Source: Prorocentrum cordatum (lineage: Eukaryota). From it: DNA of 64,000 nt. The position numbers and the translations under genes were made by a program. Below, in pieces: positions 1 to 64,000 of this stretch. The stretch is taken from NCBI GenBank assembly GCA_963575745.1, contig CAUYUJ010000237.1:310001-374000 (forward strand), read 5' to 3'. The notes under the pieces were generated by a model that was given only the letters and a program-made list of their open reading frames with translations, did no database searches and had not been told where the DNA came from. The stretch's first letter is position 1. The number at the start of each line of letters is the position of its first letter.

Positions 1-19
1 GCGTACATCAGGCGGTAGT

Positions 20-480
20 GGCCTGACCAGTTGTTCATATCATCGCGCCACTAAAAGGCGCGAGGGTCTCAGGCAATCGTGGTCAGACTACCATGGGACA
101 GTGCGTCGCCGAGGTCAGTGTTGCGAGGACGTCCCGGGTGAAAATGGCCTGAACACCTCCGCTCAGGGGAGGGCATATCCGAAGTCAGCCGCGCGAGGAA
201 GTTTCAAGCGAGGATTGGTCTGAACACCTCTGCTCAGGGCATCCTTGAAGTTCGAGTTGCGAGAAGTCGCACGCGAAAGTGGCCGAACCAGCATGGTGCA
301 AGGCACCTCCGAAGTGAGACTTGCGGGAGTGTCTCAGGCGACAGTGGCTGGAACACCTCAACTGAGAGTGTCTCGGGCCCCAGAGCTGCGATGATGTCTC
401 GAGCGAAAACGGCTGGACCGATGCGAAGCAAGGCGCTTCTGAGGTCGGAGTTGCGAGCATATCTCTGGCGAAGCGGATTA
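20..480 (-). repeat. Degenerate ~60-bp tandem repeat, same family as 16180-18570 but in the opposite orientation
   Basis: Motifs such as GAGTTGCGAG and GTCTCAGGC are reverse complements of the CCTGAGACATCCTCGCAACTC unit at 16.2-18.5 kb. Boundaries approximate. Confidence 0.5.
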
Positions 481-1723
481 GACTACTTTCCGTTATCTCC
501 TCTTCCTCCTCCCCTTTTTCCTTTCCTCTTCCCCCTCCTCCTCCCCCTCCTCCTCCTCCTCCTCCTGTTCCTCCTCCTCTTCCTCTCCCCCCTCTCCGCT
601 TCTTTTTTTGTCCATTCCCCCCATCCCTGGCGGCGCGGCGAGGTGCCGCTCGGCCTCTCTGCGAGTCAAGCGGCAAAGGGTGAGAGAACCCCCCCGAATT
701 AGGAACGGTTTTTCCCAAGCCGCCAAGGGGGCCCGAAGGTAGCGCAAGAGGCGGCGCAGGTTTTGAAATCCCCCAGGGGCTCGTCGGATTCGGCTGGCCC
801 TCTCCGGTAAGGTAGGCAAGGGCACCGCGTCCAGGTGCTCAATCCCCCGTATCCCCCTCCCCTCGTCTTCGTTCCCTCCTCCATGTCCCCCTCCCCCTCG
901 TCCTCGTCCTAGCCATTTGATACAACAACGACGACGACGAAGAAGGCGACGACAAAGAGAAGGGATAATGAGAGGGGGAGACCGCTGTGTTGGGATCTCG
1001 TGGTGCGCCTCTCGGGGCCCTATGGGAGGCAGTTTTGAAGCCTCTGGGGAGTGTTTGGGGTTCTTTGGATATTTTTGGGGCCTCTTGGGGGCCTCTTGGG
1101 GGTTCCTTGGGGCCTCTTGGGAGCCTCTTGGGGCCTCATGGGGCTCTCTCCGGGACTCTTGGGGCCCTCTCGCGGCGGAAAATTTAGTTTTTGAATTTTT
1201 GGGCGCCCTCTTGGGTCTCTTTTGGGGCCGTCTTGATGCTCTTTTCGACCGTCTTGGGCGCCTCTTGGGCGGTCTCGGAGCCCTCCTGGACCGTGTTGGG
1301 GCCTTCTTGGGGGCCTACTGGGCAGTACTGGGGCGATCTAGGGAGCCTCCGGGGCCATTGTGGAGCGTCGGGAAGCGGGAAAAGCGAGAAGGCCAAAAAC
1401 ATCGAAAAACACACAGGAAAATCAACAAGTGTAGCCTCTCGGGGCTCTCTTGGGAGGCCTCTTGGGGGTCTCTGGGGGCGTCTTGGACGCGTCTTGGGCA
1501 GTCTTGGGCCCAGATTGGGCGTCTTGGGCCGATCTTTGGGTGTCTCGGGGCCCTCTTTGGCCGTCGTGTGTTTTTTTTCGCGTCGCACTCGAAGGACAGA
1601 CACGAAGCACTCTGCAGGAGCGCCCGAAAGGCTCGGGGAGGGCGAAATTCGGTGGGGGGGGGCACCGTGTGCCGCTTTTCCGGGGTCCCCGGCCTTGTAA
1701 AAATATATAAATAGGAATACATG

Positions 1724-1871
<148 letters not shown>

Positions 1872-3567
1872 CAAGCGCAGGCGCTTGACAATACCACGGC
1901 TGCGCGCATTGACAAAGTCACGGCTGCACGAATGCACGTACCGACGAATGGCTTCAGCATGGTTTGAAAAATCAACATGAGGGGCTGCTTGCGGACTGTA
2001 GGGGCTTCTTTGGGGCCTTCAGTGGGCTTCGTGGGGCCTCTGGAGTGCTTCTTGGGGGGAGGCAATTTTGAAATGTTTCGAAGCCTCCGGGGGGCCCTTT
2101 TGGGGCATCTTGGGGCCTCTTTGGGGTCTCTGATGGGGGCATTTTTAAGCCTCTTGGGGCCTCTTGGGGGCCTCTTGGGGGCCTCACGGAAATCTCCATT
2201 GTCGGTTCGTGTTCCCCCTCTTTAGCACCTCTTGGGTCCGTCTTGAAGCCCTCTTGGGCCGTCTTGGGCGCCTCTTGGACCGTTTGGGCGCCCTCTTGGG
2301 CTGTCTTGGAGGCCTCTCGGGGGTTTTTTGGGCTGTCTTGGGGCGATGTTCGAAGCTTCCTCGGCAATCTTGGAAGGTCAGAAGCCCGAAAACGCGGGTA
2401 AGCAAAAAACATTGAAAAACACAAGGAAAATCTATGATTTTAGCCTCTTGGGGCTCTCTTGGAAAGCCTCTCGGAGCGCCCCTGGGGCTTCTTGGGGGCC
2501 CCTTGGGCCTTGATGGGGCTATCTTGAGAGTCTTGGAGCGCTGTTGGGCCGTCTTGGCGGCTTCTTGCCGTCCCCGGAAGCCGTGGTGGACGCCTCCGGG
2601 GGCGCTAAAGAGTCTCCAGACGCCCGGGGACAAAGTGGGTTACGGGGGGGGAGGGGGGGGGGGGAAATTTCGGGAGGGTGTCCCGGCCCGGGGCCCTGGC
2701 CCCCGGTATGGGAGGATATCTTGCGCGGAGGTGTGCAGAGAAAACAAGAATCCCACTTAGGATGTGGGGAACAACAACTCAAAACCATGTCGCGTTTTTT
2801 AAATCGTTTTCTTGCGTGCCGAGAGCCCAGACTGCAAAACTGGAAAAAAAGCCCAGGGCGATTCTAAGAATAACCAAAATCAAGACCGTCCCAAGAGGGC
2901 ACGAAGGCGGTCCAGGAGACCTCCAAGATGCTCAAGACAGCCTCGAAAACGGTCCCGAAGCGCTCCAAGAGGCCTCAAAATCGGCTCACAGGGGATCTAT
3001 ATATCTATCTATCTATCCATATCTATGTATCTGCTCGCGCAGGGCTCTCTTGGAAGCCTTTTGGGCCCTTTGAGGCCGCTCTTGGGCCGTCATGGGGCTC
3101 TCTTGGGCCGTCTTGGTGCTCTCTTGGGCCGTTTTGGGGCCCTCTTGGAGCCTCCGGGGCCGACTTGGGAGGATCTAGGGGGCTTCTTGGGACGTCTTGG
3201 ACGCTCTCGAGACCAAACAAGCGAACCTGCTAAAAATATACGTTTTCCGAAAGCAATGTGCCGATTTTTGCTTCGCGGGGGTCCTCGTTGGAGCCTCTTG
3301 GGGCGTTTTCGGGGCCTCTTGGGCCGTCTTGAAACCATCTAGGGCACTGGGAAGTCATCTTGACCAGTCCTGGGGACCCTTTGTGGCGCTTTCGGGTGCT
3401 CTTGGCAACCTCTTGGGCAGTCTGGAAACCATCGTGGGCGCTCTTGGAGCGTCCCAAAGGCTGTCTTGAGCGGCCGGGGAGCGGCCGAGGAGGCCCCAGG
3501 GGGGGGTGGACCCAAATTGGGGGTTCGAGGCCGTGGTTTCCGGGCCCCGATTTCCTTCCCCGGGTAG

Positions 3568-3632
<65 letters not shown>

Positions 3633-6600
3633 ATATTGGGGCCGTCTTGGGCCGTCATGGGGGCCTCGTGGGCCGTTTTGGGGCCGTCTTCGGCCGTCTT
3701 GGGGCCGTCTTGGGGCCGTCTCAGGCCGTCTTGGGGCGGTCTTGGGGGCCTCTTGGGCGGTCTTGGAGCGTCCGATCTCCGAAAAGGCGAGAACCCAAAA
3801 AACCTTCAAAAACCATAGAAAATCAATGTTTTTTTGCCTCTTGGGACCCTCTTGGGAAGGCCTCTTGGAGACCGCTAGCCGCGTTTTGGATGCCACTGAA
3901 GCCGTCTTGGGATCATCGTGGGCGTCTTGGAGCGATCTTTGGGCGTCTCGGGGCCCTCTGGGACCACTTGGGGGCCTCCTCGGCCTTCTTGGGGCCGTCT
4001 CGGAGCCCCTGGGGACGCCGCCAGGGGAGGGACCCACGCATATACAAGGGAGGTTCCGGCCCGGGGCGCGGGGGCCGGGATCTCCCATATATGTATATAC
4101 ACACATACACGCATATTGATGTGTACAAAACGTCGGACGATGGGTGCGCAATCACATGTATCAACAAGAATTGTATACGTCTATGTGAACACACATACAT
4201 GTCAGGTACACATACATGTGCACGCGCCTGCGCGCGCGGAGAGTAATGATAGATTCGCTGGCCCAGCGGGCTAGAGGCGTGCTAAGAGCTCCGGTAACAG
4301 TTTTAGAAAGTTTCTAGTTCGCGCGCGCGTGGCGGCCCCTAGGGTTGCCTGGCTCAAAACTACCCGGGGCACTGTTGCGCAAGGGTGCCCCAACTCTTGG
4401 GGCGCAGCTTCAAGGCTCTCAGGATCGTCGCAGAGGGCTGCAAGAGGCCCCCAATACGGTCCAAGAGGGGTCCGACGCCCGATGATCGCTCCAAGACGCC
4501 CAAGGTGGCCTCCAGACGGCCCAAGAGGTCTCCAAGACGCCCTAAGAGGCCCAAGAGGCAAAAATCAGGGCCTCTCGGGGCGTCGCGGGGGCGCAGGGGA
4601 AGCTCCTGGGAAGATCCTGGGGCGATTTTGAGGCGGTAGGTTCGAACTGTGAGTTCGGGTTTCCTTTCCTGGGCTTTTTGGGGGCCTTCTTGAGGCTGTC
4701 TTGGCCCGTTGTGGTCGTGTTGGGGGCCGTTTTGGCATTCTCTTGGGCTGTGTAAGGGCCCTCTTGGGTCGTTTTGGAAGCCTTTTGGAGGCTTCATGTG
4801 CCGTCTTGAAGCCTGCATGGGTCGTTTTGAACCGCTCTTGGGGCGGTGTTTGGCATTTCTGGTCGTCTTGGAGCGTGGCAGCGCGAGAAGGCGAGGACGC
4901 TGAAATCCTTCAAAACCTCAGGGACATGGACGATTTAAAGCTATGTGGACTCAATCCGGAGGCCTCGTGGTGCCTCTTGGGCGTCTTGGTGTGCTCTGAA
5001 GCTGTCGACGAGCTATGTTGGGCAATATTGGATGCCTCTTTGGACCCTCCGAGAAAGCCAGAGGCCAAAGGAACCCTTTGCAAGGGCGCCCGAGCAGCCC
5101 GCAGGGGCTTCCGAGCAGGCTGGGAATCCGAAACTGGTTGGGGGGGGGGCCTTGTCCGGGGTCCCCGGCCTTATAAAAATACATACACAGGAATAGAGAG
5201 AGAAGAGGAGGAGGAGGAGGAGGAGGAGGAGGAGGAGGAGGAGGAGGAGGAGGACGAGGACGAGGACGAGGAGGAGGAGGAGGAGGAGGAGAAGGAGATG
5301 GTCCTAGGGGCCCTGGTCCTAGGGGCCCTGGTAAGCACTGATTTTGTACACGGCCGTAGTGGACCTGGAGCGCCAAAACGCGCCAAAGGAGGGCAAGAGG
5401 GGCGACGAGAGGGCTCCAGAGACGTCCAAGTGGGCTCCAAGACGGCCCAAGAGTGCCCCAAGAGAGCCGACGGCCGCCCAAGAGGCTTCCAAGACGGCCC
5501 AACATGGTTTCAAGACAACCCAAGAGGGCCTCAAGACGGCCAAGAGGCCCTCCCAAGGAGTCTCCGGCCAAGGCAGCCCACGAGGCCCCAGAAATCGGCC
5601 CAAGACGGCCCAAGCAGCTCCCAAAGAGGGCCCCAGGGCGGCCCAGGAGAGTCCCAAGACGGCCCAAGGGCGCTCCAAGACGGCCCCAAGAAGGTCCGGA
5701 CGGTCCCAAATGGCTTCAAGAGAGGTCCAGGAGGGCCCCAAGAGCCCTCCAAGAGGGCGCCCCACGACAGCCAACGCCCACCAAGACGCTCCAAGTGGGT
5801 CCAAAGGCCTCAAAAGGCCACCCAAGAAGACGGAGACGCTAAATTCATAAATTTTCGTCCGGCTCTTGTGCTTCACCACGTAAGAAGTTCCAAACACCAA
5901 GGATCCTAAGTGCAGACGGTGGTGCGAGCTCAAGACGGCCCAAAGAGATTCCCGAGACGCCGAAAAGACTGCTTCAAGGCAGCCCATTTATTGCTCCAAC
6001 TGCTATTGATGCTTCTGCCTCCGCAACTCACTCCCCGTCCTGGTCCTGCACCTCCTCAGAAAACAGCGTCGTTTCGAGATGCGTCCAGCCGTGGGGCCCG
6101 GCACCTCGCTACCATCCCGCCCCCTTTGCTGATACCCTTCCCAGGGGCCTCCAAGAGGCCTCCAGATGGCCCAAGAGGCTTCGAAGACAGCCTAAGATAC
6201 CCCAAGACCGCCTAAGAGGAACCTAAATGAGCCGAAGACTTCCCATAAGGGCACCAAGAGCGCTCAGGCTGGCCTCAGCACGGCTCAAGAGGTCCGTAGG
6301 ACACCCTGGGAGAGCCCCCGGCGCGCCCCAAAGATGATAAGGCCAAACACATTGATGTTCTGGAGGTGTTTGTAGGAATTGTGTGGTTTCTTTTCCTGGC
6401 TCCCGACCGCCTAAGACGGCTCCAAGACGGCACAAGATGGGCCCAAGGTGGCCTCGGCACGGCCCTGATAAGAGGGCACGAAGACAGCCCAAGAGGCCCC
6501 CAAACTGGCCCGAAAACGGCCCGCGAGACTTCAAGATTACCATGCAAGCCCCCAAGAGGGTTCCAGAACGGCCCCCACAGACGCCCAAGACCACATCTCC

Positions 6601-7220
6601 AGCATGCGTCCGCCTAAGGGGCTCAAAGAATGCAGAAGGACGGCTGGAGGTGGCTCGAAAGTTCTTCAGCAATGAAGGGGCCCTGCTGGTGCGACCAGGA
6701 GGGGTGTCTGGCTGTCGTTGCACCGTGGTTTGGCCCCAGATGCGTGGCCAGAAGAGGAGGGGGGGCGGCCTTCGATCCAACGTGGTTTGGCCGTGGTGGC
6801 ATGCACTACGGAGCCAGACTCGGGCACCCCTCTTCTTTTTCAGTTCCTCCTTTGGTCCCATGACGGGTCAAAAGAAGCGCAAGAAGCTATTAAGAAGCCT
6901 CCAAGCCTCCAGGTTGTTGCTGCTGGTCTTCCTCGTCCTCCCACGTGGCGAGCGCCGAAACGGCCAAAAAGTAGACTGGCCGTTCCCGACAGGCCTGCTT
7001 GAGCGCAGTCCGCATGGGGGCCTGCCTGCCGATCGCCGCACAGTAGTTAGAAGCGCTCTCGCGACACAGTCCGGAGCGCACACATAAAAATGTTCCCCTA
7101 TACACGTCGCCGGGATCCCCAAAATTAATTGCAGCAGGTCGCACTACCGATCACGAGGAAGCTTCAGAATCGCCCCTGCGTTCCTCATTGGCAATTTGCG
7201 ATACGAGTCCTCAGGCACAG

Positions 7221-7258
7221 CTAGAGCCTAAGCGCGCGAAGCGCGCGCGTGGTTTTAG
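7221..7258 (+). mobile_element. Second, inverted copy of the Helitron-like terminus
   Basis: CTAGAGCCTAAGCGCGCGAAGCGCGCGCGTGGTTTTAG is a near reverse complement of 1832-1871 and is followed by a TA-rich tract. Confidence 0.5.
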
Positions 7259-7268
7259 CGTGTGTATA

Positions 7269-7309
<41 letters not shown>

Positions 7310-7467
7310 GGGTATGAGTATGTATAAATGTATGTATGGAGGTCTATGAATCCGTACATATATATATATACACATAAGATAAACATATACCTATATGTGT
7401 GGTACAGTCTAGCCTAGCTGGGGCAAGCTGCGTGGTGACATCTACGTTGTGAAATTCGTTTTGGCCG

Positions 7468-7672
7468 TCTTGAAGCTGTCCTCTCCACTGCTCGTGTAAA
7501 CATCCCACCCTCCCACCCGCAACTTGGTCGCAAGACCTCTTAAGACAAGACCGTGACGGTGGGTACCACATGGCACTTGGCCACGACACCGACGCCGACG
7601 ACGACAGCGACAACGACGACGACGGCGCCGCCGACACGGACTACGACGACACCGACGACGTGTCCAACGACT

Positions 7673-7722
<50 letters not shown>

Positions 7723-7975
7723 ACCGATGACGACGACGACGACGCCGACGACGACGACGAGGGAGGAGGGAGGACGACGACGGCGACAACGACGACAACG
7801 ACGATATCGACGAGGGAGGAGGGAGGACGGCGACGACGCGAACGACGAAGAAGGAGGAAGGACGGCGACGCCGACGACGACAACGACGAGGGAGGAGGGA
7901 AGACGACGACGACGACGACAACGACGACGACGACGGCGACGAAATAGGAGGGACGACGACGAGACGCCGACAACG

Positions 7976-8029
<54 letters not shown>

Positions 8030-8170
8030 TAGGGAGGAGGATGAAGGACGACCACGGCGACAACCACGACGGAAACGACCACGACGACAAAGAGGACGAC
8101 GACGACGAACACGAGGAAAGACAGAGGACGATGTAGGCGACGACGACGACGACGACGCGGGAGGAGGGAG

Positions 8171-8201
<31 letters not shown>

Positions 8202-10070
8202 CAAGAGCGCGCGCGCACGCTTTTGTTGAAGATCCGTGTTGCGAAACCTTGGGTTTTTGTAGGTTTGTTGGAAACACGATTTTGAAATCCTTCCGAAACC
8301 AATCAATGGGTTTTGAAGGATTTCGGCATACGCGCGCGACGACGCGCGCGTCTGCACTTCGTCCCATTTTTTGCAGAGGATTCTCGCGACGGCACACGCG
8401 CATTTTGCGAAAATCTTTAAAAACCTATGGTTTTCTCCATATTTCGCAAGAGCTCGCGCGGAAGTTGTTTTAGGAAATATGTGTTGCGAAACCCTTTGTT
8501 TTTGTATGTTTGTTGGAAACTCGATTGCGAAATCCTTCCGGCACCGAAGGTTTTTGAAGGATTTCGTCATGCGCGCGCGACGACGCGCGCGTGTGCACTT
8601 CGGTTTTTTGTTGCAAGGGACTCGTGAAAAAGTGCTGTGTTAGAACAAAAAATGTCATCGCATAGTGTTTTTCTTTAACAAGGGAACCTCAGGGGGGCCG
8701 ATACAGGTTGACCTGGGACATTGTGATTTCATAGTTAGGATGGACATGTGGTCAGAATCATATGTGATTTACATATCCGAAAGGGGGGCGATAACGCCGG
8801 GGGGGGGTGGTAGAGTCTATTTTGTTTTTAGAAGGGAGAATGCACCCTGCCGAACTTGAAGCTGTCAACTCCAGTGCTCGCGCAATCACCCCACCCACCC
8901 ACTCACAATTTGGCTAGCAAAACCCTTTTGGCGGCGAGTGCGATGACTGCTTGGTGTTGGCTGGTGCATCTCTGCGGCCGCGCATGCTCGCGCGCGCAGC
9001 GGCCAGCTAGTCTGGTGTGACCGACGCGGCCGCGGTGGCGCTGCCTGCTAGCACTTCCCAACGGGCATTTTAGTGCGAGTCGGCGATTTTGGCGGGCGCG
9101 GTATCGTGACACTGCCGCCAAAGGTATACACGATGATGGTTGTAGCGATGCTGGTGACGATGGTCAACGACGACGGCAAGGCCGGTGACGGCGCCGATGC
9201 TGATCATGTCGACGACGATGACGGCGTCTTCGCGTCGGCGATGAAGGTTCTGGAAAGAGTTCGACAAGCATGCGCGGCCGACGCGCGAGAGTGGCCCGCA
9301 CTGTATTATTTAACACGGACTAGTAATTTCAAGAATTCGCAAGAGCGCGAGCGCAGGCTTGTTTTTGAAAACTGATGTTGCAAGGCCTGTGTTTTCATAT
9401 GTTTTCGGGACAGCCGATTTTGAAATCCGTGCGAAACCTATGGTTTTCGACGGATTATGGCATGCGCGCGCGACGACGCGCGCGTGCGCACGTCGCCCCA
9501 TTCATTTTGCAAAAGATTCCTGCGACAGCACGCGCGCAAGGGCATTCGAACGATTTCGACGCGCGCGCCAGAGGCCTGTTTGGTCGCATTTTATAGCATG
9601 TTGAAAACCTATGGTTTTCGGAAAAAAAATCGCGAGAGCGCGAGCGCAAGCGCTCTGGGGGCAAATTATGGTTGCGAAATTATATGTTATTTTACGTTTT
9701 TGGGACATTCGAATGTGAATTCCTTGCAGAACCTAACGTTTCTGAATGATTTCGGCACGCGCGCGCGACAACGTGCGCGTGCGCATTTCGTCTCATTTGT
9801 TGCGAGGGACTGTTGGGAACTGTTGCTTTTTGAGGAACGAGTGCGCGCGCATAACATTTTTGCGATGGATGAGGGGGGGCGATGCCAGCCTGTTTGGGAT
9901 GGTACGAATGCATGTTTAGGATGGCCGATGGGACAGAATCATATAGATTGCAATGCGCGAAAGGGTCCCGCTAATTCTGGGGGGAGTGGATCCTAACATT
10001 TTTTTCGAAAGGAGAAGTAACGAATGATCTCTAGCGAGTTGTCTACTCCACTGCTCCGCGCGTCCACTGC
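7468..10070 (+). repeat. Two diverged tandem copies (~1.2-1.4 kb) of a composite repeat containing a (GAC)n tract and CpG-rich subrepeats
   Basis: Header CTTGAAGCTGTC..CTCCA.TGCTCG at about 7469 and 8855 (third, partial at about 10040). Matching internal blocks at 8201/9339 and 8740/9921. Confidence 0.65.
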
Positions 10071-10539
10071 ATCCAGGGGCGGAGCGCTTGCCAACTGGCC
10101 CGAGGGCCCCTATCCGAGCTTGGCAGTTCCTCCAGTCGCCGCGCTGGCGAGCGACTGCTACGTCCGAAGCCCCAAGCGGCCAGGGGACGATTGGGACTCC
10201 TGGGCCACTCGTGCCACAATCCGCAACGGTTCCCCCAACGATTGGCCCGGCAACAAGGAGGACCAACCTCACCCCTCAGCTTCCATCCCGCTGCCCCCTT
10301 TCTCTCCTCCCCCCCCCCGCTCCTCTTCTCTCTCTCCTTCTGCTTCGCGTCCCCTGCTCTCGCCCCATCACTTCCCCCCTGGGCGACAGCGGCTGCCTCC
10401 CGTCTTCCCCCCTTTTGCCGACGCGCGGCGGCCTTCCAAGGGCCGGCGGCGGTTCTCCAGATCGTTGGGGGCAGCGATCGGGCGAGCCGCCCCTCTGAGA
10501 CTCCCTCTGGGGGGGCGCAAGGGGGGAGGGGGGGAGCTG

Positions 10540-10561
10540 GCCCTAGCAGATTTGGCGCAAG
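10540..10561 (+). other. Degenerate dinoflagellate spliced-leader relic
   Basis: GCCCTAGCAGATTTGGCGCAAG matches DCCGTAGCCATTTTGGCTCAAG at 17/22 positions and ends 53 nt upstream of an ATG. Confidence 0.5.
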
Positions 10562-10614
10562 CATTTATTCGGTCGCCATTGTGCGCTCCATCTCCGAATT
10601 CAGTCGCTCGAGCC

Positions 10615-10764
10615 ATGCCGCCAAAGAAAGATCCTCCGAAGGCAGAGAAGATGACAGACGCCGAGAAAAGGCAGAAGAAGCTGGAGAATAAAGCAAAAGC
10701 AGCAGGAACGTCAATCGCAGAGAAAACTGCGGCAAACGAGGCAAAAAAGGCTGGGAAAAAATAG
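10615..10764 (+). CDS. Small Lys/Ala-rich basic protein (49 aa), probable retrogene or first exon
   Basis: GCCATG start; MPPKKDPPKAEKMTDAEKRQKKLENKAKAAGTSIAEKTAANEAKKAGKK*. Unique, purine-rich, coding-like sequence preceded by an SL relic. Confidence 0.55.
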   Translation: MPPKKDPPKAEKMTDAEKRQKKLENKAKAAGTSIAEKTAANEAKKAGKK

Positions 10765-11220
10765 AAGCATGTGAAGTTCACGGCTGGTGTTGCACGCGGC
10801 GAACTTTGGTGGGTGAGTCGGCCAAGTTGTGTGACAACACAAGGTACTGAGCCAGCCTTTTGTCTGCCATCGTCAGTCGTTCGGCAATGTTCTTGTCGCT
10901 GGCGCGCGCCAAGTTCGGGCTGATTCATTTTCGGGCCAATCGCTCGGCATGTGCTCCGTCCGTTGCGGTGCATCATCCTCCTCCACCTCCCTCTCCCAAA
11001 CCATTCCGGTCGTCCATCATTGCTTCGCGACTTGAAATGGATTCGTGTGACTGGAAACCTCTCGCTCCGACAATATTGAAGACGCTTACGGCGAATCACC
11101 GCTGCCCCTTGCCTGTGGGAATCGCACATGTGGCCGAACGTTGTGGCCAGAGCTCTGCCGAGCTATCATGCGTTCCCCCCAGCCGTTGTGGAAACCCTTC
11201 GGGAAATACTTGCGGGTTCA

Positions 11221-11371
11221 GGAGGAAGAGGAGGAGGAGGAGGAGGAGGAGGAGGAGGAGGAGGAGGAGGAGGAGGAGGAGGAGGAGGAGGAGGCGGAGG
11301 AGGAGGAGGAGGAGGAGGAAGAAGAAGAAGAAGAAGAAGAAGAAGAGGAGGAGGAGGAGGAGGAGGAGGAG
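11221..11371. repeat. (GAG/GAA)n microsatellite
   Basis: Seen directly. Confidence 0.95.
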
Positions 11372-14300
11372 GGGGCATTTGGGGAGCCTCTTGGAGTACT
11401 CTTTGGGACTCCTGGGAGCTTCCTGGGGGCTTCTTGGAGGTTTTTGGGGGGTCTCCATGGGCCTATTGGAAGCCTTTGGGGGTGTCTTGGGTTTTTTGGG
11501 GGCCGTATTCAGGCATTCCTGGCCTGTCTGACGCCGTCGGAGGCCGTCTTGGGGGCTTCTGTGCGGAGGCCATGTTGGGCTTCTTGTAGGCCTCTTGGGA
11601 CCCTCTTGGGGCCGTCTCGGGGGCCTCCTGGGTCTTTATGGAGCCATATTGGAGACCGCAAGGGCAATCTTGAGGCGATCTGGGGTGAATCTTGAGCCGA
11701 CTTGGGCCGTCCGAAGGCCGAAAAGAAGCAACTGCCAAAATCCTCCAACAAGGAAAATCAATGATGTTGGCCTCTTCGGACCTTCCTGGAGGACCTTGGA
11801 GGCTTCTTGGGCGAAATGGGAGGCAACTTGGGCTTTCTTGGGCCATCTTGGAGGCCATTTTGGACCATCTTGAGCGAACTGGAGAACCATCGTGGCCGTG
11901 TTGGAGGCCATCTTGGACCATCGTGGAGCCATCTGGAGCAGGAAAAGCCGTCGCAACGACCTCTGGAAGAGCCTTTCGAGTGGCGGGCGGTATCGGCTGA
12001 AGTTCCAGGGGGAGTTCTGTTGGAAAAGACCCCAGACCAACACCCCAGGACATCTAGCACGCCGAGCACCCCTGTGGCAAGCCAACAGGAGACGGCGGAT
12101 GACGGAAAGAGCGAGGTACGAGCGATGTTCGTTGAGTTGGGGCGAAGCCTTCTCGGGAGGGGTCCAGGGGAGGGGCGAGGCGCGCAAGGATTGGTTGTAA
12201 TGGCCGCGCGGGGGCCGCTTCCTTCTTGTACGTTTTCGAGTGAAGCGGCTCCCGGGCGGCTCCCATGGCCTCTTTCCTCGTATTTGTTCAAATGGAACGA
12301 CCAGAGGGCACCAAGACGTCTGAAGAGGGCCCCGCAACAGCCCAAAGACTGCCCCAAGAGGGCTTCAGATGGCCTCCAGACGGTCCAAGAGAGCTTCGAG
12401 ACGGCTCCAGAGCCTTCCCAGAGGGCTTTCGAGAGGGCCTCAGGAGGCCAAACACATTGATTTCCCTATGGTGTTTGAAGGTTTTTCGGGTTTTTATTTT
12501 CTCGGGCCCAGAAGGGCCCCAGACGGCCCAAGAGGCTCCAAAGCTCGGCCCAAGACGGCCCCAGAGGCCCCCCAAAGGGGCCGACAACGGTCCAAGAGGG
12601 CCCCCAGACGGCCCAAGAGGGCCCAAAAACAGCCCAAGAGGGCCCCAAGAGAGCCCCAAGAGGGCCCCACGAGGCTCCCAAGAGACTCCCAGGGGCGGCC
12701 CGAAGAGGCGGTGTGGGGACTGGGCTGCTTGGGTGTGGGGACTGGGCTGGCCCCAAGACGGCCCAAGAGTCCCAAAACGGCCCTCAAGAGGACCCCCCAG
12801 AGGGCCTCAGGAGGCCAAAATCATTTGTTCTGTCCGATGGTTGTTTCAAGGTTTTTCAGGTTCTCGCCTTTTCGGTCCCAAAAGGGCCCCAGACGGCCCA
12901 AGAGCTCCCGAAGATCGTCCCAAGACGGCCCCAGAGGCCCCAAAAGGGCCCGAAAACTATCCACGAGCGCCCCCCAGACGGCCCACGAGGGCCCCAAGAC
13001 AGCCCAAGAGGGCTTCAAAACGGCCCCACGAGAGCACCAAGATGGCCCCAAGAGGCTCCCAAGAGGGCCTGAAGGGGCTGTGTGGGGACTGGGCCGCTTG
13101 GGTGTGGGGACCTGGCCTGGCCCCAAAAGAGTCCCAAAACGGCCCACAAGGGCTCCCACAAGATTCCGAAGAAGCCCCAGAGACGCATAGGAACACCATG
13201 GCTCCTCACAGCGAGCGGTGACGTAACAAGCTCTGAACACCAAGGCTCCCTAGAGCGCGGTGACGTAAAGAGCTCTGCACAGCAAGGCTCCCAAGAGCCA
13301 TCGGTAACGTAAAAGTCTCTGAGCACCAAGGCTCCCAACAGAGAGCGATGACGCAACAAGCTCTTCACACCAAGGCTCCCCGGAGCCAAGGGTGCCAGGA
13401 GCCTCTCGGGCCACTTCCTGCAGCGCTCTTTCCGTTCCCGTGCCGGCCCAGGTGACGGAAAGAGCGAGGTACGATCGATGTTCGTTGAGTTGGGAGGGGT
13501 CCAGGGGCGAGGCGCGCAAGGATGGGCCGTAATGGCCGCCCGGGGGCCGCTTCCTTCTTGTATGTTTTCGAGTGAAGCGGCTCCCAGGCGGCTCCCATGG
13601 CTTGTTTCTTCGTATTTGTTTAAGTGAAAGGACCAGAGGGCACCAAGACGTCCCAAGAGGGCCCCGCAACGGCCCAAAGACTGCCCCAAGAGGGCTTCAG
13701 ATGGCCTCCAGACGGTCCAAGAGAGCCTCGAGACGGCTCCAGAGGCCTGCCAGAGGGCTTTCGAGAGGGCCTCAGGAGGCCAAAATCATTGATTTACCTA
13801 TGGCTTTTGAAGCTTTTTCGGGTTCTTATTTTCTCGGGCCCAGAAGGGCCCCAGACGGCCCAAGAGGCCCCAAAGCTCGGCCCAAGATGGCCCAAGAGGC
13901 CCCCCTAAAGGGGCCGACAACGGTCCAAGAGGGCCCCAAGAGAGCCCCAAGAGGGCCCCACGAGGCTCCCAAGAGATTCCCAGGGGGGACCCGAAGAGGC
14001 GGTGTGGGGACTGGCCTGCTTGGGTGTGAGGACTGGGCTGGCCCCAAGAGGCCCAAGAGTCCCAAAACGGCCCTCAAGAGGGCCCCCCAGAGGGCCTCAG
14101 GAGGCCAAAATCATTTGTTTTGTCCGATGGTTGTTTCAAGGTTTTTCGGGTTCTCGCCTTTTCGGTCCCAAAAGGGCCCCAGACGGCCCAAGAGCTCCCG
14201 AAGATCGTCCCAAGACGGCCCCAGAGGCCCCAAAAGGGCCCGAAAACTGTCCACGAGCGCCCCCCAGACGCCCCAAGAAGGCTCCAAGACGGCCCAAGAG

Positions 14301-16084
14301 GGCCCCAAAACGGCCCCACGAGAGCACCAAGATGGCCCCAAGAGGCTCCCAAGAGGGCCCGAAGGGGCGGTGTGGGGACTGGGCTGTTTGGGTGTGGGGA
14401 CCTGGCCTGGCCCCAAGACGGCCTGAGAGTCCCAAACCGGCCCACAAGGGCTCCCACAAGCTTCCGAAGAAGCCTCAGAGACGCATAGGAACACCATGGC
14501 TCCTCACAGCGAGCGGTGACGTAACAAGCTCTGAACACCAAGGCTCCCTAGAGCGCGGTGACGTAAAGAGCTCTGCACAGCAAGGCTCCCAAGAGCCAGC
14601 GGTAACGTAAAAGTTTCTGAGCACCAGGGCTCCCAACAGAGAGCGATGACGCAACAAGCTCTTCACACCAAGGCTCCCCGGAGCCAAGGGTGCCAGGAGC
14701 CTCTCGGGCCACTTCCTGCAGCGCTCTTTCCGTTCCCGTGCCGGCCCAGGTGACGGAAAGAGCGAGGCTCGATCGATGTTCGTTGAGTTGGGAGGGGTCC
14801 AGGGGAGGGGCGAGGCGCGCAAGGATGGGCCGTAATGGCCGCCCGGGGGCCGCTTCCTTCTTGTATGTTTTCGAGTGAAGCGGCTCCCAGGCGGCTCCCA
14901 TGGCTTGTTTCTTCGTATTTGTTCAAGTGAAAGGACCAGAGGGCACCAAGACGTCCCAAGAGGGCCCCGCAACGGCCCAAAGACTGCCCCAAGAGGGCTT
15001 CAAATGGCCTCCAGACGATCCAAGAGAGCCTCGAGACGGCTCCAGAGGCCTGCCAGAGGGCTTTCGAGAGGGCCTCAGGAGGCCAAAATCATTGATTTAC
15101 CTATGGCTTTTGCGGCTTTTTCAGGTTCTTATTTTCTCGGGCCCAGAAGGGCCCCAGACGGCCCAAGAGGCCCCAAAGCTCGGCCCAAGACGACCCCAAG
15201 AGGCCCCCCAAAGGGGCCGACAACGGTCCAAGAGGGCCTCCAGACGGCCCAAGAGGGCCCCAAAACAGCCCAAGAGGGCCCCAAGCGGCCCCAAGAGAGC
15301 CCCAAGAGGGCCCCACGAGGCTCCCAAGAGATTCCCAGGGGGGACCCGAAGAGGCGGAGTGGGGACCGGCCTGCTTGGGTGTGGGGACTGGGCTGGCCCC
15401 AAGACGGCCCAAGAGTCCCAAAACGGCCCTCAAGAGGGCTCCCCCGAGAGCCGCAGGAGGCCCAAATCATTTGTTTTGTCCGATGGCTGTTTCAAGGTTT
15501 TTCGGGTTCTCGCCTTTTCGGTCCCAGAAGGGCCCCAGACGGCCCAAGAGCTCCCGAAGATCGTCCCAAGACGGCCCCAGAGGCCCCAAAAGGGCCCGAA
15601 AACTGTTCACGAGCGCCCCCCAGACGGCCCACGAGGGCCCCAAGACGGCCCAAGAGGGCCCCAAAACGGCCCCACGAGAGCACCAAGATGGCCCTAAGAG
15701 GCTCCCAAGAGGGCCCGAAGGGGCGGTGTGGGGACTGGGCTGTTTGGGTGTGGGGACCTGGCCTGGCCCCAAGACGGCCTGAGCGTCCCAAACCGGCCCA
15801 CAAGGGCTCCCAGGGCACCAAGACAAGAGGTCCCAAGAGGGCCCCGCAACAGCCCAAAGACTGCCCCAAGAGGGCTTCAGATGGCCTCCAGACGGTCCAA
15901 GAGAGCCTCGAGACGGCTCCAGAGGCCAGAGGGCTTTCGAGAGGGCTTCAGGAGGCCAATATGGCTTTTGAAGGTTTTTCTGGTTTTTATTTTCTCGGGC
16001 CCAGAAGGGCCCCAGACGGCCCAAGAGGCCCCAAAGCTCGAGGGCCTCAGGAGGCTAAAATCATTTGTTTTGTCCGATGGTTGT

Positions 16085-18726
16085 TCCCCAAACAGCTTGC
16101 TGAACGGGGTGCTGTTTTGATAGAAGCTAACTCCGGCCGAGGGAAGTCGGAGCAGAGACATCCTCACAAAAATTTGATGGTCCGGGCCGTTTCGTTTGAG
16201 ACATCCTCACAACTCTCGTTTCTGAGTTGGCTGGGATTGGCCGTTTCGCCTGAGACATCCTCGACAAGTTGCGTTCCGGGACGCCGCGCGAGAGGTGGTC
16301 CGGCCCGTTTCGCTTGAGACATCCTCGAAATTCTGAGCCCCGAGGTGCCGGAGGTGGTCCGGACCGTTTCGCCTGAGACATCCTCGAAACTCTGAGCTCT
16401 GAGATGCCTTGCGCGAGGTGGTCCGGCCCGTTTTCGCCTGAGACATCCTCGAAACTCTGACCTCGGAGATGCCGCGCGAGAGGTGGTCCGGCCCGTTTCG
16501 CCTGAGATATCTTCGAACTTCTGAGCTCTGAGATGCCCTGCGCGAGGTGGTCCGGCCCGTCTCGCCTGAGACATCCTCGCAACTCTGAGCTCTGAGATGC
16601 CGTGCGCAAGGTGGTCCGGCCTGTTTCGCACAAGACATTCTCGCAACTCTGAGCTCCCAGATGCCGCGCAAGAGGTGGTCCAGCCTGGGGGCCCAGAAGA
16701 CCACATGTTACATATCCCTCCTGGAAGCCCTAGGAGGCCCCAGAGAGCTCCAGGAGGCCGCAGGACGCCCAGGACAGGCCCCAGGTGTCCGCAGGAGATT
16801 CCCAGGAGGCTCCCAGGAGGCCCCAGGAGGCCCCCCATCAGAACGTGTCAAGTTAATACACATCCGGTGTCGATTCGTTGATTTTTCCTGCTCTTGTGCC
16901 CCCCCCCTCCACTTTGAGGGGCCCAAGCGGCCACAGGTTAGATATCCCCCCTGGGAGCCCCAAGAGGCTTCAGGAAACCCCAGGTGGAGTTCAGGAGGCC
17001 ACAGGAGGCCCAGGAGGAAGCCCCAGGAGGTCCCCAGGAGGTCCCAGGAGGCCCCAGGAGGCCCCCGCAACTCGAAGCTTTGAGACGCCGCGCTCGAGGT
17101 GGTCCGGCCCGTTTCGCCTGAGACTTCCTCGCAGCACGTTTCGCCCGAGACATTGGCCCCTCTCGCCTGAGGCATCCTTTCAACTCTAAGCTCTGAGAAG
17201 CCGTGCGCAAGTTGGTCCGGCCCGTTTCGCACAAGACATTCTCGCAACTCTGAGCTCCCAGATGCCGCGCAAGAGGTGGCCCAGCCTGGGGGCCCAGAAG
17301 ACCACATGTTACATATCCCCCCTGGGACCCTGGGAGCCCCAGGAGGCCCCAGAGAGAGAGCTTCAGGAGGCCGCAGGACGCCCAGGACAGGCCCCAGGGG
17401 TCCGAGGAGATTCCCAGAAGGCTCCCAGGAGGCCCCAGGAGGCCCCCTATCAGAACGTGTCAAGTTAATACACATCCGGTGCCGATTCGTTGATTTTTCC
17501 TGCTCCTGTGGCCCCCCCCTCCATTTTGGGGGGCCCCGACGGCCACATGTTAGATATCCCCCTGAGAGCCCCAGGAGGCTTCAGGAAGCCCCAGGTGGGG
17601 TCCAGGAGGCCACAGGAGGCCCAGGAGCAAGCCCCAGGAGGTCACCAGGAGGCCCCTGGAGGCCCCAGGAGGCCCCCGCAACTCGGAGCTCGGAGACGCC
17701 GCGCTCGAGGTGGTCTGGCCTGTTTCGCCTGAGACTTCCTCGCAGCACGTTTCGCCCGAGACATCGTCGCAACTCTGGGGTCCGAGATGCCGCGCGCGAG
17801 GTGGTCCAGCCTGTTTCGCTGGAGACATCCTCGCAACTCTGGGCTCTGGGATGCCCTGCGCGAGGTGGTCTGGCTCATCTCGCCTGAGGCATCCTCGCAA
17901 CTCTGAGCTCTGAGATGCCGTGCGCAAGGTGGTCCGGCCTGTTTCGCACAAGACATTCTCGCAACTCTGAGCTCTCAGATGCTGCGCAAGAGGTGGTCCA
18001 GCCTGGTGGCCCAGAAGACCACATGTTACATATCCCACCTGGGACCCTGGAGCCCCAGGAGGCCCCAGAGAGCTTCAGGAGGCCGCAGGACGCCCAGAAG
18101 GCCCCAGGGGTCCGCAGGAGATTCCCAGGAGGCTCCCAGGAGGCCCCAGGAGGCCCCCTATCAGAACGTGTCAAGCTAATACACATCCGGTGTCGATTCG
18201 TTGATTTTTCCTGCTCTTGTGCCCCCCCCTCCACTTTGAGGGGCCCAAGCGGCCACAGGTTAGATATCCCCCCTGGGAGCCCCAAGAGGCTTCAGGAAGC
18301 CCCAGGCGGGGTCCAGGAGGCCACAGGAGGCCCAGGAGGAAGCCCCAGGAGGTCACCAGGAGGTCCCAGGAGGCCCCAGGAGGCCCCCGCAACTCGGAGC
18401 TTTGAGACGCCGCGCTCGAGGTGGTCTGGCCCGTTTCGCCTGAGACTTCCTCGCAGCACGTTTCGCCCGAGACATCGTCGCAACTCTGGGGTCCGAAATG
18501 CCGCGCGCGAGGTGGTCCAGCCCGTTTCGCCTGAGACATCCTCGCAACTCTGGGCTCCGAGATGCCGTTCGGGATGAAGAGGAGGTGGAGGAGGAGGAGG
18601 AGGAGGAGGAGGAGGAGGCATGTTTTAACATACCATGCCAGCCCGCACTGGACGGGCACGCAATCGACCTTGGAAACCGCAGTGGGTTTAACAACCCTGT
18701 TTGGGGATACTGCACTCCGGCTATCA
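16085..18726 (+). mobile_element. Non-autonomous element with asymmetric subterminal inverted repeats (Helentron/DINE-1-like), filled with ~60-bp repeats and three ~600-700-bp higher-order units
   Basis: TCCCCAAACAG (16085-16095) and CTGTTTGGGGA (18697-18707). It splits the satellite motif GGTTGTTTCAAGG at its T-run. The internal marker ATCAGAACGTGTCAAG occurs three times. Confidence 0.7.
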
Positions 18727-21383
18727 TTTCAAGGTTTTTCGGGTTCTCGCATTTTCGGTCCCAGAAGGGCCCCAGACGGCCCAAAAGCTCCCGAACATCG
18801 CCCCAAGACGGCCCCAGAGGCCCCAAAAGGGCCCGAAAACTGTCCACGAGCGCCCCCCAGACGGCCCAAGAAGGCCTCAAGAGGGCCCCAAAACGGCCCT
18901 ACGAGAGCACCAAGATGGCCCCAAGAGGCTCCCAAGAGGGCCCGAAGGGGCGGTGTGGGGACTGGGCTGCTTGGGTGTGGGGACCTGGCCTGGCCCGAAG
19001 ACGGCCTAAGAGTCCCAAAACGGCCCACAAGGGCTCCCACAAGATTCCGAAGAAGCCGCAGAGACGCATAGAAACACCATGGCTCCTCACAGCGAGCGGT
19101 GACGTAACAAACTCTGAACACCAAGGCTCCCTAGAGCGCGGTGACGTAAAGAGCTCTGCACAGCAAGGCTCCCGAGAGCCAGCGGTAACGTAAAAGTCTC
19201 TGAGCACCAGGGCTCCCAACAGAGAGCGTTGACACAACAAGCTCTTCACACCAAGGCTCCCCAGAGCCAAGGGTGCCAGGAGCCTCTCGGGCCACTTCCT
19301 GCAGCGCTCTTTCCATTCCCGTGCCGGCCCAGGTGACGGAAAGAGCGAGGTGTGATCGATGTTCGTTGAGTTGGGAGGGGTCCAGGGGAGGGGCGAGGCG
19401 CGCAAGGATGGGCCGTAATGGCCGCCCGGGGGCCGCTTCCTTCTTGTATGTTTTCGAATGAAGCGGCTCCCGGGCGGCTCCCATGGCCTGTTTCCTCGTA
19501 TTTGTTCAAGTGGAACGACCAGAGGGCACCAAGACGTCCCAAGAGGGCCCCGCAACGGCCCAAAGACTGCCCCAAGAGGGCTTCAAATGGCCTCCAGACG
19601 GTCCAAGAGAGCCTCGAGACGGCTCCAGAGGCCTGCCAGAGGGCTTTCGAGAGGGCCTCAGGAGGCCAAAATCATTGATTTACCTATGGCTTTGCGGCTT
19701 TTTCGGGTTCTTATTTTCTCGGGTCCAGAAGGGCCCCAGACGGCCCAAGAGGCCAAAGCTCGGCCCAAGCCCCCCAAAGGGGCCGACAACGGTCCAAGAG
19801 GGCCCCCAGACGGCCCAAGAGGGCCCAAAAACAGCCCAAGAGGGCCCCAAGAGAGTCCCAAGAGGGCCCCACGAGGCTCCCAAGAGACTCCCAGGGGGGG
19901 CCCGAAGAGGCGGTGTGGGGACTGGGCTGCTTGGGTGTGGGGACTGGGCTGGCCCCAAGACGGCCTAAGAGTCCCAAAATGGCCCTCAAGAGGGCCCCCC
20001 AGAGGGCCTCAGGGGGTCAAAATCATTTGTTTAGTCCGATGGTTGTTTCAAGGTTTTTGGAGTTCTCGCCTTTTCGGTCCCAGAAGGGCCCCAGACGGCC
20101 CAAGAGCTCCCGAAGATCGTCCCAAGACGGCCCCAAAGGCCCCCTAAGAGCCCGAAAACTCCACGAGCGCCCCCCAGACGGCCCACGAGGGCCCCAAGAC
20201 TGCCCAAGAGGGCCCCAAAACGGCCCTACGAGAGCACCAAGATGGCCCCAAGAGGCTCCCAAGAGGGCCCGAAGGGGCGGTGTGAGGACTGGGCTGCTTG
20301 GGTGTGGGGACTTGGCCTGGCCCCAAGACGGCCTAAGAGTCCCAAAACGGCCCACAAGGGCTCCCACAAGATTCCGAAGAAGCCGCAGAGACGCATAGAA
20401 ACACCATGGCTCCTCACAGCGAGCGGTGACGTAACAAACTCTGAACACCAAGGCTCCCTAGAGCGCGGTGACGTAAAGAGCTCTGCACAGCAAGGCTCCC
20501 AAGAGCGAGCGGTAACGTAAATGTCTTTGAACACCAGGGCTCCCAACAGAGAGCGATGACGCAGCAAGCTCTTCACGCCAAGGCTCCCCAGAGCCAAGGG
20601 TGCCAGGAGCCTCTCGGGCCATCTCCTGCAGCGCTCTTTCCGTTCCCGTGCCGACCCAGGTGACGGAAAGAGTGAGGTACGATCGTTGAGTTGGGAGGGG
20701 TCCAGGGGAGGGGCGAGGCGCGCAAGGATGGGTTGTAATGGCCGCCCGGGGGGCGCTTCCTTTTTGTACGTTTTCGAGTGAAGCGGCTCCCGGGCGGCTC
20801 CCATGGCCTCTTTCCTTGTATTTGTTCAAGTGGAACGACCAGAGGGCACCAAGACGTCTGAAGAGGGCCCCGCAACGGCCCAAACACTGCCCCAAGAGGG
20901 CTTCAGATGGCCTCCAGACGATCCAAGAAAGCCTCGAGACGGCTCCAGAGGCCTTCCAGAGGGCTTTCGAGAGGGCCTCAGGAGGCCAAAAACATTGATG
21001 TCCCTATGGTGTTTGAAGGTTTTTCGGGTTCTTATTTTCTCGGGCCCAGAAAGGCCCCAGACGGCCCAAGAGGCCCCAAAGCTCGGCCCAAGACGACCCC
21101 AGAGGCCCCCCAAAGGAGCCGACAACGGTCCAAGAGGGCCTCCAGACGGCCCCAAAGGCCCAAAAATACACCAAGAGGGCCCCAAGAGAGCCCCAAGAGG
21201 GCCCCACGAGACTCCCAAGAGATTCCCAGGGGGGCCCGAAGAGGCGGTGTGGGGACTGGGCTGCTTGGGTGTGGGGACTGGGCTGGCCCCAAGACGGCCC
21301 AAGAGTCCCAAAACGGCCTCAAGAAGGACCCCCAGAGAGCCTCAGGAGGCCAACAACATTGTTTTTCCTATGATTGAGTAAAA

Positions 21384-22036
21384 GCATCCCAGTGCGACCC
21401 TACCTAGGAGTTGGAGCATCTAGGAAAGCAGTATCTACATCTACACCGACAGCTACATTAACATCTACACCTGCATCTACATCCACATCTACATCTACAC
21501 CTACATCTACATCTACATATATCTCGGCATCTGTCGCACATTGCTTTTGCTTTGTCGTTCCTTTGCTTTGCTTGTGCTTTTGTTTTGCTTTGCTTTGCGT
21601 TGCTTGTGTTTTGTTTTGCTGCCGCTGCTGTTGCTTTGCCTCTGCTGTGCTGCTATGCTGTGCTGCGCTGCGCTGTGCTATGCTGTGCTGTGCTGTGCTG
21701 CGCTATGCTATGCTATGATATGCTGCGCTATGATATGATATGCTGTGTTGCGCTATGTTATGCTACGCTATGCTATGATGTGCTCTGTTATGCTAAAGCT
21801 CAGCGAAGCTAAGATGAAGGTAAGCTAAGCTATGATAAGCCTGAGCTAAGATGAATTTTAGCTAAGCTGAGATGAAATATGCTAGGCTAAGACGAGATAA
21901 GCAACGCTAAGCTAAGGGGACGTAACTGGGGGAACCGCGGGGCGGATGCCGGGGGAACCGCCTGGGGCGGTTTACACTGCCCGGCCCTTTAAGCACACAG
22001 GGTAAGAACCCTTCTAGGCAGAGCCTAGGTAGGGAA
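21384..22036 (-). mobile_element. Helentron/DINE-1-like non-autonomous element carrying (CATCTA)n/(GCTAT)n/(GCTAA)n microsatellites
   Basis: CCCTACCTAGG (21398-21408) and CCTAGGTAGGG (22024-22034); hairpin CTAGGC-AGA-GCCTAG at 22014-22028. Confidence 0.6.
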
Positions 22037-23611
22037 CTTAGGGGGGGTCCGCCTTTTCGGTCCCAGAAGGGCCCCAGAAGGCCCTCGAGGCCCCAAAGAT
22101 CGCCCCAAGACGGCCCCAGAGGCCCCAAGACAGCCCAAGAGGGCCCCAAGACGGCCCCACGAGAGCACCAAGATAAGATGACCCCAAGAGGCTCCCAAGA
22201 GGGCCCGAAGAGGCGTCTCGGAGACTGGGCTGCTTGGGTGTGGGGACTGGCCTGGCCCCAAGACTGCCCAAGAGGGCCCCAAAACGGCCCCAAAGGGCCC
22301 CCAACAGACTCCCAAGAAGCCCCAGAGACGCATAGGAACGCCATGGCTCCCCACAGCGAGAGATGACGTAAAAAGCTCTGAACACCAAGGCTCCCTAGAG
22401 CGCGGTGACGTAAAGAGCTCTGAACAGCAAGTCTCCCAAGAGCGAGCGGCAACGTAAAAGTTTCTGACCACCAGGGCTCCCAACAGAGAGCGATGACGCA
22501 ACAAGCTCTTCACGCCAAGGCTCCCCAGAGCGAAGAGTGCCATGAGCCATCGCGGGCCAGTTCCTGCAGCGCTCTTTCCGTTCCCGTGCTTGCCCAGGTG
22601 ACGGAAAGAGCGAGGTACGAGTGATGACGTTCAGTTGGGGCGAAGCCCTCTAGGGAGGGGTCCGTTTTCCATCGTTTTTCGATTGAAGCGGCTCCCGGGC
22701 GGCTCCCATAGCCCGTGTCTTCGTATTTTGTTCGGATGAAGCGGCCCAAGGACCCCAAGACGGCCCAAGAGGGCCCCAAGACGGCCCCAAAAGAGCTTCA
22801 GATGGCTGCTAGACTGTCCAAGAGAGTCTCGAGACGGCCCCAGAGGCCCTCAAGAGGGCCCAAAACGGCCCAAGAGGCCCCAAAGATCGTCCCAAGACGG
22901 CCCCAGAGGCGCATCAAACGGGCCCAAAAAAGGTCAAAGAGGGCCGCCAGACTGGCCCCAGACGGCCCGCGAGGCCCCAAAGATCGCCCCAAGACGGCCC
23001 CAGGGGCACCCCAAAGGAGCCCAAAACGGCCTAGCCTGGCCCCCAGACGGCCCAAGAGGGCCCCAATACGGCCAAGAGGGCCCCCAGGGCCCTAAGAGAG
23101 CCCAAGACGGCCCCAATAGGTTCCCAAGCGGGCCCGAAGAGGAGGGGACGGAGGAGGAGGAGGAGGAGGAGGAGGAGGAGGAGGAGGAGGAGGAGGAGGA
23201 GGAGGAACGACGACGACGCCAAGGGAGGAGGAGGGAGGTAGAAGGAGGAGGAGGAGGAGGAGGAGGAGGAGGAGGAGGAGGAGGAGGAGGGAAAGGAGGG
23301 AAAGGAGGGAAAGGAGGAGGAGGAGGAGGAGAAAGAGGAGGAGAAAGAGGAGGAGAAAGAGGAGGAGGAGAAATTGGACGAAGAGGGGGAGGGGGAGGAG
23401 GAGGAGGAGGTGGAGGAGGAGGACAAAGAGGAGGAGGAAGAAGCCCTTGGGCCTGCAGCGGTCGGCGCCCACCATCGAATCGCGATCGGGGTCAGTTCGG
23501 CGCATGCCGCCCGACCAGATCCAGGCGATCGAGCAGGGCCGATCCGCGTGCGGCCAGGGCGCACGCGCGTCTCGGTGAGCCATAGCGAGCTCCAGCGACC
23601 GCGCTCGTGCA

Positions 23612-24772
23612 GTGCGAGCCCGTCATCGGCCAGACAGAGAACCAGCTTGGCATCGGCGGCTCAGAGCGAAGCGAGGACTAGCCAGAGTCCTCCTGCGGCT
23701 GTCCGACGCCAGAGCCCTCCTCAAGACTCACCACAGCAGCGGCAACATGGGGAAGGGCGGCAAGGACGAGAGCAGCAAGAAAGGGAAGGGCCACGAGAAG
23801 CAGAAGTCTCCCGCGGCCCACGCATGGAATTGTAAATCGTATAAGGCACAGGTCTCACTGAACCTCGAGTGGCGCTGGCAGTGCGGTGGCCATTGGCAGG
23901 CTACCCCAGCGAGCACAGGCGATCAGCCAGAGGAGTCGAAGCCGCCCTGGGCGGCAGGCGACAAGGCAGCGGGAAGCAAGGGCCTCTCGCCAATGAAGCA
24001 GGAGGGCGCTGCAGCTGGACCCCAGCTAGGCCCCACCATTCAGACGCTTCAGCAAGCAGTTGACCAGGTCGGGCGCCTCGACCTCCCAGCAGAAGCCCAG
24101 AAGCAGCTCCTCGACCCGCTCAACGGTGTGTTGAACGAGGTGCGGGCCAAGCGGGACGCGCAGAAGACCCCGACACAGCTGATCCAGGCGAACACACAGC
24201 GACTGAAAGGCAAGATGAAGATCACCGAGGTGAAAGAGAAGGGTGTTGCACAACTCCGAGAGCAACTAGAAGCAGCACGTACGAGGGTTTCTGATATTGA
24301 AGAGAAGATATCCAATGATGATGCGTTATTGGCCACGGCGCGCGCTGAGGTTCAAACCCTCCAGGTAGAGCAGAACGAACTAATCCGACAGCACCAGCAG
24401 CCCACCCCAGCGCCCCAAGCGGCCGCGGCCAGTTTCTGCGCCGTGAAGACGGCGCTGGAGTCAATAGGCATGGCGACGGCGGGCGACCAGCACTTGGTGT
24501 CGGCGTTCCAGGCGTTGGCGGCGGCGCTGTCGGCGAACCAGGCAGCCCCTCTCGAAGTGCAACCAGCGGGAGATCCAGGACCAGCGCCACTTGCCCAAGC
24601 CCCAGGGCCAGCGGCCCCGCAGGCGCAGCCAGAGATGCCAGCGGCAGCAGCAGGTGGACCCGCGAACATGAAGCTGGGCGGCAGCGGAGTGGCAGCGAGC
24701 GCGCCACAACCAGCAGCAGACCAAGGAGGCGGAGCAGGTGGCGCAGGGGGCCCGCGAGGCGGGCGCCTCTGA
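23612..24772 (+). CDS. LINE ORF1 (gag-like): Arg-rich N-terminal motif, degenerate zinc finger, coiled coil
   Basis: 386-aa open frame homologous to the ORF1 of copy 2 (EPAWHRR; WxC..WQCGxHW; RAxRDxxKTP). First ATG at 23747. Confidence 0.7.
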   Translation: MRARHRPDREPAWHRRLRAKRGLARVLLRLSDARALLKTHHSSGNMGKGGKDESSKKGKGHEKQKSPAAHAWNCKSYKAQVSLNLEWRWQCGGHWQATPASTGDQPEESKPPWAAGDKAAGSKGLSPMKQEGAAAGPQLGPTIQTLQQAVDQVGRLDLPAEAQKQLLDPLNGVLNEVRAKRDAQKTPTQLIQANTQRLKGKMKITEVKEKGVAQLREQLEAARTRVSDIEEKISNDDALLATARAEVQTLQVEQNELIRQHQQPTPAPQAAAASFCAVKTALESIGMATAGDQHLVSAFQALAAALSANQAAPLEVQPAGDPGPAPLAQAPGPAAPQAQPEMPAAAAGGPANMKLGGSGVAASAPQPAADQGGGAGGAGGPRGGRL

Positions 24773-24977
24773 TCCGCTAAGGGGGGGGGGGGGGGGGCGG
24801 TCGCCGCGGCGGAGCCGTTCGCGCGAGCAGCGCGAGGCGGCCGTGAGAGCACGGGATTCGGAGAAGCCCTGACCGCCCCCCTGGGATTTTAGTAACGAGC
24901 GTTTCGCGTCTGGGCCTGCGTCTGGGGATGCGGGGCCCACCAGCGAGGCCCACGGCGTCAGAGCCGCCCAGCGGGGG

Positions 24978-25157
24978 CTCAAGATCTGCACGGTCAACGG
25001 GCCCTGCTGGAATACCACGTCTGTGTTCCTGGAGACTTGCAATGCGTCTATTGTCTTAGTCCGGGAACATAAGCTAGCATTAAATCGTGTTTTTTGAAGC
25101 GAAGGCTGCCCTCCTCAAGAGGGGTGGGCTTCCTTTTGGGCGCCCTGTCTCCAGGAG

Positions 25158-25220
<63 letters not shown>

Positions 25221-28200
25221 TTTCCCGAGCGCGGGGGTGGCCATTTTGCACAGGAAACATTTTGACCTGTGGGTGGACCCCCGTGCCCTCGGCAAAGTTC
25301 CCCCTGGGCGCATACTACAGTGTTTTTCAGGTATCGGTCTTTCGGGCTTCTGAGCATTTACAGCAATTACTGGCATTCAGGATCGGGCCTGGGCCCAGAA
25401 AACGCGTTGCCGGGGATGGCCATGGGCAAGAACATACTCGGGATCGGGACCCCGTTTGTTGCAGGCGGGGACTTCAACTTAGAGCCAGCAGCGATGTCTA
25501 GCGGGCTGGCACCTGAGCGATATGGAGGGCAGATCGCTCAGCCAGCTGATCACACGCTGGTGCAACCAGACCATTCGGCAGTTCTAGATTATTTTATACG
25601 CAGCCACTGGCTCAGCTTCGGGGCGCAGTTCTGCGAGGCAGATCTGGGAGCAGCTGCGGCGCCGCACCGCCCTGCACTGCTTGGCCTGGCTGAGGGCACG
25701 GGGGCGATAATCGCTTGCAAACTTGCTAGGATCCAGAAGCTTCCTCGCCAGAGGCCCGCGGGGCCCCCTCCCGCCCCGCTTAGTTTTGATGACCTTCAGG
25801 CTGTTCTTGCAGGACCCTTGGGGGGCCTCAGGTTGGACGAAGGGGGGGTTCAACCGGCGCCAGGAGCTCGCCTGGGAGAGTTTCAGCAGATTCTGGATCG
25901 CGTGTACCAGGAGTGGGCGCCCAGGGCTTGGCGCGAGCTTGAAGGGATTTATCAGGTCGACGAGGATGGTGTCCATGGGCTTCCAGGTGGGCCGCCGCAT
26001 GTCTTCGAGTCGGTGTCTTTGGCAAAATTCCTGATTACCAAGTGCAGCCCCTTCAAGTCAGTTTCGCGCGCCGTCGGACGGGTGCCCAAGCGCTTGCGGG
26101 AGTTCCTGGCCCTTTTTCGGAAGCACGGCAGCCCGACTAGTATGCCATAATTTCGCAGGTTGGCGACCCATGCAGCTCGTGGGCGGTGGCTACCATTCAA
26201 GCACCTTTGGCCTGAAGGTGGGCCGTTTTGGAAGCCGCTCATGCAGTACATGGGCAAGAAGCTGCTCAGTATAGATTCTGAACCCTGGCTGGAGGCCGAA
26301 CTCGTTCGAGTCCGGGGCGAAGCTCGCGGCCTGAATCGAGCAGCAGGCGTTCAAAGTTGAAAAGACTCACAGCAACCAGAGGTGGTCCGATCGGTGCTCC
26401 GAAGCCCTCCAGGGGGGGGGGGGGGGCGCTGAGCCCATGCGTACACCAAGGTTGCGACGGACTTTAAGGGGGATGTCATCGAGCTGGAGGAGGGAGTTTT
26501 CACGAGCAGCTTCAGTGCCAGGTTCGAGGCGCAGCAGAATCTTTGGAATGCCGCCTGGAAGGCGGACGAGACTTGCAAGGGGCCCCTGCAGTTGCCCCTC
26601 TTTCCTGACTATGTCACCCCAGAGGCCCCAGATGCAGATACCTTGAGGAGGATCTCAAAAGGCTTCAAGGCGAACACGATAGCGGTCGATGGGTTCCATC
26701 CTCGGCATTATTCGCGTCTCTCCGACGAGGCCCTCAACGCCATGTCGTCCCTTTTCTCCCTGCAGGCGGCGATAGGCCATGCCCCATCTTCGCCCCGAGT
26801 CTTGCTTGTGCAGCTGTTCCAGAAGCCCGAGACTGGAAGAGGGCCGATCGGCTTCTACCAGAGCTATTCGCGTTTGTATTCGAAGGTCTCGGCCGGATAC
26901 TGCAAGGAGTGGGAAGCTCTACTGGAGGATGGAGGAGTATTTAACACGGCGCCAAGGAGGAGCACGACGGATGGCATTTGGAGGCAGGCGGTGAGGAGTG
27001 CGTTAGCTGACGAGAGCGGGTTGCAGGTGGGAGTTCTGCTTGCCGACCTTCTCCAGTGCTACGAGCACGTGTGACGCTCAGCCCTCTGGGAAGAGCGCAA
27101 GCTCTGTGGATTTCCGCTGCGCGTCTTGCGCACTGCTACTTCCAGTTACAGATGGCCAAGAGTGATTATGATGGATCGAGACTGCTCGCCCCTACTTTAC
27201 CCCGACCAGGGGATAGTCGCTGGGAGCAGTACTGCTACGTTCGAAATCAAGGCTTTCATGGTGCCCATGGTCCATGATATAGAGCCGATCGAGAATACCA
27301 GCTTCACGATCCATATAGATGACCTCGAAGTGGATGGAGCCCACAGAGAGGTTGCTGGCTGTTTGAATAGTATTGCTCTGATGGCAAGGCAACTTTTCAG
27401 TGCGTGCGCCAACAGATCGGGGCCCCCGGTCTCGCTGAAGAAAGGGTGTTGCACGTCCAACTCCAGGGAGGCTATGGAGGGAGCCCAGAAGAGCTGTGGC
27501 CAGTACGCGCACACGCTTACGGGGGAGGTGGCGAACTTGGGGGTGGACTTCTTCACAGGTAACAAGTGCTCGAGGGTCCCGAACAAGGTCCACACCAAGA
27601 AAGGCCCCCGCAGTTGCTCCAAGAAGGCCCCCGACCTAGCCAAGAAACGAAGCCGTTGGTCCAAAGCGCTCCGCAGGATGCCCAAGATCAGGAACCTCAG
27701 GGGGAAGGCTGGGACTAAGGCTAAACTATTCTTTGTGGGCCAAAAAACCGAGTACGACGTATGGCAGCGATGTGGTTGGGTTATGTCCTAGAGAAATCCA
27801 TAAGCTCAGAATTATGGGGGCTAAGGCGCTTGGCATCTGGTGCCCTGGGGCCCCCATCGACCTCATCTGGGCCACGGAGACCTCGAAGGACCCGCGGAGC
27901 TATGCCGGAGACACTGCTGTCAGATATGTTCGAGAATGGTGGGGGGCCACGGACCCAAAGTTGCGGGCGCCAGATGGCTTATGCGCAGGGACTCCCACCA
28001 AGGCTTTTCACGCGTGCTTGGAGGCGCTGGTTAGCACACCTCCGAGTCTTGGCTGGCGCCGCAGAGGCACGCATCCTATCCTTGATGCCCTGCTGTGGGG
28101 GACGGAAGCTGGGTGGACTTTTGCCAACCAGGCCAGATTCACCTCAGCTAGTGGCATCCCCGTCGGCCTGACGGACTCCCCGCCAGAGCTGGTGGAAAGG

Positions 28201-29745
28201 ATTTTCAATCAAGATATTCAGCGGAAGTATCCCAAGGCCAGCGTCGACAAGCTTATCCAGGACTGGGATCATCCAAGGGTGCTTGAAATTCCGGAGAGAG
28301 GACTCTGGACCCAGCCCATCAGGACTAAGCTCAGGAGTAAGGATTGCAGTTTTACCAAGAAAATGATTCCCAGGAAGATTTTCTGTCGTGCGTATACCAC
28401 TGCTGCGTCGCTCCACAGCTGGGGTTACGAGATCACCCCGTAGTGTAAGCTTTGCCCAGCCATTGATTCGCTGCGACACAGGATTTGGAAGCGCCTCCAA
28501 TGGGGCATCTGCCAGGCTTGCGCAGGACCAGGACCTCCTTGAGGAGGCGCTAGCAGCAGGGGAGCAGGACCCGCTGCTCAGCTCGCTGTGGATCCCTGTG
28601 CCCGAGATCGAGCTTGAGGACCCGATTGAAGACTTTGTCCGGTATTTCGACCAGGAGGGGCCGACCGACCCGTTCTTGCTCCCGCACAATGCCAAGGTTT
28701 TGTCGGACGGCTCTGTTTGGGACCCGAAAGCGGACGTGGGAGCTCGTGGTGGCTGGGCCGCTGTGGAAATTGATGACGACGGGAATTTACTCAGGGGGAT
28801 GATGGGGTCCATACCTCGAGGGCTTCCCCAAACAGCAGCGCTTGCTGAACACCACGGCTTGATGCACATGATCGAGCACCAGGACCAGGACCCCCCCCCC
28901 AGAGGAAGAGGCCCGTTTGGACGTGTTCGTTGATTGCTCGGCGCTGATATGGGGCTCCAAGGATATGTTGAAGGCCTCCAGAGGTAAGACTGTCCAGAGC
29001 GGTCACTGGCGCAGGATTAAGAATGTGGCCCCAAGGGCCTGGATGATTCACAAAGTCAAAGCCCATTGAAAAGGAAGACTCCGAGGCCCAGCCCAGGTGG
29101 TAAACACGGGGCAACAACTGGGCCGACGTGCATGCGAAAGAGGCGGCGGGCGTTTATAGGTCCCCCCAAGATGTTGCCACCTGCACCGCCCAGCTCTTCA
29201 AATGGAACATTGTTGCCGACTTTGCGGCGGCCGTTCTGGAAGAATGGCCGTCTGCTCGAGAACTTATTGGTGAGTTAGGCAGAGCTCCCAGAGCCAGGCC
29301 AGAAAAGCAGAGACATGTTTATCTTGCCCATAAAGTCAGATGGATGGGCAATGCTTGGCAGTGTTTTGAGTGTGCCAGGACCTTTCGGACTGTGAAAGCG
29401 GCCGAGAATTCGGCGTGTGGCCCCATCGCCCCTGCCCTTCGCTCCCTCCTTTGCCCGCCTGTTCCCCCTTCCCCTCCCCACACCTTCCGAGTGGCCAGGG
29501 TCCTTGCCACGGGGCAGGGAATTCTCTTTTGCAGCGTTTGTGGAAGTTACACGTCAGGCCGCCACCCAAGGGACCTGACTGGCGGATGTTTGAATGTGAA
29601 AGAGAAGCAGGTGCGGATGCTCAAAAATGGTCGCCTTCCGTGGCCCAGGGGTCCTCTCGGGCTCACTTCCCCGTTCTGGACTCCTGGGGCCAAAGTTGCG
29701 GAAGGCTGGGGGTCTTTATTCAGAGACGAGCATCCGCACCACTGA
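24978..29745 (+). pseudogene. LINE ORF2 pseudogene: APE endonuclease - RT - CCHC - RNase H - C-terminal Cys/His fingers
   Basis: LKICTVNG, VAGGDFN, LDYF, PHRP (APE); DGFHP, ADLLQCYEHV, QGIVAGS, HIDD, NLGVDF (RT); SDGS..GGWA, AEHHGL, KVKAH, GNNWADVHAK (RNase H); CFEC and CSVC. Several stops and frameshifts. Confidence 0.88.
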
Positions 29746-30396
29746 TCTCTTTTGGAGACCATTTGTTCACGTACATTTGTGCCAATTACATTCTCGTGTG
29801 CAAAGCAGGGCCTGCCGCAGGCCGACGCGCACACTCTCATCCTTTGTTCCAGGGTGGATGTGTTGGACCATATGTATCTGGCCGTCCGCCTCCCACCGTG
29901 GCTCCAATGTGGTGCCGTGCCTCCTGCGCTCTGCGAGTGTTGAAGAGGGGATGTCCAAGGCAAAAAAGGAGGAGGAAGAGGAGGAGGAGGAGAAGGGGGA
30001 GGAGAAAGAGGAGGAGGAGGCGGAGGAAGGGAGGTAGAAGGAGGAGGAGGACGACGAAGAGGAGGAGGAGGAGGAAGAAGAGGAGGAGGAGGAGAAGGAG
30101 AGGGAGGAGGAGGAGGAGGAGGAGGAGGAGGAGGAGGAGGAGGCGGAGGACGGAAGGTAGGAGGGAGGAGGAGGATGAGGGAGGAGGGAGAAGGAGGAGG
30201 AGGAGGAGGAGACGTAAAAAGCTCTTCACATCCAGGCTCCCAAGCGCGAAGGTGATATAACAAGCTCGGATCCAAGAACGATATGATAACGAAGAAAAGG
30301 TCGACCCGCTCAAAAATCCTGGGTTGAAATATAGTGCGATCCATGAAAACTGTGAGATGGAAACATTTACAGACAGGAGCCGAACTATAGAGATTC

Positions 30397-31230
30397 TCAA
30401 GGCTGCCTGGCCGGGGGGGCTGCGCGTCCGGCTCCTGGCCCGGCGGCGCCTGAAGTGGTGCGCCGGCCGCTCGCCGGCGGAGCGGTCCCTGCTCCTGCCC
30501 CTGCGCTCCCGGCGCCAGCGCGAGCGGAGCCCTGCACCTGCCCGTGCCGAAGGGGCCGGCTGCCTCGGAGCCGGCGCGCGAGGGCTGCGGGCCGCCTCCA
30601 GCCTCCTGCCGTGCTGCCATCGGAGGAGTCGCTGTCAGTCGCGCCCTCCCAGTGCCCGCGGCGGCGGCGCATGCGCCGCCTGCTGGCCAGGTGCCGCCGT
30701 CGGCCAGCCGTCGGCCTGCGCGCCGGCGTGGCCTTTGGCTGGAGGGCAGCGGCCCGTGCCGCCTGCGCCCCTGGCGAAGGGCTGCGCCGACAGTTTCCTT
30801 GCTCTTCGGGTTCGGGCCGGGAGGAGAGCCCCGGTGGAGGGGCGCTGCTGCGCTCCGCCGGCGGCGGGCGCCGCCGCAGCTGCGTCCTCGCCAGGTCTGG
30901 GCGGCTCCAGGGCCGCGGCACTCCCGTCGGCCGCGGCGGGCCCGATTATTGGCGCCGGGGTAGCCCCGTCAGCCCCGCCCCCTCCGCCCAGGGCGGGCCA
31001 GCAGGCGGAGGCGTTCCAGCTGGCAAGGGTGGCGCCGTCGTGAAACGGGACGGCGCGCCAGGCCCAGACTCGGCGGCAGCGGCCCCGCGCCATCCATGCA
31101 CCGGCCGCGCGCCCGGGCCACTGGGGCCGGCCGTCGGGCCAGCCCCTCGGGCCCAGGGCTACCTCAAGTTCCGAAGCCCAAAGGGGGCTGGAACTTGAGC
31201 CAAAATGGCTTGAGCCCAACTGGCTGCGGA
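30397..31230 (-). pseudogene. GC-rich insert headed by a tandem spliced leader; possible retroposed mRNA fragment (Ala/Gly-rich ORF 31093-30635, unknown product)
   Basis: Double SL at 31230-31194, followed by about 800 bp of unique high-GC sequence. Confidence 0.45.
31194..31230 (-). other. Tandem dinoflagellate spliced leader: full SL plus 15-nt relict SL
   Basis: The minus strand reads TCCGCAGCCAGTTGGGCTCAAG (19/22 match) immediately followed by a perfect CCATTTTGGCTCAAG. Confidence 0.85.
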
Positions 31231-31861
31231 AAGCAACTCGCGCAGAATTCCCGAAGGCACCGCGGACCGCGAGAGAGGCCAGGGGAGATCCACCTGCCCC
31301 ACGACCCACAACAGAGGCTCGTCCTGAGGGTTTCGACGGTGCGCCCAACGTCGTCGTGCAATCACCGCGCAAAATTTGAAAACGCTGGGCTGCCCTGAAG
31401 GGTTGAAAGGTGCCCGCCAACAAGGGTTGAACGGTGCCCGCCGACAAAAATCGGCAACGATATCTTGGATCCCACGGTCACCCCAGTCCCGCAGCGATTG
31501 CTAGGACTGATGTTTTTCCATATTCGCAATCCCATGATGGGGTCGGATTGTAGATATTTTGCGCTATCTGCATGATGAAACATATACGGTGTTTGATTTA
31601 TTGCTGCTTATGTCGGCACAGCAAACAGACGAAAAACAACGGGGAACATATGGAAATGGCATGATGATTCTGCATAATCACATTCTAGATTTGCATAGCG
31701 AAAATGGCCTAAACCGTGTGAAAAGGAGGAGGAGGAGGAGCAGGAATCAGAGCAGGAGCAGGAGCAAGAGCAACAGCAAAAACAAGAGCAGGAGGAGGAG
31801 CAGTAATATGAGGAGCAACAATCAGGAAGCAAGAGGGGAAAAGGAGGATGAGGGACGATAG

Positions 31862-32060
31862 ATAGGCTGGATGCATATGCAAGTCAGCCAAACGAACGAC
31901 TGATTCGTGGACTTCTCGCGACAAATCGGCACAATCATTCAGCACGCTATGGACCACGCTCTTCTGTAGAACGATACCAAGCAGCCCCCACCACCGGCAT
32001 TGTAAGCCCAACGCTGTACAACGGCGGATCCGAACATACAAACCCCGGGCCCGCACAACG
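31862..32060 (-). pseudogene. C-terminal fragment of a CRE-like (RLE) non-LTR retrotransposon ORF
   Basis: RARGL..RIRRCTALGLQCRWWGLLGIVLQKSV is homologous to the C-terminus at 34539-34750. Confidence 0.55.
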
Positions 32061-32863
32061 TGCTCAAGCCCGCGGGGACGGGAATGACATGTCCCGCATC
32101 AAATATCAAATTATCTTCACGCTGTCAACATACCTAAAATATCGGGCGTTCCACCGCGCTTCCACGTTATTGAACAGTCGCGCGTGCAACAATTGCAAAT
32201 TTACCATACAAAGTAAATAACATAAGCTTTACTTGGTCCGATGCGAGTGCGTCAGGGGAGGGAAACACCTTATGTATATGTTATTGTCTTGGTGTGGATG
32301 CCTCGCTGATACGGTATAAAGGGGCCCATGTTTGTGTTGGATTCAATCGTAACGTTGCCGCATTCATGATCACATGATTTACAGTACGCGCTAGAATTGC
32401 GCAAGTTCCTTGCTATTCTCGCGGTCCAAAGAACAATCGCAAAAAAAAACATGCACATCTTAGAAATGTAGTTTTTTGTTTGTTTGTTGTTTCATTGCGT
32501 GTATTGCAATGTGCAGACACTGCTCTTTTCCGTAGCGATATTTGCAGGCTTGGCGGAACCAGCATTCAACCAGCACGTAATAATGGTACATACGGAAATA
32601 CGTCAGTTATGTTGTTTGGAAACAGAAATGGCACCTCTTCAAAAGCATCAATCCAAGGAACACTCGAGTGCCAAATGTTTTGTTCAATATCGGCATCAAG
32701 AAGGGACTTGCAAACGCATGCCTTTTTTACCTAACAGCTTTTGCTGATAGGTTTCTAGTAGGCTCAAAAGAGAGCAGCAGATGACTCCACAGGGGGGTCT
32801 GGGCGGCATCCGGGGAGCTGTGTCCGAACTCGTGTCCGAACTCGTTTTTCGCAAGCAGTCACA

Positions 32864-33429
32864 CACTTCGTGCTCTTCGACCTCCCAGAATTCCATTCCC
32901 GGGCCACATTCTGAATGCCCGGAGCCAACTGTAGGCCACTTCGTGCTCTACGACTTCCCAGAGCTCCATTCCCGGGCCACATTTTGAATGTCCGGAGCCA
33001 ACTGTAGACCACTTCGTGCTCTTCGACTTCCCAGAATTCCATTCCCGGGCCACATTCTGAATGCCCGGAGCCAACTGTAGGCCACTTCGTGCTCTGAGCT
33101 TTCCCAGAACACCATTCCCGGGCCACATTTTGAATGCCCGGAGCTAACTGTAGGCCACTTCGTGGTCTTCGAGTTCCCAGAACTCCATTCCTGGGCCACA
33201 TTTTGAATGCCCGGAGCCAACTGTAGGCCACTTCGTGCTCTTCGAGTTCCCAAAACTCCATTCTTGGGCATGATTTTGAATGCCCAGAGCCAACTGTAGG
33301 CCACTTCGTGGTCTTCGAGTTCCAAGAACTCCATTCCTGGGCATGATTTTGAATGCCCGGAGCCAACTGCAGGCCACTTCGTGTTCTTCGAGTTCCCAGA
33401 ACTCCATTCCCGGGCCACATTTTGAATGC
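32864..33429 (+). repeat. 73-bp tandem minisatellite, ~7.7 copies
   Basis: CACTTCGTG starts at 32864, 32937, 33010, 33083, 33156, 33229, 33302 and 33375. Confidence 0.95.
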
Positions 33430-34170
33430 TGAGGCAGGCTGAGGCTGAGGCTGAGGCTGAGGCAGGCTGAGGCTGAGGCAGGCTGAGGCTGAGGCCGAGG
33501 CTGAAGGCAGACTGAGGCTCAGGCTGAAGCAGGCTGAGGCTGAGGCTGAGGCAGGCTGAGGCTGAGGCTGAGGCAGGCTGATGCTGAGGCAGGCTGAGGC
33601 TGAGGCTGAGGCTGAGGCAGGCTGATGAGGCTGAGGCTGAGGCTGAGGCTGAGGAGGCTGAGGCTGAGGCTGAGGCAGGCTGAGCAGGCTGAGGCTGGCA
33701 GGCTGAGGCTGAGGCCGAGGCAAGGCAGACTGAGGCTGAGGCTGAGGCTGAGGCTGAGGCTGAGGCTGAGGCTGAGGCAGGCTGAGCTGAGGCAGGCTGA
33801 GGCTGAGGCTGAGGCTGACAGGCTGAGGCTGAGGCAGGCTGAGGCTGAGGCCGAGGCTGAAGGCAGACTGAGGCTGAGGCTGAAGCAGGCTGAGGCTGAG
33901 GCTGAGGCAGGCTGAGGCTGAGGCAGGCTGAGGCAGGCTGAGGCTGAGGCTGAGGCTGAGGCTGAGGCAGGCTGAGGCTGAGGCCGAGGCTGAAGGCAGA
34001 CTGAGGCTGAGGCTGAAGCAGGCTGAGGCTGAGGCTGAGGCAGGCTGAGGCTGAGGCTGAGGCAGGCTGAGGCTGAGGCAGGCTGAGGCTGAGGCTGAGG
34101 CTGATGCAGGCTGAGGCTGAGGCAGGCTGAGGCTGAGGCCGAGGCTGAAGGCAGACTGAGGCTGAGGCTG
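33428..34170. repeat. (GCTGAG)n / GGCAGGCTGA compound microsatellite
   Basis: Seen directly. Confidence 0.95.
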
Positions 34171-34538
34171 TGACTGCGACTGCCGTTGCCACTGCGACTT
34201 TCATCGCGAATGCGACTGCGACTGCGAGAACAGCAGAATTCTACAATTGGATTCTCATGTGAATCTTAAGGGGAATGCTTCCAGATATGCTCCTACACAT
34301 CGCTGTTAGGTTGCTTTGCCGGGATAATTGACCGAATAAGTGCACGCGTCGTATGGACGTGTGCACGCGTGCACAAATGCATATGTTGTTTCCTTTTTCT
34401 TTTTTGCCCATCATCATCTCCACGATTCGCCAGATCAAGGGCTCACCTGAAAACCAGGAAGCGGTGAAACAAGGGTGAAACAGAGGATACATTTGGCAGC
34501 GCCAAAGAAGGAGGGGGGGAGAAGGAGAAGGAGAAGGG

Positions 34539-35250
34539 TTACACCACCTCCAGCTCGTCAAGCGGAGGTGGTGCTTCCAAGGGGAGCTTTGGGAGATCAC
34601 CATGCTCGTTGAGCACAGCTATGGCCATTGCATTTTGCAAGGCCAACCCGAGCAAACCCCACCAGCGATGCATCAAGCCTAAAGCGAATCCACGCTGGGT
34701 TCGTGGATGTAGATCCTGAGCCCGTTGTCGCGTGAGGGCTGGTGTAAGGTTCACTGCTTGCGCACCCCATCTACCAAAGATTTCATATCCTAGGCAATAC
34801 AAAGCTACCAATCCACTCTCCGAGACCTCCTTGTATGTATGATTGTTTCCAGTTTCGGCTTCTTCAAGTAAGTGCCCCACCCCGGTTACTCGTGCCAGGT
34901 CGTGCAGCACCAGTCGTAGTAATGGGTGACACTACCGTGACGTCGCAAAATGTTGGTAAATTTCGTGAAATCTGCAACCAGCCACAATAATGTCCAAACG
35001 TCGGTTGTCGTTTTTGAGGACAAGAATATGTGTATCTCGGAGTTTCGGAGCATCCGTTCAACATTTCGGCTTGGTGTCAAACCTCCAGCTTCCCGCAACA
35101 CCTCGCGCCAAACACTAATTAATCCCGAGTGCCGTCCAGGCTAATTCCGAGTGCCGTCCATGCAAGTGCTTATGCAAGTCAAATTTGTCGAAAAACATTG
35201 CGATATCGGAAAGCCATTGAAAATTGTCGTTGCGCATCCGTAGATAACAG
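34539..35250 (-). pseudogene. Decayed CRE-like non-LTR retrotransposon C-terminus (restriction-like endonuclease region)
   Basis: LREAGG..NVERML, FCDVTVVSP and YEIFGRWG..RWWGLLGLALQ* across frameshifts. This pattern is typical of PD-(D/E)xK RLE domains. Confidence 0.65.
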
Positions 35251-35874
35251 GTGGTCGGGCATACAATCAACCATACAAAAGAATACAAATTTGCGCAAGA
35301 GTAGAGCCGGGCTTTGCCCGGGGCAGCCGCATTAATACGAGCATTCGCTCCGCCCAAGAGACAACGTAAATTTTGCTACGTTGTGTGTTCCACCGCCTCA
35401 GACGCATGGAATTGCCATCCGTGGCGCCATTATCCTAAAACAAATGGGTGTGATGGCGGTTTTGGAGGCCGTACCCTTGTAGATAGGGCCACCCATGTAA
35501 ATCGAGCTTTCCAGCTATTATTGTCGCATGGTTTGCCTGCCCTTTCCGCTTCCATAAGTAAATCCGGGCCATCGTGGTATGTGATACCACTGCGCGATGG
35601 CAAAAAATCCAGGGTCTACGATAGGAAATTTGTCCAAATCCAGTTAACTCGCCTAGTACGCCCTTGGCGAAGTACGCACAAAATCCCGCAGATTTGCCCT
35701 TCCATAGCGTAGCGGTAATTATTCGCGATTCACCCGTGCTAAAATTGACGCCTCAGATGGCATTGAAAATACGTCGCGGCATGAGTTCAATACATTGTAA
35801 TCGTGCGTTTGTTCGGAGACAACACGCGCAATGCGTAGTTGGTACCGCACAATAATCGGAAATAGATTCTCCCT

Positions 35875-35910
35875 GTCTCTCTCTCTCTCTCTTTTTTTCT
35901 CTTTTTCTTT

Positions 35911-35948
<38 letters not shown>

Positions 35949-35958
35949 CTCTCTTTTT

Positions 35959-35998
<40 letters not shown>

Positions 35999-36031
35999 CT
36001 CTCTCTCTTTCTTTCTCTCTCTCTCTCTCTC
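35875..36031. repeat. (CT)n/pyrimidine microsatellite
   Basis: Seen directly. Confidence 0.9.
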
Positions 36032-36662
36032 ATTTTTCGTTCGCGCGAAAGGTGCGCCCATGGTTCTGGTGTCCGTCCCTCTTTTTTTATTTGTTCTTTT
36101 TACATTACCCAACGAAGGCTGTGGTGAATGGCGGCGTGTCATTTCATAAAATGTGCTGATTGATTTGATTTGATGTTTGGGCAAATTCAATAAACCATTA
36201 CGTAGGGACTTTAAACGTCGTCATATATTTAAATAAATTGTGTCATTATCATCATATTTACCGGTGTGATCTCGCATTGTTTTATTTTGACTGTACGTTT
36301 TCTTGGTAGTCTTGCTGTCGTGTTGGTGGTCTTGCTGATGGTTGTGTTGGTGGTTATGTTGGTGGTCGTGCTAGTGGTTGAAATTGGTGGTCGTGCTTAT
36401 GGAGGGCTGATCACCGTGACGGTCGTTAAGCGTGTTGGTGGTCGTGCTGCTGGTTGTAATGGTGGATATGTTGGTGGTCGTGCTGGTCGTTGGTAAGAGT
36501 ATGCTGGTTGTTGAGTTGGTGGTCGTGCTGCTGGTTGTGCTGGCTGTCGTGCTGCTGGTTGGTGGTGCTGGCTGGTCGTATTGGTGGTTTTGTTGGTGGT
36601 CCTGCTAGTGGTCATGCTGGTGGTTCCCGTGCTTCCCCCACCATCCCCAAGCCTCCCTCCGC

Positions 36663-38230
36663 TTATTCCAACCGTGCACCTGCCTGCTTTTGCTCTTCCC
36701 ATTCGCCCCATATTCCCCGAATTCCCGCGCCTTCTCCCCCGCGCTCCACCCGCCTTTCCCGAGCACACCACTTATTCCAACGGTACGGTTCCTCCTCTCT
36801 CGTTTCTCCCCTGCGCCCGTCTTCTTTCCCGCTGTGCTCCCCCCACGCTCCCCGGACTCTCGCGCTTGCTCTTCCGTGTTCGCACCGCCCTCCTCAAGCC
36901 CCCTCGCCTTATTCCGATCGTGCGTCCTCTCCCCGACCTTTCATTTCACGTTCCCACCGTTCTCCCCGAACCCCCTCTCCCTTTATTCCGACCGTGCGCC
37001 CTCACCCCGCTTTTCCCTTGCGCCTTCTTCCTCTTGCCTCCGTGCTCCCCGCCTTCCTTGGCCCGCTTCTGGTTTGATTCCGACCGTGCGTCCTCCCCCC
37101 GTTCTTCCCTTGCGCCCGTCTGCCGTTGCCTCCGTGCTCCCCTCATCCTTCCCGGGCCTCCGCGCTTTCTCCCCCGCGCTTCCACTGCCCTGCTCGGACC
37201 TCCTCCCCTTATTCCGACCGTGCGCCCTCCCCCTTTCCTCCCTTGCGCCTCCCTCTTCTTGCTTCCGTGCTCCCCCGAGGCCCCTCTCTCCTTATTCCGA
37301 CCGTGCGCCCTCCCCCCGCGCATCTCTTAATGCCTCCGTGCTCTCCCGACGCTCCCCGGGCTCCCCCGCTTTGTCCCCCGCCTTCCCCGGGCTCCCCGCC
37401 CCTTATTCCGACCGTGCGCTCCCCTCCACCGGTCCTCCCTTGCGCTCCCCGGGCCCCCGCGCCTCCGTGCCCCTCACCGTCCCCGAGCCCCTCCTGCTTT
37501 ATTCCGACCGTGCGCCCTCCTCCGGCTCTCCCTTCTGTGCTCCCCCCGCCCTCATCAGACCCCCCTCCTCTTATTCCGAACGTACGGCCTCCCCCCCTCC
37601 TCCCCTGCGTCTTTCTCATTTTGCCCCCGTGTTCCTGGCGTTCCCGCTGGCGTTGGGTTCCGGCTGTCGGGTTTTTATTTCTTGCTACGCAGGTAGCCTA
37701 TGGCGTAGCCAGCCTGAGGCGTGGCGTGTGGGCAGTCGAACTTAAACTCTCCGTTTCCGCATATCCTTTAGGCGCTCCATTGAACGTTTCCCCACCTTCC
37801 GGGAGGCCACCTCTCCTTATTCCGACCGTGCGCTCTCCCCCTGCTCCTCCTCTGCGCGCTTTTCCCGTTGCCCCGGTGCTGCCCCCATTCTTCCCGGGCC
37901 TCCGCGCCTTCTCCCCGGTGCTTCCCTCGCCTTCCCCGGGCCTCCCTCTCTTTATTCCGATCGTGCGCCTTTTCTCCCCGCTCCTCTCCTGCGCCTCCCC
38001 TTCCCTCCTTGCTTCCTTGCGCGCCCCCACCATTTCCGGGCTTCCGCGCCTTCTCTCTTGTGCTCCACCCACCTCCCTCTCCTCCTTTTATTCCGATCGT
38101 ACGCCCTCTCCCCACTCTATCCCTACGCGCGCCCTTCCCCTGGCTCTCGTGTTTCCGAACTTCCACGCATGCTCCTTCATGCACTCCCCGCCTTCCCCGG
38201 GCTCTCTTCGCTTTGTTCCGAACGTGCGCC
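36663..38230 (+). repeat. Array of 14 conserved 16-bp cores (TTATTCCGACCGTGCG) separated by variable C/T-rich spacers
   Basis: Cores at 36663, 36772, 36909, 36983, 37075, 37209, 37292, 37403, 37499, 37571, 37817, 37952, 38088 and 38213. Confidence 0.85.
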
Positions 38231-38474
38231 CCCCTCCTTGCGCGCATCTACCCCGCGTGCTCCCTCCACTCTTCCCGGGGCTCCGCGCCTTCTCCCCCGT
38301 GCCCCCTCCGCTCTTCACGCTTCACGTATCCCAGCCAGCCCATCCCAAGGCAGCCGCCAGGAGAGTTGCTTTGCTGAGGGAGGCGCAGCAGCAAGCAATC
38401 CAAAAATTAACCACATCCGTCTTGGAGGCTCCTTGGGATCGCCTCTGGCCGTGGGGGTAGGGAGGCAACATCAA

Positions 38475-40546
38475 ACTTGTAAAGCGTACCCACCCAAAGT
38501 GAGCCAGTAAACCGTACCCACGTGTGGAGTGTCGCCCATTGATACATCATATGTAGAGCGACTGATTGCTTACCTGCGTTTCATCATCTTTGTGGGTAGA
38601 CGGGAGCTCTAGTTGTCCGTCCATCTGGTTTTTCGTTGGGAGGTGGTGGGTTTCCCCTTCCTTTTGAAGAGAAGCGGCTGACAGAGGGCGGAAGTCGGAC
38701 ATCCTATAACACTATCGCTCGACAGCTCCTATCGACATTCTTGGAATCCAGCCATGGCTTGGACGCTAGCTGTGTGCCCACGTATCCATATCGCGCGCGG
38801 CTGTGAGTACAATGCATACCTTCTTTTTCATCCTCTCTCCGTCTCTGCATCTCTCCGCCCTTCAGTCCCTCCCTCTCTCACTCCGTCAGCCCTCCCTCCT
38901 TCCCCCGTCCCCTCGCTTCTTTCTCATCCCCCGCCCCTCTCTCCTCACTCGTTTCTCTTTCTCCTGTCTCCTCCCTCCCTCCCTCTTCCTTCTTCCTTCC
39001 TCCTTCCGCACTCCCTGTTCCCCCCTCCTCTCTCCTTGCCTCATTCTGTTCTCACTGATATCCCTCTCCTCCTGTCCCTCTCCCCCTTCCGTTCCCTTCG
39101 CCATTTCGCCCTCTTCCTCGTCCCCTCTTCCGTCCTCCCTCCGTCCTTCTAGAGTCCGACTCCGCCCCTCGCCCCCCCCATCCTTCGTCCCTGGGTGTCT
39201 GGGGCTGTGTCTCTGGAGCTGCTTCGGGGGCCCGCGTCCTGGCATGCTCAGGGGGGCTCAGGGTTCTCCTCGGGGTCCGTGTGACCTGGAGGTGCAGGGC
39301 CCCTGCGGAAGGGGGCTTGAATTCCCCTCCATGCGGAACAGTGATCCGCGCTCGACGGAACACTGTTCCAGGGCGCTTGTGTTGGACGCCGGACAGGCCA
39401 GGAAAGCGTACCCACGACCCTGGGCAGCGAGCAGACCAGTAAAGCGTACCCAGGGGACGCTATTTCTCTGGGCGGGGAACAAACCAGTAAAGCGTACCCA
39501 CCCGGGCCTCGGCTCGCTGAAAGGACAGTTGCAGGGATCCCGCCCCCCATGGGCGGCGATCAAGCCAGGAAATCGGGGAACAGACCAGGAAAACGTACCC
39601 ACCAGGATCTGGGCGGCGAACATACCAGTAAAGCGTACCCCCCAAACCAGCCGGCGGGCAAATATTCCGCGAGTCCAGGAACACTGTTCCGGGACTCGCG
39701 GGGACGGGGTTCGCGGTGCGGGAGGGGCTCTGGGACGTGGCCCCAGGGAAGCAGACACTCGCCTGGAGCTCTGTGGGGTTCTCTTCCACCGAGGCAACGG
39801 CCCTCGGGCTCCAGGAGACGAACCTGTGGGAGGGGCGAGGAGGCCTTCAGGAATCCCCGAAGGCGCCGTAGGAGACCGCAGAGCCACCAGGTCGGCCCAA
39901 GACCCGATGGCATTGCTTTTGTCTTGGGGCTCCAGGACCAGGTCACGACCGCGTCGTGGGGGCCGAAAACCAACTCTACCCCCGAGCCGTCTTCGAGACC
40001 CAAGGTGCTCGACGAAACTGGCGTGGAGCGCGTGCTCACGGACGAGGGCGCCGCCAAGGCTGGCAGGCACATGCGGATCGGTTCAGCATCGTTGTGAAGA
40101 CGTCGAAGAGTAATATAATAGATTGGTTCGCTTCCCAATGTGTTTGGTGTCAGCCGTTGGTGCATTGAGCAAAAATGGTCCCTTCGCGCGCGTGTTTGCC
40201 CCTTTGCGCGTTGGGGTTGCGCGGGTGTCACAAAACGTCAACAAAAGTGCACTTGTGCTTGCGCAGTGCAATATTTCCGAGTGAAACTCACACGCGTGTT
40301 CTAGCGTTTACAAGTTGGCACGCACGGTGCAAAGAATATGTGCCGCGTGTTTCGGTGGCCCCTGGGGCCGCGCCACGGGGTTGAGCGAATTGACATAGCC
40401 CCCCTGCGTGACTGGCGACCGTGCGTGAGTAGGTCCATGAAACGGTACGCACAGAATACTGCGCGGAATAGCATTACAAAAAATGCAGAACACCTTCCCG
40501 AACTGTGAAAGGTGGGCACGCTTTGCGGTGGGTACGCTTTACAAGT
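38475..40546. mobile_element. Non-autonomous TIR DNA transposon (~2.1 kb)
   Basis: ACTTGTAAAGCGTACCCACC(-)CAAAG at 38475-38499 and its inverse at 40521-40546. Further AAAGCGTACCC-like copies lie subterminally and at 39404-39640. Confidence 0.7.
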
Positions 40547-41372
40547 CCCTTGCCCCCGCCCAAGGGGGGCCATCCTCAGGCTATCTTGGGCCGTCTTGGG
40601 TGCATTTTGCAGCGTGTTGGGGACATTTCCGGGCCATTTTCGGCTCTTTGGGCGTCATGTTGGCCGCCTTGGAAGCCATCTCTAGCGTCTGCGAGGCCAC
40701 TTAAGCCGTCTGTGGGCCCTCTGAGGGCAGTATTGTTTCGCATCCGCGATTGTATGATCCTTGGCACGCGTGCCCCTTGTATTGCAGGTTTGTGCCAACT
40801 AAAAATATATTCTCTTGCGCAGGGTGTCTAGAGCTCCGACCACTTTATTTCGGCGTCGTCGTCGCTCCCCCCCAGCTGCCTTGTGCCCTTCATGAGTCGC
40901 TATATGTGTTGCTGTGTGCCTTGTGCCCTTCATGTGCCGCTACATGTGTCGCTGTGCGTCTCTGTGTGCGTCGCTATGCGTCGCTATGCGTCGATATGTG
41001 TGTGTGTGTCGATATATATATATATATGTCTCTATATGTCGATATGTGTCGACATGTGTCGCTCCCCAGCACCCCAGCGCACCGCCCCCTCCGCCCCGAC
41101 GACTTTATTTCGGCGTCGTCGTCGCTCGCCCCCCTCCTCTCCCTCTCCCCAGCAGCCCAGCGCGCTGCCCCCTCCGCCCCGACCACTTTATTTCGGCGTT
41201 GTGTCGACATGTGTCGCTATGCGTCGCTCCCCAGCACCCCAGCGCACCGCCCTTCCGCCCCTTTTTCTATTTTTTTTTTGCTCGAGACAGGATACCTACC
41301 GCACTCCATGAGCATAGAGGGCGCTCGTGGTTAAACCACGCGAAAAGAAAAACCAATCACATATGGGCTGGC

Positions 41373-44300
41373 TCAAAAAAAGACCTCGCCGCTGAGGAGG
41401 TCCCCCCAGTCAGAACCGAGATCACCAGGAATCCAGGCCTGTGAAATACGGCCCTGGGGGCCGCGGGGTCTGGGCAACTGTCCCTTGAGCAGCATTTTAA
41501 CTTGTTTCGGCTTGGGGTTGGTGCATCCGCCCACCAGGTCTTTTGCTTGGCGGCCCGTGGTGTAAGACCCACAGCGACGGCAGAAGACACAACCTTGGCC
41601 AGAATGAATCGCACGCGCAACCCTGAGTTCGTGAGCGGGCGAGGGAGGGACAGGAGGGGCAACAAGAGCACGGAGGGTGGTGGGAATAGGCCCGCATTCA
41701 GACAGGTCCGCTCGACGGCCATTCTTGAAAGATCGGACACATTTCACACATTGCCACCTATTGTTCACCCACCGCACCTCGTGGGCTAACAGGCAGCCTT
41801 TAATGGGTCGGAAAACTTTGATTCTACTCAGATCACCGAACAGATCACGAGCCTTGGGCCACGCTTGAAGCACAGCTATCATGGCACTCGCCACCGCAAA
41901 GAAACTCTCGCGCGCTTCAGTGACCTTGGCAACATCTACGGCCGAGGAAAAAGCCCCCGCACTCTCTTTGGCAAAAACATCCGCCCAGGTGTTACCACGG
42001 GTTTTCCAGGCGGTTTGATTCGTATCGGCCTCACTCAGATGGGCTTTCACCTTATGGGTCGACCAACTTTTTGCACCCGCGAACTTTATACGCCGCCAAT
42101 GGCCCGCCTGGGCCGTCTTCTTCTGGGCACCGCGGGTCCAGGGCTCCCCAAACCACCGCGGCGCAATCCAGGTAAAAATGCTGGTCCTCTGAGCCGGCCT
42201 CTATATGCTCTACCATATTCATTAGGGCATGGTGTTCCGTGAGGACGGCGGTCTGCGGCAGGCTGCTGGGGATGCTACCTCGCATTCCTCTTATCAAATT
42301 GCCCTCCGCGTCCGTCTCGATGGCAGACCAGCCTCCTCTGGAGAGAACCTCACACTTGGGCTCCACCACCGACCCATCGCCGAAGACGATGGCCCCACTC
42401 TGAAACATGAACGGGTCGATCCGCCCATCAGCGTTGAAATAGAGCACCTGGTCTTCGGTCGGCCCTGGCACTTCTAGCTCTGGTGTCGGCAACCATAATG
42501 AGGAATAAAACGGGTCCTCCTCGCCTGCACTCACAGCGGCCTCAACTATGGTGGGGTCAAGATCCGCTCTCAGAGATTCGCCGTGGGGGCAGCGCCATAC
42601 TCGGTGCCGCGTCGTGTCCAAGGCGGGGCAGAAACTGCACTTGGGCGAGATGGCAAACCCCCATCGGTGCAGCGAAGGGGCCGTCGTATAAGCTCTACAA
42701 AAAAGCTTCCTGGCGATGCCTTTCCCTTGGGCGTTCAGACCCTTCGATTTCAGCAACATCTGAATGGGCTCAGTCCAGAGGCCCCTCTCCTTGATGTCCT
42801 GGGCCCTGGGGTGGTTTTCCCGAGCCAGTAAACGCAGCATAGCATCGTCCAGGAGCTTCTTCTGCAAATCCCGAATGAAAATCTTCTGCACTAGCGTGGG
42901 TGGGGAGTCGGTGAGCCGAACCTCAGAACCATCCCGCGATGTAAAAGAAGCTGGTCCAGTAAAAGTCCACCCCGCTTCGACTCCCCACAAGAACGCATCT
43001 AGGATGGGGTGTGCGCCTCTACGCCTCCATCCTTGTGACGCATGCATGGCCGCCAGTCTCTGCAGGCAGCCGTGGCAGGCCTTCGACAACTGTCCTGCCG
43101 ACAGGCCATCAGCCGCGCGAGTGTCATTATCTCCCGCCTCCCACCATTCACGAGCATACCGTACCACCGTGTCACCTGCGTGCAAGATGGGATCCTTGGA
43201 AGGGGGAGGTGGCCCAGATCAGGTCTATGGAGGCTCCAGGGCTCCAGATGCCTAACGACTTGGCCCCCATGACTCGCAACCTGTGCACATCCTTGGCCGA
43301 CAAGGCAACCGCGTCGCTGCCGTGCGTGATGCTCGGCTTCTGGCCCATGAAAAACAATTTGGCTTTGGCTCCAGCTTTACCACGCATCCCCTTGATTGTT
43401 GGCATCCTCCTGAGGGCCTTGGCCCAGCGGGCCCTTCGTTTCGACAAGCGGCCAGGGGCCCCAGACGGCTGTGACTTGGTAGCATGTTTCTTCCTGAGGG
43501 CGCTCACCGAGAAGTTCCCCCCCCCCACCACCCCACCCCCCCCACCCACAGGTTCGCAACTTCCCCCGCCAGAGTGAAACCGTACACGCCCAGGGCTTGT
43601 GGAGCCAAATCCATTACCTCTTGATTGTTGGTCGTGAAGCACCCTTTCTTCAAAGCGATCGGCAGCCCCAGCCTGTACGAGCGCGCCTCGATCAGCTGGC
43701 TCGCAATGCTGCCTAAACGGTCGAGGCACTCCACTGGCACCACATGGTGCGAATCAAACTCCAAATCGTCAACATGAATAGTAAAACTCGTCCCCTCCAC
43801 CTCCTTGATCCCTTCAACTGTCGGAACCATGTACCCCTTGATCTCGAAGGTGGCGGTGCTAGACCCCGCGACGATCCCCCTGGCGGGGCACAGCAGAGGG
43901 GAGCATACTCTCTCCATGGTGAATACACGCGGCCATGTGCAACTGTCAATGGCTAGCCGTAAACTGTGTAACGGAAAAGACGCCCCACTACACTCATCCC
44001 ACAGCTGCTCGTGGCCGACGTGCTCGTAGCACTGCTTCAAATCACACAATGGCGTGCTGGCCGCTTCACCTGTGTCATCGGCAAAAGCAGACCTAACAGC
44101 TTGGCGCCAAACCCCGTCGGTGGTGGATCTGCCTGGCCCCATGTTGAAAGCCTTCAGGTGTCTCACGGAGCCCTCCCAGGTTTTACAGTCCCGACTCTGC
44201 ACCTTGGAAACCATCCTGGAGTAACTCTGGAAAAAACCCTATCGGTCTCCTCCCCGAGTCAGGCTTCTCGAACAATTGAACCAGCAGGATGCGGAGCTGG

Positions 44301-46060
44301 GTGGGCCCTTTGCCCAGTGCCACCTGCACAGACATGAGGCGAGACATCGCCTGGAGCGCGGCGGGGCACAGCAAACTGAAGTGTCTCGGGTGGACCCCGT
44401 CCGCGGCGATGGATTTAAAATCCACTAGATATTCTCCTGAGGTCCTGACCATCAGGGGCACTCGGTACCAGAGCGTCAGGCGGCAGCTGCGGGATCCATC
44501 TGGTGGACGGCTCGGTGGTCGCCCTCCAGGCTGGGCTCCACAAAGCTTGCTGGGCCTGAAATCGAGCACTGAATGCACGTGTATATTCCCCGTCTTCGGT
44601 CTACAGAACGTCTTCCCTGAAATTTGGCGGCGGCTTGGTGTAAGCGTGGGCCCAGCGGGCCCCGCGCTCCAAAGCTTCAGAACACCAGGTCTTCCAGGAC
44701 TCGTTATTCTGGGACTTCACCTTTTTGAACGTGAAGTCCTCCAAGGTTTTCGCCAGAGCGGCCCGGGCTTCCAGCTCCTCCAAGACTGTGTCCCAGGGGC
44801 GCCGCGAGAGCCTGCAAAGACCACGACCGAAGTATTTCAATCTGGGCTTCCAGAAAGCTTCCCCTTCAGGCCAGTGCTGACGGAAAGGGAGGCGTAGCCC
44901 TCGCGCTGCATCTCGTGCAAGACGGCCAAAATACTGAGAACTGCCGGGTGTCGCGCCTTTCCTGAGCAGGCTCCGAAACTCCTGAAGCCGACGAGCAACC
45001 CACCCCATCGCCCTCGATGCGGAGTTGTACGGACTGCTGCGTGTAATGAAGAGCTTAGCGAGCGAGACCTGGACGAAGCGATAAGGCGCGCCCCCCTTCT
45101 GGTGCCGATCGGTGCCATCACATTGAAAAATGGCTTCTAGTTCAGTCCACGCCCGACCGACCCAAGCAACAACACACGCTGTCCTGGAGCTCCTGGAATT
45201 CAGCAGCTCGTTCAGCAGGGACTGGATGTAGCTGCCCAGGTTCCTCCTGAAGGTCCTCCAAGGGCCCTGAGGGGGAGTCCAAGAGGTCCCCGTAGTCAGG
45301 TGGGGCAGGGTTGGGGCCCACGGGCTGAGTGACCCCTATCTTTTGATATTTACACAACTTCGAAACTTTGAGACCCTGGGTGTCCTCGACGATGTCTAAG
45401 TAGACTGGTCGGTGCGGTGGGGCGTGGGCTCTAAGATCAACTTTGCAATCACGAACTCCATGCGTGAGCATTCGACTGCAAATGAAGAAATCTATCATCG
45501 ACGCGTGGTCGCCCTGCACGAGCGTCGGCGCATCTGGTCTGCAAATTGCTCCTCCGAATCTGCCAGGTGCCAGTGCGCGCTCAAGTACATCAGGGCTAAT
45601 GTTGAAACCACCCCCCGCAACAAATGGCGTGCCAATCTCCAAGACGTGCTGCCCCAAGGTCATGTTTCGCCAGATATTCGCTGGTCCCAGACCCGTTCCA
45701 GAAACCCAGCAATTCGAATACAAGCTGATGAGCCCGTGTGCCCTGGTTCTAAAATACACATGCAGAAGCCTGCCTGAGGATACAATGCCAAGAATGCGGG
45801 GGTCTACCCAAAGGTCTAGATGCTTACGAGCTATGACGCCTACACCCCCGCTCGGGAAACCAGCGGGCCCACGCAGGCAGGGCGCCCAGAAAGAAGCCCA
45901 GCCCCTCCTACTGAGCTTCTGCCTCGCTTCTAAAGTACAAATTAAACTAAGCTTTTGCTCCTGAACAAAAACAATAGATGCATTGCAGGATGTCAGGAAA
46001 TCAGATATTGTGGTCCAGCAGGACCCGTTGACTGTGCAGAATTTCAAAAAGCCGCACCTG
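41373..46060 (-). pseudogene. LINE ORF2 pseudogene: APE - RT - CCHC - RNase H - C-terminal fingers
   Basis: LKFCTVNG, FVQEQKL, IDFF, PHRP; DGVHP, CDLKQCYEHV, RGIVAGS, HVDD; CSFC..H..C; GDGS..GGWS, YLDC, KAH, GNTWADVFAK; CVKC, CRRC. Contains frameshifts. Confidence 0.88.
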
Positions 46061-46070
46061 ACACCCCCCT

Positions 46071-47400
46071 TCAATTGACTGAGACAGCTAGGGGGACGAG
46101 GCGATCTGGCCACCCACGAGAGCGGCTGCGCCCTCGGCCTCCTCCCCCCCCTCCCCCCCCCCCCCCCCTCCACCACCCCCCCCCCCCACCCCCCTCAACA
46201 TTCTCATCCCCGCCGTTCGCGGGGGCGGTGGCGGCAGCGGCGGTTGGCGCCTTCCCCTGGTTGCCTCCAGGTGCGGTCGCGCTCTGCCCAGTAGGCCGAG
46301 CTGCTGTCACCGCCACTCCCGCGGTGGGGGCTCCGCCCCCGTCTGATTTAGCAGGTGCAGGCGCGCTTCCGCCTACGGTCCCGTCGGGCGCGGCAGTGGC
46401 TGCGGCACCTAACGGCTGACCGTCGGCTGGGGCCTGCGCAGCAGCAAGCACCTGCTGCCCGTGCACCTTCAGAGCAGCGGCGAACTCAGCGAACGTGCGG
46501 ACGAGGTTGGGGCCCCTTGCAGCCGCCGAGCCGAGCGCCGCCAAGGCCGCCTGGAGCCCGTTGAAGGACTCGGCCACCTGCGCAGCGGCGGGCTTGGGCT
46601 GCTGCTCGCCCCGAGCTTTGCCAAGCCACTGCTTCTGCTCCTCCTCTAGCTTCGCGATGTCGCCGATGCAGGCCTCGATGGCGGCCTCCTCCTTCGCGAC
46701 CTTATCGTTCTTCAGGGCTAGCTTCTTCTCCGCTTCCAACGCCTCTTGGGTGAGCTCCTCGAGGGCTGACTTGTGGCGTTCCAGAGCCTTCTGCTTCTGC
46801 CCGAGCTTCTGGGTCTAGTCTGAGCCATCTGCATAGGTGTCTTCTCCGAATCTCGCTGGGCGCGGACCGTGCCAAGTACTGCTTGCAACGGCTTGGCATC
46901 CACATTGCTGACCTTTTCGGCTGCGTCGTACGCCGCCTGGATCTTCTGGACGACGCCGCTGTAGTCCGTGCCCTTGTCGTCCGCTGGGCTGTCCTGCTGC
47001 GCGTTCGCCCGCCACGGGCAGGCCTGAACGTCGGCAGGCTGGAATGGTTTGGGCGCCTTCCAGTGCTGTCCGCACTGCCAGCACCACTCCTTGGTCAGAT
47101 TGACTGTCACTGCGCAATGTGAGCACGTCCATGAATGGGCAGGGGGCTGTCCTCGGGCAGGGCGGGCTTTGTGTCCACCAGCTGGTCCAGCATGTGCAGC
47201 GCCCTTGGTGTCGCCGTTCTTGCTGCTGGCCTTGCCCTTGCCTCCGTGCCCCATGGTCGGCAATCTCCCTGGCTGTCCGCTGTGGTGTCGTGCGAGAAAG
47301 GCGTGCGACGCTTGGATGACCTTCCACGCCTGCTGGCGTTTCAAGCGGGCACGTCGGTGCCAAGCAGGTTCCTTGGCCTGCCTCGTCGGGGACAGCGTGG
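46071..47400 (-). pseudogene. LINE ORF1 (frameshifted) with RanBP2-like zinc finger and coiled coil
   Basis: EPAWHRR..., MGHGGKGK (ATG 47254), WTCSHCAVTVNLTKEWCWQC. The frame breaks near 46815. Confidence 0.7.
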
Positions 47401-50109
47401 GAGAGGCGGCACCAGCCGATCGCCGCGGCGGCTGGTGGCTGGGGGCGGCCGTTCCTGAAAAGCGGCTCGAGCCCCTCCCTCCCCTCCGCCCCGACAACTT
47501 TATTTCGGCGTCGTCGTCGCCCCTCCCCCCCCCTCTCCCTCTCCTCAGCAGCCCAGCGCGCTGCCCCCTCCGCCCCGCTTGCTGTATTTCGGCGTTGTGT
47601 CGACATGTGTCGATATGCGTCGCTCCCCAGCACCCCAGCGCACCGCCCCCTCCGCCCCGACGGCTTCATTTCGGCTTCGACGTCGTCGTCGCCCCCTCCC
47701 CCCCCCCCTCTTTCTCCTCGCAGCCCAGCGCCTGCCCCCTCCGCCCCGACCACTTTATTTCGGCGTCGTCGTCGCCCCCCCTGGCCCTTTTCCCCAGCAG
47801 CCCAGCGCACCGCCCTCTCCGCCCCGACCACTTTATTTCGGCGTCGTCGTCGCCCTATTTCGGCGTTGTGTCGACATGCGTCGCTTTCCCCAGCAGCCCA
47901 GCGCACCGCCCTCGCCGCCCCGACCACTTTATTTCGGCGTCGTCGTCGCCCTATTTCGGCGTTGTGTCGACATGTGTCGCTATGTGTCGCTCCCCAGCAC
48001 CCCAGCGCACCGCCCCCTCCGCCCCGACGACTTTATTTCGGCGTCGTCGTCGCCCCCCCCCTCTCCCTCTCCTCAGCAGCCCAGCGCGCTGCCCCCTCCG
48101 CCCCGACCACTTTATTCGGCGTTGTGTCGACATGTGTCGCTATGTGTCGCTCCCCAGCACCGCACCGCCCCCTCCGCCCCGACGACTTTATTTCGGCGTC
48201 GTCGTCGCCCCCCCCCCCCCCCTCTCCCTCTCCTCAGCAGCCCAGCGCGCTGCCCCCTCCGCCCCGACCGCTTTATTTCGGCGTTGTTTCGACATGCGTC
48301 GCTACGCGTCGCTCCCCAGCACCCCAGCGCGCCGCCCCCTCCGCCGCGACGACTTTATTTCGGCGTCGTCGTCGCCGCCCCCCCTTTCCTTCTCCCTCTC
48401 TTCGGCAGCCCAGTGCCGCTTGCCGCCCTTCGCCCCCGACCACTTTATTTCGGCGTCGTCGTCGCCCCCCCCCGGTCCTTTCCCCAGCAGCCCAGCGCAC
48501 CGCCCTCTCCGCCCCGACCACGGAGTCGGCGTCGCCCTATTTCGGCGTTTTGTCGACATGTGTCGCTTTCCCCAGCAGCCCAGCGCACCGCCCTCTGCCC
48601 CGACGACTTTATTTCGGCGTCGTCGTCGCCCTATTTCAGCGCGTTGTGTCGACATGTGTCGCTATGTGTCGCTCCCCAGCACCCCAGCGCACCGCCCCCT
48701 CCGCCCCGACGACTTTATTTCGGCGTCGTCGTCGCCCCCCCCCCTCTCCCTCTCCTCAGCAGCCCAGCGCGCTGCCCCCTCCGCCCCGACCACTTTATTT
48801 CGGCGTCGTCGTCGCCCCCCCTGTCCTTTTCCCCAGCAGCCCAGCGCGCCGCCCTCTCCGCCCCGACCACTTTATTTCGGCGTCGTCGTCGCCCCCCCCC
48901 ACCCCCCTCTCCCCAGCAGCCCAGCGCGCCGCCCCCTTCGCCCCGACCACTTTCTTCTCTTGCACAGCTGTGCTCTAGAGCTCGAACCTCTTTATTTTCG
49001 TTCGTTCGTCGTCGTCCCCGGCCCCAAGTCCGGCCCCGACCCTGGACCCAACCTCCCCACCCCGCCCTGGCCTCAGCCCCCCTCGCCCTGGCCCTGGCCC
49101 TGGACCCAGCCCCCCCCCCACCTGGCCCTGGCCCCAGTCCCCCTCGCCCTCGACCCTTTACTTTCGCTCGTCGTCGCCCCTGGTCCGGTCCTGGCCCTGG
49201 ACCCAACCTCCCCCCTGGTCCTGGCCCCAGCTCCCCTCGCCCCGCTGGCCCGGCCTGGACCCAGCCTCCCCCCCGCCGGCCCTGTCCCCAGTCCCCCTCG
49301 CCCTGGACCCTTTATTTTCGTTTGTCGTTGTCCCTCTGGTCCCGGCCCTGGACCCAACCTCCCCACCAGGCCCTGGCCCCAGCCCCCGTCGCCCCGCTGA
49401 CCCTGGCCCTGGACCCAGCCTCCCCCCCGGCCCTGGCCCCAGCCCACCTCGCCCTGGCAACACTTTATTTGCGCTCGTCGTCGTCTCTGGCAGCTGGTCC
49501 GGTCCTGGCCCTGGACCCAACCCCCCCCCCTTGCTGGACCCTTTGTTTTCGTTCGTCGTCCCTGGTCCGACTCTGGCCCTGGACCCAACCTCCCCACCTG
49601 GTCCTGGCCCCGTGGAGCCCCCCTCGCCCCGCTGGGTCCCTGGTCCGGTCCTGACCCTGGACCCAACCTCCCCCCCTGGTCCTGGCCCCAGCTCCCCTTG
49701 CCCCGCTGGCCCAGGGCCTGGACCCAGCCTCCCCCCCGCCGGCCCTGTCCCCAGTTCCCCTCGCCCTGGACCCTTTATTTTCGTTTGTCGTCGTCCCTCT
49801 GGTCCTGGCCCTGGACCCTGCCTCCTCCCCTGGCCCTGGCCCCCCGCCCCCCTTGCCCCGCTGGCCCTGGCCCTGGACCCAGCCTCCCCCCCCCGGCCCT
49901 GGCCCCAGTCCCCCTCGCCCTGGACCATTTGTTATCTTGCGCAGCTGTGTTCTAGAGCTCGGACCTCTTTATTTTCGCTCGTCGTCGTCGTTCGTTCGTC
50001 GTTCGTCCTCCCCCCGTCGGCCGCAAAAATAAACTCCTGGAGGAAGGGGGCGAAAGCCTCCTGTCTCTCGCGGCTCCTTAGTGCAAGAGCCAGGGCACGC
50101 GTGCCACTT

Positions 50110-50739
50110 GTTAGTCTTATTTTTCTTCGTAACATTATTATTATTCGTCTTCGCATTCTTATCTGTATTATTATTACTACTACTACTTATATCATTATTA
50201 TTATTAGTATTAGTATTATTATTGCCATTATCATTATTATGATTATAACAATAGTAATAATAAGTTTTTCTAGTATTAGTACAAATATTATTATTATTAT
50301 TAGTGTTGTTATTATTAATATTATTACTATTATTATTAGTAGTATTATTATGATGAGTAATAGTATTATGATTGTTCGTAATAGTATAATTCGTATAATT
50401 ATTTTTGGTGTTATTATTCGTATTACTCGTATTATTCTTCTTCGTCTTATTAATATTATCATTGTTATCCTTATTGGTATGAGTTGTGTTCGTCTTCTTC
50501 TTATTATTATTCTTATTAGTAGTATTCGTAGTATTAGTATTATTCTTCTTATTATTATCAATAATAACAATATTAGCATTATTACTTATAGTACTATTAC
50601 TATTAGCTGTGTTCTTCTTCCTCTTCTTCCTCGTCCTCCTCCCTCCTCCTCCTCATTCTCCTCTTCCCCCTCCTCCCCCTCCTCCTCCTCCTCCTCCGCC
50701 TCCTCCTCCCCCTCAGCAGCAGCATCATACATCATCATT

Positions 50740-50777
<38 letters not shown>

Positions 50778-50795
50778 CATCATCATAATCATCAG

Positions 50796-50833
<38 letters not shown>

Positions 50834-51227
50834 GCAGCATCATCATCATCATCATCATCATCATCAGCGTCGTCGTCATTATCATCATAATCCGCCTCAG
50901 CATCATCATCATCATCACCACCATCATCATCATCATCAGCATCAGCAATCACAAGCATCATCATCATCATCATGTCATCGTCATCGTCATCATCATCATC
51001 ATCATCTCATTCATCATCATCATCATCATCATCATCGTCATCCAGCATCAGCATCATCAGCATCAGTCATCACATCAGCATCATCATCATCCAGCCATCA
51101 TCATCATCATCATCATCATCACATCATCATCATCATCGTCATCAGCATCAGCATCATCAGCATCATCAGCATCAGCATCATCATCATCAGCAGCAACATC
51201 AGCATCATCATCATCATCAGCATCACC

Positions 51228-51261
<34 letters not shown>

Positions 51262-51303
51262 TCATCATCTCATCATCATCATCATCATCATATCAGCATC
51301 ATC

Positions 51304-51357
<54 letters not shown>

Positions 51358-51909
51358 AATCATCAGCCGCAGCAGCATCATCATCCTCATAGTCAGCATC
51401 ATCATCATCACCATCATCAGCACCATCATCATCAGCATCATCAGCATCAGCACCATCATCATCATCATCAGCATCATCAGCATCATCATTATCGTCGTCA
51501 CCGTCATCATCATCATCAGCATCATCAGCATCATCATCATCATCGTCATCATCATCATAAGAATCAACATCAGCAGCATCATCATCAGCATCAGCATCAT
51601 AATCATCAGCATCATCATCATCACCATCACCATCACCATCATCATCATCATCATCGTCGTCATCATCATCATCATCCTGATCATCATCAGCAGCATCATC
51701 ACCACAATCATCATCATGACCATCATCATCATCATCAGCAGCATCAGCATCATCATCATCGTAACCATCTCATCACCATCATCATCATCATCATCAGCAG
51801 CATCATCATCCACATCATCATCAGCATCAGCATCAGCATCAGCATCATCAGCATCATCAGCATCATCAGCATCAGCATCATCATCATCATCATCGTCATC
51901 ATCATCATC

Positions 51910-51952
<43 letters not shown>
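50110..51952. repeat. Degenerate (ATT)n, (CCT)n and long (CAT)n microsatellites
   Basis: Seen directly. Confidence 0.95.
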
Positions 51953-51955
<3 letters not shown>

Positions 51956-51974
51956 GTAGCCATTTGGGCTCAAG
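51953..51974 (+). other. Dinoflagellate spliced-leader sequence (genomic copy at an insert junction)
   Basis: TCCGTAGCCATTTGGGCTCAAG is a 21/22 match to the DinoSL. Confidence 0.92.
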
Positions 51975-52034
51975 CTGTTTCTCTCGTCTCTCGCAGACGC
52001 CCACGCGCAGCGGTCAGCGGTGCGCGATTGGGAG

Positions 52035-53153
52035 ATGAGCAGTGGCGACGGGGGGCTGCCCGCAGGCGCGATGGCGGGGCGACCCACCAGGCGCGGCAGT
52101 GCGCTGCGCAGGAAGGAGGAGGCCGAGGTAGGCGCCTGGGCGGCCCGCCGACGGGCGCGGGCACGGCGCCTCCTCGCGGCCGTGGCGGCAGTCGGCAAGG
52201 CGGCCAGCGGCGGCCCAGGTTCCTGGCAGGACCGCGAGGCTGCTGCGCGCCCCGCCTTGCGCCGAGCCGCCGCGGGATGCCGCGTCCCAGGCGCAATGCG
52301 GCGGCGGCGGAAAACCGCGTGGCACGCGCTGCTGGTCCCTGCGGGCAGATTCGCGCGAGCGTCCGCAGCGGGCCTATCGCGGGCCGCCGCAGGCCCCCGC
52401 CTGGGCTGGCTGCCCCCGGCCACAGATGGAGGGCGGCGCGCGGCGGCAACGCGCCCCCTCACCGTGAGCTTCGCGGACCAGGTCGTCGCCGTTGCGGCGG
52501 ACGGCAGCGTCCAGACGGAGCCCCTGGGTGGCAGGCCGCGCGAGCGGCCGCCCAAGGATCACCTCGGTCACCTGCGGCGGGTCTTGCGCCAGCGGCTCGA
52601 GGAGGCGCAGCGGCCCGCGCTCCCGCCTGCTGCCGCCCTGTTGGACCCGCTGCCCGAGGTGCTCGAGGTACGGATCGTCCGCATGTTTTCCCTACCCGAC
52701 AGGCTGCGGCTGTGCCAGGCCTCCTGTGGGATCGCCTGGACCCTCGCGAGCAGCCCCTGTCGGCTCGCGGAGACGCTGGAGTCGGATCTGCGGGACGCGG
52801 CGCTCCTGCAGCAGCTGGGGGGCGGCAGGCCGCACAGGGACGCGAATGCCGACGTGGACCTGGGCCTCGGTTTCGGCTCCGACTACCAGCTGACCACGCT
52901 GAGCGAGGAGCTGCACCTTTCCGCGTCGAACTGCACCCAGCACAAGGCTCTGGTCGCGAAGCAGGCCCGGGACATCCGCTCCCTACAGGAAGGCTGGGCT
53001 GCTGCGGAGCATGCGCTGCGGGACCAGCTCGCCACGCTCAGGGAGCAGCTGCAGGCATACATCGCGAGGTGCACGGATGTGCCTGCGGCCGTGGGCGAGC
53101 ACAACGACGACGCATCTGACGGATCGCTCTCGTCCCTCGTGGTGGAGGATTGA
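52035..53153 (+). CDS. SL-headed intronless ORF (372 aa from ATG) with F-box-like motif and coiled coil; probably continues as a disrupted frame to ~53873
   Basis: ATG 60 nt after the SL. LLDPLPEVLEVRIVRMFSLPDRLRLCQASC resembles the F-box pattern, and LTTLSEEL..LREQLQAYI is heptad-rich. Coding-like acidic sequence continues past the TGA. Confidence 0.5.
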   Translation: MSSGDGGLPAGAMAGRPTRRGSALRRKEEAEVGAWAARRRARARRLLAAVAAVGKAASGGPGSWQDREAAARPALRRAAAGCRVPGAMRRRRKTAWHALLVPAGRFARASAAGLSRAAAGPRLGWLPPATDGGRRAAATRPLTVSFADQVVAVAADGSVQTEPLGGRPRERPPKDHLGHLRRVLRQRLEEAQRPALPPAAALLDPLPEVLEVRIVRMFSLPDRLRLCQASCGIAWTLASSPCRLAETLESDLRDAALLQQLGGGRPHRDANADVDLGLGFGSDYQLTTLSEELHLSASNCTQHKALVAKQARDIRSLQEGWAAAEHALRDQLATLREQLQAYIARCTDVPAAVGEHNDDASDGSLSSLVVED

Positions 53154-53576
53154 GGCGATGCTTGCGAGTTCGCCGACGAGTTCGACACCTTCGATGTCCT
53201 CCTAGAGGGGGCCGTGGGCCTCAGGGCCTTGCCTCCCCTGCCCGCTCTCACCGACGGCCCACTCGGCTTCAGGGCTCTCACTTGGCTGTGGGGGCGGCAG
53301 GGATCCCACCGACATGAAGCGCCTCGCCGACGAGCTGAATTGGGCGGCTGCGACCCCCGTTCCCGAGGAACTCGAGGGCGATATGGTGACTGTGGTTCCC
53401 CAGGGCGCCGCGGCGCCTGGAGCCCACGTGGACGAGACCGAGTGGGACGACCTGCAGGCGATCATCCAGCAGCGCTGCACAGCGGGGGGGAGTCTCAGAG
53501 TCCTCCGAGGCGCTGGCCCAGCTGCTGCGGGCGACACCACTGCCCCTGCAGCTGCTGATGATGATGATGATGATGA

Positions 53577-53628
<52 letters not shown>

Positions 53629-53645
53629 ACGACGACGACGACGAC

Positions 53646-53692
<47 letters not shown>

Positions 53693-54788
53693 GGAACCGA
53701 CGGCGACGGGTTCGGCGACGTCGGCGGCCGATCCGTCCTCCACGGCGGCGATGGCATCGGCACAGGCTTCTTGCCTGCAGGCGAGCTCCTGGAGGCTGCG
53801 GCCGCCTCGCGGTCGGCCCTCGCCGAGGCCAGCCTCCTCCTCGGGGTCCCGCTCGAGGCGCCCCAGGCCTTAGACGCTCGGATGTCCGATGCGGCAATTC
53901 GCTCGCCAGTTGCTGCCGCGTTCTATTCATAATGCCCCACGGGCTCCTCGCTGGCCCTGCTGCCAGCTCTGCTCATGTAGTCTGGCGCACTGCGGCTCGG
54001 GACCCGTCGGTCCGTCGAGTGCGGTGTCGCACTGCTCGTGGAGCCAGGCGGGTCCGAGGATCACGAATGCCTGCGTCGAGCGTGCTTGCCCTCGGATGGG
54101 GGAGGGACCCCGTGGCGTATGCTGTGCCCCACGGGGCTCGCACACGTCAGGGTTCACTCCCTCCCGCCCCTCTTGGGCTCGCTGTCACTTTGTTTCGCGC
54201 TTCCGAGGCTGACAAGCGGAGAGCGAACCGTGGGCGTAGGTGAATACTGACGCTCAGGATCGAACTCCGCAGGCATTGGATGAGCTACAGTGTCTGAGTG
54301 GCCGTGGGCCTTGGACGGTGTTGCTTTTCCGACGTTCGCTTGATGCTGCTTGGCTCGGGCTGTGCACCTGCCTGCAGTTCTTTCAGGGTGGCAGCGCTAG
54401 CTGCGTACCAGCCCGCCCGATCGCACTGCTGTTCGCGCCGCTCGCGGAGGCAGAACCGTGGGGGTAGGTGCTTGCTCCGACCCTCAGGATCGCCTCCGCA
54501 CGCCTCGGCAGAAAAACGGTGTCCGCCCTGGGCCATGAGCCACAAGAGGACTATGTTGCCCTGCTGGCGCGTGCGTGCCGCCGTTGTGGGCTGAGTCGCC
54601 GTGACTGCTCGGATGCTGTGTCAACCGCTTGCTTCGGCCGAGGCGGTTGGCGGCCTCTTGGCACTCAGGTGAATCTGCGAGGGTGCCTTGGGCACGAGAC
54701 CGAGCGTTGCCGCCGCAGGGCCTAAGGGAAACGCCTCGGTCCGAGGGGCAAGACGAGCTAGGAGCTCCTGACCCCTTCAGACGCGGGG

Positions 54789-54843
<55 letters not shown>

Positions 54844-54889
54844 GCATCATCATCATCATCATCATCATCATCACCATCATCACCACCAC

Positions 54890-54935
<46 letters not shown>

Positions 54936-55120
54936 ATTATCACCATCATCATCAGCAGCATCAGCATCATCATCATCATCATCATCCTCATCCTCATCCT
55001 GATCCTCATCCTCATCATCACCATCATCATCAGCATCATCAGCATCATCATCAGCATCAGCATCAGCATCATCGTCATCATCATCACCATCATCCTCATC
55101 CTCATCATCATCCTCATCCG

Positions 55121-55176
<56 letters not shown>

Positions 55177-55412
55177 GCATCATCATCATCATCATCATCA
55201 TCGTCATCATCATCAGCATCATCATCTTCATCATCAGCACGAGCAGCATCATCAGCATTATCATCCCCATCATCAGCATCCCCATCATCACAACCACCAC
55301 CGCCACCACCATCATCATCATCAGCATCATCATCAGCAGCATCAGCATCAGCATGCATCAGCAGCAGCAGCATCATCATCATCAGCATCATCATCAGCAT
55401 CATCATCATCAG

Positions 55413-55443
<31 letters not shown>

Positions 55444-55554
55444 TTCATCATCAGCATCATCATCATAATCATCATGAGCCTCATCATCAGAATCATCAGC
55501 ATCAGCATCACCATCACCATCACCACCACCGTCACCATCATCGTCATTATTCTT

Positions 55555-55623
<69 letters not shown>

Positions 55624-55700
55624 GTCATGGTCCATCCGTCCGTCCGTCCGTCAGTCCATCCGTCCGTCCATACATCCATCCATCCATCCATCCATCCATC
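54789..55700. repeat. (CAT)n then (CCGT/CCAT)n microsatellite
   Basis: Seen directly. Confidence 0.95.
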
Positions 55701-55814
55701 CCTTGTCCTTACACATGATTCCTGTCTACCGCACCCCCAGACGATTCCGTAGAACGGGTCGGGCGGTTCGCTTGAGACTGCCTCGCCACTCATGATCCTG
55801 AAGCTTGAAATTTA

Positions 55815-56230
55815 AAACTGTTTCACGGATGGAAGGCGGGTCACTTTCAAAATGTGGCTCTCGACTTAGCACCGGGCACATTCGTCTTAAAAGTTTGCAG
55901 CAGCTCCCAAGATGGAGGGCGGGTAGCTTGCACAATGGGGCTCTCGCCTTGTCAGCACGCACATTCGTTGTCAAAACTGCTACAGATTCACGGATGGAGG
56001 GCGGATGGTGTTCAAATGTAGCTCTTGCTTTCGCGCCGCGAACAGCTTCGTCTTAAACGGTTACAGCAGCTTCCAAGATGGAGGGCGGGTAGCTTGCAAA
56101 ACGTGGCTATCGCCGTGGCGCCGCGCACATTCGCCTTCAGAACTAGCAACAGCTTCAAAGATGGAGGGCGCGTCCTTGTCAAAGCGGTGAGGCTCTCGCC
56201 TTTTCGCCGCGCACATTTGTCTTGTAGGTT
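55815..56230 (+). repeat. Diverged ~83-bp tandem repeat, 5 copies
   Basis: GATGGA(A/G)GGCG at 55828, 55911, 55993, 56077 and 56160. Confidence 0.85.
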
Positions 56231-57567
56231 TCCGACAAATTCAAGGCTTCGTATGGCCGACCTCCCAGGAATGGCGTTCTGGCACCGTGTAAAGACTGCA
56301 AGGACCCAACCCAGGAATGGTGCTCTGGCACGATGTACGATTGTCGTGACGCAGCAGCCACGCTCATCCGCGGCGCTGAAGTCCCCGGAAATGCGTTTGG
56401 ACGCGATTCAGACTTCTCATAAGGTTGTCTTCTGATAGGCCGCTTCCCGAAATGAAAGTCAGTTCTCTTAGGGACCTGTGGAGAGGGATCTTGGAGAGAG
56501 AGTGTATTGCAACAGCGTTCATGCGCATTGGGTTTACCCTGGTACTTCCCATCCTCCTCCTCCTGCTCCACCATCTTTTATTATTAATAGTGATAGCATT
56601 TGTTGTGTACTGTTCTTATTCGCATTCGTGTTATTAATAGTGTTGGTACGATTCGCTTCATTATTATTACGGTTCGTTGTCTTATTCGTTTGTCTCTTGC
56701 AAATCTTCGTATGAGTATTAGTAGGACGATTCGTACTATTGCTATTGTAGTAGTCAGTACGAATACCAGTAGTACTTTCACTCGTTTCCTCGTTGCTACT
56801 AATAGTACTAATTCTGTTATTTCTATTGCAATCATGATCATCAGCACAACTATTAGTACTGACTATCTTATTCTGCGTAATCTCATTAGTAGTATTACTC
56901 CTCCTCTTCCTCCACCCTCCTCCTCCTCCTCGTCCTTCTCCCCCCCCCCCCTCCTCCTCCTCTTCCTTCTCCTCCTCCTCCTCCTCCTCCTCCTCCTCCT
57001 CCTGCTGCTCCTCCGCACTCTCGCCCTTCCCTGCCTCGACCTCCTCTCCCTGCGTTCCCAAAGGCTGGGCTGAAAAGAGCGGGGCGGACTCGAGATCGGC
57101 TCCGTGGCGTTCACGAGCTCCTCGCCGCATCCCGCCCGCGGGAGTCCCAGACAGAGTGACGCAGCAGGCCTCCTCCTCCTCCTCCTCCTCCCCAGACTTT
57201 CGGCGGTTCGACAAAGCCGAGGCTTGGGGGCCAACTTCGAGCCTTGTGCTTGTCGAACAAAAAAACGACTCGGGATGGAAAACGGGCCCTGGGGAAAGGG
57301 TCATCTTCGTCATCCGTTTACTGGAGCGCATATCCTTCAATCAAATCCCCTGCGCACCGCCCAACCTCTGACAATGCCTCGTGTTCGGTTTCGACCAGTT
57401 GCTGTCGTCCTATGTATACGTATACAGAAAAGCATACCTGCGTACGTACGTACGTACATACATACATGCCTACCTACCTACCTACCGCCCTACCTACCTA
57501 CATACATCCATACATGCATGCATGCATGCATGCGCATGCATGCATAAACACATGAATGTAAACACAC

Positions 57568-58347
57568 ATTATCTGTACCGTTAGCGGGGGCATTACGGGA
57601 GCCGCCAGGCAGGAGGGAGAGAGAAGGGGGACGAAAGGCAAACCCCCGGAGGCCCACGAGCCCCGCCAGGGCCCGCCACCCACCGGTGCGAGCACCGGGG
57701 GTCCCCGGGACAAAGCGGCGGCCCCACGAGGGCCGAGGGCAGAGAGAGAGGAAGGGCCAACGGCTCGACTCACTCACATATCATTTTCCTCGTGACTCAC
57801 TGTCAGCCTCAAGCGAGGCTGCTGAAAGAGATCTGAGCTGGACCACAGGGCCTGGAGCCGGCGAGGATCCCAAGAGCGAATGTCGAGACATCTTACGGCC
57901 TCGAGCACGCTCGAGTCGAACGGAATCGAAACTCGGAACAGAAAAAGGGGGAGGGCGGGCTGGGCGCCTTCGGAACCAACCCCTCCCACTGCAGATAAGA
58001 CGCGTACAACTGGCAATTATCTGTACCGTTAGCGGGGGCATTACGGGAGCCGCCAGGCAGGAGGGAGAGAGAAGGGGACGAAAGGCAAACCCCCGGAGGC
58101 CCACGAGCCCCGCCAGGGCCCGCCACCCACCGGTGCGAGCACCGGGGGTCCCCGGGACAAAGCGGCGGCCCCACGAGGGCCGAGGGCAGAGAGAGAGGAA
58201 GGGCCAACGGCTCGACTCACTCACATATCATTTTCCTCGTGACTCACTGTCAGCCTCAAGCGAGGCTGCTGAAAGAGATCTGAGCTGGACCACAGGGCCT
58301 GGAGCCGGCGAGGATCCCAAGAGCGAATGTCGAGACATCTTACGGCC
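57568..58347 (-). repeat. 3' split direct repeats: B (58016-58347), 115-bp spacer A (57901-58015), B (57568-57900)
   Basis: Two ~332-bp copies that appear identical except for one G in a G-run. Confidence 0.92.
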
Positions 58348-58466
58348 AAATTGCCAATATCCCAGATCTTGGTCTTGTACAAGACGGGTGGGCGGGTTCG
58401 GGAAACTCCACAATTTGCCAATGCCTCATGACTGGTATCATATACTCTGAGCGGGCTTATGCCTAG

Positions 58467-61400
58467 TCAGGCGTTGCTCAGGCGCGCATCGGCACGCCTC
58501 GGCGCAGCCGGTGGATGTTCTTGGCCACCAGCAACGCGCGAGCTGCCAGCTCTGACGAGGCCGAGCCGCGCTTGCCTTCCAGCAGCTGCACGCCGCGGGC
58601 GACGCCCCTGGCCCCCATGACGGCGACCTGGCGGAGGAGCTTCCCGGTCTTTTCGTAGCGGGCCACCGACTTGGACGTGAGCCAACGGCCTCTCTTTTTG
58701 ATCTCCGCCAGGCTGAGCAGCTTCCGGTGGGCGGCCGTGGACGGCCCACCGTGGCGGGCTGAGTGCGGCGTGATGTTCAAGTCGGTCAGGCGGCAGCGCA
58801 CTGCCGCGTCTTTGATCTCCTTCTCGTAGCGGGGCAGCGTCAGAGGGGCCAAGAGCTTCGTGCCTTTGGGCGCCTGGCTTCTGAGGGACTGCAGCAGCTG
58901 AGGGATGAACGGCAGCCCGAGCCCTTCGAGCCCCACGACGACGGTGTCGTCGAACTCGCCTGACTTTGCCGGCTTCGCCGGCGTCGAGCTGCCTTTGGCC
59001 GCCTGCGGGGCCACAATGATGCAGGTCTGCTTGTAGCCGGCGGCGCTCGGCACGATGACGTCTTCCTTCTTCAGGTTCAGGATCTCCGAGGGCCGCGCGA
59101 ACGTGTCGTACTGCGTGAGAAACGCGAGCCCGGCGGCGGCTGCCGTGACTGTCGGCTGCCCCAGGAGGTCGAAGGCCAAGATGGCGGCGGCCTCGATCGG
59201 GCACGGGTCCTCCGACCGCGGCGGGTCGTCCTTGAGGAAGCCCTTGATGGCCCGCTGGCAGCGCGGAAGCGACCCCTTGGGCAGCGCCTTCACGAAGATG
59301 ATCGCGCACCGCAGGTTGCGGGGCGCGGAGACGTCGAGCCCTTTCAGGTACATTTCGTCGTTGATGTACTGCGCCGCCGCCTCGTCGAGGGTGTTTGTGC
59401 TCATCCTGTGCAGCTGCAGGCCTTGCTGGACCGCGTGGAGCTCGAACGCGTTGTATGCCTTGGCGTAGGTCCTGCGGGTCTCCTCCGACACGGACTGCGC
59501 CTCGACCTGCGTCAGGTCCGTGAGGGCCGGCGCCGCGGCTGCCACCGCACTCGCCGCCGCGCTCGCCCTGCGGGCGGCCCGCTCCTCGCGCTGGCCCGGC
59601 GCGGCTGCCGCAGGGCGCCGGGCGGGCGTCGCGAGGGCGGTCGCGGGGCGGCGCGGCTGCGTCGGAGCCTCCACGTCTGGCTGCGCCGCGGCCAGCACCA
59701 GAGCGTCGGGGGTCGACGCCTGGTCCGCTGCTGGTGCCGCCGCTGGTCGCCGTCGCGGAGGACGGTCTGGCTCGGTGTCGGCTGTCCGCGCCCTCTTGGC
59801 CTCCCGAGAAGCCTGGGTTGAGACATCCAGGGCCGATGTGCCGCCAGCTGGCGGGACAACTGACTCCCCAGCTGCCCACGGCGTGCTCCCACCCAAAGAC
59901 CATTCGGCACGGGCATCGAGGCGCACAAACCCCGGCAAGCGGCCTCCGAGAGCGACTGGAGGCCTCCAGGGCGGTCCACCTCCAGGCAGGGACGCCATGG
60001 CCAAGCGCCGCGCCTGGAGGAGCGGCCAGCTGGGCGCAGTGCGCCACCGCCCGGCACAGGCGCGGCGGGTACTTGCCCGCGAGCTCGGTGAGCCACACAC
60101 TGCAGAATCTGTTGTCGTTTGGGATCGTTACCTTTCCTTGCAAGATGATGTGAGGCCCAGAACACGAACACCGAAGCTGAATATATTCCTCAAGACGCGG
60201 TAGCGTGAAAGCGAAGCGAGTGGTCTTCCTATACGGTGTGCCGAACCTACACATGTCGAAATCAACGAACTTGGCCTCCAGCGACGACAGGGCCTGACGA
60301 AGGGGCTCCCATTCCCAGAGGGCCGAAGTTGCAGGGTTCTCGAGTGTGATGTAGATGAGGTGTTTGCTGAGGGCTCTCTTGATGGCCTTCAGGAACCTCA
60401 CGGTGACCTCTGCGCACTCGCGCCCCGAGACGGCCGCTGCAGACTGCGATGACCCCGTAGACCTCGCCCGCGAAGCCCACGTGCAGGGAGTCCCAAAGTG
60501 GATCCACCAAACACGCCCCTGAGCAATCCACTGGAGGATCAGGCTGATGATGCGCGGGTTGAGAAGGTCGAGGTGGGCACCGTTCCTTTTCTCAAACGGG
60601 GCTGCGACCTCGAGCCCGGTGTGTAGCACAGCACCACTGAGATGCCCGTGACCAGCGAACAGTTCGAGAAAGAAACGCCTCCTAGGCCGCGCCGCCGCGG
60701 GCGCCTTGCGCTCCGCCGCATGGCCGGGACGAGTCACACCGACAGCTCCCGGAGAGACAGCGTCTGCGCCACAAGCAGGAAACTCCCCCGAGCGATCCTG
60801 ACCGCCCTCGGTCCGCCTCAGCAGCAAACTCGCTACGGCGGCGCAGCGCTGCCGCGCCCGCTGCCGCTGTGACCCGCTCGGCACGAAGGTCTCGCCCGGC
60901 ATGAGCTCGCCCCGGTTGGCGCGGCGGGAGTCGAAGTCGGAGACACACCGCGCCGACTCCACGTGCCGCCGCCTCCAGTCAACGCCCGCTGCCCACTGCC
61001 ACGCACACGACTGTCGGCAGAGAGCGTTCAGGCCGAAGTCGGAGGCTCGGCCCCTTTCAGTGGCCAGCACGTCCGCCATGTTGTCACCCAGCGAGACCAC
61101 GATCGAGTCTTCGGCCGCCCGACAGACGGCCGCGCGTCGCAGCCCCATCAGCGAGGTCCGGCACTCGAGGATGTGGATCGGAAGTCTTGTGCTGCTCCCT
61201 GACCACGCCCCGGCCACAACCAGCCGCCAGCGCCCCGGGTGCGTGACCGTCTGCGGTACGGCCGGGATGCCCGTCTTGCTGAAGGACATCGGCCTCGGCT
61301 GCCGCTCCACGCACATCAGGTCGGCAGCCGCAGGCCGCTGATCTGGGGCCGCGGGGCCAAGCATCCCGTCTGCCCAAGCCGAGCCGATGCCGGCCCACCC

Positions 61401-63300
61401 AGCGGCGGGCTCACTGGGGGCCTCGCCGCCGGCCGACACCCCGCCAGGCTGCAGAACCTCGCGGAACCTCCAGCGCTCCTTCCAGCGCGCGAGCCCTGCT
61501 ACCTCCCGAGGCGCAGCTGGGGCCTCGTGGAGGGCGTAGCCGTCGCCGGAAGAGTCCGAGCAGAACAGGTGTCTAGAAAAACTGCGATTCAGGTCGACGT
61601 CCACCGTCAGCACGAGCGAGCGACAGATCCACAACTCGTCCCATACAGTCGACGAGAGCGGACGTACGTCCCCCCCGTGATCGAAGGCGAATCGGTACGC
61701 GAACTGCAAGCAGCTGAGTCCCGTAGGACGAAGCCCAAAGTGATGACACAGGTGCCCCAGAACAACACGAAGCGCGTCGCCAGAGCAGCGCCCCAAGCGA
61801 AGCAGCCGCCCCAGCGCGAGCCACAATCGCCAAGACCGCCGCGCGGTGTGGCGCAGGCGGCGGCGGCCGCCATCAAGGACCATACCGAGGAACTCGAAGT
61901 CCCGCTCGCCGTCGACGTGGTCGCGGAGGACGAGGCCCCGCTCTGCCAGAAGACGGAGCACCGTGCTGAACACCTCGCGACCTTCCTGAACCCCCATCGC
62001 CAACATATTGACATTATCGACGTACGGGGCCATGGCAGGGGCCAAGGGATGCAAAGTCGCTGGCCGCTGACGGTCCCCAACCAAGGTCGTCGGCAGCTGG
62101 TGGTGCTCAAGCGCCTGCCGCATCACGTCGCTGATCGTCTCGTTGCAGAAGTAGAGCGCCCAGCTCCAGCCCATGGCCATGCCCAGGAAGCAGGCCTCGA
62201 GACGTTCGTGAGCGTCCACCTGGGAGCGGCCACCGGCCCGCTCGTCATACACCTCGGTGAGAGTCGTTCCGAAGTCGGTGGCGATCTCGGCCGCCGTGCT
62301 GATGAAGCCCAGGCCGAAGTAGCTGGCCATGGTCTCGCACTTGAACTGGTAGAACCCGTCGGTCAGGTCCACACTGAACCCGCACAGCTCGGTGTCGCCG
62401 CCGCCCGCGGCCGGCGTCACCGAGACGCCGGCTGCCCTCAGCTCAGCCCCCTCGATCGCCACGGCCTCCGGCGAAGTCGAAAGCCGGGCGAGGGCGCTGG
62501 GCGCGGCCAGCCGCGAGAGCGGCGGCCGCTTGCAGAGCTTGTTGGTCCACCGCGCGTCGAGCACCAGCCGGAGCATGTTGTTCTTCTTCTTGACGAAGAA
62601 GCACCCAACCCGACTGTGGACCCGACGCCGCCAGGTGAGCAGACCGCTGCCCGACAAGGCCGACAAAAACACAATCATGTTGTGCCGTGACCCTTTGAGA
62701 ACCGGGTCCCAGTACGGCTTGCCTCTAAGGGCTCCGCTGTCCACGTCGGCGGCGAGCTCGGCGTCCGACTTCAAAATGTGGGTGGCTGGGTCGAGGATGA
62801 ACTCGGCAGCCGTCGCTGAAGTAATGGATGATACTTCCTTCGGCTGCAGGTCGCCCCGAGCCACACGGAGTCGAGAGATATCATAGGTGCCCAGCGCGGC
62901 ACCGCCAGTCAAGGTGCACAAGTCATCTGAGTGGAGGATGTCGGACAGCGCGGCCGACTCGCTCTCCAGCGGCAGATCCTGAAGCACGGGATCCAGGGCC
63001 GCGGAGGCGCGCTGCAAGGCCCGGCGCTGCCAGGCCGAGCACGCATCGAAATCGAGTTCACTGCCACGAAGCCCATGAAGAAGTGGACGTCGAGGCTGCG
63101 CCCGAGACAGGCTGGAGAGGGCCACGGCGTAGTCGCCGAGGAGCCGCTCCCGCAAGGGCGTGCCCTGCACCAGCCTCGAGATCGGCTGCCGAGGCAGCGG
63201 AGACTCCGCCCCCGCCAAACGGACAGGGAACGGTAGCGTGTCCCGAAGAGAAAGGGCCGCCGGACGTTGGGACCACACGCCGGCGGGACCGCAGCACGGC
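58467..63300 (-). CDS. Pol polyprotein: RT (~62620-61850), RNase H (~61570-60920), C5 DNA-cytosine methyltransferase (~60680-60030); frame open from 63920, start uncertain
   Basis: CFFVKKK..LRLVLDAR, VDLTDGFYQ, MAMGWSWA, YVDN, FLG; CSDSS..G, HILE, LGDN, SDFDSR; LELFAGHG, GTPC, LENP, MCRFGTPYRK, KYPPRLC. Confidence 0.88.
58478..60100 (-). CDS. Tyrosine recombinase (true start uncertain; catalytic domain about 59500-58480)
   Basis: FARPSEIL (R), KSGEFD (K), HSARHGG (HxxR), RGRW (W), ARYEK (Y). Confidence 0.92.
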   Translation of the reverse strand: MCGSPSSRASTRRACAGRWRTAPSWPLLQARRLAMASLPGGGPPWRPPVALGGRLPGFVRLDARAEWSLGGSTPWAAGESVVPPAGGTSALDVSTQASREAKRARTADTEPDRPPRRRPAAAPAADQASTPDALVLAAAQPDVEAPTQPRRPATALATPARRPAAAAPGQREERAARRASAAASAVAAAAPALTDLTQVEAQSVSEETRRTYAKAYNAFELHAVQQGLQLHRMSTNTLDEAAAQYINDEMYLKGLDVSAPRNLRCAIIFVKALPKGSLPRCQRAIKGFLKDDPPRSEDPCPIEAAAILAFDLLGQPTVTAAAAGLAFLTQYDTFARPSEILNLKKEDVIVPSAAGYKQTCIIVAPQAAKGSSTPAKPAKSGEFDDTVVVGLEGLGLPFIPQLLQSLRSQAPKGTKLLAPLTLPRYEKEIKDAAVRCRLTDLNITPHSARHGGPSTAAHRKLLSLAEIKKRGRWLTSKSVARYEKTGKLLRQVAVMGARGVARGVQLLEGKRGSASSELAARALLVAKNIHRLRRGVPMRA

Positions 63301-63301
63301 G

Positions 63302-64000
63302 TTAGCCGTCGCCGTCCTTGCCGTGCTTCTTCTTGTCCTTTTCCTTCCGCTTGGCCTCGAGCTCCTCCCGGAGCAGCCTGTTCTGCTTGAGGATGCGGGC
63401 CTCGACCTCGGCCTGCTGCGCGAAGTAGGTCGTGAACTGCTGCGTCGCCACTCCCCCCTTCTCGTCCTGGTTGTGCTCGATCATCTTGTGCAGGCCGTCG
63501 AAGCACGGGGACTTCGGATTGACCTTCACCGCCCGCTCGATCATCACGATCCGTCGGGCCGCCAGCTCCAGCGAGCCGCAGTTGGTTGGATCGAGCCCGT
63601 CGTACCCGACCGCCAGCCCCAGGATCTGCAGCAGCATCCGGTGCTCCCAGGCGACGGCGCTCTCCGCGTGCACCCCGGACTCGCGGACCCAGTGCACGTG
63701 GCACGTCGCCGTCGAGAGCCCAAGCGCGTGGATGCCCTGGAGCAGCTCGACGACCGCGCGTGGCCCCGGGTGGGGCCACGACGGCATCTTGGTGAGCTCG
63801 GCGGGCCTGAAGTTCTGCATGGCCAGGCCGAGCGGCTGGGCACCAGCAGCAGCGTCGTGCGACGCCGAGGACGCCAGCCGAGGGTCCCGGCCTGCGCCTG
63901 AGTGCTTGTCCACCAGCCACGCGCCCACCTCGCTGTTCGGCACGAGCTCGACGGCCAGCCAGCGCCCCGGCTGGCCAACCAGCGCCAGCCCGACTGAACC
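63302..64000 (-). CDS. Gag-like ORF of the YR retrotransposon (5'-truncated by the window edge)
   Basis: The frame is open to position 64000 and lies upstream of pol. It ends in a charged helix (ILKQNRLLREELEAKRKEK). Function is inferred from position. Confidence 0.7.
   Translation of the reverse strand, partial: GSVGLALVGQPGRWLAVELVPNSEVGAWLVDKHSGAGRDPRLASSASHDAAAGAQPLGLAMQNFRPAELTKMPSWPHPGPRAVVELLQGIHALGLSTATCHVHWVRESGVHAESAVAWEHRMLLQILGLAVGYDGLDPTNCGSLELAARRIVMIERAVKVNPKSPCFDGLHKMIEHNQDEKGGVATQQFTTYFAQQAEVEARILKQNRLLREELEAKRKEKDKKKHGKDGDG

What the first reader, a model, noticed from the sequence alone, without database searches (positions are those of the whole stretch)
60030..62620. Intact YR retrotransposon carrying its own C5 DNA methyltransferase fused to RT-RNase H
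Seen: one stop-free frame holds RT, RNase H and then a domain with C5-MTase motifs in the expected order: I (ELFAGxG), IV (GTPC, catalytic Cys), VI (ENP), VIII-like (FGTPYRK) and X-like (KYPPRLC). All YR catalytic residues are present in the overlapping ORF. Known: classical DIRS elements carry a Dam-like adenine MTase here, and cytosine-DNMT-bearing retrotransposons have been reported in Symbiodinium (de Mendoza et al. 2018), so the class itself is not new. Inference: this copy is young and possibly active, and may methylate its own circular cDNA intermediate before integration. Its combination with split direct repeats and a YVDN RT may define an undescribed lineage.
Basis: partly seen in the sequence, partly recalled or inferred. 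Interest (0 to 1): 0.85.

Follow-up and report, generated by a model that had tools for sequence, protein, structure and literature searches.

The report
DIRS-like retrotransposon carrying compact cytosine methyltransferase
This is a real tyrosine-recombinase (DIRS-like) retrotransposon of a dinoflagellate whose polymerase protein ends in a small, very divergent cytosine-5 DNA methyltransferase domain, a kind of element already described in coral-symbiont dinoflagellates and here apparently found in a different dinoflagellate lineage.

Summary
On the minus strand, one frame (63305-59880) encodes a reverse transcriptase (YVDN), an RNase H (D-E-D-D) and a 225-residue domain with C5-methyltransferase motifs. 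An overlapping ORF (59998-58478) encodes a tyrosine recombinase, followed by B-A-B repeats (333/115/333 nt; B copies 99.7% identical).

Pfam does not see the methyltransferase, RT or RNase H in this copy. The methyltransferase call rests on:
- a family profile that hits DNMT2 (E 3.9e-4);
- one relative that passes PF00145's cutoff;
- a pLDDT 92.8 model whose best matches are all C5-DNMTs (DNMT3A Z 13.4, 208 residues);
- Pro-Cys, Glu-Asn-Pro and SAM-binding acidic residues kept in over 95% of about 270 relatives.

The architecture (RT-RNase H-DNMT Pol, separate recombinase ORF, A-coding-B-A-B repeats) matches SymbioDIRS-Dnmt3 of de Mendoza et al. 2018, who showed de novo CG methylation and proposed cDNA self-methylation. 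The kind and the mechanism are therefore published.

What is new is modest. The closest named relatives are from Prorocentrum, not Symbiodiniaceae. The domain family is large (2275 representative clusters) and almost invisible to PF00145. YVDN is the family norm.

"Intact and active" is unproven. The 5' end lies off the window, Pol has no upstream ATG and no nearby stop, and no RNA evidence was found.

The parts
63302..64000 (-). 3' part of a gag-like ORF1 (232 codons seen, cut by the window end; stop TAA at 63304-63302)
   Evidence: No Pfam family. GC3 is 92%. The function is inferred from its position only.
59880..63305 (-). Pol coding region (RT-RNase H-DNMT), in the -1 frame relative to ORF1. 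It has no in-frame ATG before the conserved FPVRL N-terminal motif, and the frame stays open to 58467.
   Evidence: Homologues reach 76% identity, and 6 of 9 hits are named Prorocentrum cordatum.
61614..62720 (-). Reverse transcriptase (fingers FFVKKK 62606, motif A Asp 62369, motif C YVDN 62024-62013)
   Evidence: Model pLDDT 86.3. Foldseek best hits are MMLV RT at 9.3e-14, then HERV-K, CaMV, foamy virus, Ty3 and HIV-1 RTs. Y, D and N of motif C are kept in 53/53, 53/53 and 51/53 sequences.
60918..61601 (-). RNase H with a disordered insertion of about 48 residues (catalytic D 61556, E 61478, D 61085, D 60938)
   Evidence: Foldseek alignments of 600-720 columns to RT chains that include RNase H. 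D/E/D/D are kept in 53/53, 53/53, 52/53 and 51/52 sequences.
60015..60677 (-). Compact C5 cytosine methyltransferase domain: motif I ELFAGHG 60665-60645, acidic motif II 60593-60591, motif III Asp 60569-60567, GTPC 60494-60483, ENP 60341-60333, YRK 60233-60225, motif X KYPPRLC 60074-60054
58478..59998 (-). Tyrosine recombinase ORF (ATG 59998; frame open from 60127, overlapping the end of Pol). Catalytic residues: R in ARPSE 59101-59084, K in PAKSGE 58972-58955, HSARH 58768-58745, GRW 58693-58676, Y in ARYEK 58666-58649.
   Evidence: PF00589 is matched weakly: E 0.024 for this copy, and 4 of 7 family members with a best E of 3.6e-4. Nearest ESM Atlas clusters carry PF00589 (0.97-0.99). A profile search of PDB sequences found nothing.
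58016..58347 (-). Repeat B, first copy (333 nt)
   Evidence: 99.7% identical to 57568-57900.
57901..58015 (-). 115-nt spacer between the B copies, the presumed A2 repeat of an A-coding-B-A-B element
   Evidence: Inferred from the published layout (PMC5890265, Fig. 1e legend and peer-review file). Its partner A1 would lie beyond 64000 and was not seen.
57568..57900 (-). Repeat B, second copy; presumed 3' end of the element

Best explanation
This is a DIRS-like (tyrosine-recombinase) retrotransposon of a dinoflagellate, lying on the minus strand and cut at its 5' end by the window. Its parts in order are: a gag-like ORF1; a Pol with reverse transcriptase, RNase H and a compact (about 225-residue) cytosine-5 methyltransferase; an overlapping tyrosine-recombinase ORF; and B-A-B terminal repeats. 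It is of the same kind as SymbioDIRS-Dnmt3.

Shown here: the domain identities, the conservation of the catalytic residues, the gene order and the repeats.

Inferred: the RNA is copied to cDNA by the RT and RNase H. The split repeats allow a circular or closed double-stranded cDNA to form, and the recombinase integrates it. The Pol-borne methyltransferase uses S-adenosyl-methionine and its Pro-Cys nucleophile to methylate cytosines, probably at CG, on the new cDNA. The copy would then enter a heavily CG-methylated genome already looking like self DNA.
For: Methyltransferase domain:
- The family profile A1 hits DNMT2 4h0n_A at E 3.9e-4, aligning LELF-G with LELYSGIGG and GTPC with PPCQ.
- Relative P0237 (E 9e-49 to the family profile) scores 24.7 bits on PF00145, above its cutoff of 22.
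- The model has pLDDT 92.8.
- In Foldseek, all 40 listed hits (ranks 1-50) are DNMT3A/B/C or MET1; best E 5.2e-7.
- In the Foldseek-independent VIA search of 48,161 chains, the top 9 are all C5-MTases (DNMT3A Z 12.7, rmsd 3.9, 198 aligned). Generic Rossmann SDRs start at Z 10.5 with about 157 aligned.
- In the VIA second look, DNMT3A scores Z 13.4 with 208 aligned, spanning model residues 11-241 against DNMT3A 629-912.
- The top ESM Atlas cluster is auto-named a cytosine-5 methyltransferase (0.97).
- Conservation over 287 domains: E20 232/235, G24 234/236, D/E44 247/251, D52 225/259, P79 261/271, C80 267/271, E128 265/272, N129 270/272, K166 261/265, Y218 235/239.

RT and RNase H.
Recombinase.
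Repeats.

Same kind as published: the Pol-embedded DNMT, the separate recombinase ORF, the A-coding-B-A-B repeats and the existence of two domain orders (PMC5890265 section 6). Here 72 long relatives have the domain at the C-terminus and 55 at the N-terminus, of 138. The family includes S. kawagutii and Cladocopium proteins. That paper shows de novo CG methylation in yeast by two SymbioDIRS-Dnmt3 domains (section 10, passages read).

Selection: the listed differences to a 98-99% identical sister copy are 22 synonymous to 6 non-synonymous in Pol and 6 to 2 in the recombinase.
Against: - PF00145 does not match this copy at E<=10.
- PF00145 is seen in only 5 of 35 family members (best E 0.054), in 1 of 50 N-terminal-class relatives (E 0.12), and in none of four S. 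kawagutii members at E<=0.1. Identity with the PF00145-defined SymbioDIRS-Dnmt3 set is therefore not proven.
- Motif I keeps only one glycine. Motif VIII is Y-R/K-K rather than the RxR recalled for canonical enzymes. The region between motifs VIII and X is only about 45 residues, so DNA target recognition is unclear.
- Fold Z-scores for DNMT3, M.HhaI and a prophage MTase lie within about 1 unit, so a Dnmt3 affinity is not established.
- CpG observed/expected in the element is 1.01, so there is no deamination footprint.
- No activity, expression or circular-junction data exist.
- Pol has no ATG and no timely stop.
Confidence: 0.72

Rival explanations
1. The domain has the C5-methyltransferase fold, but its substrate is not double-stranded cDNA. 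It might methylate RNA (the element's own transcript, or a tRNA, as Dnmt2 does) or the RNA/DNA hybrid. Alternatively it might be a non-catalytic DNA-binding or oligomerisation module, like DNMT3L.
For: The only significant sequence hit in PDB is Dnmt2, a tRNA methyltransferase (E 3.9e-4). The target-recognition region is very short, and motif VIII departs from the canonical form. DNMT3L also appears among the fold matches (Z 9.4). De Mendoza et al. raise RNA methylation for SymbioLINE-Dnmt (PMC5890265 discussion, passage read).
Against: A pseudo-enzyme would not keep Pro-Cys, Glu-Asn-Pro and both SAM-binding acidic residues in over 95% of about 270 diverged relatives. The Dnmt2 hit covers motifs I-IV, which all C5-MTases share. 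The top structural matches are DNA enzymes. Two SymbioDIRS-Dnmt3 domains methylate DNA in yeast (PMC5890265 section 10).
Confidence: 0.15
2. This particular copy is a recent but dead insertion. It cannot make Pol on its own because it lacks a start codon and a proper stop, and it is not transcribed.
For: There is no in-frame ATG between the ORF1 stop and the conserved FPVRL motif, whereas predicted homologues start with Met 10-40 residues upstream of it. No canonical slippery heptamer is visible at the ORF1 end (read by eye). The Pol frame runs about 470 codons past its conserved end. In Symbiodinium most such elements are silent (PMC5890265 section 7).
Against: - All three ORFs are uninterrupted and all catalytic residues are present.
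- The B repeats differ at 1 of 333 positions.
- Pol lies at -1 to ORF1, as in many gag-pol frameshift systems.
- In GC3-rich DNA a missing stop in an overlapping frame is expected.
- Some relatives even carry the recombinase fused in frame to Pol (P0008, P0183, P0153), so the expression strategy varies across the family.
Confidence: 0.4
3. The methyltransferase module was not captured from a host Dnmt3 gene. It derives from a small viral cytosine methyltransferase.
For: The best TM-scores of any search are to viral proteins of about 210-220 residues, the same compact size: A0A0A0RJX0 (TM 0.61/0.69, E 4.5e-8) and the Tetraselmis virus 1 putative cytosine MTase (0.59/0.65). The best PDB TM-score is 0.57. 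The nearest Pfam-bearing ESM cluster is 96% viral, but its score of 0.88 makes it only a lead. De Mendoza et al. leave a viral origin open (PMC5890265 section 6).
Against: DNMT3A/B/C fill the top 24 rows of the VIA second look and align end to end. The published tree puts SymbioDIRS DNMTs inside eukaryotic Dnmt3 (PMC5890265 section 6). TM-scores favour size-matched targets. No phylogeny was made here.
Confidence: 0.25
4. The motifs are a chance resemblance, and the domain is an unrelated Rossmann-fold protein or a Dam-like N6-adenine methyltransferase as in classical DIRS elements.
For: There is no PF00145 hit for this copy. Short-chain dehydrogenases score Z 9-10.5 in the fold search.
Against: No Dam or N6-MTase family appears at E<=10 either. 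C5-MTases outrank every other fold and align about 200 residues, against about 157 for the dehydrogenases. The profile-to-DNMT2 alignment puts motif I on motif I and PC on PC. A close relative passes PF00145's cutoff.
Confidence: 0.02

Closest known systems
SymbioDIRS-Dnmt3 (de Mendoza et al. 2018, Nat Commun 9:1341, PMC5890265)
   Same: It is a DIRS-like element with the DNMT in the Pol ORF alongside RT and RNase H, a separate tyrosine-recombinase ORF, and A-coding-B-A-B repeats. The RT is too divergent for Pfam. Two domain orders coexist in the family. The family seen here includes S. kawagutii and Cladocopium proteins.
   Different: The closest named relatives of this copy are Prorocentrum cordatum proteins, whereas the published elements are described only in Symbiodiniaceae (2026 preprint 10.64898/2026.05.21.726589, passage read). 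The published set was defined by PF00145, which misses this copy and nearly all its relatives. No direct sequence comparison was possible, because the Supplementary Information file could not be read.
Classical DIRS1-group and PAT-like elements (Goodwin & Poulter 2004, cited in PMC5890265; not read)
   Same: The RT-RNase H-MT order in one ORF, an overlapping tyrosine-recombinase ORF, and split direct repeats (PAT-like layout; recalled).
   Different: Their MT domain is Dam-like and acts on N6-adenine, which is structurally unrelated. Here the fold and motifs are cytosine-5 type, and no Dam or N6 Pfam family matches.
DNMT3A/3B/3C catalytic domain
   Same: It is the best structural match: Z 13.4, 208 aligned residues, spanning DNMT3A 629-912. 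The order of motifs [10 protein letters not shown] and X is shared. It has a small target-recognition region and an F-x-G-x-A type motif I (the DNMT3 sequence is recalled, not fetched).
   Different: Sequence identity is 12-16%. The domain is about 60 residues shorter. It has ENP instead of ENV, YRK instead of the arginine motif, and extra conserved Cys158, Cys185 and His191. It has no PWWP or ADD domains.
KnitGypsy-Dnmt3 and EpiLTRs (PMC5890265; preprint 10.64898/2026.05.21.726589)
   Same: A cytosine methyltransferase embedded in a retrotransposon Pol.
   Different: These are Gypsy/LTR elements with a DDE integrase, in streptophytes, chlorophytes and Euglena. They represent independent acquisitions.
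Small viral C5 methyltransferases (e.g. Tetraselmis virus 1 putative cytosine DNA methyltransferase, BFVD)
   Same: The size (about 210-220 residues) and the highest TM-scores (0.59-0.69).
   Different: These are stand-alone viral genes with 16-18% identity. The relationship was not tested by phylogeny.

Membership tests
C5 cytosine methyltransferase superfamily (DNMT / PF00145) | SAM-dependent methyltransferase fold with C5-MTase topology over the whole catalytic domain | tested here: met
   The model has pLDDT 92.8. The top 9 of 48,161 chains are all C5-MTases, at Z 12.7-10.7 with about 200 aligned. DNMT3A scores Z 13.4, rmsd 4.1, 208 aligned. Foldseek best E is 5.2e-7.
C5 cytosine methyltransferase superfamily (DNMT / PF00145) | Motif IV Pro-Cys catalytic nucleophile | tested here: met
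   GTPC lies at 60494-60483. P is kept in 261/271 relatives and C in 267/271. It aligns to PPCQ of DNMT2.
C5 cytosine methyltransferase superfamily (DNMT / PF00145) | Motif VI Glu-Asn-Val type glutamate | tested here: met
   ENP lies at 60341-60333. E is kept in 265/272, N in 270/272 and P in 269/272.
C5 cytosine methyltransferase superfamily (DNMT / PF00145) | SAM-binding motifs I (FxGxG), II (acidic) and III (Asp) | tested here: met
   F22 is kept in 214/235, G24 in 234/236, D/E44 in 247/251 and D52 in 225/259. The second glycine is not conserved (G26 85/236).
C5 cytosine methyltransferase superfamily (DNMT / PF00145) | Motif VIII arginines and a target-recognition domain | tested here: inconclusive
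   The sequence is Y-R/K-K with K166 kept in 261/265. Only about 45 residues lie between motifs VIII and X, including conserved C158, C185 and H191. No residue-level structural alignment was available.
C5 cytosine methyltransferase superfamily (DNMT / PF00145) | Score above the Pfam PF00145 gathering cutoff | tested here: not met
   This copy has no hit at E<=10. One relative, P0237, passes (24.7 bits against a cutoff of 22). Elsewhere 5/35 and 1/50 relatives give only weak hits.
C5 cytosine methyltransferase superfamily (DNMT / PF00145) | Transfers a methyl group to cytosine C5 | not testable with these tools
   This needs expression followed by bisulfite or EM-seq.
SymbioDIRS-Dnmt3 | DNMT in the same ORF as RT and RNase H | tested here: met
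   A single frame runs 63305-59880. The domains are supported.
SymbioDIRS-Dnmt3 | Separate tyrosine-recombinase ORF | tested here: met
   ORF 59998-58478 lies in another frame.
SymbioDIRS-Dnmt3 | A-coding-B-A-B repeat layout | tested here: inconclusive
   B-115 nt-B is seen at the 3' end. A1 would lie beyond 64000, outside the window.
SymbioDIRS-Dnmt3 | DNMT clusters within eukaryotic Dnmt3 | tested here: inconclusive
   DNMT3 chains rank first, but within about 1 Z of M.HhaI and a prophage MTase. Small viral MTases give higher TM-scores. No tree was built because no reference sequences were at hand.
SymbioDIRS-Dnmt3 | Sequence relationship to the published Symbiodinium elements | tested here: inconclusive
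   Family members include Skav gene models and a Cladocopium goreaui protein. Those four Skav ids are not in the readable supplements, and none matches PF00145 at E<=0.1.
DIRS order (tyrosine-recombinase retrotransposons) | RT plus RNase H of retroelement type | tested here: met
   Foldseek gives E 9.3e-14 to MMLV RT, with 600-720 aligned columns including RNase H. The catalytic residues are invariant.
DIRS order (tyrosine-recombinase retrotransposons) | Tyrosine recombinase with the R-K-H-R-(H/W)-Y catalytic set instead of a DDE integrase | tested here: met
   All six positions are present and conserved in the 6-7 homologues. PF00589 is weak (best E 3.6e-4, 4 of 7). A PDB profile search found nothing.
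DIRS1-group Dam-like MT domain | N6-adenine (Dam-like) methyltransferase downstream of RNase H | tested here: not met
   No Dam or N6 family appears at E<=10. The fold and motifs are of the C5 type.

The most novel reading that the evidence does not exclude
The compact, PF00145-invisible C5-methyltransferase domain may be an old, near-universal module of dinoflagellate DIRS-like elements. It is present in both the RT-RNase H-MT and the MT-RT-RNase H architectures, and in both Prorocentrales and Symbiodiniaceae.

If so, many elements counted as 'DIRS lacking DNMT' would in fact carry it. The two architectures would reflect domain shuffling of one ancestral acquisition, possibly from a small viral methyltransferase, rather than two independent captures of host Dnmt3 within the Symbiodinium lineage.
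Probability: 0.3. Interest if true: 0.6.

Novelty: new member of a known kind. Interest (0 to 1): 0.4.

Why it matters
Retrotransposons that carry their own cytosine methyltransferase are rare. They matter for understanding how mobile elements adapt to, and may shape, host methylomes, and dinoflagellate genomes are almost fully CG-methylated.

This copy adds three things to the published picture:
- The DIRS-DNMT design exists in a genome whose nearest named relatives are Prorocentrum, outside the Symbiodiniaceae where it was described.
- The domain belongs to a very large family (2275 representative clusters at 50% identity) that the standard PF00145 screen misses almost entirely. Surveys based on that profile therefore probably undercount such elements.
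- The family offers a minimal, roughly 225-residue DNMT scaffold with an unusual short target-recognition region, which could be tested biochemically.

It does not change the known mechanism.

Tried and rejected
- Pfam on the raw frames (P0001, P0004, P0005) gave no RT, RNase H, DNMT or Dam family at E<=1 or E<=10.
- Single-sequence phmmer against PDB gave only chance hits at E>0.6.
- Profiles of the whole Pol against PDB sequences gave only weak RT and DNMT2 hits at E 0.1-0.5. A hit to 2jpi_A (E 6.2e-4) aligns to that chain's first residues, which open with a run of histidines. I treat it as spurious.
- The recombinase profile against PDB sequences found nothing at E<=10.
- The genome search 'own' reported that no genome is held for this window, so copy number and the 5' end of the element could not be examined.
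- The search of earlier findings, by place and by sequence, returned nothing.
- The look-up of sequencing runs listed no RNA holder. This says nothing about expression.
- Read laying used contigs only. It gave no starts, ends or circular junctions. The few 'skip' joints at 62176-62344 come from short contigs of diverged copies in the conserved RT core, and I do not interpret them.
- The four S. kawagutii gene ids were not found in the readable supplements of PMC5890265. Its Supplementary Information file (MOESM1, with Supplementary Figs 3 and 4) is too large to be read here, so the published DNMT alignment could not be compared.
- Literature: searching 'Prorocentrum' with 'DIRS' found 4 papers, none relevant by title or abstract start. 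Searching 'SymbioDIRS' found only the 2018 paper and the 2026 preprint.
- CpG observed/expected is 1.01 in the element, so there is no depletion signal. The paper reports the same for SymbioDIRS.

Full report
**What is there.** The last 6.4 kb of the window (57568-64000) is one mobile element on the minus strand, and it runs off the window end.

A stop-to-stop scan shows three overlapping reading frames:
- a 232-codon ORF cut by the window end (64000-63302);
- a frame with no stop from 63998 to 58467 (1843 codons);
- a 549-codon ORF (60127-58478).

They are FFVKKK at 62606, YVDN at 62024, DSS at 61556, ELFAGHG at 60665-60645, GTPC at 60494-60483, ENP at 60341-60333, PYRK at 60236-60225 and KYPPRLC at 60074-60054.

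Only about 63305-59880 of the long frame is conserved protein. Elsewhere that frame lies out of phase over the two flanking genes. Their third codon positions are 92% and 86% G+C, with 4-6% T, so the absence of stops there is a by-product of composition and not evidence of coding. The tail of the frame matches no protein, whereas the recombinase frame does.

Pfam finds no DNA_methylase, Dam-like, RT or RNase H family in this copy, even at E<=10. Single-sequence phmmer against PDB finds nothing useful.

An exhaustive HMMER search with the 241-residue domain finds 2275 representative clusters at E<=1e-3, 567 at <=1e-10 and 41 at <=1e-30. So this is a large family without a Pfam home.

The evidence that it is a C5-methyltransferase is as follows:
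- A profile of 35 members (A1) hits DNMT2 (4h0n_A) at E 3.9e-4. The alignment places the family's LELF-G on LELYSGIGG and GTPC on PPCQ.
- Five of the 35 members give weak PF00145 hits (best E 0.054).
- One clear relative, P0237 (E 9e-49 to the family profile), scores 24.7 bits on PF00145, above the curated cutoff of 22.
- AlphaFold2 with that alignment gives a confident model (pLDDT 92.8, pTM 0.88).
- In Foldseek against PDB, all 40 listed hits (ranks 1-50) are DNMT3A/B/C or plant MET1; best E 5.2e-7, TM 0.38-0.57.
- The Foldseek-independent VIA search of 48,161 chains puts nine C5-methyltransferases first. These are DNMT3A (Z 12.7, rmsd 3.9, 198 aligned), a prophage MTase (12.5), DNMT3B (12.4), M.HhaI (11.8), DIM2, Dnmt2, M.MpeI, MET1 and DNMT1 (10.7). 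Generic Rossmann dehydrogenases follow from Z 10.5 down, with only about 157 aligned residues.
- The VIA second look aligns model residues 11-241 to DNMT3A 629-912, at Z 13.4 with 208 residues aligned.
- The nearest ESM Atlas cluster is auto-named a cytosine-5 methyltransferase (0.97).

| Position | Kept in |
|---|---|
| Motif I: E20 | 232/235 |
| Motif I: F22 | 214/235 |
| Motif I: G24 | 234/236 |
| Acidic residue after strand 2 (D/E44) | 247/251 |
| D52 | 225/259 |
| Motif IV: P79 | 261/271 |
| Motif IV: C80 | 267/271 |
| Motif VI: E128 | 265/272 |
| Motif VI: N129 | 270/272 |
| Motif VI: P130 | 269/272 |
| K166 | 261/265 |
| Y218, in a GxYPPxLC motif | 235/239 |

The GxYPPxLC motif resembles the GN-VPPPLA motif X of canonical enzymes; that resemblance is recalled, not fetched.

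There are departures from canonical enzymes:
- only one glycine is conserved in motif I;
- motif VI reads ENP rather than ENV;
- motif VIII reads Y-R/K-K rather than the arginine motif;
- only about 45 residues lie between motifs VIII and X, and they hold conserved Cys158 (262/268), Cys185 (250/256) and His191 (193/251).

That last cluster could be a small metal site, but this was not tested.

**The rest of the element.** RT and RNase H are also invisible to Pfam in this copy. A 677-residue model built with 53 relatives (pLDDT 86.3) matches retroviral and LTR-element RTs that include RNase H. These are MMLV at 9.3e-14, then HERV-K, CaMV, foamy virus, Ty3 and HIV-1, over 600-720 aligned columns.

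In the 53-sequence alignment, the motif A Asp is kept in 53/53. Motif C is Y 53/53, V 50/53, D 53/53 and N 51/53. The RNase H D-E-D-D residues are kept in 53/53, 53/53, 52/53 and 51/52. So YVDN, with Asn where almost all RTs have the second Asp, is the family norm and not a defect of this copy.

The recombinase ORF starts at ATG 59998, which aligns with the Met of a Prorocentrum homologue. It carries ARPSE, PAKSGE, HSARH, GRW and ARY. PF00589 support is weak: E 0.024 for this copy, and 4 of 7 members with a best E of 3.6e-4. The nearest ESM clusters carry PF00589. A PDB profile search found nothing.

Downstream lie two 333-nt direct repeats, 58016-58347 and 57568-57900. They are 99.7% identical and separated by 115 nt.

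**Comparison with what is known.** De Mendoza et al. 2018 (PMC5890265) is the key reference. I read sections 6, 7 and 15, passages of sections 10 and 11, and passages of the peer-review file. The paper describes SymbioDIRS-Dnmt3 as follows:
- it is a DIRS-like element with the DNMT in the Pol ORF together with RT and RNase H;
- a separate ORF encodes the tyrosine recombinase;
- the repeats are laid out 'A-coding region-B-A-B';
- the RT is too divergent for Pfam;
- two structures with different domain order coexist;
- two cloned domains methylate CG de novo in yeast;

The present element fits each structural point that can be seen in the window.

The family also shows the two domain orders. Of 138 proteins of 800 residues or more that carry the domain (this copy included), 72 have it at the C-terminus, 55 at the N-terminus and 11 elsewhere. 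Named members include four S. kawagutii gene models and a Cladocopium goreaui protein.

So both the kind and the proposed mechanism are published.

**What is not in print, as far as I could search.** The closest named relatives of Pol (6 of 9 hits, up to 57% identity) and of the recombinase (60%) are Prorocentrum cordatum proteins. A 2026 preprint from the same group still lists TE-borne DNMTs of dinoflagellates only for Symbiodiniaceae (10.64898/2026.05.21.726589, passage read). A search for 'Prorocentrum' with 'DIRS' and one for 'SymbioDIRS' found nothing further.

Second, PF00145, the profile used to define the published set (section 15), misses this family almost entirely. It gives no hit for this copy, none for the four S. 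kawagutii members at E<=0.1, and 1 of 50 in the N-terminal class at E 0.12.

I therefore cannot show that this family is the same set as SymbioDIRS-Dnmt3. It might instead include the elements that the paper counted as 'DIRS lacking DNMTs'. The Supplementary Information file, which holds the published DNMT alignment, could not be read here. More distant RT relatives without the domain do exist (P0013-P0015).

**Origin.** DNMT3 chains rank first among solved structures, but within about one Z unit of bacterial enzymes. The best TM-scores overall go to viral methyltransferases of the same small size, at 0.61/0.69 and 0.59/0.65, the latter from Tetraselmis virus 1. A host Dnmt3 origin, as published, remains the more likely reading. 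A viral origin is not excluded.

**Is this copy young and active?**

In favour:
- All three ORFs are uninterrupted, and all catalytic residues are present.
- The B repeats differ at 1 of 333 positions.
- A public DNA run holds contigs 98-99% identical to the element. A depth peak of 85 falls over the RT core at 62004-62227, consistent with many related copies.
- Of the 36 best-supported differences to that sister copy, 22 of 28 in Pol and 6 of 8 in the recombinase are synonymous. A further 115 differences were not shown.

Against, or open:
- The 5' end, and hence the A1 repeat, lies outside the window.
- Pol lies at -1 to ORF1. It has no in-frame ATG before its conserved N-terminal motif, whereas predicted homologues start with Met there.
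- I saw no canonical slippery heptamer at the ORF1 end (by eye).
- The Pol frame has no stop for about 470 codons after its conserved end.
- No RNA run was listed.
- CpG observed/expected is 1.01, so there is no deamination footprint. The paper reports the same for SymbioDIRS.

**Verdict.** The finding is real and was correctly read as a C5-methyltransferase-bearing tyrosine-recombinase retrotransposon, but it is a new member of a published kind. Its modest added value lies in the host lineage, in the size and Pfam-invisibility of the domain family, and in the conserved YVDN motif.

Noticed in passing
window 62024-62013 (minus strand): RT motif C is YVDN, with Asn in place of the second catalytic Asp of YxDD. 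This is the norm in the family (N in 51 of 53 aligned relatives, D in 1), so a proliferating retroelement family appears to use a Y-x-D-N active site.
   Followed up: partly
window 58467-63998 (minus strand): This 1843-codon stop-free frame spans three genes. Outside about 63305-59880 it lies out of phase over GC3-rich genes (GC3 92% and 86%, T3 4-6%), so its length is a composition effect.
   Followed up: yes
window 63200-63310 (minus strand): Pol is in the -1 frame relative to ORF1 (stop TAA at 63304-63302). It has no in-frame ATG before the conserved FPVRL motif, while predicted homologues begin with Met 10-40 residues upstream of that motif. How Pol is expressed is unknown.
   Followed up: partly
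window 60251-60150 (minus strand; domain residues 158-191): Cys158 (262/268), Cys185 (250/256) and His191 (193/251) are conserved in the short region where canonical enzymes have the target-recognition domain. They may form a small metal-binding site.
   Followed up: no
proteins P0008, P0009, P0168, P0183, P0153 (database relatives): In these relatives the tyrosine recombinase lies in the same predicted protein, downstream of the methyltransferase. Either Pol and the recombinase are fused in frame in some family members, or the gene models bridge a frameshift.
   Followed up: no
family of P0214-P0283 (database relatives): A sister class of about 950-1020-residue Pol proteins has the methyltransferase at the N-terminus (55 of 138 long relatives). 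Nine of 50 scanned also give weak hits to the Pfam AKAP95 family around residues 416-551 (best E 4.4e-4). This may be a zinc-finger-like segment.
   Followed up: no
window 62004-62227: In coded run X1, summed contig depth is 85 over the RT core against about 10 elsewhere on the element, and many contigs break there. This is consistent with many diverged copies sharing this segment.
   Followed up: partly
window 50723-51954 and 54789-55628: Two very long trinucleotide arrays occur here: (CAT)n with about 410 units and (ATC)n with about 280 units. The first explains the drop in G+C to 38.5% at 50-52 kb.
   Followed up: no
window 48006-49930 and 55828-56223: C-rich tandem repeats with periods of 161, 88, 80 and 154 nt, and an 83-nt tandem array of about 4.7 units, lie just beside the element.
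   Followed up: no
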